From the NCBI RefSeq assembly GCF_009914755.1, contig NC_060933.1: a DNA stretch of 64,000 nucleotides; one strand, 5' to 3'. The position numbers and the translations under genes are program-made. Below are positions 1-64,000 of this stretch, piece by piece. This stretch comes from the human T2T-CHM13v2.0 reference genome, Homo sapiens. Position 1 is the first letter of the stretch. Each line of letters begins with the position of its first letter. Below the pieces are notes generated by a model. That model saw nothing but the letters and a program-made list of their open reading frames with translations, was not told the origin of the DNA and searched no databases.

Positions 1-92
1 TGGGAGTAGTTCCCTGCTAAGGGAGGGTAGACTGTTCAACCTGTTCCTGCTCCGGCCTCCACTATAGCAGATGCGAGCAGGAGTAGGAGAGA
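1..92 (-). pseudogene. NUMT: fragment of mitochondrial COX1, cut by the left window edge
   Basis: Reverse complement reads TCTCTCCTACTCCTGCTCGCATCTGCTATAGTGGAGGCCGGAGCAGGAACAGGTTGAACAGTCTACCCTCCCTTAGCAGGGAACTACTCCCA = [30 protein letters not shown] in the vertebrate mitochondrial code (TGA=Trp). Contains the COX1 [10 protein letters not shown] motif; abrupt junction to nuclear repeat at 92/93. Confidence 0.95.
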
Positions 93-165
93 CTATATTG
101 TACCCTTAAAAATTTGTGGAAGAAGGTAGGTCTCATGTTAAGTGTTTTTTACCACAATAAAAAAT
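93..165 (+). mobile_element. Old L1M 3'-end fragment flanking the NUMT
   Basis: tattgtacccttaaaaatttgt...tctcatgttaagtgttttttaccacaataaaaaa resembles L1MA/MB 3' ends and the similar end at ~9800-9870. Confidence 0.6.
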
Positions 166-168
166 ATA

Positions 169-453
169 CAGTCATGGATACATAAAGAGAAATGAGCTGT
201 TGGGCAATTTTGTTGTTATACAAACATGATAGTGCACTTACACAAACCTAGATGGTATAACCTACTACACACCTAAGCTATGCTGTATAGCCTGTTGCTC
301 CTAGGCTACAAACCTGTACAGCATATATGTTACTGTACTGAACAGTGTATGGAAATAATAACGCAATGGTAAGTATTTGCGTGACAGTAATTTTTCAGCT
401 CCATCGTAATCTTATGCAGTCTGACTAAAACGCTGTTACGCGGTGCATGACTA
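169..453. mobile_element. Tigger3-type (TcMar-Tigger) non-autonomous DNA transposon
   Basis: TA-flanked termini cagtcatg...catgact; internal acacaaacctagatggtataacctactacacacctaagc is typical of Tigger3. Confidence 0.75.
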
Positions 454-767
454 TACTTATTTTTAAATCTTAATAAACATACTCTATTTTAAAACTATTT
501 TTATAGCATAAGGTAATAATAATATGCATTTTTAAATGACAATTATTTTATTTCTTCATTAAAGGAATCACTACAATACCTAAAAGTCCACATAAAAATA
601 TACAGCAAAAGGTTGTCAAATGAAACATAACTGTCAGTTAAAAAAAAATAAATTTAGTCTTCAAAAATGTTTAAAATGTATTTTAATGCAAGTTGGAAAA
701 CTATATTGAGAATGTCGCAAAATACGACTCCAAATTGCTTTACTGTTAAAGATTTTAACTTAATAAA

Positions 768-1059
768 TTTTTTTGAGATGGGGTCTCACTCTGTTGCCCA
801 GGCTGGAGTAGAGTGGCACAATCATGGCTTACTGCAGCTTTGAACTCCCAAGCTAAAGCAATCCTCCCACTTCAGCCTCTCGAGTAGCTGGGATTACAGG
901 TACATGCCACCATGCCTGGCTAATTTTTTGTATTTTTTGCAGAAATGGGGTTTCACCATGTTGCCCAGGCTGGTCTACAACTCCTGGGTTTTAAGCAATC
1001 CACCCACCTTGGCCTGTCAAAGCGCTAGGATTACAAGCATAAGCCACCACACCCAGCCT
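768..1059 (-). mobile_element. Alu (AluJ-like)
   Basis: Poly-T followed by reverse Alu dimer; diverged. Confidence 0.9.
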
Positions 1060-2567
1060 AAAGATTTTTATAATGATTTTTGCTTTTATCAGGTTAAATA
1101 TGTGACTTAATATTTTTAAGGGGTACAATAAACTCCAGTATGAGACAAAAAAGGCTTTAAAAATTAAGATAACGCATCATGGGGCTCAATAAGGATGATC
1201 TATATTTTGGAACCAGATGTTTTCCTACACCAATAAACTCTTTTCACGTTAGAAAAACCCTGAAAAAAATCTGTAATTCCCAGTGCAGAAGATAAGGGTC
1301 ACAACTCATAGTTGGTTCTAATAATAAACTAAACATTATTTGTCACTTGGGTTTTCTCATCTACCTTCCCACTCTCCAAACCCAGGTGTTCCTTATGGGG
1401 AATAAACAAAGAATCCATGAAAAATAGATAACTGCATTAAAAATTCAGGGATAGAGCCTTAATAACACATATATACTAGGTCCTAGGTATTACCCATTTC
1501 AGACTTTTTTTTTCCAGTTTTTGTTTTGAATCTAAAATTAACTCCTTTTTCCATGTATGCTGACACAGAAAGAAACAGAAAAGTGAGGCAATAATTGAGA
1601 AAACTAAAGCAAAATAAGGAATTGTCTCTAAAATAAAATTTAGGAACAACTTACTCAGGTTTGTTTATTTAGTCTGTTTCTTCTTTAACCCACTGGGTTA
1701 TTTCTCCATTTTCTACTTTTTTGCAAACAATACCTAGCATACAATAACTTTTATAGGTTTTCTTCATCCAGAACACTAAGCCCCCTAATGTGCTTAAACT
1801 CAAAATCTGTACCTTCACACTCTATCCCTCTGTTCTTCTTTGCCTGTATAATATCTATACTATAATATCTGGCCACCAGGGACAACTGAATATATGGCAT
1901 TATCATTCAAATCACTTTGCCTTCCCGATTTTTCTATTTCTAGGTTTCTCTAGTCAATCTAGGCTCGTTTCCCATCACCCCTTCTTTTCTTTCTGATCCA
2001 TACTCAGTCAGACAGGATATTCAGGCAAGTCTACTGGTGAAACAGCTCTGGATTTATCCCATTTCTAGTCTCACTGTAACCAACATGTTTCAGGCCCTTA
2101 TCACACAGTATCTTCCCGCATGGTCTCCGGACTCTAAAGTCCAATCTAGCTTACATAACACTCCTAGACAGCACTGCTTGAGTTCTCTTTGTCTAGCAAA
2201 TTAAAACCTAATACCTTAGACCAGGATTCCAGTACCAACTCTCCACTAAGACTTCTGTACCAGACACCTACTCATCTATAAGATTCTCACCTTCTCATTT
2301 TTAAACATCCGTATTGCTCTTTTCCTTACTTCTTCCCGTCAAAAAAAAATCCTACCGTCAAAAAAAATCCTACCAGTTCAAGGTTATTTTTTGTTAAGTA
2401 AGTCAGAATAGCACTTACCCCTTCTTTGACTAGGAAGGGGCAAAAAGGAACTCTTTACAATTTTGGATATCTTTTGTATCTTGACCTGAGTGGGAGTTAG
2501 AAGGATATGTGTTTGAATGTGCATATAGACAGATATATAGGTACAAATATATGTAAAAATACATTGA

Positions 2568-2900
2568 GGCCGGGCACAGTGGCTCACGCCTGTAATCCCA
2601 GCACTTTGGGAGGCCGAAGCAGGTGAAGTCAGGAGTTTGAGACCAGCTTGGCCAACATGGTGAAACCCCATCTCTACTAAAAAAAAAAAAAAAAAATACA
2701 AAAATTAGCTAGGCATGGTGGTACATGCCTGTAATCCCAGCTACTCAGGAGGCTGAGGCATGAGAATCACTTGAATCTAGAAGGAGGAAGTTGCAGTGAG
2801 CCAAGGTCACACCACTGCACTCCAGCCTGGGTGAGACTCCAGCCGGAGCGAGACTCCGTCTCAAAAAAAACCAAAAAAACAAAAACAAAAACAAAACCCA
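2568..2900 (+). mobile_element. Alu (AluS-like) within an old L1M fragment
   Basis: ggccgggcacagtggctcacgcc start, A-rich linker, A/CAAAA tail. Confidence 0.9.
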
Positions 2901-3006
2901 AACATCGAATTGTACACTAAAATTACACATTTGCATGCTTTACTGTATGCAAATAAATAAACCAAAACCAAAACAAACAAACAAAAAACTATCCTCATGA
3001 AGCATT

Positions 3007-3508
3007 TGATGGGGTTCAGGACATGCTATCCCAAAATATGGCAACTCAATATTTGAGAAAATGGCAGAATCAGGAAGGTCACTCTCACCTTCTCTCCTGA
3101 AGCAGGTCATAAAACCTAGGAAAGATTTTCTGACCTTCCGCTGATGCAGGTCATAAGACCCTCATTTAAGAGGTGCCCTCTCTATACACAGAGGAAAAGA
3201 ACATCCTTAAGTCTGAATATGAAGGGTCACAGAGAAAAATCTGAGCAAACAGGCCTTGCTAAGTTCTTCCCAGTTTATTATTAGATCATACTGTTTTATC
3301 TAATTATGCTTCTCCATTACTATCCTCTTCCATATCATAACTAACAGAAAACATACACAGGTATGTTTTATGAAGGCTCCTGTGTCAAGTAAAACTTACT
3401 AAATAAATTTCTATGTTGAAATTTCTCTTGATAGTTGGTCTTCTGTTAGAGAGACCTCAGCCATGAATCTAGTGATAGGCGAGGAAAAGATAAATTTCCT
3501 CCCTTACA
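3007..3508 (+). mobile_element. Solo ERV1 LTR (MER39-like)
   Basis: TG...CA termini; 5' end tgatggggttcaggacatgctatcccaaaatatggc recalled as MER39 family; internal aataaa. Confidence 0.65.
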
Positions 3509-5305
3509 CCTCAGATCCACTAAACCAAATGAAATTGTTCATGCCTCTGAATCCCATAGCCCTTTGGCTGTGATACTATTTTCCCCTATGTTTATATTAT
3601 CTAAAGCAGGACAGTGCATCAGAATCTCCTACAGAGGCTACAAAAATATAGATATGCCCTATTTAGTAGTAAAGTGACATAGTGTCTGGAATTTGCTTTA
3701 ATACACTACACCAAGGGCAATAGGTACATACAGGCTCATTATACCATTCTACTCTTACGCACGTTTGAAATTTCCTATTAAAATACATTTGTTTTTTTTA
3801 AATACTCCAGGCAAAAGAAATGTTGGGAGGATAGGTGAAATAAAATCAGCTAAATGTTGATGCCATTTAAACTGGGTGATGCATACAAGGGGTTCACTTT
3901 ACTATTCTGTTTATTCTTTTATATCTTTGAAATCTTCCATAATAAAATGTTAAAAATATACATTAATATACACATACCCAAGTCCCAATCCTGGAGACTG
4001 AGGGTGAGAACTACTGAGTTATCGAATTTTTTTTAAAAAGGCTCCACATGCGATTCTGATTTATGCCCCATTTGAGAAACGCAGCTTTTCATTCTTGTAA
4101 CAAATACTCACTGAGTACCCACCAAGCCCTGTACTAAGCAATACAGATTTTATACGTAAGGAACGTATAGACTCATGCCAGGCAAAAGCATTTCAAGCAA
4201 ACTGCAAGGCATCGTAACCGCCACAATAGAGGTTCATTCGAGGCTCTATGGATGGAGACACTGGCCGCCCCAAACGCTCATGGAAAGTGAGCGCTGCGTT
4301 TGCTTCATCTTTTCATCCCTATGATTCTTGGCATCGCGTTCTTTACCCAGAAGCTCAAATGTGCTTCATGTTCAGCTATATGACAGATACCGACTATCAT
4401 GAAGAACTGGGTTTTTTGTTTTTTTACCATAAATTCTATCTCCAAGGACTTGTATTTCTCTCATTTATTCATTTTAAAGATAAGTGAAGAGGAATATCCT
4501 ATTAACAAAAGTTTCACAGGGAAAGGTGCCACAAACATAGTGGCAAACCTGCTCATAAATGTGAACCAAAATGAATACAAATGCAAGTAGCTGTTATCTC
4601 GGCCCTATTACAACCAATAGCAATTCAAAAACTGAGTGATCACTTGAGAGAGAGGAAGGAAGATTAGGCACACTGCTCACTTACACATCCCCCACTCCAC
4701 CCCTCAGGGTTTTAAGAGGAACAAAGAAGTTATCCTAAAGCTCTACGATCTATGATCTGCTTAACAGAAACGCAGGTACAGTAAAATTATATTTAAATTG
4801 TTCCTAGCATCTTAGATATTTACCTTAGGGATTAGAATTTTAGAGCATGAAAAACATCTTAAGGAGTTCAAATTTATAGTGCTACCTGAAGGTGAAACTC
4901 CAAGTCAATTTTTATTTAAATAAGCCATGCTTATATCAGACCTTTCCTTAAACAATTCAACATACTTAAAAACAGACTGCCTATAGAACCCCCAGGCTGC
5001 TTTTAAGGAGTAATCCCTATCAGAACTAACCAATATGCTAAGCAATCTACAGAATGGAAAGGCTAGAAAGCATGATTTCCTCAGATTCTAAAACAAATCT
5101 GGTTTGATGAATTCCTATTATGTGTTAAGAAATAGAATTAGACTATGTCAAAAGCATTTAAGATTCCAAAAATTATCAACACAGTTCAAAAATACCATTT
5201 TAGAAAAAGTTTATAATAAAATAGTCCTAAACATAGCCTATCTAGTTAAAGAGGTCCTTTAAAAACATTGATTAGGAATTTTGGATTTAGATTTTTTTTC
5301 TTTAC

Positions 5306-5357
5306 CTGATCAAGGTGAGGTTGTGTTCCTGGCACATGCTGAAGTTTTTTCTGCAAA
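5306..5357 (-). CDS. ZNG1A: ZNG1/CBWD coding exon 11 (S|LQKKLQHVPGTQPHLDQ)
   Basis: gtttttag|TTTGCAG...GATCAG|gtaaag; 52 nt; phase 2 in, phase 0 out; cumulative CDS 816 nt = 272 codons. Confidence 0.95.
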
Positions 5358-7086
5358 CTAAAAACAACTGATTAGAAATTCAGAGATGAATACACTTCTG
5401 ATTTAACTTTATACGTTATTTAGTGACACAAGGATAATGAAGTGACTTTCCATAACTGACTATTCTAATATTCTGTAATTGCAATTTTACAAGTTGTTCG
5501 CAAATTCCAATAGAGAAAAGCTGGCAGATTAAGTTTTTTAAAAATTTCTTTAAAAAAAACCACACATTCATATATATACATATGCACAGAATAAAGAGAA
5601 AAACTAGTCTTTTAGCAACACTATTTTGTATGGTTAAATATGTCAGTAAATTTCTTTACCATTCCAACAGGTTTAATACAAACTTAAATATATATAACCA
5701 TTCTAGTATTGCTCAGAGTTCCTTAACTTTCTCCTGCTTCCTAATATGAAAATAATGCTGGCACCTAAAGAAAGTTGAAAGGATAAATTTTCCTTTATCA
5801 ATGTTTTCCCTTGAACTTATTAAAAAAGAAATAGTATCCATAAATATAAATTTGCTATATAGTCAGTTACCAATTGAGAGAAAAAGAAAGTCAGAATGTT
5901 AAAAATGCATTGTTCTGATATGAAAAGCACAAGAAGATCAACATGGCATAACAAATTACAACCATAATAACTGTAGCATACATTTCAACACTGATGGGGA
6001 CAGGACGGGAGGGGGAAAGGACTGAAAACCTTGCAGATGCTTTGCCTTGAAAACAGTGAGGGGTAAATTAGTAACAGCAAGTTCAGGAAAGAGAAAGAAC
6101 TTGTAGGAACTATTGGAGGGAATGAGTCTCTTTGCGGGGTCCTAGTAGGGAGAATGTCAAATTAAATCCTTCCCAGCTGGTTGCTCAGGAAAAGATTCTC
6201 CTGTTTAGCAGTTAAGCACACACAAAAAAGTCATGCAACGGCCTTCCCTATAGTGGTGAGATCACATTAAATAGCTACTTCAAGTGTCACTAAAGCACTA
6301 TAACTGCTCTTAAGTGTATGTAGAATGAGATTACTTTAGAAAAACATTTCGAAAAATCATATGCTTTTCCCATATGTTCAGTATTTAATGTTGTTGGACA
6401 ATGACTGCCTAGAACTTCATACGCAGCAAAAAAAAAAAAAAAAATCTAACAACGAACATTTAAGTTTAGTTCCCATAAGTCTCAGAATTTCATGCCCTCG
6501 ATTTTTTCCCTATCATACACATTTTTAAAAGACTAATCTAGTGGATAAGGATATGCTATCAAAACCTGAAACTCATGAATCGGAAATCATCTTGCACATT
6601 AACTTGTAATCTTATAACAATTTTTGTCTCTGCACACATAAAATGTAAATTCTGCACGCATAAAATGTAAAAAATCTCAAACAGTTTAGTGTTTTGTATA
6701 TTTAAATCATTATGTTCTATAACAAACAATAATTTAGGTATTGTCAGTAAGATGGAATTAGCAACATTTCTATTTCTCCCAAGTAAAAATATAGAATGAT
6801 ATAAAGAACTGGATGCCTTGATGAAAGTACCTGTATTACAGCAAATTATAGCAAAAGACAGAAGTAGAAAGGAAAAACAAAAATTGATATACTGAATATA
6901 GAGGTGGGAAATGATTGCATACTATAATTCTTATTAGTGAAATAAAGCACTAAAGGATACAATATGTAAAGGGAAAAAATAAAATTTCAACTAAAAAATA
7001 TTCTAGTGTTTAACATATTAAATGACAACCAACTTGTAAGCTCTTGGACCCAACAGAGATAAATTAGTTTAAGAAAGGCAAATTTT

Positions 7087-7409
7087 GCTGGGTTCAGTGG
7101 CTCAGGCTTATAATCCCAGCACTTTAAGAGGCCAAGTAGGAGAATCACTTGAGGCCAGGAGTTCAAGACGAGCCTGAGCAACGTAGCGAGAGCCTGTCAC
7201 TACAAAAAAGTAAAAATAAAAAATTAGCCAGGCATGGGTGCAAGCCTGTAGTCCCAGCTACTCAGGAGGCTGAGATGGGAGGATCACTTGAGTCCAGGAG
7301 TTCACGACTGCAGAGAGCCATGATAGCCACTGCATTCCAGCCCAGGTGTCAGAGTGAGACTCTGTCTCAATAAAATAAAATAATTAAATAAATATGAAAA
7401 AAAAGAAAA
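7087..7409 (+). mobile_element. AluJ-like, first of a tandem pair
   Basis: Diverged Alu dimer with A-rich tail. Confidence 0.9.
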
Positions 7410-7710
7410 GGCCAAGTGTGGTGGCTCACGCCTATAATCCCATTACTTTGGGAGGCTGAGGTGGGCAGATCACTTAAGCCCAGGAGTTTAAGATCAGCTT
7501 CGGCAACATGGCAAAACCTCATCTTCTACCAAAATAAAAAATTAGCCAGGCATGGTAGTGCGTGCCTATAGTCCCAGCTACTCATGAGTCTGAGGTGGGA
7601 AGACGGCTTAAGCCCAGGACACAGAGGCTATAGGGAGCTGACATCGCACCACTGCACTCTAGCCTGGGCAATAGACCCAGACCCTGTCTCCAAGGGGAAA
7701 AAAAAAAAAA
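7410..7710 (+). mobile_element. AluJ-like, second of a tandem pair
   Basis: Alu dimer; the pair is flanked by aagaaaggcaaattt at 7071-7085 and 7711-7725. Confidence 0.9.
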
Positions 7711-8946
7711 AAGAAAGGCAAATTTCATGCAGCATTGTTTCATTTGTTCCCCTTGTAAACACATTTAAATGTATCACAGGATCTGTAACTATCAAAACTG
7801 CCCACAGCATCAAATTAAAAATACAGTTCTAATCCAGACACGGCGGATGAAAGGGATCATGGCTAACTAGTGAAACAGCACTGATAGTCAAATGAAGAGC
7901 TGGAACCTTGAAGTAAAAAGAAGAAAAGGATCATCGAGAGAAAAGTTAGGATGGGCTAGACTTCTGGTTATTTCAGAAATGGGTAGCAAAAGACAAAGGC
8001 TCTTAACCTCCCAGAATTAGGTGACAACCTCAGCCAATCTATCTCCCTAGTAAAGCCAGAACTAAGATGGGAAAAAAAGACCATTTTTAAATGAACAAAC
8101 CAAATTTATGCTTAGGGCTGTATTCGCTTAATGGAGGAACAGTCATTTCAAAATTAGTAAAACAAAAGCTTTATATGAAAAAACATAGTATAATTCTGAA
8201 TGATTTTCATACAATCATTATCAAGCATAAGTGATACTGGATACCTGAAGCTGACATGAGGGAAAAAGCCTCAGGGAGATTTCACAACTTTGTACAGCAG
8301 TGGCTTGAAAGGATATAACTATATTTACCATAAAACAAGAAGTAGTCATTTTTACCTTACACAATTTATAAGAATTTTTAGAAAAATAGAAATAACTCAC
8401 ATGTAATTCAGGTATACCAAACTTTCCTGTCTTCCTACTAAATGGAACTAGAAAAGCAAAATGCTGATTTTTTCCAGGTACTCCAAAAATACCTTTATAA
8501 TTTTAACCGTAATTTGTTTAGTCTAAAAAGGTACTGCTCCAATACCAGAAGCTACAGGTGAAAAACATATCTCTCAACTGAAGACAACTTCTTGAATAAC
8601 TGTGTCACTGACAAGTTTACTCTCTGAGCTTCAGTTTCCAAACTGAGAAGGAGGAATAACTGCCCTGCCTGTCCCACACTTCTGGCTGCTGAAATAATCT
8701 CAATCAATTTCTTTTTTCTTTCTTTCTTTTTTTTTTTACAAACTACATGCAAATTTAATTTTTCCAATTCATAAAGTAAAAGGGGTCCAATAAAACACTA
8801 TCATGTCCTACCTCACAGGTTACTGTAGGTATTGTTTTCAAAATGTGAACAATACTACAGACTGAAGGTGGAAAAAAAAAAACTAGTTGAAAGTAGAATC
8901 AGTTTTTAAGGGCATGGCTAAGGCAAAATTAGAAATATATATATAA

Positions 8947-9870
<924 letters not shown>

Positions 9871-10121
9871 GAAAAAGATACTGATGCACAAGAATAACTA
9901 ATCTTTCTTCCCTCCCTTACCAAAAAGATTCCCCACAGGAGAAGGCAGAAAACTAATCCATTATTAAAGTGAACAGAGGAGAGAGGAGCCAAGATGGCCA
10001 AATAGGAACAGCTCCGGTCTACAGCTCCCAGCGTGAGAGACGCAGAAGACAGGCGATTTCTCCATTTCCATCTGAGGTACCGGGTTCATCTCACTAGGGA
10101 GTGCCAGACAGTGGGCGCAGG

Positions 10122-10430
10122 TCAGTGGGTGCGTGCACCATCCGCGAGCCGAAGCAGGGCGAGGCATTGCCTCACTTGGGAAGCGCAGGGGGTCAGGGAG
10201 TTCCCTTTCCTAGTCAAAGAAAGGGGTGACAGACGGCACCTGGAAGATCGGGTCACTCCCACCCCAATACTGCGCTTTTCCGATGGGCTTAAAAAACGGC
10301 GCACCACGAGATTATATCCCGCACCTGGCTCGGAGGGTCCCACGCCCACAGAGTCTCGCTGATTGCTAGCACAGCAGTCTGAGATCAAACTGCAAGGCGG
10401 CAGCGAGGCTCGGGGAGGGGCGCTGGCCAT
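10122..10430 (-). CDS. L1 ORF0 homolog (antisense 5'UTR ORF), 102 aa, both internal splice donors present
   Basis: ATG at 10430; MASAPPRASLPPCSLISDCCASNQRDSVGVGPSEPG... matches primate L1 ORF0. Donors CCAG|GTGCGG after 10325 (nt 106) and CCAG|GTGCCG after 10240 (nt 191). Confidence 0.8.
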   Translation of the reverse strand: MASAPPRASLPPCSLISDCCASNQRDSVGVGPSEPGAGYNLVVRRFLSPSEKRSIGVGVTRSSRCRLSPLSLTRKGNSLTPCASQVRQCLALLRLADGARTH

Positions 10431-10886
10431 TGCCCAGGCTTGATTAGGTAAACAAAGCAGCCGGGAAGCTCGAACTGGGTGGAGCCCACCACAGCTCAAG
10501 GAAGCCTGCCTGCCTCTGTAGGCTCCACCTCTGGGGGCAGGGCACAGACACACAAAAAGACAGCAGTAACCTCTGCAGACTTAAGTGTCCCTGTCTGACA
10601 GCTTTGAAGAGAGCAGTGGTTCTCCCAGCACGCAGCTGGAGATCTGAGAACGGGCAGACTGCCTCCTCAAGTGGGTCCCTGACCCCTGACCCCCGAGCAG
10701 CCTAACTGGGAGGCACCCCCTAGCAGAGGCAGGCTGACACCTCACACGGCCGGGTACTCCAACAGACCTGCAGCTGAAGGTCGTGTCTGTTAGAAGGAAA
10801 ACTAACAAACAGAAAGGACATCCACACCAAAAACCCATCTGTACATCACCATCATCAAAGACCAAAAGTAGATAAAAACCACAAAG

Positions 10887-11930
10887 ATGGGGAAAAAACA
10901 GAGCAGAAAAACTGGAAACTCTAAAAAGCAGAGCGCCTCTCCTCCTCCAAAGGAACGCAGCGCCTCTCCTCCTCCAAAGGAACGCAGCTCCTCACCAGCA
11001 ACGGAACAAAGCTGGAGGGAGAATGACTTTGACGAGCTGAGAGAAGAAGGCTTCAGACGATCAAACTACTCCGAGCTATGGGAGGACATTCAAACCAAAG
11101 GCAAAGAAGTTGAAAACTTTGAAAAAAATTTAGAAGAATGTATAACTAGAATAACCAATACAGAGAAGTGCTTAAAGGAGCTGATGGAGCTGAAAACCAA
11201 GGCTCGAGAACTACGTGAAGAATGCAGAAGCCTCAGGAGCCGATGCGATCAACTGGAAGAAAGGGTATCAGCGATGGAAGATGAAATGAATGAAATGAAG
11301 CAAGAAGGGAAGTTTAGAGAAAAAAGAATAAAAAGAAACAAACAAAGCCTCCAAGAAATATGGGACTATGTGAAAAGACCAAATCTACGTCTGATTGGTG
11401 TACCTGAAAGTGACAGGGAGAATGGAACCAAGTTGGAAAACACTCTGCAGGATATTATCCAGGAGAACTTCCCCAATCTAGCAAGGCAGGCCAACATTCA
11501 GATTCAGGAAATACAGAGAATGCCACAAAGATACTCCTCGAGAAGAGCAACTCCAAGACACATAATTGTCAGATTCACCAAAGTTGAAATGAAGGAAAAA
11601 ATGTTAAGGGCAGCCAGAGAGAAAGGTCGGGTTACCCTCAAAGGGAAGCCCATCAGACTAACAGCGGATCTCTTGGCAGAAACTCTACAAGCCAGAAGAG
11701 AGTGGGGGCCAATATTCAACATTCTGAAAGAAAAGAATTTTCGACCCAGAATTTCATATCCAGCCAAACTAAGCTTCATAAGTGAAGGAGAAATAAAATA
11801 CTTTACAGACAAGCAAATGCTGAGAGATTTTGTCACCACCAGGCCTGCCCTACAAGAGCTCCTGAAGGAAGCACTAAACGTGGAAAGGAACAACCGGTAC
11901 CAGCCGCTGCAGAATCATGCCAAAATGTAA
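10887..11930 (+). CDS. L1 ORF1p, intact, 347 aa (9-aa tandem duplication)
   Basis: MGKKQ...NHAKM; coiled-coil, RRM and CTD all present; SASPPPKER repeated twice. Confidence 0.95.
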   Translation: MGKKQSRKTGNSKKQSASPPPKERSASPPPKERSSSPATEQSWRENDFDELREEGFRRSNYSELWEDIQTKGKEVENFEKNLEECITRITNTEKCLKELMELKTKARELREECRSLRSRCDQLEERVSAMEDEMNEMKQEGKFREKRIKRNKQSLQEIWDYVKRPNLRLIGVPESDRENGTKLENTLQDIIQENFPNLARQANIQIQEIQRMPQRYSSRRATPRHIIVRFTKVEMKEKMLRAAREKGRVTLKGKPIRLTADLLAETLQARREWGPIFNILKEKNFRPRISYPAKLSFISEGEIKYFTDKQMLRDFVTTRPALQELLKEALNVERNNRYQPLQNHAKM

Positions 11931-11978
11931 AGACCATCCAAGCTAGGAAGAAACTGCATCAACTAACGAGCAAAATAA

Positions 11979-15823
<3,845 letters not shown>

Positions 15824-16433
15824 ACAATGAGAACACATGGACACAGGAAGGGGAACATCACATTCTGGGGACTGTTGTGGGGTGGGGGGGGAGGGGGGAG
15901 GGATAGCATTGGGAGATATAACTAATGCTAGATGACGAGTCAGTGGGTGCAGCGCACCAGCATGGCACATGTATACATATGTAACTAACCTGCACATTGT
16001 GCACATGTACCCTAAAACTTAAAGTATAATAATAAATAAATAAATTTAAAAAAAAACTCAAGAAAAAATAAAAAATAAAAAAATAAAGTGAAGAGAGTTA
16101 TTTGTGTGAAAACGCTAAGCTAAAATTTTCTATGTATTTCATGCATTTTCTCATAGAAAGAGTATTAGACATAGTGTTTGGTGTAGAAGTGTTAACGATT
16201 AGCCTCTAAAGTTAACTATCATTTACACTATAATTTCTACAGGAAAATGCAATATGATTTCCAAACAACCAATTAGTAAAACTTCCAAGAATATACCTCA
16301 TTAAGAATGGTCTTGTATGCCAAAGGAATGGCAGGAAGCTTAAATCATGGATGCAATTGTGCAAATCATTCCTGTTAACTATGGGGAAAAAAGGTACATA
16401 ACAATAAAAGTAACCAAATTATACAAAACATAC

Positions 16434-16490
16434 CTTATTCCAGAGAGACTATCAAAGGCATGAAGATCTAATACATTAGAGAGATCAACT
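16434..16490 (-). CDS. ZNG1A: ZNG1/CBWD coding exon 10 (R|VDLSNVLDLHAFDSLSGI)
   Basis: ttccttttag|AGTTGAT...GGAATAAG|gtatgt; 57 nt; phase 2/2. Confidence 0.95.
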
Positions 16491-17227
16491 CTAAAAGGAA
16501 GAAAACTAACGTGAGCAGTTGGAAATTCTGTGAAATACATCCAGTTAATCAAGAAAAAAAACTCTGACTTAAAAAATTTTATACATAAAATTCATAGAAG
16601 TGGGCAAATGGTGTAAGATTTGAATCACAGTTGAATCAAGATTGAAAATTATTTGTTTATTACTTCAATGAATTAGGTTTTTTTAAAACTTTCAATTATC
16701 TTTTCAATCCTGAAATTTATGAGCTTTTCAAATACATTTTTATAGCTAAAAAATCAGCTAAAGAACAGAAACTTTTCCAAGCAGCTTATTACTCAAAAGA
16801 TGAAACAAAAGAAATGACAAATAGAATTAACAAATAGGTACATTCCAGATACCTCTGCAATTTTTGTATTTCTTTTATACCCCCTCCCTTGATATAACAT
16901 GTAATATAAAAATGAGGAGTCAAATAACCAATGTACAAAATATTAAGTTACTCTAGGACCCTGATCTTCACGTGATTTGATTTCATTCATTCAGAATGGG
17001 GCTGCATGTAGGAAGAAAATTCCCACCATCCGAATAGACATTATTTCTCTTAGAATTATTTAATGATAATTAAACTCATTTAATTGAATCCAATGATTCA
17101 AATCAGGTGAGAATAAATAACATATCACAGTTAGCATTAGGTTTGGTTTAAATATAAAAAAGCAAATTTATAAAGACTGGTGATTGAGTTATAATTTTAA
17201 CATAAGTCCAGAAAACCACAGAGGACA

Positions 17228-17532
<305 letters not shown>

Positions 17533-18098
17533 GAACAGCAGAGGACAGTGATTTCTCATAATCAAAGCTAAGGTGAAGAAATATTTAAAGAAAATGACAA
17601 ATGTATAATTTCAAATTTAGATTCCAGAAGCTTGCCAAACATTTGTTAAATTTTCTTACAAGGAAAAAAAACATCATTGGTCAGATTCAAGATTTTTTTT
17701 TCTTTAATGCACAAACATATAAGAAAAACATCTCCTTTATCTTAGGACTGACCAACTGTGCCTGCTTTCTTTATTCTCAACAGTCTATCACATACTCGTA
17801 CTCGTGGCAACAATACTGTGTTAGATTACGAATGCTTGTCTTGGCAAAAGAGAGACAAATTCCCATCTTATTACTCCAAAGTTCTATGTTAGTAGACTAT
17901 AACAGCAACTCAAATTCTGGGCATTTTAGATGTACAGAATTAGAAAAATGATCAAGCGAAGAAGCAAATGTTCTATGAAGAAATTTCTGAGTATCAGTTT
18001 ACACTAAAAGGCCAAAGTCTTAATATTAAACATATTTCCTTTTTCACCTCCCCCTCCCCCCGCTACTGAGCATATTTATATTGACAGGTCACAGACAA

Positions 18099-18421
18099 GG
18101 GGCACGGCGGCTCCACTTTGGGAGGCCAAGGTGGGCGGATCACTTTGAGGCCAGGAGTTTGACACCAACCTGGCCAATGTGGCGAAACCGTCTCTACTAA
18201 AAATACAAAAATTAGCTGGGTGTGGTGGTGCACACCTGTAATCCCAGCTACTCGGAGGGTGAAGCAGGAGAATCGCCTGAACCCAGGAGGCAGAGGTTTC
18301 AGTGAGCCGAGGTCGCACCACCACACTCCAACTTGGGGGACAGAGTGAGATTCTGTCTCAAACCAGAGTGAGATTCTGTCTCAAAAAGATAAAAATAAAT
18401 AAAAATAAAAATAAAAATAAA
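18099..18421 (+). mobile_element. AluS-like with a 5' deletion and a 23-bp 3' duplication
   Basis: cagagtgagattctgtctcaaa at 18341-18362 and 18364-18385. Confidence 0.9.
18236..18375 (-). other. Candidate Alu-derived cassette exon (140 nt, frameshifting) in intron 9
   Basis: tctttttgagacag|AATCTC...GGATTACAG|gtgtgc, the classic antisense-Alu right-arm splice sites. Confidence 0.55.
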
Positions 18422-19469
18422 CCAAATGAATGAAGTTTCCCTCCAAGTTTGTCATCTTCATCTTAGGAAATAGCTTAAAGTTTAATAAAGTTTACACATG
18501 CCAATTTTGTGAATATCAAATTCAACAGTTTGGAAACACAAGCTTCTAAATAAACTGTTTCACTGTGACAGTGTCCTTGAGAATACATGCCATCCAGAGG
18601 TAATTCTGCTTTATACTCAGATTCTTTCCATACTTCCAAAAAAGGATCAATATTAGACCTGTACAACAAATTACACTCTTTTACAGAAAATAATAAAATA
18701 TCCAAGTCTCTCACCAAATTTTCAAAAAAGAGGAAAAGTGTAAGCTTCCAGATGAAAGTTTCTATAGCTTTCCCCAAATTTAGTACCACCATGAAAAAGA
18801 AATTCTTCACTCATTCAAGGCATACGACTAGAAAACTAATTTCCATGGCATCAAATTAATTTCCTCCTTTGGAGATAAAACCATGAGATCTTTTCCAAAG
18901 CATTAAAATCGCCAAGAAAAAAAAAAAAAGAAAAAAAAGACCATTACCAGCATTTTAAAACTGAGTAAGAGAATGAAGTAAACAAAAAAGGGAAAGAAAA
19001 AGCTTCAAAAGTTCATTTTTCTCCTAATTTCTTGAACTCTCTATTCCAGAAGTACCTAATGTTTTTCTTAAAAGAGAGGCTTTCAATTTTTCCCTATGTC
19101 TAAAGGCTGCTTTAAGTAGCCTAAGACCAAGGACAGGAGAGTGAAAATGAAGAGGGTTTTGGCTCTCCAAGGTGGGGGTGGAATTGCAGCTACTGCTTAG
19201 GGATATTTTCCAGTGGTCATCTCTTCAAACTCCAGTGAGTCTCACAAACAGGGTGCACCAGCCAATCCAAGTATCCAGTATCTACAATGCAAACTGTAGA
19301 TACTATCCAAATTGACAGTAGATAGCTCAGTAAATAGCTGAGCAAACTGCAATCATAGCTCAGTCTTGAACTCTGGAAATAAATTTCCAAAAGCCTTCCC
19401 CAGTGGCACTTCAAACTCAAAAACGCTTACAAAACTAATCACATTTTCCAAACCTGCTTCCACCACTAC

Positions 19470-20075
19470 CCGACCTGTTGCTCCTCCTTCCTGTATTTCC
19501 TATACCTCGGAGATTAGCCTCACATTGAATCTACCTCCCAAGAGGCATGTTGCTTTTAAAATCCTTCACTAACTCCTTGCTCCCTACAGAAGAAAATCCA
19601 AACTATGTATCATGGCATTCAAGACCCTTTGTGGTAAGTTCTCTATCTCTTCAGTCATACCACTTTTTCTGTGCTACATAATACCAAGTTTTCTAGCCAT
19701 TCTAAAAAATTCAAAGGTCCCTGGAATACAAAATCTTCCTTATACCTGGAAAGTTATCCCTACCCTACTCCATCTGTAAAAGCCTTATTCATTCTTTAAG
19801 ACTCAGGTCAATGACTGTCTTCTCGGTCAATATTTTCCTGACTCTTTTTCAAGAAAAGTTGAGCAATCATTCCCTCTATTTTCCTATTATTATAGAACTC
19901 TGTGCTTTTAAAATTCTTGTATTAATATTAATATCTATTATGTTGCCTTTTTGTTTGTTTGCTTCTGTTTCCCCCCAATGACTGATCTCCTTAAAGGCAG
20001 AGTTTTTGCCTTATCCATTGCTTATATAGTCCTTAAAATGCTATGAAATGCATAGTAGGCAGTTTGTCAAATTAA
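19470..20075 (+). mobile_element. L2 fragment(s)
   Basis: aaaatccaaactatgtatcatggcattcaagaccc...catagtaggc resembles the L2 3' region; highly diverged. Confidence 0.55.
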
Positions 20076-20377
20076 TTTAACTTATTATTGACCAGCTGTG
20101 TTTTGGTTTTCCTCTGTTCAGTCCACTTACATTTCTAAAAATTAAGAAAAAGTCTAGAGAAGATTAAAATGACACATCTTCTAACCTTTTACTCCTACTT
20201 CTGAAATCTATGTGGTTCACTAGTACTTCCATTTGCTACTAAATCAACTTAAGTCTTACCACTAAGACGATGCTACACACTATTCCTTTTCCTTACTCTT
20301 AACTACTCAAGGTGAGCCTTTTTCTACACATGCTTATAGCAGTTTATTGTCAGTACTTGTCAGCTACAAAATGGTAA

Positions 20378-20759
<382 letters not shown>

Positions 20760-21638
20760 CAAATCTCCAGTTTCTAAACTGGTAAGCTCAAGTTGCTATG
20801 CCTCAAGGAATTTGAGAGAATATTTAATGTAAGATTCAGGACCCAATAGTAAGAATTCTACTCAGGACATCTGATCTTCATTGAAAAGGATTCTAATGCA
20901 ACTTCAGTCCTCATAGCAAGGAAGTACTATTTCAGAAAGTCCCTAGATTCTCAGATGCACTGGCAAGCACCATACACTGAATAATTCACAGAAGATTTTA
21001 GTCACTTGCTCACTCATCCACTTGAAGTAAGAAAAATCAATCACTGCATGTTTATTGTTCTATAATAAAGCAAATGTTAGAAATAAAAGTTAGAAATGTC
21101 AAACACACTAAATTGTTACATAATAAACTAATCAAGACACAACTTTTATTCAGGACATGGATATTTCTGAAATGAAAACAAAAGAAGAGAATTGACTTAA
21201 AATGTTTATAAATACGAATATTATGACAGAACCAAAGCTATTTATGAGCATTATTTTTAAAAGCTTGTTTAAGTATTATGCACTTGTCTGTGTGACATTT
21301 TGTAAAGCGGAGAAAAATTAAGGAGAAAGGAATTGTAGAACACTAACAGGAAGAGGACAGATACTGAGGAATGGCTCATAGTATAAGTGAGATTATCAGA
21401 GACTTTCTACAATGGAATTTGAAATGCAGGGAGCACATTTGGTGTATGGTTGTAGAGGACTTACACTAAGGGCATTCTTCTGCTACCTCTGCCAGCAGAT
21501 GAGTGGCTCCTGAGAATGCATACCAAATTAATTCCCCAGCTGTTCACATGCATATAAGCAGCTGCTGCTGTTACTGCCTAACACTTATGGCAGTCTGGCA
21601 GCACCTCTAATCTCTGCCATAGCAGACAAGCCACTCAC

Positions 21639-21761
21639 CTAAGGCCTCTGCTGTACTTCCAAAGAAAGAATTTCTCCAGTAGAGACTGAGTGGAACTAGA
21701 CTGCCAGCTGTGAGCCTCAGAGCTCCTGGCTGCCTGTTGCTGAGTCTATTAGCTGCTGAGC
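21639..21761 (-). other. Candidate poison cassette exon (123 nt) in intron 9
   Basis: Long poly-U tract then ggtgagaaag|GCTCAGCAGCTAA...GCCTTAG|gtgagt (consensus donor). After exon 9 it reads R-L-S-S-stop. Confidence 0.75.
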
Positions 21762-22368
21762 CTTTCTCACCAAAAAAAAAAAAAAAAAAAAAAAAAATGA
21801 GCTTAATAAAATAACCCTGCACAGAAATTTTCTGAAATTAAGATAACATTCAATGGAAAACAGAATTTAATCTACAGAAATACACTTCACAGATGTTTTA
21901 GGAACAGAACCTAGAGAAAATGAAAGTCAAAATTTAATAAAAGAATTTGTCAGGAACTTCAAGGTAAAGACTCCATGTATTTTTTGGCAACTATAAAACA
22001 CTAAGAAGGCTTTTTAAATATTAAAAAGCCATTTAAACACTTCAAATTAAGATTCCTCAATATACTTCAGATTTCTGTACTGAGTTACCCTCTCGAGTGT
22101 TTGGAAGTCTTTTCTTCCTCATTAAGCAAACACTTACACAGTGTTATCATGGCTTTGTATTCTTAGTTTTGAAGACAGGCAAATGTACTAGCCAAATATG
22201 CCAAACTAACTTATTAAGAGCATTCCAAACAACATTTTGGATCCAATTCTTTTTAAATGCACTTAGATCTTTCTTATATTAGAATCAAGCATATTTGTCA
22301 ATTATTTAATGTTTATTATTAATAACTAAAATGATTTGTTATTAATAGGAATAGCTTTTTTAAAGTAC

Positions 22369-22413
22369 CTTGATCTTTGTGTTTCTAAGATTTGTCCTAG
22401 TCCATTTATGGAT
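22369..22413 (-). CDS. ZNG1A: ZNG1/CBWD coding exon 9 (R|SINGLGQILETQRS)
   Basis: atttcag|ATCC...TCAAG|gtactt; 45 nt; phase 2/2. Confidence 0.95.
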
Positions 22414-23729
22414 CTGAAATAAATAATAAATGAGGAAGACAAAGTTTAAAAGTAAAAATTAACTTTTTAAAAAAGTATACAAAGTATATTGTTTCTAAAA
22501 CAGGAAATAAGCATACCCAAATACATCTGGAACCAGAAAAAAATTAAAAACAGAAAAACAAAACTTGCTTTAAAAAATAATTGTGATTTTCCTTCAAACA
22601 ATAAATCACATATATTCCACTCATACATTAATAAAACATATATGCAAAAATTCGCACAACTGTCAGATTAAGGGCTACTTTGTGGTTAATAAAAAGACAC
22701 TTCACTTTAGAAAAAATCATTCATAAATAGTCAGTTATCCTAGTGTTCTTAAAAATGAGTAGATACTCAAAATTTTTACGGTGGTCACTTTTTTCCTCAG
22801 GCATACATGGTAGAAATGGCTATATACACACTAAAAATAAAAACCTAGTTGCAAGTTGCTTTGCCCCCAGCCTGTCCTTAGTATTCACAGTAATTCTAAG
22901 TCACACATCCCAGGTTCCTTTATAGAATAACCTCGTCAGTTCCCTAATTAGGCTCTCTACCCGTTATGCCTGTTCTCCCTCTTTTGATACTATAGAATAT
23001 GGCTTCGTATGGCACCAAAAAGTACCTGTTAAATTCTTTTCAACACACTGTACACCTCATCTATTTATCTTTTCCATTGCCTATCATCAATCATCAATTC
23101 TCTATCATGAATTCAATTGTCTTTAGGGTTACTTACCCAAGATTCTTGCTACTTGTTCAAGTTTGTTCTCATGGGTAAGGCTTCCCACATATAATGATTC
23201 TGAGGCAAGTCTCTCCACTATTTTACAAAATTCTTAAATCTTCTTTTTTGAATACACTCTAGTCTGATGGCTAATTCCTCTCAAACATGTTTACCTTTTT
23301 TCACCTCCCCAAATATCATTCTGAGTCAGTCACAAGTCTGATATAAAGGGAGGGTAAAAGCCAAAAGGGTGTGTAATTTATCAAATTGCTTCTTCCAAAT
23401 TCATTTCTAGTACTGTTAACAAGCTGGCTAATAGTCAATATTGTCAGTGTCAGAGATTTAGCTTAGGTCTCTATAAGGATATAAAAGTCAAGTAATAATT
23501 ATCATTCCTTTTATGCCAAAAACATTTGCTAAATAGATTGTGTTCTTCTTAGCAATCACAATGGTGCACAAGATTTATGAAGAGAAACAAGATTAGAAGA
23601 CCAGTGTCAAAAAATGTAAAAGCAATCTTCATTCATCACTTTCTCCTTTTCAAAATCAGCCATCTTTTTCTTTCTTCCCTTTTTTACTATACCTTGAACT
23701 TACTATGTAAGCTAAGAAAAAAATTACAT

Positions 23730-23940
23730 AATAATAGCTAACAGAGCACTTACTATGTGTCAGCACTGTGCAAAGTTTACCAACATTGTCTCATGTAATA
23801 CTCAAAGCAAACTTATGATAGGCATTATGCCTTTTACAGAGGAGGCTTTAAAAGGGTAAATAAGCTCCCTAAGAAGACAATGAGAAACAGACCAAGGATT
23901 AGAACCCAAGCAGATTCCAAGGTCTGTGATCTTCAACACT
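23730..23940 (-). mobile_element. MIR
   Basis: aataatagctaacagagcacttactatgtgtcagcactgtg...ttttacagaggagg core. Confidence 0.7.
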
Positions 23941-25042
23941 ACGCAACAATACCTACCCTCCACGTGGAGACATTATATTTTTTTATAGTAAAGTTTAAGG
24001 ACATTACTATTAAAATAAGATGAAATATGTGGAAAAAATATGAATTTCTTTCTTCCACAATCATTAATCATGGCAAATAATCTCCTAATGAGCCTTACCT
24101 TTATTGATTCAATTTATAATATATACTATATGAACTGAGATGACAGATTCAAAATCTAATGTCAGTAGAACTTATAAATACTAAGAATAGTAATTTTGAG
24201 CCATCACGCTCAAAGCATTGTACACATTAAAGATAACCAATACTAATAGCTACCGAATGTCTCTCTGTATAGGGCTTTTATTAGTTCAGGTCTTACAAAA
24301 TAATTCAAAACAAAGCCCCTGAACTATAACCTCATTTGAAAAGCCCATCTTTGTTTTCAAAAGGAATGGGAGTCTCCAGAACAGACAGCAAAATGACTGT
24401 TAGCACATATTTGAGCATCATTCATATTGTCCTGATTGTCCTATGCTGATCAGCCTTGGCTATGGACAAAGAAGATATTAAAGCAAGCTGGAAGACAAGG
24501 CATGGTTGACAGTTAAGGAAGATGAAGTCAACAAGAGTTCAGGGAAAACTGAGACCACTTGAGTCAGGGAAGACTTCACATAGGAAGGGGGGAGAGACAG
24601 AATAGGCTCTATAGAATAAATTAAAAAAAAAAAAGCAGAACAAGAAAGAACTCAGGGATTGGCAGAGTGAGAATACATTACGAGTAAAGACAGGAACTGA
24701 CAGGATGCATCCATGGGAAAGTGAATTAACCATCCTGGGTAAAGTTAGGGAAGACTGACATTAGGAAAGAGTCAAAGAGAAGACAGGAAAAGAAAGATGG
24801 AGTGCGAAGACCCTGAATATCAGTCTATTAACTGTGAACTATATTCTGCAAGCACTGGGGACTAATTTTATGTATTACCATTTATATAACAATTAGCCAT
24901 CAACAATATATGTGATTCCCTAACGTTCTTGAAGCAGCTCAACCTTATACCTTAAGTTTCTACAGGGCAACAATCAGAGTAAAAAATATTCTGTGTATAC
25001 AACATGGATCTGTAGGCACTTAACACACTTATCATTTCGTAC

Positions 25043-25129
25043 CTAATTGTCGTTCTTAATTTCTTTACATCTTCTTCTGGAACCAGGTCTGTTTTATTAA
25101 TGAGAATGGCATCTGCCAAAGCAACTTGC
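25043..25129 (-). CDS. ZNG1A: ZNG1/CBWD coding exon 8 (R|[28 protein letters not shown]), G4 NKxD motif
   Basis: ttttag|GCAAG...ATTAG|gtacga; 87 nt; phase 2/2. Confidence 0.96.
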
Positions 25130-25639
25130 CTAAAATAGCAAACAGAGAAATGTTAAGAAACTTTAAATAATATACACGCATGCAGATTAATACATCAAAA
25201 GAGGAATGTTAACAAATCAAAAATAAATAAAAACGCCTCATGTAGATCAATATATCAGTTAAGAATGATCTAGTGCTCTATAGGAGTGACTCAGTTTACT
25301 CCTAATCCGCTAATTTTTCAATGTGGATGAATTGTGTTCATTACTATGCAAGTTCAGATTTCACATTACCCATTCGCAAAGTATTTACTAAGTTCTGTTA
25401 CTTGCTACTCTTGTGCTACAAAGATAAGTCTCAAAAAGTTTACAATCAAAAGGATGATTTTAAACTCATAATTTTCTTTGTGAAGAAAAGCATAAAATTC
25501 AGATATCCAATATGGTAAAAAGAAGAAGAGTTTACCTACTAAAATACTGTAATATTTACCAAAATTTTCAAAGAAATAGAATAACTTCACTTAATACTAA
25601 AAACTGTATTAAACAGGTTTTTTAAAACTATACTTCAGA

Positions 25640-25765
25640 GCTGGGCATGGTAGAGCACACCTGTAGTCCTGGCTACTTAGGAGGCTGAGGAGGGAGGATC
25701 CCTTAAGCCCAGGAGTTCAAGTCCAACCTGGGCAACATAGCAAGACTCCATTTCTTAAAAAAAAA
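25640..25765 (+). mobile_element. Alu monomer (FLAM-like)
   Basis: Single arm plus A-tail; ctatacttcaga on both flanks. Confidence 0.8.
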
Positions 25766-26155
25766 TAAGCTATACTTCAGAAGATATATCAGGATATTGC
25801 CCAAATGTCTTCTTTATCACTATAAATATACTGTATATTATCTCTGTAAAGAATCCAGTTGACTGAATGCTAGATAACAAAGTAGATGATAATAATCAGA
25901 AGCTCTATTTTCTATTAGCAGGATAGTAAAACTGGAAATTCTTTCAATTTTCCTCAATTATTCAGGGTCTTATGCTTTATCTCAAAGAATACAACTAAAT
26001 TCTCAAAACTAAATTCACTTTAGTTCACTGAAAGAGCAGGTTTCAACAGTATGTACATCACAAATCCAATTTGGCTATTTTCTATTTGGCTTATTTATAT
26101 TTTCTATAATAACCATATTTTCATAAGGAAAACAGTTACAAAAATACTTAAGTTC

Positions 26156-26500
<345 letters not shown>

Positions 26501-26812
26501 ATAAAATCTTCAATCCCAAAGAAATTGTATAACAAGAAAATATTTTTAAATGTTAATATTTCCCGAGTTCCTCAAAATTACAGAACTCCTGTGTTCAGCA
26601 TTCACTTTATGCTACGACAAAAATGACTTTAAGTAAAAGTTTAGTTATCAGATCATTATAAATAGATAGCAATAATTCAACTAAGGGAAAAAAAGAAAAT
26701 AAATTTTCCTTGACAATGTTTTAAAATTTCTTAGTTTGTTTTTGGTTTTCATCTTAGTGATTTTTCTCTTTACAATTAGCCAGCAATCAATATATACTTT
26801 AAATATGAATAC

Positions 26813-26859
26813 CTAGTAGCTTCATTGATAAGGCCATCAGGTTTCTCTTCTGTTAAATG
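26813..26859 (-). CDS. ZNG1A: ZNG1/CBWD coding exon 7 (HLTEEKPDGLINEAT)
   Basis: tttgtttag|CATTTA...ACTAG|gtattc; 47 nt; phase 0/2. Confidence 0.95.
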
Positions 26860-29619
26860 CTAAACAAAAAAAAGTTGGAATAAAGTTACTATAATACAAT
26901 AAAAAATCTAATGTCAACACAAAGGATTTTACTTTAGAGACATTTTCTTGCATCTAATAAAAACTTCAACATGTTCTCTTACTGAATACACAAATCCAAA
27001 ACTAACTTTTCTAGCTAAAAGCATTTTTCTTCCCCATTTGCAATTTTTTTCTACAAGTGAACCTGTGGGGTTTTATAGGGGGAGGAAGAGGGCTTAGGAT
27101 TTCATACTCCTGACCTTTTCTTTTACTTAAAAGGAAAACCCCTTTGATTCACATAATGTCATAAAAACATAGAAGATTACAGTTCAGATTTTAGGTATTT
27201 TCCTTCTTAAAAAACTGTTCTGGTTCTAAATATTCATTATTACTTATTTTTAAAAAAGGATAACCACTGAAATATAGTTTCTTAGAATCTAATATACTTC
27301 CCTTCACACCAAACCCCCATATTAGAATCTAAAATACTTCCCTACACCCCAGCCCACAATCATGCACCACGTGAACTCAGTACTAGGCCTTTCAAACACC
27401 CTAGAAACAAATAAGTGGTGGGAAGGCTGATTCAGCCCTGATTCTAGCCTAAAAGCAGTTTATCATTTAGAAACCCATACTTGCTAATCTGGCCTCTCAG
27501 TGCAACTGTTTATTTTACTGACCTCTCCAGAGTCAGGCTAACTCCAAAAAATATTTTGACACTGACTTAGAGCCCAAGTGGTAGTTTTCATCTCTCTGGA
27601 GGCAAGCTTTGTTGTCTGTTTTTTTTTTTTTCCCCCTCATAATCCTGTTTACATCCCTAACGTCATCAACATCACAAGCTTCTTCTCTGGGAAATTACAC
27701 TTTTACCCTCATTACCTCAAACCTCAATAGAGGTTCCCTGTCACAATAAAAAGCTGGCTACTGAGGTTTAGAGGCAACTAGATTATAGTAATACTCTCTA
27801 TTTGAAGCCAACTTTACAAATGAATTAAATCCTTGAACCTAACTTTATAAATTATATACATTTTTCTCATTTAGCTTTCATAATAATTATGGGAGATGGC
27901 TATTTTCATTTATAAAGGAAGAAACTAAATCTAACACCCTCATCATCACAGGATACTATATTTTATATACAATCACAGGGACTTTTTTTTTTTAATTGAA
28001 CACACACCCATCAAGTAAAATGACATAATTTTAAAGTCTTTGTGAAATCTTTTATGCCACATAAAATCAGTCTCTGTACAATGCTACACAAATGTCAATA
28101 ATCATATATCAGAGCCAAACCAGTTTCATAATTCATGGGGAGATGATCATTAGGGGTATCTGAATAGTTTGGAACCTCAGAGCAAGCAGGTAATAATTTT
28201 ATTTAACAAGCTTGATGAGGTCTATAGAAGAAACATTTTTTCCTTCTAAAAGTTCAGCAAATTCTATTTTGAGGAAAACAAAACTGAAATAAAATCATGG
28301 CAATGATACTTCTACTTCAGGCAAAATCTTGTTCAATTCAACTGCAGACCCACTCTGCAATTATGGAAGTCACAGAACTTGACCAGTATTGTATCAAAAA
28401 TCATTCCATGCCAAAAGACCAAGTTTAATATTTTTTTCATAATTCATCTTGGCCTGAGGCTACAACAAGTCCTATTGTTATATACTCTGCCTCTAGAGAA
28501 TGAGGCTGCTAACAGACCTTGGAATGGTGCCTGGCACACAGGCTCAAGAAATATTTGTTGAATGAATTGTAATTAACACCTCCTGTTGTGGGGATACATA
28601 AAAGATGTTACATGAAAAATGCCATCTAACATGCAGCAACGTATCTCTTCCCATTAAGCAGTAAACCTACTTAACAATGATATATTTTTGGCAAGGCATC
28701 TGCCTCTGAATGATCCTATAGTACTGAAAATTCTTTTTAAACTGAAATATTTTTCAAGATATTATATTATTGACCTTATGAAAGCTTTTTTAACGTATGA
28801 AATTGCGGTTATTTGGCTATGAGTTTGTGAGGCATAAAAATGATATGACAGAAGAATTACAGATTTGTTTTTGCATTTCCATGCCTAAAGGTAACTAATA
28901 CAATGTTAGTTTCACAAGGTAATGTGCAATGTTTTAAATGCATTTACCTCTCCAAAATATTAGAATTCTTCACTCAAAGCTAACAGTGGTAGACTAACGT
29001 TTTACTACTTCCAGGCAGTCAGAAAGTATCAAATATAAAAATAAATGAAAATCACCCCAAATGAGAGCCTGCCAATATTTACAGCTGTATTAAAATTATA
29101 TGTAATCATATACCATTATAGCAGAAGAGATAAATGTCCTCTTCTATGCCCATAGGAAAGCCATACAAACATTTAAAAAATAAGTGCATATTAACATTTA
29201 TTTTCTTTAGATATCAGCCCTGCACTTCCCTCATGTGACTTCCTACCTTCCCAAGTCAAACTCTGCAAAAAGTATAAAATCAATGTCTTGTATTCAAAAG
29301 AACATTCTCCAATAATACATTCTATACCATTTGGTCATTAAGTCAGATGACTTTCATTTATAAAATAAAACAAAATGGAAATTTTGGCATTCTATTCCAC
29401 CTGTATAAGTAAATGAAGAAAAAATTTTTGCAAAATATTTTTTAAATATTTTATATTACATAGATGTCCAAAGTATTCCTTATCTCTGCTTAACAACTAT
29501 GGCTTTTGCTTATATATCAAAAAAGACAAAAATAATTTTGATACTAATTAATCCAACATATTCAAAAGGCTAAGGATCAAAACCCCAATTTAACTTACCA
29601 CAAGAAACAAAGGAAATTA

Positions 29620-29900
29620 AAGGGGAGTGGTGTGAGATGTTGGTCAAAGCATACAAAGTTTGTTATACAAGATGCATAAGTCATGGAGAGCTAATTACAG
29701 CATGATGACTGTAGTTAATTCTATTGTATACTTGAATCTGCTAAAACATAGATCTTAACTGTTCTTACCACCCCCTCTCAAAAAAATAGCAATGTGAGGT
29801 GATGGATAGGTTAACTAGCTCGATTGTTTTATAATGTAATTCACACATTGTATACCTTAAATATATATAATTTTTACTTGTCAATTATACCTCAATAAAG
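29620..29900 (+). mobile_element. L1MA-like 3' end
   Basis: gagatgttggtcaaagcatacaaagtt...tgtcaattatacctcaataaagctgg. Confidence 0.75.
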
Positions 29901-30332
29901 CTGGGGGGGTTAGGGAGAGAAACAAAGGAACTCTCTGAAATAACACCACTGTAGACCTAACTTCATGAAGGGCTATAGGGTGTCCTTTTCTGCAGAAATA
30001 AAGAAAGAAGCCGGACCGAAAAAAGAGAAAGAAAGAAAAGAAAAAACTATCTTAAAACCCACTGGCTATGAAAGAACACTGCTGTTGACCAGAGTGGAAA
30101 TAAATCTAGTGTCAAAGATGTCTGGTGTCATTTTTAAAAAGCAGCAGCAGGAACTATTTCTTTTAAATGGATTGGTTACAGATGTAACACTATTTTAGTT
30201 TTTAAAAAATTATTGCATAATGTCAGTCTATTTATTGTTCTGGCCTTTTCCAAGCTAACTGTTTTCTGACTGAATTGTTTCAACAGATTGTGCAATATAA
30301 CAGAGGAACCAAGAAGAAACCTCTCACTTGAC

Positions 30333-30392
30333 CTTCTCTGGGTAACTTCATTCATTGCTTCTATTGCATTAAATGCTGTCACATTTGTGGAA
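30333..30392 (-). other. Candidate poison cassette exon (60 nt) in intron 6
   Basis: Branch-like tactgac, then ttgttcttttcag|TTCCAC...GAGAAG|gtcaag. In phase 0 it reads FHKCDSI-stop. Confidence 0.55.
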
Positions 30393-31503
30393 CTGAAAAG
30401 AACAATGTCAGTAGCCTGGGTGTCAAGTCCTCAGAATAGAGAGCTGTCATTTTAAGTTGTCCAATTCTTTGCCTATGATTAAAAAATGAATATTTCACAT
30501 CAATGGGTGACAATCCCATTAGCATGATACCCCATGATATCAATTACCACCTCAGTTTCAGTTTGGCTGGCTGGCCACAGGGTACCATTTCTCAGCTTTA
30601 CTTGTGATGGGCTGGCTCTGTGAAGCATGACATTCTTAAATTGCTGCCCATTATCCAAGTGTCATTACTTGTACTGCCTCAGAATTCTCTGAATCACAAG
30701 CAGCTACTGAGGTCAAGCTTTGCAACCAGAGGAATTGGACAAGTTGGAAAATTCTTTATATCAAGGCAAAGTTATTTATCTGGCATCCGACTTAGAAAAT
30801 CTAAAGTTTCCATTATCCTGACAGTGTGTCAGTTTTGTGTAGGTATATTGATTTAATAATTTAAGAGGTTTTATCAAGGTAGCAGGAGGTTAAACGTTTA
30901 CTGTGTTTGCATTATTCAGAATGTTGCTTTGTTTTTTTGGCCTCCATCATGCTGATAATAGATTCTATTTAACTCTTCTCCATACCCAACTATACATATA
31001 AAATTATTCCTATAATCATAAAATACATAAACAGTTTGACTTTTAGCATGGCATTTTCAGTCTATCAAAATAAAAAAAAAAACAAAATGTCTTAGCAGTT
31101 ATCTGTCACATAGGTATATCAAATTTTGTAATAAATTTATGGAAGAGGTAGATTCAAACATGCCTATAATAAACATTCAAAATGAATAATTTGGGGCTTT
31201 TTTGCTACCTCCATAAGCATTTTGCAAGAAATATGATTTCCAACAGTCATTGGAATTTTTCTGCATGAAACTGTAATACTGTATTTGGGATCATTCTTTG
31301 ATTCTTAAATTATATTCATAAATTCATAAATTGAGATTTTAAACTCTAAAAAAGGAGTTTTCTTCCAAACTTTTCAAATTAGGGCACTCTATCAACGAGG
31401 GAGAGAAGGCCCAGTGAAGAGGTATTGGTAGCTATTTGACAAACCTGACATATCCCCTTAGAGCATAATTTCAGCAAAGATTTGGGGAAAAAAAGCAAAC
31501 TTA

Positions 31504-31877
<374 letters not shown>

Positions 31878-32234
31878 TTAAACTTCCAAGAACTTACTGC
31901 TTTGGGCCCTATCCATATGCTCAGATTGGGAACGGGTCAGTGGGTGGGATGATTTCATTCTTTTCTGCCTTTAGTGGTATTTCACTTGGGAAGTTGAGAA
32001 ACATCATTTTACTGTATGTAACAACATACTTTTAAAGATCTTACTAAATGCATTTTATAAATTAAACCTCATTTAAATGCATTCTAGGACCTTAGAAGTT
32101 AACAAAAACATTCATAGCAGGATGTCTTTTACACTTCATCTTAGCCAAAAGACCAAGAAGCGATGCAAGATGCCTTTTAATGGAGAGGGTCTTCTTACTA
32201 ATCCTATGTGTATATCCTGATTTTCTTCAATATG

Positions 32235-32343
32235 TACTTTTTAAATTTTAAGTTCCAGGGTACATGCTCAGGATGTGCAGGTTTGTTACATAGGTAAACG
32301 GGTGCCATGGTGGTTTCCTGCACCTATTAACCCATCACCTAGG
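32235..32343 (-). mobile_element. Short L1PA 3'-end fragment
   Basis: aagttccagggtacatg...caggtttgttacataggtaaac...cccatcacctagg; tcttcaatat on both flanks. Confidence 0.75.
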
Positions 32344-32762
32344 TCTTCAATATTTTTTAAAAACTCATTTCCAGTGTGTGTTTAATAGTAATTTAACAAG
32401 AAAAATAAGATCTCAGATGCTTTATCAAGCTCAGCTTCTTCTATGGAACAGAAAAACTTACCAATATTGGGGTTGAATCCTTGTGAAGAGTTATACATAC
32501 CAAACTCTACCCTAACCCCATATGCTTATTACAAATTATAATTCCAAATTTTATCACCAAATCAAACTCAGAGTAATAGAAAAGAAATATTTAACACAAA
32601 CTAATAATTAAAACACAAATTTCACCTATTGTTCAGGATATCTTTTTGAGAAAGGTTTTTGTTAAAGAAAATTTCAGATACAAACATAAAGAAAATTAAA
32701 CAATCAATCCCCATATTCCCAGCTCTCAATAATGAGCCACTCATAGCAATCTTTCAACTTAC

Positions 32763-32800
32763 TTTTAATCCATATTTTGAATCCACAATAGTTATGATAC
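32763..32800 (-). CDS. ZNG1A: ZNG1/CBWD coding exon 6 (G|IITIVDSKYGLK)
   Basis: ctttgtag|GTATC...TTAAAA|gtaagt; 38 nt; phase 1/0. Confidence 0.95.
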
Positions 32801-33861
32801 CTACAAAGGAAAAAACATTTTAATCACTTTTTAAAAAGAATGTTTATTAATATTTGTACAACCATACTTCAAAATGAAAATTAAAACTAACCTATTTCAG
32901 TTCACAATACTACTCAATAAAACAATGTACTGTTTTTTTCTCTTGCCAGTGCTGCCATTTAATTAAATTCCAGTAATAAGTCAATGCATTTCCTGAGTGG
33001 CTAGCACTATTTTAAGGCACTAGAAACGATATAAAACAAATAAAAATTTTAAATTAAATAAATAAGAAAATAAGATTTCCTTGGCACTGAAAAAGCTTAC
33101 AATCCAAAATATAAGTCAAATTTCATAACATAGTCAAATGTGATAAGTACATAAGACAGGTTATTTCTAGTTTATTTTCACATAATCAAAATCAAGACTT
33201 TTCTTAAGATTTAAATTATTGCCTAAAGAATGAGACATCTTAAGGTATCATTCCTAACATCTCTCACCAAATCCAAATCCAACTCATAAATGTTCTACAT
33301 AACATATGCCTAAGTTTCCAAACTACCAATTCATTTTGCAATCTCTGAATATATGCTGATAACAAAAGAATGAGTTTAATTATACCTAAGGAATTCAACC
33401 AGTTACCCGCCACATATATTAGAGCTCAATGATGGGGCCCAGCTTAATAATTCTTAAATTTCTTAATGATTATTACTTTTGAAAAAGTAAGAAAATTTCG
33501 ACTGAGAAAGGGAGAAAACATAGTCGCTTAACTAAGAAAGTTTCTAATATATTTTAAATGAAGGCATATCATTGCCCAAAAGTGTTCAGGTAAATAAAGT
33601 AAGACAGGAGTGTTTAATTCTTATCTTCAAGAGAAAATAAAAGCAAAAATATGATCCTCATATTGCCTGGAGGATTAAAATAAAAGGCTCTAACATTATA
33701 TTAAGGGCATAAATCAAACAACAGAGGATACAGAAAACCTACAAAGCATTTTTTTTTTTAAAGAAAACCTTAGTGGAAGCACTAAATTGGAAGTTGAGTG
33801 ACATCGAGTTCCACCACTGTCTGGGGTTTTTTAATCTATATGAACAAAGATTTCATCATTA

Positions 33862-34272
<411 letters not shown>

Positions 34273-34307
34273 CAAGAAAGATAAAAGAAAACTGTTTTTT
34301 AACTTAC

Positions 34308-34367
34308 CATCAAGATAAATATCACTCCCTAATTCAGCATCAACCCAAAACATAGAAGCCACTGCAC
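34308..34367 (-). CDS. ZNG1A: ZNG1/CBWD coding exon 5 (G|[19 protein letters not shown])
   Basis: attttcag|GTGCAG...GATG|gtaagt; 60 nt; phase 1/1. Confidence 0.96.
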
Positions 34368-34484
34368 CTGAAAATATATAATATTCATCAAATAAAAATA
34401 TTTCTTCACACTGAGAAACATGATTCTATCCATGTTTTAATTTGCCCTGATAAAATTAACAGGTAAACACATATATCTTCTTAT

Positions 34485-34560
34485 GGAAATTATAGTGATA
34501 GAAGCTTTAACTATTTATAGCAAAAGGGAATTATAGTGATAGAACCTTTTACTATTTATA
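34485..34560. repeat. Two-copy tandem repeat, period 41
   Basis: ggaaattatagtgatagaagctttaactatttata / gggaattatagtgatagaaccttttactatttata. Confidence 0.85.
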
Positions 34561-35854
34561 CCCATTCCATTTCCATCTCTCTTGTTATTTCCTTTAAAAA
34601 AGACCAATTCTAACCACATATAAACAAAACATCATTCTTCTACCGATGCCATAATAATTTAATTAACAGATATTATCAAACAATTTGAGCAGTATGGCTT
34701 TGTGCACATCAGACTTATTTTTATTTTCTCACCTCTTTAATATGATAATCATTCAATCATAAATAGTGAATTATCACTCTAAAGGAAAAGGAAAACAAAA
34801 CATAGATAATTCCAAAATCACTTGCCCAAAAAAAATTTACTTGTAATCTGTGTAGAACTAGAAGTAAAATTATATACTCTATGGCATTACTAATTATTCC
34901 TCACACTATTTATTTAGTACTGTATAAAACCTGGGTCTTAGGAAAAATTTTTCCTAAATAATAAATTAAAACTTGCTTTTGACAGAAATTGGTTCAGTAC
35001 CAAACCACATACCCTGATTAGTATGCCACAACGCAAGAAAAAGAAAACTGACAGCAAGGAAAGTATTTGATTTTTGAAAGCATCACAGGCCCAGTTAGTG
35101 ACAGGGCTGTCTAAAAGAATGAGTGTAGGAGAAAAACAAGGATAATCAAACTCATTCCAGCGTCTAAAGCTGTCCACCTACTCTGCCAAGATGTGGTCCC
35201 CCAAGCATCACTCGGTGTCAACAATGAAATACCTGTCAGCTGTTTACAGTGATTACTCATGCAAGATATAGCAAGGGCCACAAGATCTAATGGTTTCCTG
35301 ATACCTATTGATTTTTTTCCCAAAAACTTAATAGTTTTCCAATTTGACTCAAATAGGATTTGTGAGTAACAGGGGCTGAATCAATGTCTGTTCTTTTCAA
35401 GGAAATTACTTTACCATGACAATTATTTAACTTAGAACTGGAGCGTGTCAGTCTCCAAAACGGGAAACAACTGAATTGCCAATAAGAATTTTGTTCACTT
35501 TCTTGGCTAAAACATGATTTTAATTAATGAGGGGGGAAATTAAATCTACTGTATCACTACTCCAAACAATAAGTCATTTAAAAAAGCATGAATTTTTTCA
35601 CTCAGTAAAATATCTAACATACATAAATCATTTTGTAATTTTTAAAAATTCATTGATTTTTATTCCAATAAATAGTTTACAAATCCTACTGTTAATATTT
35701 GCCTCTTAAGTTGAAATGTAAGAGTATATTAATGCTTTATTCTAAAACTGGTATTTATCTTTGATATAATACTTGCCAGACTACATGAGAAAGATCTATT
35801 TAAAATTTGGATGTAGGTATTTAGGAGGAGTAAAGATGAATGAACAAAATTGAT

Positions 35855-36068
35855 CAGTGGCTCTCAAATCAGGGTGCTTTTCTCCCCAGGGAATATTTGG
35901 CAATGTCTGAAGATGTTTTTGGTTGTCTTAACTAGGGGAATGCTACTGGCATCTAGTGGGTAGAAGCCAGGGATGTTGTTAAATATCCTACTCTGCACAG
36001 GGCAACCCCCTCACAACAAATAATTATCCAACCCAAAATGTTATTTGTGCTGACACTGAGAAAACCTG
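35855..36068. mobile_element. MER20 (hAT-Charlie)
   Basis: cagtggctctcaa...ggcatctagtgggtagaagccagggatg...gagaaaacctg. Confidence 0.85.
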
Positions 36069-36849
36069 AACTACATTTTAGAATCTCCCTTCTTCAAAAT
36101 CTAATAAAACAAAAAATAAAAATAAAAAATAAAACAAAAAGGCCAACATTTTATTAGCAGCAACCAAATATAAAAGGGCCTGCCATAAATTTTGAAGACT
36201 GATAGTCAAAATAAGAAACAAAGTTATATGTGATTGATGGTCATTCCCAACTCTACCCCTACCTCCAATAAGAGGTTGTAGGGAAATAGTTTACAAAATC
36301 CTAAACACTTACCAGAAATACACTCCAAAATGACAAAAAGTAGAGCCGAGGAATGAATAAGCAACACAAGGAAAAGTCAACAAAAAAATTTCAAGAGTGA
36401 GTTTTAACCATCTCTTTGCTTTGGGAAGGAGAAGGTCAGGTCACATTCTAGGGCTCAGAACAAAGAGAAATGAGAGGTCTGAGGTCGAATGATGTCCCCA
36501 TACAAGGCAAAGGAATTTTATTCATAAGCAGTTGGGCAGACCCAAGAGTGAAATACTTGGTACTTCAAGAGAGCAGAACCTAAAAGCCACATTGCCCCAT
36601 TTGGCTCTCTGAATCACCACTTTTCCCTTCTCTTTCCCTCCACTCCAACAATATACAGCTTTCAAACTAGGGCTCAGGAGAAAAACAAACTTGGGTAAGG
36701 AGAGTGGAGTATTAAAAATATTTCCCATCAGCACCACATAGAAGTTCTCCCACATCAAGAAGAAACATGTATGCATATGTATTACAGCCTGACAAAAAGA
36801 AACACGCACATACAGGGAATAAAAAGCAAGAAAGAACACAAAATGAAGA

Positions 36850-38000
36850 AATGAATAGGGCACACAAGTGGCAAAGAACCCATTCTGGAAGGATACATAA
36901 CCCAATAAAAACTAAAGAAAATTCTCAACAACTTCATCATAATGAAGAACTTGAAAACAATACAACCTTATAATAAACAAGCTCAAAAGCAAGAAGAAGC
37001 AGAATAAGATGAAAATGCGTTTGTAGCGCTAAAGAAACTTAGAGCCTATATAACACAATGACTTAACCAATTAATTCATTTAAAATATCAAAAACAGGAC
37101 AGACACTGGAGAAAACAGAATTATTGACAAAAAGAAAGGCTTCAGATGATCACAGTAAATGCAAAGGTAAAAGACAAATCAAAGCAATTAGAATACATAC
37201 GAACAACAAAAGAAAATTCAGTATTAAAATAACTGGTGTCATGAAGTAGAGGATCTAATAATTTGACCAAAAAAAAGTATTCATGGTAATAAACAAGGAA
37301 AATGTTCTTAGAAGAACTAAGGGCATACTATAATTTAGGGAAAAATGATTATAAGTGACACTTAGATATACCTTGTTTATATTACTGAATTTCAAAAATA
37401 AAGAAGAAAACTCTCAGGCATTTTAGATTAAAAAAAAAAATTGCCTTCAAGGAGGTAGGGAGAAAAATCAGACTTTTCTACAGTAACACTAGATGTCCCA
37501 AAATAATAAAACAGGGACCACAAAGTTCTAATGAAAGTGTTCCCAAACAAGTTATTTTTCAGGAACGAAAGCAATAGACAGACATTCTCAAGCATTAAAG
37601 AAAACAGCAAGCATTGAAACTCAGAGACTATAATACTCACAAATTCTTCCTAATAAAAAGAGAAAACATTGGACAAAGAAATCCAGCCAATCAAACACTA
37701 GGAGATTATGGAACAACATTTACAAAGTTGAGGGGGAATAAAGTGTGACTGATAAATTTTATACCTAGCCAAGTAATCCTTCAAGTAATATAAAAACAAA
37801 AGACAAATATTTTGAATCAATGAAGTGTATAAGAACCCAAAGAATGCATGCAGTACCTGTAACTTGAAAAGACTGCCTGACAATGAAATTCAATCAGGAG
37901 ATGGACTAACTCGGGAATGGAGAAGCAACAGTACTGGTAATAAGCACCAAAACTATTAAAACATAGAACTAAAAGAATTATGACAGAACCATGACAACAT
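36850..38000 (+). mobile_element. Ancient L1 ORF1-like / HAL1 remnant
   Basis: A-rich strand bias; aaaaatcagacttttctacagtaacactagatg and aattttatacctagccaag resemble the L1 ORF1 C-terminal region. Confidence 0.5.
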
Positions 38001-38562
38001 AAAGAATATGATCAACATGAAACTAGGCCAATTAATATCCTACAATGGCCTGTAAGTGTTCAAGTGAAAGGAACAGTCACCTGTTTCTCACTTTAAATCA
38101 AGAGCTAGAAATGATTATGCTTAGTGAGGAAGTTATGTTGAAAGCCAAGATACGCCAAAAGCTAGGTCTCTTGAGCCAGTTAGCTAAGTTGTGAATGCAA
38201 AGGAAAAGTTCTTGAAGGAAATTAAAAGTGCTACTCCAGTAAACACACAAATGATAATAAAACAGCCTTATTGCTGATATGAAGTGGTCTGGATAGATGA
38301 TCAAACAAGCCACAATGTTCCCTTAAGCCAAAGCCTAATTCAGAGCAACCCTAACTCTCTTCAGTTCTATGAAGGCTGAGAGAGGTGAGGAAGCTAGAGA
38401 AGAAAAGTTGGAAGGTAGCAGAGGTTGGTTCACAAGATTTAAAGAAAGAAGCCATCTCCATAACATAAAAGTGCAAGGGAAAGCAGCAAATGCTGATATA
38501 GAAGCTGTAGTAAACTACCTAGAAGATGTGGCTAACATCATTCATGAAAGTAGCTACACTAA

Positions 38563-38881
<319 letters not shown>

Positions 38882-40184
38882 AGCAACAGATTTTTAATGG
38901 AGATGAAATGGCCTCCTTTTGGAAGAAGATGCCATTTAGGACTTTCATAGCTATAGAGAAGTCAATGCCTGGCTTCAAAGATTCAAAGGACAGGCTGACT
39001 CTCTTGTTAGAGGCTAAAGCAGCTGGTGACTTCAAGTTGAAGCCAATAATCATTTACTATCCTGAAAATTCTAGGGCCATTAAGAATTATGCTAAATCTC
39101 CTCTGCCTGTTTTCTATAAATAATAAAGCCTAGATGACAGCACATCTGTTTACAGCACGGTTTAGTTTAAGCCCACCATTGAGATCTACTGCTTAGAAAA
39201 GAAAAGATTCCTTCAAAATATTATTGCTCATTGACAACGCACCTGATCACCCAAGAGCTGTGATGGAAATGTACAAGATTAATGTTGTTTTCATGCCTGC
39301 TAACACAACATCCATTCTGCAGCCCACTGATCAAGGAGTAACTTTGACTTTTAAGTCTTATTTAAGAAATATATTTCATAAGGCTATAGCTACCATAGAC
39401 AGTGATTCCTCTGATGGATCTGGGCAAAGTAAATTGAAAACCTTCTGGAAAGGATTCATCATTCTAGATGCCATTAAGAACATTTGTGATTCATGGGAGA
39501 TCAAAGTATCAACATGAATAGGAGTTTGAAAGATGATTCCAGCCCTCACAGATGACTTTGAGGGATTCCAGACTTCAATGGAGGAAATAACTGCAGATGT
39601 GGTGGAAACAGTAAGAGAACTAGAATTAGAAGGGGAGTCTGAAGATGTGACTCAATTCCTGCAATCTCATAAGAAAACTTTAACTAATGAGAAGTTGTTT
39701 CTTATGGACGGGAAAAGAACGTGGTTTCTTGAGATGGAATCTACTCCTGGTGAAGATGCTATGAACACTGTCAAAATGACAACAAAGGATTTAAAATATG
39801 ACAGAAGCTTAATTGATAAAGCAGGGTTTGAGAGGACTGACTCCAATTTTGAAAGAAGTCATACTGTGGGTAAAATGCTATCAAATAGCATCATGTGCTA
39901 TAGAGACATCTTTTATGAAAGGGAGAGTCAACTAATGCAGCAAACTTCATTATTATCTTATGAAATTGCGATAGCCACCCCAACCTTCAGTAACTACTAC
40001 CCTGATTGGTCAGCACCCATCAACATCGTGGCAAGACCCTCTACCAGCAAAAAGACTATGACTTGCTGAAAGCTGAGATGATTGTTAGCATTTTTTAGCA
40101 ATAAATATTTTTAATTAAGGTATGTATGTTTTTTAGACAATTCTATTACACATTTTATAGACTACAGTATAGTATAAACACAGC

Positions 40185-40344
40185 TTTTTTTTTTTTTTTT
40201 TTTTTTTTAAGAAATGGGGTCTCATGCTGTCATCCAGGCTGGAGTGCAGTGGTGCAATCATGACTCACTGCAGCCTCAAACTCCTGAGCTCAAGTGATCC
40301 TCCCAAGTAGCTGGGACTACAGGCCTGTGACATCACACCCGGCC
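40185..40344 (-). mobile_element. Partial Alu (J-like or monomer) inside Tigger1
   Basis: Poly-T plus shortened reverse Alu arm. Confidence 0.8.
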
Positions 40345-40469
40345 AAAACGCATAACTTTTATATGCAATGGGAAACAAAAAAATGTGTGTGACTCACTCT
40401 ATTGTGATATTCAGTTTACTGCAGTGATATGGAACTAAGCCCACAATATCCCTGCGGTATGGCTGTACA

Positions 40470-40630
40470 GTATAAGAATCACCTGAAGGGCTTATTAAAA
40501 ACAGCTTGCTTGACCCCCTCCCTTAGAGATTCCGATTCAGTAGATCTGGGTTGGTCAAGAATTTGCCTTTCTAACAAGCTCCCAGCTGAGGCTGAGGCTG
40601 CCATTCAACATACTACCAAGTAGCACTGGC
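40470..40630. mobile_element. MER5A (hAT-Charlie)
   Basis: agaatcacctg...agagattccgattcagtagatctggg...aatttgcctttctaacaagctccc. Confidence 0.75.
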
Positions 40631-40664
40631 ATAGAGAGATCCCTGGAATAAAATGTACCTACTT

Positions 40665-41078
<414 letters not shown>

Positions 41079-41889
41079 TAAATTTTTTTACAATGAATGT
41101 TCCATCTTTACCCAAACAATAAAATCTTTATTGTAAAGAAAGTTAGAAGCAAGAAACATTAACATTTTTTATAACTACAATTTGTATAAAAGCTTTCTCT
41201 GTGATCTTTAGTTTTTCTTTCTTCCTCTGAAAAGCTGAATCGTGTTTAATTAAACTCTCAAAAGTATCAAGTTTTTGTCTATAAAATGGCAAAACTGGCT
41301 ATGATGAAATAAACTGATATTTGCTATTTCTAATAAAAGCATACAATATATTTTTCTTTCTTACCAGATTCAAATATTTAACACCAACATATTAGTCCAA
41401 GTCCTATCATTAGTCAGATTTATCAGAAAGGTATGAAAACCCATGCCTACTATAAGGACCAAAATAGCCTAATTCAATACTACTTTGAAAACATGGGGAT
41501 GATGTTATTATGTAATTGTTTTAAGTACAATAACCACTGATCACATTTGAACTCTCAGGATACTTCAATATTTCTTTTGGACAACTATGACCTGTTGAGT
41601 AAATTACCCCCAAATACTTTAATATAGTTTTACAAATCGCCCCAATGCCAGAGACCCAGATCAAAAAAAAAAATAATGGTATGGGTCAGATTCACAGAAT
41701 AAGCACTAACTTTTATGCAAAATGAAAATAAAGATTTTATCTAAAAGTTATTTGGGGAAAATAAGCAGACTTTATCAAGAATTAGAGCTTGGTAAGAAGG
41801 TAACAGAAACCCATTGTTAGAAACAGGTTGACTCTGTGTAGCTTTCCATAGTAGAGTTCAGAGTTTCCTGTCATGATTCCCTTATCAAT

Positions 41890-42091
41890 GCAGTGTAATA
41901 ACTACTTACACAGCACTTACATTGTATTAGGTATTATAAGTAATCTACAGATGATTTAAAGTATATGGGAGGATGTGCATAGCTTATAGGCAAATACTAC
42001 ACCATTTTATGTAAGGGACTTGAACATTAATAGATTTTGGTATCCTCAGAGATTCCGGAACTAATACCCCATGGATGCCAAGGGACAACTG
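41890..42091. mobile_element. MER2-like (Tigger family) fragment
   Basis: cattgtattaggtattataagtaatctacagatgatttaaagtata...gggacaactg followed by TA. Confidence 0.75.
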
Positions 42092-42406
42092 TACTTAGAG
42101 GTAGAACGTCTCTGCTCTTCCTACATGTCCTTATTTTTAACAACTTCTGTTCTTACAAATAATCCTAAGTCAATCAATAAAACTTCAAATTCTATTAACA
42201 GCTTAAAAGTACCAAGAAATACTCTGTTCATTCATTCAACTGCCAAAGAAAATGACAACCGAGTACTTTTCCTCTTTTAAACCAAAAAAAGTTTTTGGTT
42301 TAATACTAACAAAAGCTTTAATCCTCATTTTAGATATTCCTCTAATACATCTATTTACAATATATCACAGAACTATATTCTGGTTATTAATAATCTCACT
42401 TCTTAC

Positions 42407-42498
42407 CAGGGTCTGCTAATCCAGTGGTCTCTAACAGTATGTAATCAAATTTCCCCTTCTTTTGCATCAAATTCTCAATAGCTCTAAGGCCACTGTCC
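42407..42498 (-). CDS. ZNG1A: ZNG1/CBWD coding exon 4 (K|[30 protein letters not shown]), Walker B ExxG
   Basis: ttctccag|GGACAGT...CCCTG|gtaaga; 92 nt; phase 2/1. Confidence 0.96.
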
Positions 42499-43595
42499 CT
42501 GGAGAATACCAAAACATAATTTACAGTTAATTACCTAAATATTTTGAAGTGATTATTATAAACACTTTAAAATATATTCAACAACCCGAGACAAAAGTAC
42601 CCTTGGGAATGTGAAAATTTAACTCACTTCTAACCTTCTAACAAAATGTCCGTCCCATATTTACCAGTGAGAAAACAATAGATGCATATATATAATAGGT
42701 AAAAAGAAATCATATACATAATACTTTATCAAAATTAAAAGCAGAGGAAACTTTATCTGACCAAGTATCTTTTTATAGCTTTATGAAATTTTTAAAAACC
42801 AACATACAAAATAATGATAAAATGTATTAACTATAGTAGTTTAATATAATAGCTAAAGAGACACTGATATTAAACACCATATAATTCTATTTTACATTAG
42901 GATGCAAGGTTTTAATTTCCTTTTTTCTTATTTTATCAAAAGTGAAGGAAAATCCTTAATAGATTATATTTTGGTTGTTCAAGAAAGTCTGTTATAATTT
43001 TATCCTTGCCAAAACATTTGACACAAAGTCAAATACCTAAGGGAGTAAATGATGCCGAAGAGATTTAATTCACTAGAATACACAAAATTAACAGTACAAG
43101 TAGTCATTTTTATAATTCATTCAACAAATATTTGAGTGCTACTATGTGTTGGGTAACTCTTCTAGGGTCTATGGTAGACTAGTGAACACTGTCCTTGAAA
43201 ACTTAACTAGTAGAACATAACGTAAGGTTTTTCTCTTTTTTGATAGTCATTTATTTTTTTTATAAGGTTGAACACTTAGAAGTATGACCAATGACAGATT
43301 AAATTCAGAATAATCATTTTTTACATATGAGACTTTCATGCACTAGAGATTAAATAAGCCCTGACATCAAAAGCAATAAAAACTCAATAAAAGGACCAAA
43401 ACATTAGAGCAGATAGAAAAGACAGCAAGAAACACTTTAAGAAAATGCTTCCTAATAAGTTTATTTTCTATTTGTTTGAAAATACAATGAAGCAAACTGT
43501 GTAAATTCAGTTAAATTACTCAAGAAAATTAAAGCTGGAAATATAATCAATAAACATTTCTAGTAAACCATGTACACAGTAAACACATTCCTCAC

Positions 43596-43692
43596 TTCAC
43601 TGAACAGCAGAGGCAACCGTTTCTAAGTTCCAGCCACTCTTCATAGAGCTCTCCACCTTGGCTGACAGCTAAGGATTTCTCCAGCGCACTTC
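43596..43692 (-). CDS. ZNG1A: ZNG1/CBWD coding exon 3 (G|[31 protein letters not shown]), Zn-binding CxCC
   Basis: attctag|GAAGTG...GTGAA|gtgagg; 97 nt; GCLCC is the COG0523 hallmark. Confidence 0.97.
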
Positions 43693-44231
43693 CTAGAATA
43701 ATTAACAAACAGCACTCTTTAGCTTATGTCCATTAGCCAAAAAAAAACAAAGATGAGGATAACTCAATAATGGAGATCTTAAAGCAGAAACTGCATTTTA
43801 TAACTTATATTCTTTCATTTTATTCATGCAGCCTCGATATCTAAATTACAGTACACTACATTATTTTAGCTTTTATTTAAGATGACTTAAGCCCTGAAAA
43901 AGACACATCCTAAACTGATAAACATACCTACTTCCTCCTTAGGCCTCTTACTTGGCCACCCCCATTTCTTAATAAAGTAGCTATCTTGAAGGCATTTTTT
44001 TCTTGTCCAGGGTAAACTTTCTAAATAGACCAGTATGTTTTATATACTGGATTTTGTATGCCCTTCAACCTCTTAAGAGACTGCCTTATCTATCTTTTTC
44101 TTTTCATTCTTCTTCTAAATTGTTTCTGTTAGACAAACTGCTGAATATTCCCAATGAGTAAAAACCCTAGTTCATCTTGAGGAAGGTTTTTGGCCAGTGT
44201 ACCACGTGCTCATTTAAAAATTAAACTTATA

Positions 44232-44528
<297 letters not shown>

Positions 44529-45423
44529 TTACTTAAGAAAGAATAAACTACATTTGAAATGCTTGTTATCTATAAGAATTATTTTAAATGTTTTACTTTT
44601 CCTCTAATAAAGAAATATACCAAACAGTGAAGTTCTAAAAGCCCACTAAGCAAATGAGCTCCCATAAAATCGAGTAGTTTTACACTTACATATTTTTTAT
44701 ATTTCAGCTAGGTATTAATAAAGAGCTTCTAAAGAGGTTGCTACAGAATTTGGACTATATACAGATCATTAATGAAACATGAAGAAAAGTATTGAGAATG
44801 CTGTGAAAAATAAAATTGCAAAAATGATCCAGGAAAAAATAAAGAAAATAGTAAGAATAAATGTAATCAGTGTGCAATAGGTTATTTAATAAGATGATGA
44901 AAAAAACAGTCTGTTATTAGAAATCTCAGGATTTTTGCCTAAAAAGCACTTTTCTCTTTAGTTTATTAAAACCAGAAATCGAATATAACTGGCTTCCCAT
45001 CCTGTTCATAAAACCTAGCTCTTTTACTTTTTACAACTGAAAAAAAATAGTACATTTTAAAAGAAATCGTTTAATAGATATTGTTTTTTGGCTAGAAGTA
45101 AGCTTTGATTACAATTCATACTTATGAAGAAAAACTTCTATAAAGATAACAGAAGTATCGTGTCTAGAGCTATTTTTTTGACTACAGTTTAATATTTCAG
45201 TTGAGAAGTTAAGCACACTTATTTTCACAGATAACTTAAAATACATGAGGATAAAGACCATATGTTTACCTTTATTTTTAAAATATTGAGTTTTAACTGC
45301 ATTGCAGATAATAAACATTAAACAAAGTTAACTAATAACAGAAGCATTTTCAAGTATTTTTCATGAGTTGCAATAAAGTCCATACAAAAGTGCTTTCCTA
45401 ATTCCTAAAAAAAACATTTTTTC

Positions 45424-45730
45424 GCCAGGCATGGTGCCTCATGCCTGTAATCCCAGCAACTTTGGGAGGCCGAGGCGGGTGGATCACAAGGCCAGGAGCT
45501 CAAGACCATCCTGGCCAACATGGCGAAACCCTGTCTCTACTAAAAATACAAAAATTATCTGGGCATGGTGGCGCACGCCTGTAGTCCCAGCTACTCAGGA
45601 GGCTGAGGCAGGAGAATCACTTTAACCCAGGAGACAGAGGTGGCAGTGAGCTGAGATTGCACCACTGCACTCCAGCCTGGCGACAGAGAGAGACTCCATC
45701 TCAAAAAAAATAAAATAAAATAAAAAATAA
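45424..45730 (+). mobile_element. AluSc-like
   Basis: Full dimer with (AAAAT)n tail. Confidence 0.9.
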
Positions 45731-46023
45731 ACGTTTTTTCATATGTCTAGATTTTTACTTCTGGAGTCATTTATTTCATGTAAAAATGTAGTTTAATTCT
45801 GTTAATAAGAATTCCAAAGTTATACAAAATAAAATTTTATTAAAACTAATTTCAGTATCTCAACCCATATAAATCTTAACAGAAATTAATCCAACTTTTC
45901 TAAAGCTATCCACATCAATACAATACCTTGCATTTTCATTTTTAAATATGGAATATCAATTCACCAGAGGAATAAACAGTCACACAAAATCTTGCAACAT
46001 GACATTTATTGAACTTTACTTAC

Positions 46024-46110
46024 CTTCCCCAAATTCATTTAAAATGACCGCTACTCTTTTACTATGTTGCTCTGTCAAAATATAGTTCAGAAGTGTTGTC
46101 TTCCCAGCAC
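46024..46110 (-). CDS. ZNG1A: ZNG1/CBWD coding exon 2 (G|[28 protein letters not shown]), completes Walker A
   Basis: ttttatag|GTGCTG...GGAAG|gtaagt; 87 nt; phase 1/1. Confidence 0.97.
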
Positions 46111-46573
46111 CTATAAAACATATTTTTTGTAAATAAAAAAATTCAAAATAATTTTAAAGATACAAAAAACATATAAAGAATCCTAACGTTTTTGAGAATT
46201 TGCGTGCTATTTTTCATATATTATTTTAGCATAGAATATCCTAGAGGATAAGATTAAAGCATCCTTCGAAACCTGTTGCAAAATACTTTATGTAGACATA
46301 AAATTTTATAAATATTTACAAACACTCCTACAAGTTGAAACAGCTTCTTCAACCTAGCCTAACCTTCCCTAAAATTTACACACAATCTTTTATTTATAAT
46401 GACCTTTTATTTCAACATTAACAAGACGCAACTTCAGGCTGACTATATGGCTACTTATAGTATGCTTTAAACAATCTATAAAAGTTTTTATGAAATGGGG
46501 AATAGAGCCAGGTAGTGTCAACAATGGACAGAATGTTCAGTAAGATAAATTCATAAAGCTATACCAACTTTAT

Positions 46574-46586
46574 CCAGCAGGTGGCA
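46574..46586 (+). promoter_or_regulatory. CTCF core motif candidate
   Basis: CCAGCAGGTGGCA matches CCASYAGRKGGCR; motif match only. Confidence 0.5.
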
Positions 46587-47189
46587 TATAAAACCCAATA
46601 TGTCAATCTCCAGTAGAAAAAAAATAGTCTTGTGAACCGTACACACTAAAATTCATAGAGGAAAAAAAGAAAATCCTAACTGCATAGTATTGTAGTTCAA
46701 TTGTATGACTATATCATTTCTTTATCTTTTTTTTTTGTTGGACATTTGGTTTGTTTCCAGTGTTTTACTATTACAGTGCTGCTAAAAACTTTTACATGTA
46801 GGCTATACATGTCTTCTGAAATACATTAAGTTTTCTAGTATATAACTAGATCTTCCTATAACTAGGAAGATTTTACGGAGTATTAGGGTATTAATATCTT
46901 TTAGGTCATATTCCTTTCAAAGCTTTTTAACAGATGAAGGCTTATATTTAGAGTACTTTAGGAAGCTCAACATCACAAAAATATGAAGTATAGAATGGAA
47001 GACAGAGACTTAGGGCAATGAGGAAAATCTTAAAACCAGTCCAAGCCTGAGACAGAGGCCCTGAACATGAGTGTTTCACAGGGCAGTGATGTGAAAACTG
47101 AAAGGAAAGGGTGAATGTAAGAAATCTTCTAAGAGAAGATTTACTAGGGCTTTTTAACCATATTATGAAAAAAAAAAACACTTTAAGAC

Positions 47190-47990
47190 ATAGCTCATTC
47201 ATTCGAAGGTTTCTAATACGTTACAAATTTATGCTGGGCCTTGGTGAAAAAGTGAACAAGATAGTCTCTGCCTTCATAGAGCTTAGAAATATCAAGGGAA
47301 GGGGGGAATGGAGGGGAATTCAGTGAATAAGGAGGCAATTATGTCACAGGGTGACATATTCAATAGGAGATGCACAAATTGCTATGGAGAACCTAAGAGG
47401 GACATCTAGCCAGAGGAGTCACAGTAAAAAAGTACCTATTCCAAGGGGCTAAAACACTTGGCACCTTTGAAGTAACATTAGTTCATTGTGCGGGGCCAAT
47501 TTGGCAGGCTGGAAAGGTTGGCAAGATCCAGATCCTACAGGTCCTTGTAATTCATGTTAAGGAATTTGGATTTTAACCCATAGGGATGCCACTGAAAGGT
47601 GTGACGCAGTCGGATTGACATTTATAAAGATCATTAAGGCTAACATGCAACGAATAAATTAAAGGGCAGCAAGACTCCAGATTAGTCAGGAGGCTTTTAG
47701 AGTATTCCAAATGGTTGGGATCACAGAAGCAGGATTTGGGGGGATGGTAACAGACGAAGTTTCAGACATGTTAAGTTTTAAGTTGTAGGACATCAAAATA
47801 GAAATTACACAGGTGTGTAGCTAAAGATGGACAAAGGGGGAAGGAGGAGGGAGCCTTAAAAAGAAGCCAGAGAAGCAGGTGGAAAAATCAGAAGAAAAAT
47901 GTAGTAGAAGCCAAAAGAACAGCGTTTCAAAAAGGGAAAATGGTCAGGGATAGGAGTGAAACTATCCCTAGATTCAGCAACAAGGTTGCT
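47190..47990 (-). mobile_element. L2 fragments
   Basis: cattcattcg...aagtgaacaagatagtctctgccttcatagagctta...catgttaaggaatttggatttta. Confidence 0.6.
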
Positions 47991-49144
47991 GGTATTAATT
48001 CTCACTCCTGAGCTTCAGATCATTTTCTCCAGTGATCTACTGACCTACCAGTGAGCAATACGGGAAAGGCCCGAGCGGCACGTTTGAAATACATTGTTTT
48101 GGACAAGAAATTTGTTCATCTTCTCAGCAGAGCAGCCTCTGAATAACTGTGGGGAAACGCCAAAAATAAATTCCTTTATAAAATTACTTCCGAGCAAAAA
48201 ACGGGAATAAACTTACAGTCTACAAAGTTTTTAAAAAAAACAAAAGCAGTTATTTCTTATTTTTACATAAAAGGTCACGAAGTGGCCCAAGTCTGTACCT
48301 GTCTCTAGCAACAACTAGGAATATTATTTCCCGGAAACAGTATCATTTTATTTATATTTCTTAACTTTTTCCAAACTTCTAATACAGCCATATATTTGTT
48401 CTAGCCCTTCTATTTAACTGTAAGGTTTAAAAATATATTTCTCAAACTTTTCCAGTAAGAAACTTCTAGTGTAAGTGCATAAACCGCCCTTCACGAAACT
48501 ACCAAGTTCACAAACTTGTGGTTTCGAGTATCCCTGTACACTCTAAACGTTCTTAGTTTGAGAAATAGTCTTGGAGGACAGAGATTTTATTCTTACTTCC
48601 TACGCAGTGGTTTACAAACAGACCTCAAAAAAAAAGTGTTTAAGATAGGAGCGCTCCCTGCCAGCTGGCTGGAGGACTCTGGCTCGTGGGGAAGGGGAAT
48701 CTACTGACGAAAGCCCCACGTGTCGGGCATTTTACAGACGGGACATCCTTTAATGGCAACAGGTAGGTGGTTCCGGCCCTGTTTCACAGGTGACAGGTAT
48801 TTCTCCATTTTCAGGTGAGGTAGATGAGCGTCAGGAAGGTAAGATAACTTGGTAAGAGGTCACAGAGACAATTAGGGGGGCGTGTCTTAGCGTCAAAGCC
48901 TTGTTTCAAAGGCTAACTTTCCATCTCACTTGAGAAATGGGAATCTAACGCAGAGGGGGCCGGGCATCATTAACTCCCAAGATGAGAGGCAACCCATACG
49001 AGAAGCAAGTGACCCAGCCCCGACCTCGAAGACATTTGCTCTTGATCATGAGGCCCCAATGCCTCAGGAGAAGAGGCACCGGCAGCCCGCAAAATCCCAT
49101 GACACCAGAGGTCACGCCATTTTGTGACTGGGATCGTTAGTTAC

Positions 49145-49298
49145 CTAAATACCCGGTGATAATTGTGACTGGGATCTTGGCGCCGAGGCCAGACTTTTCC
49201 TCCTCCTCGCTTTGCGTCGTCTCAATGGGAACCAATTCAGGACAATCCTCCTCCGCAGGATCCTCCTCCTCATCCGCAGATCCAACAGCCGGTAACAT
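49145..49298 (-). CDS. ZNG1A: ZNG1/CBWD coding exon 1 ([51 protein letters not shown]|G)
   Basis: ATG at 49298 (ggaATG); 154 nt to TTTAG|gtaact; contains the CPELVPI METAP1-docking motif and the start of Walker A. Confidence 0.97.
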
Positions 49299-49520
49299 TC
49301 CGGCCTACAGCACGTCCCTACCTCAGCTGAACCGCTGGGACCAACACGCCGTACCGCAGCCGCGCACGCCCAGCACGCCACTCCCGGCCTGCCCGGGGCC
49401 TGACGTCATCACATCGCGACGCTCGCTGATCCCGCCCGGATTACCTGGGCTCTGGACGAGAAGCGCCTCGCCCCTTAGCCACACCCCCCGGGGAGGTGGG
49501 CTCTCCCCGACGACAGCTGG

Positions 49521-49538
49521 ACACGCCCCTGGGCGTGT
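49521..49538. promoter_or_regulatory. ZTRE-like palindrome (zinc transcriptional regulatory element)
   Basis: ACACGCCC-CT-GGGCGTGT is a perfect 8-bp inverted repeat resembling the SLC30A5 ZTRE CACTCCC-CC-GGGAGTG; CBWD genes are reported ZTRE/ZNF658 targets. Confidence 0.65.
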
Positions 49539-50169
49539 TCTGTGAACCTGAGCGACGCTGCGGAGAGTCCCTAGGGCGCACTAACCACCTGTCTGAAGGT
49601 GTCACTGGCGCCTAGAGCCTTAATAAGCTACTGGCTGTAGGTAGAGCTGAGGCCAGTCTGCTGGAAATCTGGAGTGGGTAGCCTGACCTAACCAGTTCCC
49701 ACAGGGCATAGATTTTATCACCTTGATTTTTTAGTCTCGTTAAAAAAAAAAGTTTTAATTCATAGGGGAAAGAATGGAAGGTTATAACATTACAATTTTA
49801 ATTGTAATTTTTATACCTGAAGGATAACCAGTGACACTTTTTTCTTTTTTTATTATTACATATTATATATGTAATTCCAAATTTTTAGTATTCATGCATC
49901 ACTTTTATTTACTTTTTTCTCATTATTTATTTGGACCTCAGGTAACCTGAGTTCATTAATCATATTTGCTGGTGCATGACACTCTCATCACTAATCCATA
50001 GATAGCCCTTCTTTCTAATATAAATTTATAGTGAACTCCTTTGACGTCATTCCTAACGTAAAAGCATTACCAGTAAGTTACACGTACCTATGTGCACCGC
50101 CCCTGCTTCCAATCCACAGCCTGCCCCATAAGATAGTAACAACAGTCATGAATTGGTTCTGGATTGCTG

Positions 50170-50720
50170 ATCATTCCCTGTTTTCTTTTTAATTTTATCA
50201 CATATCCCACATACGTACTTAGAGAATATGTTGTTTAATTTTGGGTGTTTTTGAGCTTCATAAAATTATCCATATAATATATAAACTCCTGAGGCTTGCT
50301 ATACTTTTCAGCATCACTGCTGTCTTGTATTCTATTGTGTGGCTACACGGCAATTTATTCATTTCCTCTCAATTGTTCCAGGTTTTGCTCTTATGAACAG
50401 GGCTGCTATGAACATTTTTCCTGATATATGTGTGTGCAACTTCCTCTTGAGTGTCTGTGTAAGAGTTGAATTGCTGGGTCCTAGATTATTCAAATGTTTT
50501 ACTTCACAAGAAAATGCACAATTATTTTTCAAAATGTTTGTACAAATTGATACATTTTCCCAGCAAATTATAAGAGATCTCATTGGTCTGTAGGTCAATA
50601 TTATCAGGCATGCATTTTTCACCAATCAATTGTGTACAAAAGAAGACTTCATTGTGATCTTCATTTGCATTTCCTTGATTACTAACAAGGTTGAGAATCT
50701 TTTCATGTGTTTTGGCAATA
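50170..50720 (-). mobile_element. Old L1M fragment (ORF2 3' region)
   Basis: Minus-strand remnant KMFIAALFIRAK; ttcatttgcatttccttgattactaac. Confidence 0.7.
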
Positions 50721-51465
50721 TTTAATTCTTAGAATGACCCTGTAGAGTGTTATCCCTCTTTCAAACATGAGGCACCAAGAGTTAAGTTACTTGTCCAGGT
50801 TAGGTCATAAAAATCTATCTGATGCACAAGTAGAATGTTTTACTACTATCCTGATGCCAAATAAAAGGTTGACTTTTCCTTCCTTCTCTGAAATTCCCCA
50901 TAAAATATACTGTGTGTATTCCATTAGTTCTACTGATAAGGACATATAACTTGAAAGTATTTATCACGCCTTTTGCAGAACACAGTTAAGACAGAGGGTT
51001 TATATTTGTGCAAATGAGTATATTATATTCACACATACACTCGGTCTGAGAAATCAGGTCTTGAATGCTTTGCCAGCTTTGACAATGTAACCATGAACCA
51101 GCTGAGGAAGAAATAAGGCAAATACCTTAGGCATGGTGGTTCAGTTCACTTTATTCTACCAAAGGAGAGAAGCTGTGATGGGTAGCCCAAAATAGATAGC
51201 TTACACCCTAAACACAATGGTTCATAAGCTTTTTCGTTTCAGGAATGCTATGAAGTATTGATTTTTTTGGCAACCTAAGGGAAGGAGTAACATTGCACCC
51301 ACAGGCATCACACTATTTGCTTGATGTCCCTTCAGCACTGCATTACTGCCTGAATAGCAGCTATTACAGCCCTCACCACCTTCTTTGACATATTTTTTAA
51401 AGTACATTCTTGTGGGTTCCCAATATGGCACTGGCTGAATGTTATACTAAAATCCCTCTTTCTGT

Positions 51466-51690
51466 TTTTTGAGACAGGGTCTCACTCTGTCGCCCAGCAT
51501 GGATTGCATTGGCACGATCACAGCTCACTGCAGTCCTAAACTCCTGGGCTCAGGTGATCCTCCCATCTCAGCCTCCCAAGTAGCTGGGACTCCAGTCATA
51601 TGCCATTACATCTGGCTAATTTTTCTTTTTCTTTTTGGTAGAGACAGGGTCTCACTATGTTGTCCAGTCTGGTCTAAAGTCTCATCTCTA
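51466..51690 (-). mobile_element. AluJ-like, partial
   Basis: Reverse Alu right arm plus part of the left arm. Confidence 0.85.
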
Positions 51691-51809
51691 ACAATGAGCA
51701 GCCTGTAACCTATGAGGCCAGCTCAGTCAAGTTGACTAAATAGCATTGTTGTAACAGTATGTAGCCTCAGTGACAGCAAAATAAGTTTTACACATTGGCC
51801 AAAAATTAA

Positions 51810-52260
51810 ATGCACCACAAATATCTATCAACTGATAGACAACTAAAATGTGACAAATGGATAAACAAAATATGATCTATCCGTACAATGGAAAATTATT
51901 TGGCAATAAACAGGAAAAAGGACTGATACCTGCTACAACATGAACCAATCTTGAAAACATTATGGTAAGTGAAAAAGGCTATTCACAAAAGACCACACTT
52001 TGTATGATCCCATTTACATAAAATATCCAAAATAGGCAAATCTATAGAGACAGAAAGTGCATTAATGGTTCCCAGGAGTGGAGGGCTGGGGAGAGACTAC
52101 AGTGGTTTTTGGGCAGTGATGAAAATGTTCTAAAATTGATTATGGTGATGGTAGTACAACTCTGATTATACTGAAAACCATTGACTTGTACACTTTAAAT
52201 TGGTGAACTGTATCATATGTGAAATTTATCTCAATAAAGCTGCTATTCTTAAAAGAAATA
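51810..52260 (+). mobile_element. L1MB-like 3' end
   Basis: aatggataaacaaaat...aataggcaaatctatagagacagaaag...tatctcaataaagctg. Confidence 0.82.
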
Positions 52261-52505
52261 AACACCTATCTGTGCATCAAAATGGGGTGCCTGTGTACAT
52301 TTGTAGAGAAACACTGTCTTCAGCAGTTTCAAGTTCTGGCCTCAGGCACAAGTATAAAGATTACAGCTTGATAAAATTTTTCCTTTAGTCTGTTCCATAT
52401 TCCTCTTCAGTTAAATTTTTATCTATGGATTCTGTGGAGTCCTGTCATTTTATTTTCTCAGATAGAGTTGTAATTTCAGTTCTCCCAAAATAGCTGGGCA
52501 TGACT

Positions 52506-52814
52506 TTTTATTTTTATTTCTTTTTTCTTTTTGAGATGGAGTCTTGATCTGTTGCTGAGGCTGGAGTGCAGTGGCACGATCTTGGCTCACTGAAACCTCT
52601 GCCTCCGGGTTCAAGCGATTCTCCTGCCTCAGCCTCCTGAGTAGCTGGGATTACAGGTATGCACCACCACGCCCGGCTAATTTTTGTATTTTTAGTAGAG
52701 ACGAGGTTTCACCACGTTAGCCAGGCTGGTCTTGAACTCCTGACCTCCTGATCCATCCACCTGCCTCAGCCTCCTAAAGAGCTGGGATTACAGGCGTGAG
52801 CCACTGTGCCGGGC
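52506..52814 (-). mobile_element. AluS-like
   Basis: Reverse Alu dimer. Confidence 0.9.
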
Positions 52815-53014
52815 TTTTTTTTTTTTTTTTTTAACTTATAAGAGGGTTAAATTGTTAAATTGTTAAATTGAAAATGCCTTTTTAAATAAGTATGAAATTT
52901 CTTAATTATAATATTTTAGAATCTATTACAGTTTCTGATGTAACTTAAAAATTCCTCCTCATTTAGCTTTGCTATTTTGTCTCATTTACTTTACGGTAAA
53001 ACAACAACAACAAC

Positions 53015-53240
53015 AATAGTAATGTGTGGAGCCCGTAAGCATCTGATAGGCACTGTGTGAAGCACATTAAATGCATTATCCCATTTAACTCTCCAAGGTA
53101 AATACTATTTGTGTGCCCATTTTATAGATGAGGAAATTGAGGCTTAGAAAAGATAAATACCTTGCTCAAAGTCATACAATCAGTAAATGGCAGCCCTTGG
53201 GCTCAATCCAAACCTGCCTGACACTAAATCTCCTGCTCTT
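53015..53240 (-). mobile_element. MIR
   Basis: cccattttatagatgaggaaattgaggcttaga core. Confidence 0.8.
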
Positions 53241-53247
53241 TTAAACC

Positions 53248-54585
<1,338 letters not shown>

Positions 54586-56139
54586 ATCTAAGCTAATATA
54601 ATATACTGTTTTCTTAAGCAGAGTTAATGAAATTTTGCAAAATTGGATCCTCCTTGCTCTTTTAAACTCAGTTTGTAAATCACTCACCATTAAAACAATC
54701 CTGGACCCTCAAAGGGTTAGGTACCACTGTGCCAATTACCACAGTGCTAATATTCAGAGGAAGATCTGAAGCTGAGAAGCTTAAACTTTTTTCCCAAGGT
54801 CACTAATACCTGGCCTGGGAAAGACCTAATTAAGGTGAAACTTGAGTCTTTGCATTGTAGTAGGAGTCCGCCTAGGTGGGAGCAGAGCAGAGCAGATAAG
54901 CTCTTAAACTGTCTGGATTTCAGCAGCTCAGCTTTCTGACAATAACCTTGCCATATGTCCTTTGGCACAATTCCCTACTAATTCCCTACTACTCCCCTTT
55001 GCTTGGTTCTTCTCTCTTGAATAGTTATGTTAATCACCATAAGAAAAAGAACTGTAGCTATATCCAAATAAGAAGAAAGCTAAAAATAATACCAACTTGG
55101 TTTTGTTTTTCGTTTTTTTCTTTCTCATTTTTGCAACTTCCTGCAAAGGAAACAACATACTAGTGGCCAGCAATAGCTACTGGTTTAGAGGAAAGGAAAC
55201 TGAGAGTTTCAAAATTAACCCAGTTCCTCTTATCTAGCTGTGGCAAGTAAATAAATAAAATATTTTTAAATGTTTAAAGTTTATCAGTTTATTTAACATT
55301 TTTCATTGGGTACACATGAACTTGTTGGGAACATATCTAAAAGGCCAGAGGCCAATGGCTTGTATTCTTGTGACTGCTTTGGTTAAGGTTGAATATCAAT
55401 ATTCAAGTGTCATATAGTCGTCTTTTAAGATATACAACCACTGTAAGGACAGGAAAGAATATTTCCTCTCCAGAATACTGAAGATGACTAGCAGGTGAAA
55501 AATGTACATTTCAATGTTTTTAGGGGCTGTGACATTAAAGGCTGTAAGTAACATTGTTTGAATTCATTATCTTTGGTGGTTAAACCATTCTATTAATAAG
55601 TCTTAGCTTACAGTTGAGTCACTTGTAAGTCAGCTTGCCATGAAATTAAAAAAAAAAAAAAAAGAAAACACCATTCAAAGCCCTCAAGCTGACAAGTTGA
55701 GTGGTGCACCAATCTCTCTAAAAGAAACTATATTTTAGATACTATAGGAGTGGTGGAATGACAGGAGTGGAGGTTGGGCAAAATGAAAAAAAATGTTTTG
55801 CAATGATGTATGGTGTAATAGTTTAGGAGAGAGTCTAAATAATTTCTTCCATTGTCATTAGAAATTTTTAACTGACATTTGTGGCTATAAGTTTCACTTT
55901 CTAATTTTTATAGTGTTAGAGAAGGATATTCCAAAATCCATAGGCACCTGCTTATAATTCCTTAAACGTAAGTAAAAGGCATGAAACAAATGATCCATCT
56001 CCATTCTTCCTTCCCCTTTCTATTCCCTCGAAGAGTGTTTAATCATACTTAATTGAAATACCATGGTACTGGCAAAGCCAGGTCTTTCTGGCTTCAAGAC
56101 CAGGGTCTTTTGAGTCCTATAGCTCTGTCCTTCAGTCAT

Positions 56140-56370
56140 TGTCTTAGACCTTTTGTGCTGCTATAACAAAATATCCAATACAGGGTAATTTATAAATAAT
56201 AAAAATTTATTTCTCACAGTTCTAGAGGCTATGAAGTCCAAAATCAAGGTGCCAGGAAGTTTTTGTCTAGTGAGGGCTGGTCTCTGCTTCCAAGATGGTA
56301 CCTCAAAAGCTGTGTCCTCCTGAGGGGATGAACACTGTGTGTTCACCTGGCAGAAGGAGACAGAAATAAG
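56140..56370. mobile_element. MaLR LTR fragment (MLT1/MST-like)
   Basis: tgtcttag...gctgctataacaaaata...ttatttctcacagttctagaggct...aagtccaaaatcaaggtgcc. Confidence 0.75.
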
Positions 56371-56445
56371 CTTTCACATTGTTTAAGTTTCTGTTTATGC
56401 CACTGAAACTAATCCTAACCAACTTATTTGATTAATTGTTTTTTA

Positions 56446-56949
<504 letters not shown>

Positions 56950-57275
56950 TTAATAGACATAGGTCCAGATTTTTTTGGTCCAATATTATCTTTGCCCCTG
57001 CCATGTTAGGTATTTTTCTGTGGGAGAAGCAAGATTCCCTCCTGAAAGAATATTCCTGTTTAGACTAAGTCTTATGTATATGAATATATGTATTTGCATA
57101 CATGTGCGTTCATAAAATTATAACAGAAAGATAGAGTACATTTGTATACATATGTGGCTTTTGTTTTTAATAACTAGGAACATACATAGGCTTTGTTCTG
57201 GAGCTTGCTTTCTTCACTTGACAATATGCACTGATACTCTTTCCTTCTCACTAGAATTAGAAATACATCACTCAT

Positions 57276-57666
<391 letters not shown>

Positions 57667-58143
57667 TGACTAACTACCTCTTCAAAACATGCTCGAAAGT
57701 AAATTCAACATATTATCAAGAAATATAAGAAAGTATGTTGATTAGCCATAGCTTGTATGTTTAATAATAAACTTTATTCTTATTCTCCTTTGATATTTTA
57801 GACTTGTTAGCTTCGCTTATTGAATTAGTTTACTTCAGTTATGGAAATATCAAATTCAATATATTTTAATATTAATTTCTTATTAACAGTTCTGGTTACT
57901 TATAATTAATATGATTCTACCCATATACTGTATTTTTATAGCAAACTCATATTTTGGATTGTGTATTGCTATCCATAAATTTACACATGTACTTTCATAA
58001 TTTAATTGTGGTTAATGAGTTTTTGGCAGCAGTATACAATACACAGATTAAAATTAATTCTGAACTGATGCTAGAAGAAAGATGAGTTCACATATTGCAT
58101 CTTGATAATAGTGCTGGTTTGTGCCTAAAGTATAGCTTAGCTA

Positions 58144-58506
<363 letters not shown>

Positions 58507-58796
58507 CTATATGCTTTTACATCATAATGGTTCCTTTTACTTCATGTATTTTTGTTCATGAAATTCTGTAAATCATACAAGCTACAGATGGTGACAGCAG
58601 TAGAAATATAAACTTTAGCACACTTGTGTATGCATTAATATGTTCAAAATATATAAAGAAATGGTATTTATATAAATAAATACATACAATTATTTGATCA
58701 TAATCAGAGGTTAACATGGGTTACCTTTTGGGGAGAGGAAACAGCAGAGGTGATACGGTTGGCAGACAAAGAGGGTATGGAGAAGTAATCTCCCAC

Positions 58797-61026
58797 TGTA
58801 TTAGTCTGTTTTCACACTGCTGGGCAATTTGCAAAAGAAAGAGGTTTATTGGACTTACAGTTCCACATGGCTGGAGAGGCCTCACAATCATGGCGGAAGG
58901 TGAAAGGCATGTCTCACCTGGAAGCAGACAAGAGAAGAGAGCTTGTGCAGGGAAACTCCCCTTTTCAAAACCATCAGATCTCATGAGACTTATTCACTAT
59001 CACAAAAACAGCATGAGAAAGGCCTGCCCCCATGATTCAACTACCTCCCACTGGGTCCCTCCCACAATACATGGGAATCCAAGATGAGATTTGGGTGGGG
59101 ACACAGCCAAACCATACCATTCCACCCCAGCCCTTCCCAAATCTCATGTTCTCACATTTTAAAATGAGTCATGGCTTCCCAACCGTCTCCCAAAGTCTTA
59201 ATTCATTTTAGTATTAATTCATTTCAGCATTAACTCAAAAGTCCACAGTCCAAAGTCCAAAGTCTCATCCAAGACAAGGCAAGTCCCTTCCACCTACGGG
59301 CCTGTAAAATCAAAAGCGAGTTAGTTACTTCCTAGATATAATGGGGGTACAGCATTTGGTAAATACAGCCATCCCAAATGGGAGAAATTGGCCAAAACAA
59401 AGGGGAAACAGGCCCCATGAAAGTCTGAAATCCAGTGGGACAGTCAAATCTTAAAGCTCCAAAATGATCTCCTTTGCCTCCATGTCTCACATCCAGGTCA
59501 TGCTGATGCAAGGGGTTGGTTCCTATGGTCTTGGGCAGCTCTGCCCCTCAGGTTTTGCAGGGTACAGCCTCTCTCCAGGTTGCTTTCACAGGCTGGCATT
59601 GAGTGTCTGTGGCTTTTCTAGGTGCACAGTGCAAGCCGTCCATGGATCTACCATTCTGGGGTCTAAAGAACAGTGGCCCTCTTCTCACTGCTCCACTAGA
59701 TGGTGCCCCAGTAGGGACGCTGTTTGGGGGCTCCAATCTCACATTTCCCTTTCACACTGCCCTAGCAGAGGTTCTCCATGAGGGACCCACCCCTACCGCA
59801 AACTTCTACATCTTCTGATATCTAGGCGGAGTTTCCCAAACCTCAATTCTTGACTTCTGTGCACCCACAGGCTCAAAGCCATGTGGAAGCTGCCAAGGCT
59901 TGGGGCTTGCACCCTCTGAAGCAACAGACAGAGCTGTACTTTGGCCCCTTTCATTCATGGCTGGGATGCAGGGTATGAAGTCCCTAGACTGCATACAGCA
60001 GAGGGACCCTGGGCCCAGCCCACGAAACCACTTTTTCCTCCTAAACCTCTGGGCCTGTGATGGGAGGGTTGCCATGAAGAACTCTGACATGCCCTGGAGA
60101 CACTTTCCCCATTGTCTTCGGGATTAACATTCAGCTCCTTGTTACTTATGCAAATTTCTGCAGCCAGCTTGAATTTCTCCTCAGAAAATGGGATTTTCTT
60201 TTCTAGCACATTGTCAGGCTGCAAATTTTCCAAACTTTTGTGCTCTGCTTCCCTTATAAAACTGAATACCTTTAACAGCACCCAAGTCACCTCTTGAATG
60301 CTTTGCTGCTTAGAAATTTCTTCTGCCAGGTACCCTAAATCATCTCTCTCAAGTTAAAAGTTCCACATATATCTATGGCAGGGGCAAAATGCCCCTAGTA
60401 TCTTTACTAAAACATAAGAAGAGTCACCATTGCTCCAGTTCCCAACAAGTTTCTTGTTTCCATCTAAGACCACCTCAGCCTGGACTTTATTGTCTATATC
60501 ACTGTCAGCATTTTGGGCAAAGTCATTCAACAGGTCTCTAGGAAGCTCCAAACTTTCCCACATATTCCTGTCTTCTGAGCCCTCAAAACTGTTCCAACCT
60601 CTGCTTGTTGCCCAGTTCCAAAGTTTCTTCCACATTTTCAGGTATCATTTCAGCAGCGCCCCACTCTACTTGTACCAATTTACTGTATTGTTTCATTTTT
60701 ATGCTGCTGATAAAGACATACCTGAGACTGAGCAATTTGCAAAAGAAAGGGGTTTATTGGACTTACAGTTCCACATGGCTGGGGAGGCCTCACAATCATG
60801 GCGGAAGGCAAAAGGCACATCTCACATGGAACCAGACAGGAGAAGAGAGCTTATGCAGGGAAACTCATCTTTTTAAAACCATCAGATCTCGTGAGACTTT
60901 TTCACTATCCCGAGAACAGCACAGGAAAGACCTGCCCCCATAATTCAATTACCTCCCACCGGGTCCCCCCACAACACATGGGAATTCAAGATGAGATTTG
61001 GGTGGGGACACAGCCAAACCATATCA
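58797..61026 (-). mobile_element. Full-length THE1 (ERVL-MaLR): LTR 58797-59119, internal region, LTR 60684-61026
   Basis: Two directly repeated LTRs whose reverse complement starts TG(A/G)TATGGTTTGGCTGTGTCCCCACCCAAATCTCATCTTG; ~1.56-kb internal region; 5-bp TSD cccac/ccccc. Confidence 0.92.
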
Positions 61027-62719
61027 CCCCCCCAAAAAAAATCCCGTTTAGATTTTTATGTTTATGAATATATGTATATGCATACATGTGCATGCAGAAA
61101 ATTATAACAGAAAGATAGAGTATTACATAAGTAAATATGTATTTTTTATATGTACTGATTTGTAGAATAACAATTATAAGTGATATAAGGTGAAAGAAGC
61201 AATTTGTTCATAAGTATGTAGCATGATTCCATTTCAGTAAAAATTAACAAAAACATGGTTGTATGTGCATGGGCATATATTAATATGTGCTCATATATAT
61301 ATGCTATACATATATATATATGTATGCTGATATATGTATGTGGAAGCAATATGTTTGGGATGATACACACCCTTGCAATAACATGAACTACCTCAGGGAG
61401 TACTATAGATGACAGAGACAATGGGGGAAGAGGAGCAATGTTACCTTAAAAAAAAACTTTGCATCCTATTACTGGTTACAAGAGGCATATAAAATTATTT
61501 TTAAAATTTTAAATAAATATGTTAGCAACCTTTGTATGGATGGAAAATTTTAAATATGTATGAAAATACTGATTGCGTATACCTTTTGAAATTCTACTGA
61601 TAGGGATTTATCCTACATATTTACATATACAAACATTTATGACATTCATAGCACTATTGTTGTAAAGGTGAGATGTTGGAAACATCCTAGCTATTTAACT
61701 ATAGGGGAATGACCAAATAAGTTTGGCTCACTCAAAGGATACCATGGAAGAGCAAGGCTTTGCATCGTATTTCGATATGAAACTGTTAGAAGCACCTTTA
61801 TTTTGAATAGCCTCTAAGAAAAAGTTGGATAGAAAGAGTCTAAATGAAATATTCTGATTAATAACAGAACCTATACTATAAGATGGTGAATTTCTGATCA
61901 GAAAGGTGAAAAGTTCATCTATAGCTTAAGTGGACAAATTTAATTTTCTATAACATTCATATCTGATAGATTAAATAAACAGGTACAATTTCCTTAAGAA
62001 ACATGCTTTATAAGTTTTATGGTCACTACATTCTTTAAAGTTAAAGGTTACATTCCTGGGAGATTAAATAAAAACTGCAGAGTTAACAGTTGACTTGCCT
62101 GAGGAGCTACTTGTTCTTCCTCAGTAGACATTGAAGAGAAAAGTAATGTAATACAACAGAAACAGAGCACGCACCTGATAAACATGTAACAGCAAAAGGG
62201 GGTGCACAGGCCTTTGCCCTACCTGGCGGGTGTCCTCTGTTCGTTGTACTTCTGAGGTTGCCAGAATGTAAATGTTCATTTCACTATCTTAAATGAGCAG
62301 AGAAATAACCAGAATCAGACTTTGAATTCTAGAAGCTCTTGGATCAAGAAGATTCTGTCTTTCCAACGTTTGCATCAAATAACATCGTGACCTATACTAT
62401 CTTTTTTAATATTAAGTGAAGCTTAATCAAAATTTTAGGTTTAAAATACAAGAGTCGTTAAAAAGATACATCGTTAGGTAGAAAAACATGCAGAATAGTA
62501 TGCTGTTTCATTTGGAGGGGAGGAAAAGAAAATAGAAAATGCTTAACATCACAATTTTTATTTTTATTACCTCATGGAAGAACTTCTCTACAACCACTGA
62601 TTTTCTTACTTGCTTTCTAAGCAATGTAGAATTTTAGTCACCACTTCACCATTAATTTCTTGTTATTAATCCATTGCCGTTTTCCCAGCTGAAAGAGAAA
62701 ACTTCCTTTTAATCTTCTA

Positions 62720-63570
62720 ACTCATTTTGAAACAATTTCAACTTACAAAAGTTACAAAAATAGTAGAGATTCACATATACCCTTCACTGTGTTTTCCTGA
62801 ATGTTAATATCTTACTATCACTACCATGATCAAAAGCAGGTAATGAGCATCGATACGCTACCATTCACAAAACCAGAGACCTTATTCACATTTTGCCAGT
62901 TGTCCCACCGAAGACCTGTTTCTGGGCCAAGACCTAATCCAGAATCCCACATTGCATTCAGTTGTCACCTCTCAGTCTACTTTAATCAGAAGCATTGCTC
63001 AGTCTTTGTCTTCCAGGACCTTGACACTCTTGAGGAGTACTGGTCAGTTGTTTTGTAGAATGTTCCTTCACTTGGATTTGTCTTATGTTTCAGCATGGTT
63101 AAATTGAGGTTATACATTTTTGGCAGGGATACTACAAGTTGATGTTGCATCCTTCTCTGTGCATCACTTCAGGAGGCACAAGACGTCCACCTGTGCTTTT
63201 ACTAGAATGTTAACTTTGTCAGCAGGGTTCTGCCACAATAAAATTACTGTTTCCCTGATGCAGTTAATAAGTACCTGATGGGGAGATACTTTGAAACTAT
63301 GTAAATGTCTTGTGTTTTCATCATACTCTAGCTCACAGTTGATCACCCATTATTCTTTTTCAAAATTACAGCTTTATTAAGGCACAACTTAGCCACTCAT
63401 TTAAGTGTACAACTCAATGAGTTTTAATAACATTTATACAGTAGTGCCACAATCATCCCAATCCAGTCTTAGAACACTTTCACCATCCCAAAAAATTCCT
63501 TTGTGTCTGTGTACAATTAATCTCTTTAGCTTTGGCCCCAGGTAACCATTGGTCTGCCTTCTGTCTTTGT
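62720..63570 (-). mobile_element. Old L1M (MC/MB-like) 3' fragments
   Basis: aatttcaacttacaaaagttacaaaaatagt...cacattgcattcagttgtc...gggagatactttgaaactatg; ttaagtgtacaactcaatgag. Confidence 0.7.
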
Positions 63571-64000
63571 TTATACAATACACTGAATTTTCTCTCATTA
63601 TTTACTTGCTTGCCTTTTTACTCTGAACACATATTAGTTTATGAGTGAGAAGACAATTTCTAACACATTGTTTGGTATATGACACAGGAAAGACACTGAC
63701 CAGCCTGGAAGTCAAGAGAAATAATGGATTCTTTAGTGTCAGACTAAACATAAACTTTGAACATTCTAGATATTAGCAGAACCTAAATTATCCAGTTGCC
63801 TTAGATCTTCAGTTAATTCATAAAAATAATTCCAATTAAATTCTTTCTCTGAATTTATAAAGTCAAAAGCATAACCTTTGATCCTTATATGCACAAAGCA
63901 ATTTTGATTTTATCATGTCAACATGCCTTAGAAAAATGGTAAGGTCCAGGGGTTTTGTTTCTTTGTTTTTTTCTTGTTGTCATTTTGTTTTGTTTTCCTT

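What the first reader, a model, noticed from the sequence alone, without database searches (positions are those of the whole stretch)
21497..21761. Poison exon whose 5' splice site is locked in a 12-bp helix closing a multibranch RNA structure with UGCAUG at a hairpin tip
Seen, on the gene strand: AG|GUGAGUGGCU (21640-21629, donor positions -2 to +10) pairs fully with AGCCACUCAUCU (21508-21497), giving 11 Watson-Crick pairs and one G-U; on the opposite strand that position would be an A-C mismatch. Enclosed are three hairpins: UGGCAG/CUGCCA (21619-21614 with 21601-21596), ACUGCC/GGCAGU (21594-21589 with 21578-21573) and CAGCUG/CAGCUG (21564-21559 with 21542-21537). The last is extended by A-U and G-U pairs and carries the RBFOX motif UGCAUG (21552-21547) at its apex. 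The exon introduces a stop with either acceptor (21761: RLSS*; 21765: RKAQQLIDSATGSQEL*). The block is GC-richer than its flanks and I recognise no repeat in it. Inference: a structure-gated splicing/NMD switch setting ZNG1 level, conceivably responsive to zinc status or an RNA-binding protein.
Basis: partly seen in the sequence, partly recalled or inferred. Interest (0 to 1): 0.8.

Follow-up and report, generated by a model that had tools for sequence, protein, structure and literature searches.

The report
Splice-donor helix at ZNG1A stop-codon exon
An annotated, stop-codon-bearing alternative exon of human ZNG1A really does have its splice donor complementary to a 12-base intron stretch, but nothing found here shows the pairing is a selected or regulated switch.

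Summary
The sequence claims hold. On the gene strand, AGGUGAGUGGCU (21640-21629) pairs with AGCCACUCAUCU (21508-21497): 11 Watson-Crick pairs and one G-U. The 123-nt exon is annotated in RefSeq and gives a stop with either acceptor.

The donor-intron duplex is unusually strong: -20.7 kcal/mol, against -3.5 to -10.6 for 16 other donors of the gene. Only 2 of 2000 shuffles reach it.

The "locked switch" reading has no support:
- The predicted helix probability falls from about 1.0 in 161 nt to 0.18 in 1 kb.
- 5 of 16 other donors cost more to open.
- The opposite strand folds just as exceptionally.
- Seven human paralogues vary at the neutral rate, show no compensatory change, and one breaks the helix.
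- One of the three claimed hairpins is not predicted.

The GC-richer block has two diverged homologues elsewhere in the genome, on chr2 and chrX, which lack the 3' arm sequence and UGCAUG.

Most likely this is an unproductive exon formed from old repeat-like sequence next to a 26-U tract, with a fortuitous donor-masking helix. Vertebrate conservation and expression could not be tested.

The parts
21639..21761 (-). 123-nt alternative cassette exon of ZNG1A with tandem in-frame stops (TAA TAG at codons 4-5 after the junction)
   Evidence: Listed in the hub's RefSeq table as an exon of other transcripts. Translation in frame with the upstream CDS gives RLSS**. Six paralogues read TGA at the first stop.
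21629..21640 (-). 5' arm of the helix: the last two exon bases plus donor positions +1 to +10 (AG|GUGAGUGGCU)
   Evidence: I5. The donor fits the MAG|GURAGU consensus (recalled) at every position except -3.
21497..21508 (-). 3' arm of the helix (AGCCACUCAUCU), 120 nt downstream in the intron
   Evidence: It lies at the edge of the core shared with the chr2 and chrX homologues, which read CTTCTCT and CTTACTG where ZNG1A reads CCACTCA.
21573..21594 (-). Hairpin ACUGCC/GGCAGU
   Evidence: Pair probability 0.83-0.99.
21537..21564 (-). Hairpin CAGCUG...CAGCUG with UGCAUG (21552-21547) at or near its tip
   Evidence: Pair probability 0.65-0.80. The stem is kept in the chr2 and chrX homologues, but the UGCAUG is not.
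21613..21626 (-).
   Evidence: Pair probability 0.68-0.95, against 0.04 for UGGCAG/CUGCCA.
21686..21692 (-). Exonic CCACUCA, an upstream alternative partner of donor bases +2 to +8
   Evidence: In the transcript truncated before the intronic arm, donor +3 and +5 pair with C21688 and C21690 at 0.77.
21774..21799 (-). Run of 26 U just upstream of the acceptor: the polypyrimidine tract and a likely hnRNP C/U2AF65 site
   Evidence: Length is 26-40 in six paralogues. Protein binding is inferred from PMC3629564 and PMC4604433 (search listing and start of abstracts only).
21393..21761 (-). GC-richer block homologous to chr2:36.396 Mb. Its core, 21495-21549, is also homologous to chrX:132.19 Mb.

Best explanation
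This is an annotated, unproductive cassette exon of ZNG1A and its recent paralogues. Including it inserts stop codons far upstream of the last junction, so the mRNA should be an NMD substrate.

The exon sits in a GC-richer, CAG/CTG-rich and therefore self-complementary block. That block is an old, very low-copy repeated sequence lying next to a 26-U tract. Together these supply a consensus donor and a polypyrimidine tract.

The 12-bp donor-intron helix is real in the sequence and thermodynamically strong. It is most likely a by-product of this sequence composition and not an evolved sensor. If it forms on nascent RNA, it would only passively lower U1 access and so lower exon inclusion.

Shown: the pairing, the frame, the homologues and the paralogue variation.
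Inferred: NMD, any effect on splicing, and the role of the U tract.
For: - Pairing and stops confirmed.
- Both strands fold exceptionally: z -2.35 with 4 of 200 shuffles as good, and z -2.99 with 1 of 200.
- Helix probability is 0.97-1.00 in 161 nt, 0.71-0.83 in 362 nt, about 0.51 in 601 nt and about 0.18 in 1001 nt.
- The opening cost of donor -3..+6 is 5.33 kcal/mol. 5 of 16 other GT donors of the gene cost more, among them constitutive donors at 7.30, 7.60 and 10.87.
- In a sliding-window fold, the donor 9-mer is more accessible than 89% of all 9-mers across 30000-14000.
- Seven paralogues show 5 variable columns of 145 in the structure, against 138 of 3345 overall. 71% of 144-column windows have 5 or fewer.
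None is compensatory.
- The block has homologues on chr2 and chrX that lack the 3' arm sequence and UGCAUG.
- No Rfam match.
Against: - The duplex is a clear outlier: -20.7 kcal/mol against -3.5 to -10.6 for 16 other donors, reached by 2 of 2000 shuffles.
- The helix is kept, with mean probability 0.77-0.95, in 5 of the 6 paralogues evaluated. The seventh could not be anchored.
- The single non-Watson-Crick position is a G-U on the gene strand.
- A second, exonic partner for the donor exists. That could be read as redundancy in masking.
- The paralogues are only 1-4% diverged, so the lack of covariation has little weight.
- No cross-species or expression data could be consulted.
Confidence: 0.7

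Rival explanations
1. The helix is a selected, constitutive silencer. It keeps an otherwise strong pseudo-exon (consensus donor plus a long U tract) from destroying ZNG1 mRNA. [quoted passage not shown]
For: - The duplex is an outlier among the gene's donors and against shuffles.
- The helix is predicted in 5 of 6 paralogues evaluated.
- In the one copy that loses it, the same change (G+5A) also weakens the donor, so that copy needs no mask.
Against: - There is no sign of constraint among the paralogues.
- Helix probability decays with context.
- The opening cost is unexceptional.
- The same paper gives false discovery rates of 10% to over 50% even for conserved pairs.
- 'CBWD' was not found in the 3 supplementary files held for that paper. 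Its BED tables may not be among them.
Confidence: 0.2
2. One reading: a regulated gate. The helix is opened or stabilised by a factor such as RBFOX at UGCAUG, a helicase or metal ions, so that exon inclusion and NMD tune ZNG1 level to zinc status.
For: - One UGCAUG lies 87-92 nt downstream of the donor. It is largely unpaired in the prediction and present in 7 of 7 paralogues.
- The exon does carry stops.
- The gene's function makes zinc feedback attractive (an inference only).
Against: - UGCAUG occurs 20 times on this strand of the window, with 14.2 expected. By my arithmetic, one falls within 200 nt of a given site about 6% of the time.
- UGCAUG is absent from the chr2 and chrX homologues of the hairpin.
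- No Rfam metal-sensing or other family matches.
- No paper linking ZNG1/CBWD splicing to NMD, zinc or cryptic exons turned up.
- There is no covariation.
Confidence: 0.07

Closest known systems
Donor-masking stem-loops of MAPT exon 10 and SMN2 exon 7 (TSL2; PMC1802598, search listing and start of abstract; MAPT recalled)
   Same: The 5' splice site bases that U1 snRNA must pair with lie inside an RNA helix, which would lower exon inclusion.
   Different: Those stems are short and local, conserved, and proven by mutation and compensation. Here the arms are 120 nt apart around a multibranch loop, nothing is tested, and the masked exon is harmful where those exons are coding.
Pairs of conserved complementary regions in human introns (PMC8052449; abstract and passages read)
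   Same: An intronic complementary stretch overlaps the splice site of a rarely used exon. That paper reports enrichment of such regions at cryptic and inactive sites.
   Different: That catalogue requires both arms to lie in vertebrate-conserved elements and excludes alternative exons and repeats. Conservation here is untested. 'CBWD' was not found in the 3 supplementary files held.
U-tract exonization held down by hnRNP C competing with U2AF65, with NMD as back-up (PMC3629564, PMC5115870; search listing and start of abstracts)
   Same: A long uninterrupted U run directly upstream of a weak acceptor, and a stop-bearing new exon inside a coding gene.
   Different: The U run here is not the antisense tail of an Alu, since the sequence next to it is not Alu-like. 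'CBWD' was not found in the 2 supplementary files held for PMC3629564.
Conserved regulatory poison exons of splicing factors (for example SRSF3, TRA2B; listings)
   Same: A cassette exon with an in-frame stop, coupled to NMD.
   Different: Those are ultraconserved and autoregulated by the encoded RNA-binding protein. This exon shows neutral-like variation among paralogues (5 variable columns of 123), and ZNG1 is not known to bind RNA.

Membership tests
NMD-coupled poison cassette exon | Cassette exon with usable AG acceptor and GU donor | tested here: met
   AG at 21763-21762 and GU at 21638-21637. The exon is in the hub's RefSeq table.
NMD-coupled poison cassette exon | Inclusion brings an in-frame premature stop | tested here: met
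   RLSS** from 21761 and RKAQQLIDSATGSQEL* from 21765, in the frame set by 707 nt of upstream CDS.
NMD-coupled poison cassette exon | Stop more than about 50-55 nt upstream of the last exon junction | tested here: met
   The stop at 21751-21749 lies about 110 nt before this exon's own donor. Further exons follow at 16434-16490 and 5306-5357 (hub table). The 50-55 nt rule is recalled.
NMD-coupled poison cassette exon | The isoform rises when NMD is blocked | not testable with these tools
   No expression data. Searches found nothing on CBWD1 or ZNG1A.
Donor-masking RNA structure | Donor bases -2..+6 paired in a stable helix | tested here: inconclusive
   The duplex is -20.7 kcal/mol. Its probability falls from about 1.0 to 0.18 as the context grows from 161 nt to 1 kb. 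The opening cost of 5.33 kcal/mol is mid-range among the gene's donors.
Donor-masking RNA structure | Helix kept by compensatory change in relatives | tested here: not met
   Across seven paralogues there are 0 compensatory changes, 1 U-A to U-G change (2 copies) and 1 A-C break (1 copy). The depth is shallow, at 1-4% divergence. Other species were not available.
Donor-masking RNA structure | Disrupting and restoring mutations change inclusion | not testable with these tools
   This needs a bench experiment.
RBFOX-activated exon | (U)GCAUG within a few hundred nt downstream, conserved and bound | tested here: inconclusive
   One UGCAUG lies at +87..+92 and is present in 7 of 7 paralogues. It is absent from the chr2 and chrX homologues. 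The chance rate is about 6% per 200 nt. Binding cannot be tested here.
Known structured cis-regulatory RNA or riboswitch (Rfam) | Match to a curated covariance model | tested here: not met
   There are 6 matches with E up to 10 across 20800-22500, all far below their gathering scores.

The most novel reading that the evidence does not exclude
The 12-bp helix, backed by the exonic CCACUCA decoy, is a true gate on a stop-bearing exon. Its opening by a helicase, by RBFOX at the hairpin tip or by a change in divalent metal ions tunes the level of the zinc metallochaperone ZNG1 through NMD. That would be a post-transcriptional feedback loop for zinc homeostasis in hominids.
Probability: 0.05. Interest if true: 0.7.

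Novelty: new member of a known kind. Interest (0 to 1): 0.25.

Why it matters
If the helix worked, ZNG1A would be another case of a splice donor masked by RNA structure, here holding down a harmful exon in a zinc-chaperone gene. The near-identical paralogues would serve as natural mutants: one copy carries G+5A, and two carry the U-G variant.

As it stands, the finding mainly shows that a perfect-looking 12-bp helix at a donor does not establish regulation on its own. By my arithmetic, the per-donor chance rate of about 0.001 predicts hundreds of such cases in the human genome.

Tried and rejected
- **Known RNA family.** Rfam gave nothing over 20800-22500. In the chr2 and chrX loci it gave only matches in the loci's Alu stretches (the Alu identity), far from the shared core.
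- **Retroposon origin.** I took the A-run on the + strand for a possible retroposon tail. No target-site duplication was found: 11-mers from the 30 nt after the run gave no hit in 18001-21770. The chr2 and chrX homologues have no such run.
- **Internal duplication.** This could have explained the two CCACTCA copies. It is not significant: 65 of 1000 shuffles match the direct score and 52 of 1000 the inverted score.
- **Closing helix inherited from the repeat.** By eye, the chr2 and chrX copies have closing pairings near the homologous 3' arm.
  - The donor stretch has no proven counterpart. ZNG1A against the chrX 5' half is matched by 199 of 500 shuffles.
  - The consensus fold of the three copies keeps only the central hairpin.
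  - I therefore dropped this idea.
- **More family members.**
  - Four DNA searches of the genome and two pattern searches found only three distinct places.
  - In one search, the 7 extra matches at 2 mismatches compare with 6 for the control pattern.
  - A DNA alignment and a covariance model are not accepted for this genome.
- **Papers.**
  - Nothing on a ZNG1/CBWD poison or cryptic exon turned up.
  - 'CBWD' or 'ZNG1A' did not occur in the supplements held for PMC8052449 (3 files), PMC3629564 (2 files) or PMC11632617 (1 file). Larger tables may not be held.

Full report
**1. Observation**

- AG|GUGAGUGGCU at 21640-21629 is complementary to AGCCACUCAUCU at 21508-21497. There are 11 Watson-Crick pairs and one G-U, with 120 nt between the arms (pair I5).
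- The exon 21639-21761 is listed in the hub's RefSeq table as an exon of alternative ZNG1A transcripts.
- I joined the annotated coding parts from 49298 down to 22369. This gives 707 nt, an open frame starting MLPAV, ending in phase 2.
- Adding the exon from acceptor 21761 gives ...RLSS**, with tandem TAA TAG stops. From the alternative AG (exon start 21765) it gives RKAQQLIDSATGSQEL*.
- The exon is 123 nt, and the run of T before the acceptor is 26.
- GC is 0.41-0.47 in 200-nt windows across 21300-21800, against 0.27-0.35 on either side.

**2. The predicted structure**

- The 161-nt stretch 21650-21490 folds to -64.5 kcal/mol with the 12-bp helix closing a multibranch loop. The z-score is -2.35, and 4 of 200 shuffles fold as well.
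- The opposite strand is at least as exceptional: -52.8 kcal/mol, z -2.99, 1 of 200 shuffles. The signal is therefore an inverted-repeat property of the DNA and not specific to the RNA strand.
- UGGCAG/CUGCCA has probability 0.04. A local UCUGC/GCAGA hairpin replaces it at 0.68-0.95.
- Within UGCAUG, the first four bases are mostly unpaired (0.75-0.99). The last two are partly in the stem (0.16-0.43 unpaired).

**3. Is it more than chance?**

Taken as a duplex between the donor 12-mer and the 250 nt downstream, the energy is -20.7 kcal/mol.
- The 16 other GT donors annotated in the window give -3.5 to -10.6.
- 2 of 2000 dinucleotide shuffles reach -20.7.
- None of 255 other 250-nt tiles of the window reaches -18. 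The true partner is split by a tile border.
- That is a per-donor chance of about 0.001.

Against this, the minus strand of the window holds 46 raw records of 12-bp helices with at most one G-U within 200 nt.
- By my reading of that list, these are 22 places, 17 of them not low-complexity.
- By my arithmetic, an arm then covers a given donor core with probability of about 0.003.
- Some annotated donor in a window like this is hit about once in 20 windows.
- So the pairing is locally striking but is expected many times genome-wide.

**4. Is the donor 'locked'?**

- The helix's pair probability is 0.97-1.00 in the 161-nt fragment and 0.71-0.83 with the exon plus 240 nt of intron.
- It is about 0.51 in 601 nt and about 0.18 in 1001 nt, where exonic partners take over.
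- In the transcript as it exists before the intronic arm is made (21761-21520), donor +3 and +5 already pair with the exonic CCACUCA (C21688, C21690) at 0.77.
- The free-energy cost of opening donor -3..+6 within +-200 nt is 5.33 kcal/mol.
- 5 of the 16 other GT donors cost more, including the constitutive donors at 42407 (7.30), 16434 (7.60) and 25043 (10.87).
- Three rows of that call (5331, 16686, 42815) are not GT donors and were left out.
- In a sliding-window fold, the donor 9-mer is unpaired with probability 0.12-0.14. That is more accessible than 89% of all 9-mers in 30000-14000 and second highest of the 17 donors.
- These are predictions. They say the helix is plausible, but the donor is not exceptionally hidden.

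**5. Relatives: the paralogues**

The window's own assembly could be searched. The region occurs in seven copies at 96-100% identity: five further copies on chromosome 9 and one at chr2:113.9 Mb.
- In an alignment of about 3.3 kb around each copy, 138 of 3345 columns vary.
- In the structure (21640-21497), 5 of 145 columns vary. In the exon, 5 of 123. In the neighbouring coding exon, 0 of 45.
- 71% of 144-column windows have 5 or fewer variable columns. There is no sign of constraint.
- Of the five changes in the structure, two are in the loop of hairpin 2.
- One turns U-A into U-G in the helix (two copies).
- One breaks the CUGCCA arm (two copies).
- One, G+5 to A in the chr2:113.9 Mb copy, both weakens the donor and removes the helix.
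- The helix's mean probability is 0.00 in that copy, against 0.77-0.95 in the five others evaluated. The seventh copy could not be anchored by my script.
- No change is compensatory.
- The first stop is TAA only in ZNG1A and TGA in the six others.
- The T run is 26-40 in the six copies measured.

**6. Relatives: an older repeated sequence**

- At chr2:36.396 Mb, the match is 85% over 55 nt, extending to 65% over 157 nt with E 3e-13.
- The exon itself also aligns to that copy: score 22, against a maximum of 20 in 500 shuffles.
- At chrX:132.19 Mb, the match to ZNG1A is 81% over 42 nt. The match to the chr2 copy is 71% over 97 nt.
- Pattern searches found no further place. In one search, the 7 extra matches at 2 mismatches compare with 6 for the reversed control. 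In one search, 9 matches, all in these three places, compare with 0 for the control.
- The three copies share the central hairpin stem CAGCTG(T/C)TT...AACAGCTG.
- The others read CTTCTCT or CTTACTG where ZNG1A has the CCACTCA of the 3' arm.
- They carry about 18 extra bases where ZNG1A has UGCAUG.
- The donor stretch has no demonstrable counterpart in them.
- So the GC-richer block is an old, very low-copy repeated sequence. The central hairpin is inherited from it. The closing helix and the RBFOX motif are particular to the ZNG1 copy.
- I cannot name the family.

**7. Mechanism**

Shown:
- A consensus donor.
- A long U tract 10 nt ahead of a modest acceptor (AAAG|G).
- An in-frame stop about 110 nt before the exon's own donor, with more exons downstream.

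Inferred:
- Inclusion gives an NMD substrate.
- The exon is a product of exonization of repeat-derived sequence.
- Its use is limited by some mix of three things: donor masking, whether by the intronic 12-mer or the exonic 7-mer; proteins on the U tract, such as hnRNP C competing with U2AF65 as described for U tracts in PMC3629564 and PMC4604433 (listing and start of abstracts only); and the weak acceptor.

I put 0.7 on the helix being an unselected by-product with at most a passive damping effect. I put 0.2 on it being a selected constitutive silencer of the kind described in PMC8052449 (passages read). I put about 0.07 on a regulated switch.

**8. Comparison with what is known**

Masking of a donor by RNA structure is an established kind of mechanism.
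- Examples are MAPT exon 10 (recalled) and SMN2 TSL2 (PMC1802598, listing).
[quoted passage not shown] Its stated false discovery rates run from 10% to over 50%.
- The exon is already annotated.
- Five searches found no paper on ZNG1/CBWD splicing, NMD or cryptic exons.
- Searches of the supplements held for three papers found no mention. Larger tables may not be held, and paper reading closed.

**9. What stays open**

- Vertebrate or primate conservation, exon usage, the response to NMD block, zinc or RBFOX, and in-cell structure could not be examined with these tools.
- The paralogues are too similar for the lack of covariation to weigh much.
- The verdict is therefore 'real pairing, unproven and probably unselected function', not a refutation.

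Noticed in passing
window 21495-21549; L008 1501-1555; L017 1505-1546: A 35-55 nt core is kept at 81-86% identity in only three places of the human genome, while the flanks are about 65% identical. It reads CAGCTGG-GAA--AATTTG-TAT--ATTC-CAGGA and holds an E-box-like CAGCTG and an AT-rich AATTAATTTG. It could be a very low-copy old repeat, or an element co-opted at the DNA level.
   Followed up: partly
window 21774-21799 and paralogue loci L002-L006: The T run ahead of the exon varies from 26 to 40 among six near-identical paralogues. It is interrupted by a G in the seventh (column 21773). This could change acceptor strength or protein binding from copy to copy.
   Followed up: partly
window 21750: The first stop of the exon is TAA in ZNG1A but TGA in the six other copies. 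A second stop, TAG, follows directly in all seven.
   Followed up: yes
window 21059-21061: The long alternative exon 16686-21059 is preceded by AG on the gene strand (read). The stop-bearing exon may therefore also be joined to this probable alternative last exon, leaving a 579-nt intron that holds the whole structure.
   Followed up: no
window 21686-21692: The exonic CCACUCA repeats the core of the intronic arm. It is predicted to pair with the donor (probability 0.77) before the intronic arm is transcribed.
   Followed up: partly
window 25043 and 16434: Two constitutive ZNG1A donors have higher predicted opening costs (10.87 and 7.60 kcal/mol) than the donor under study. This is a reminder that predicted occlusion alone does not mark an exon as regulated.
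   Followed up: no
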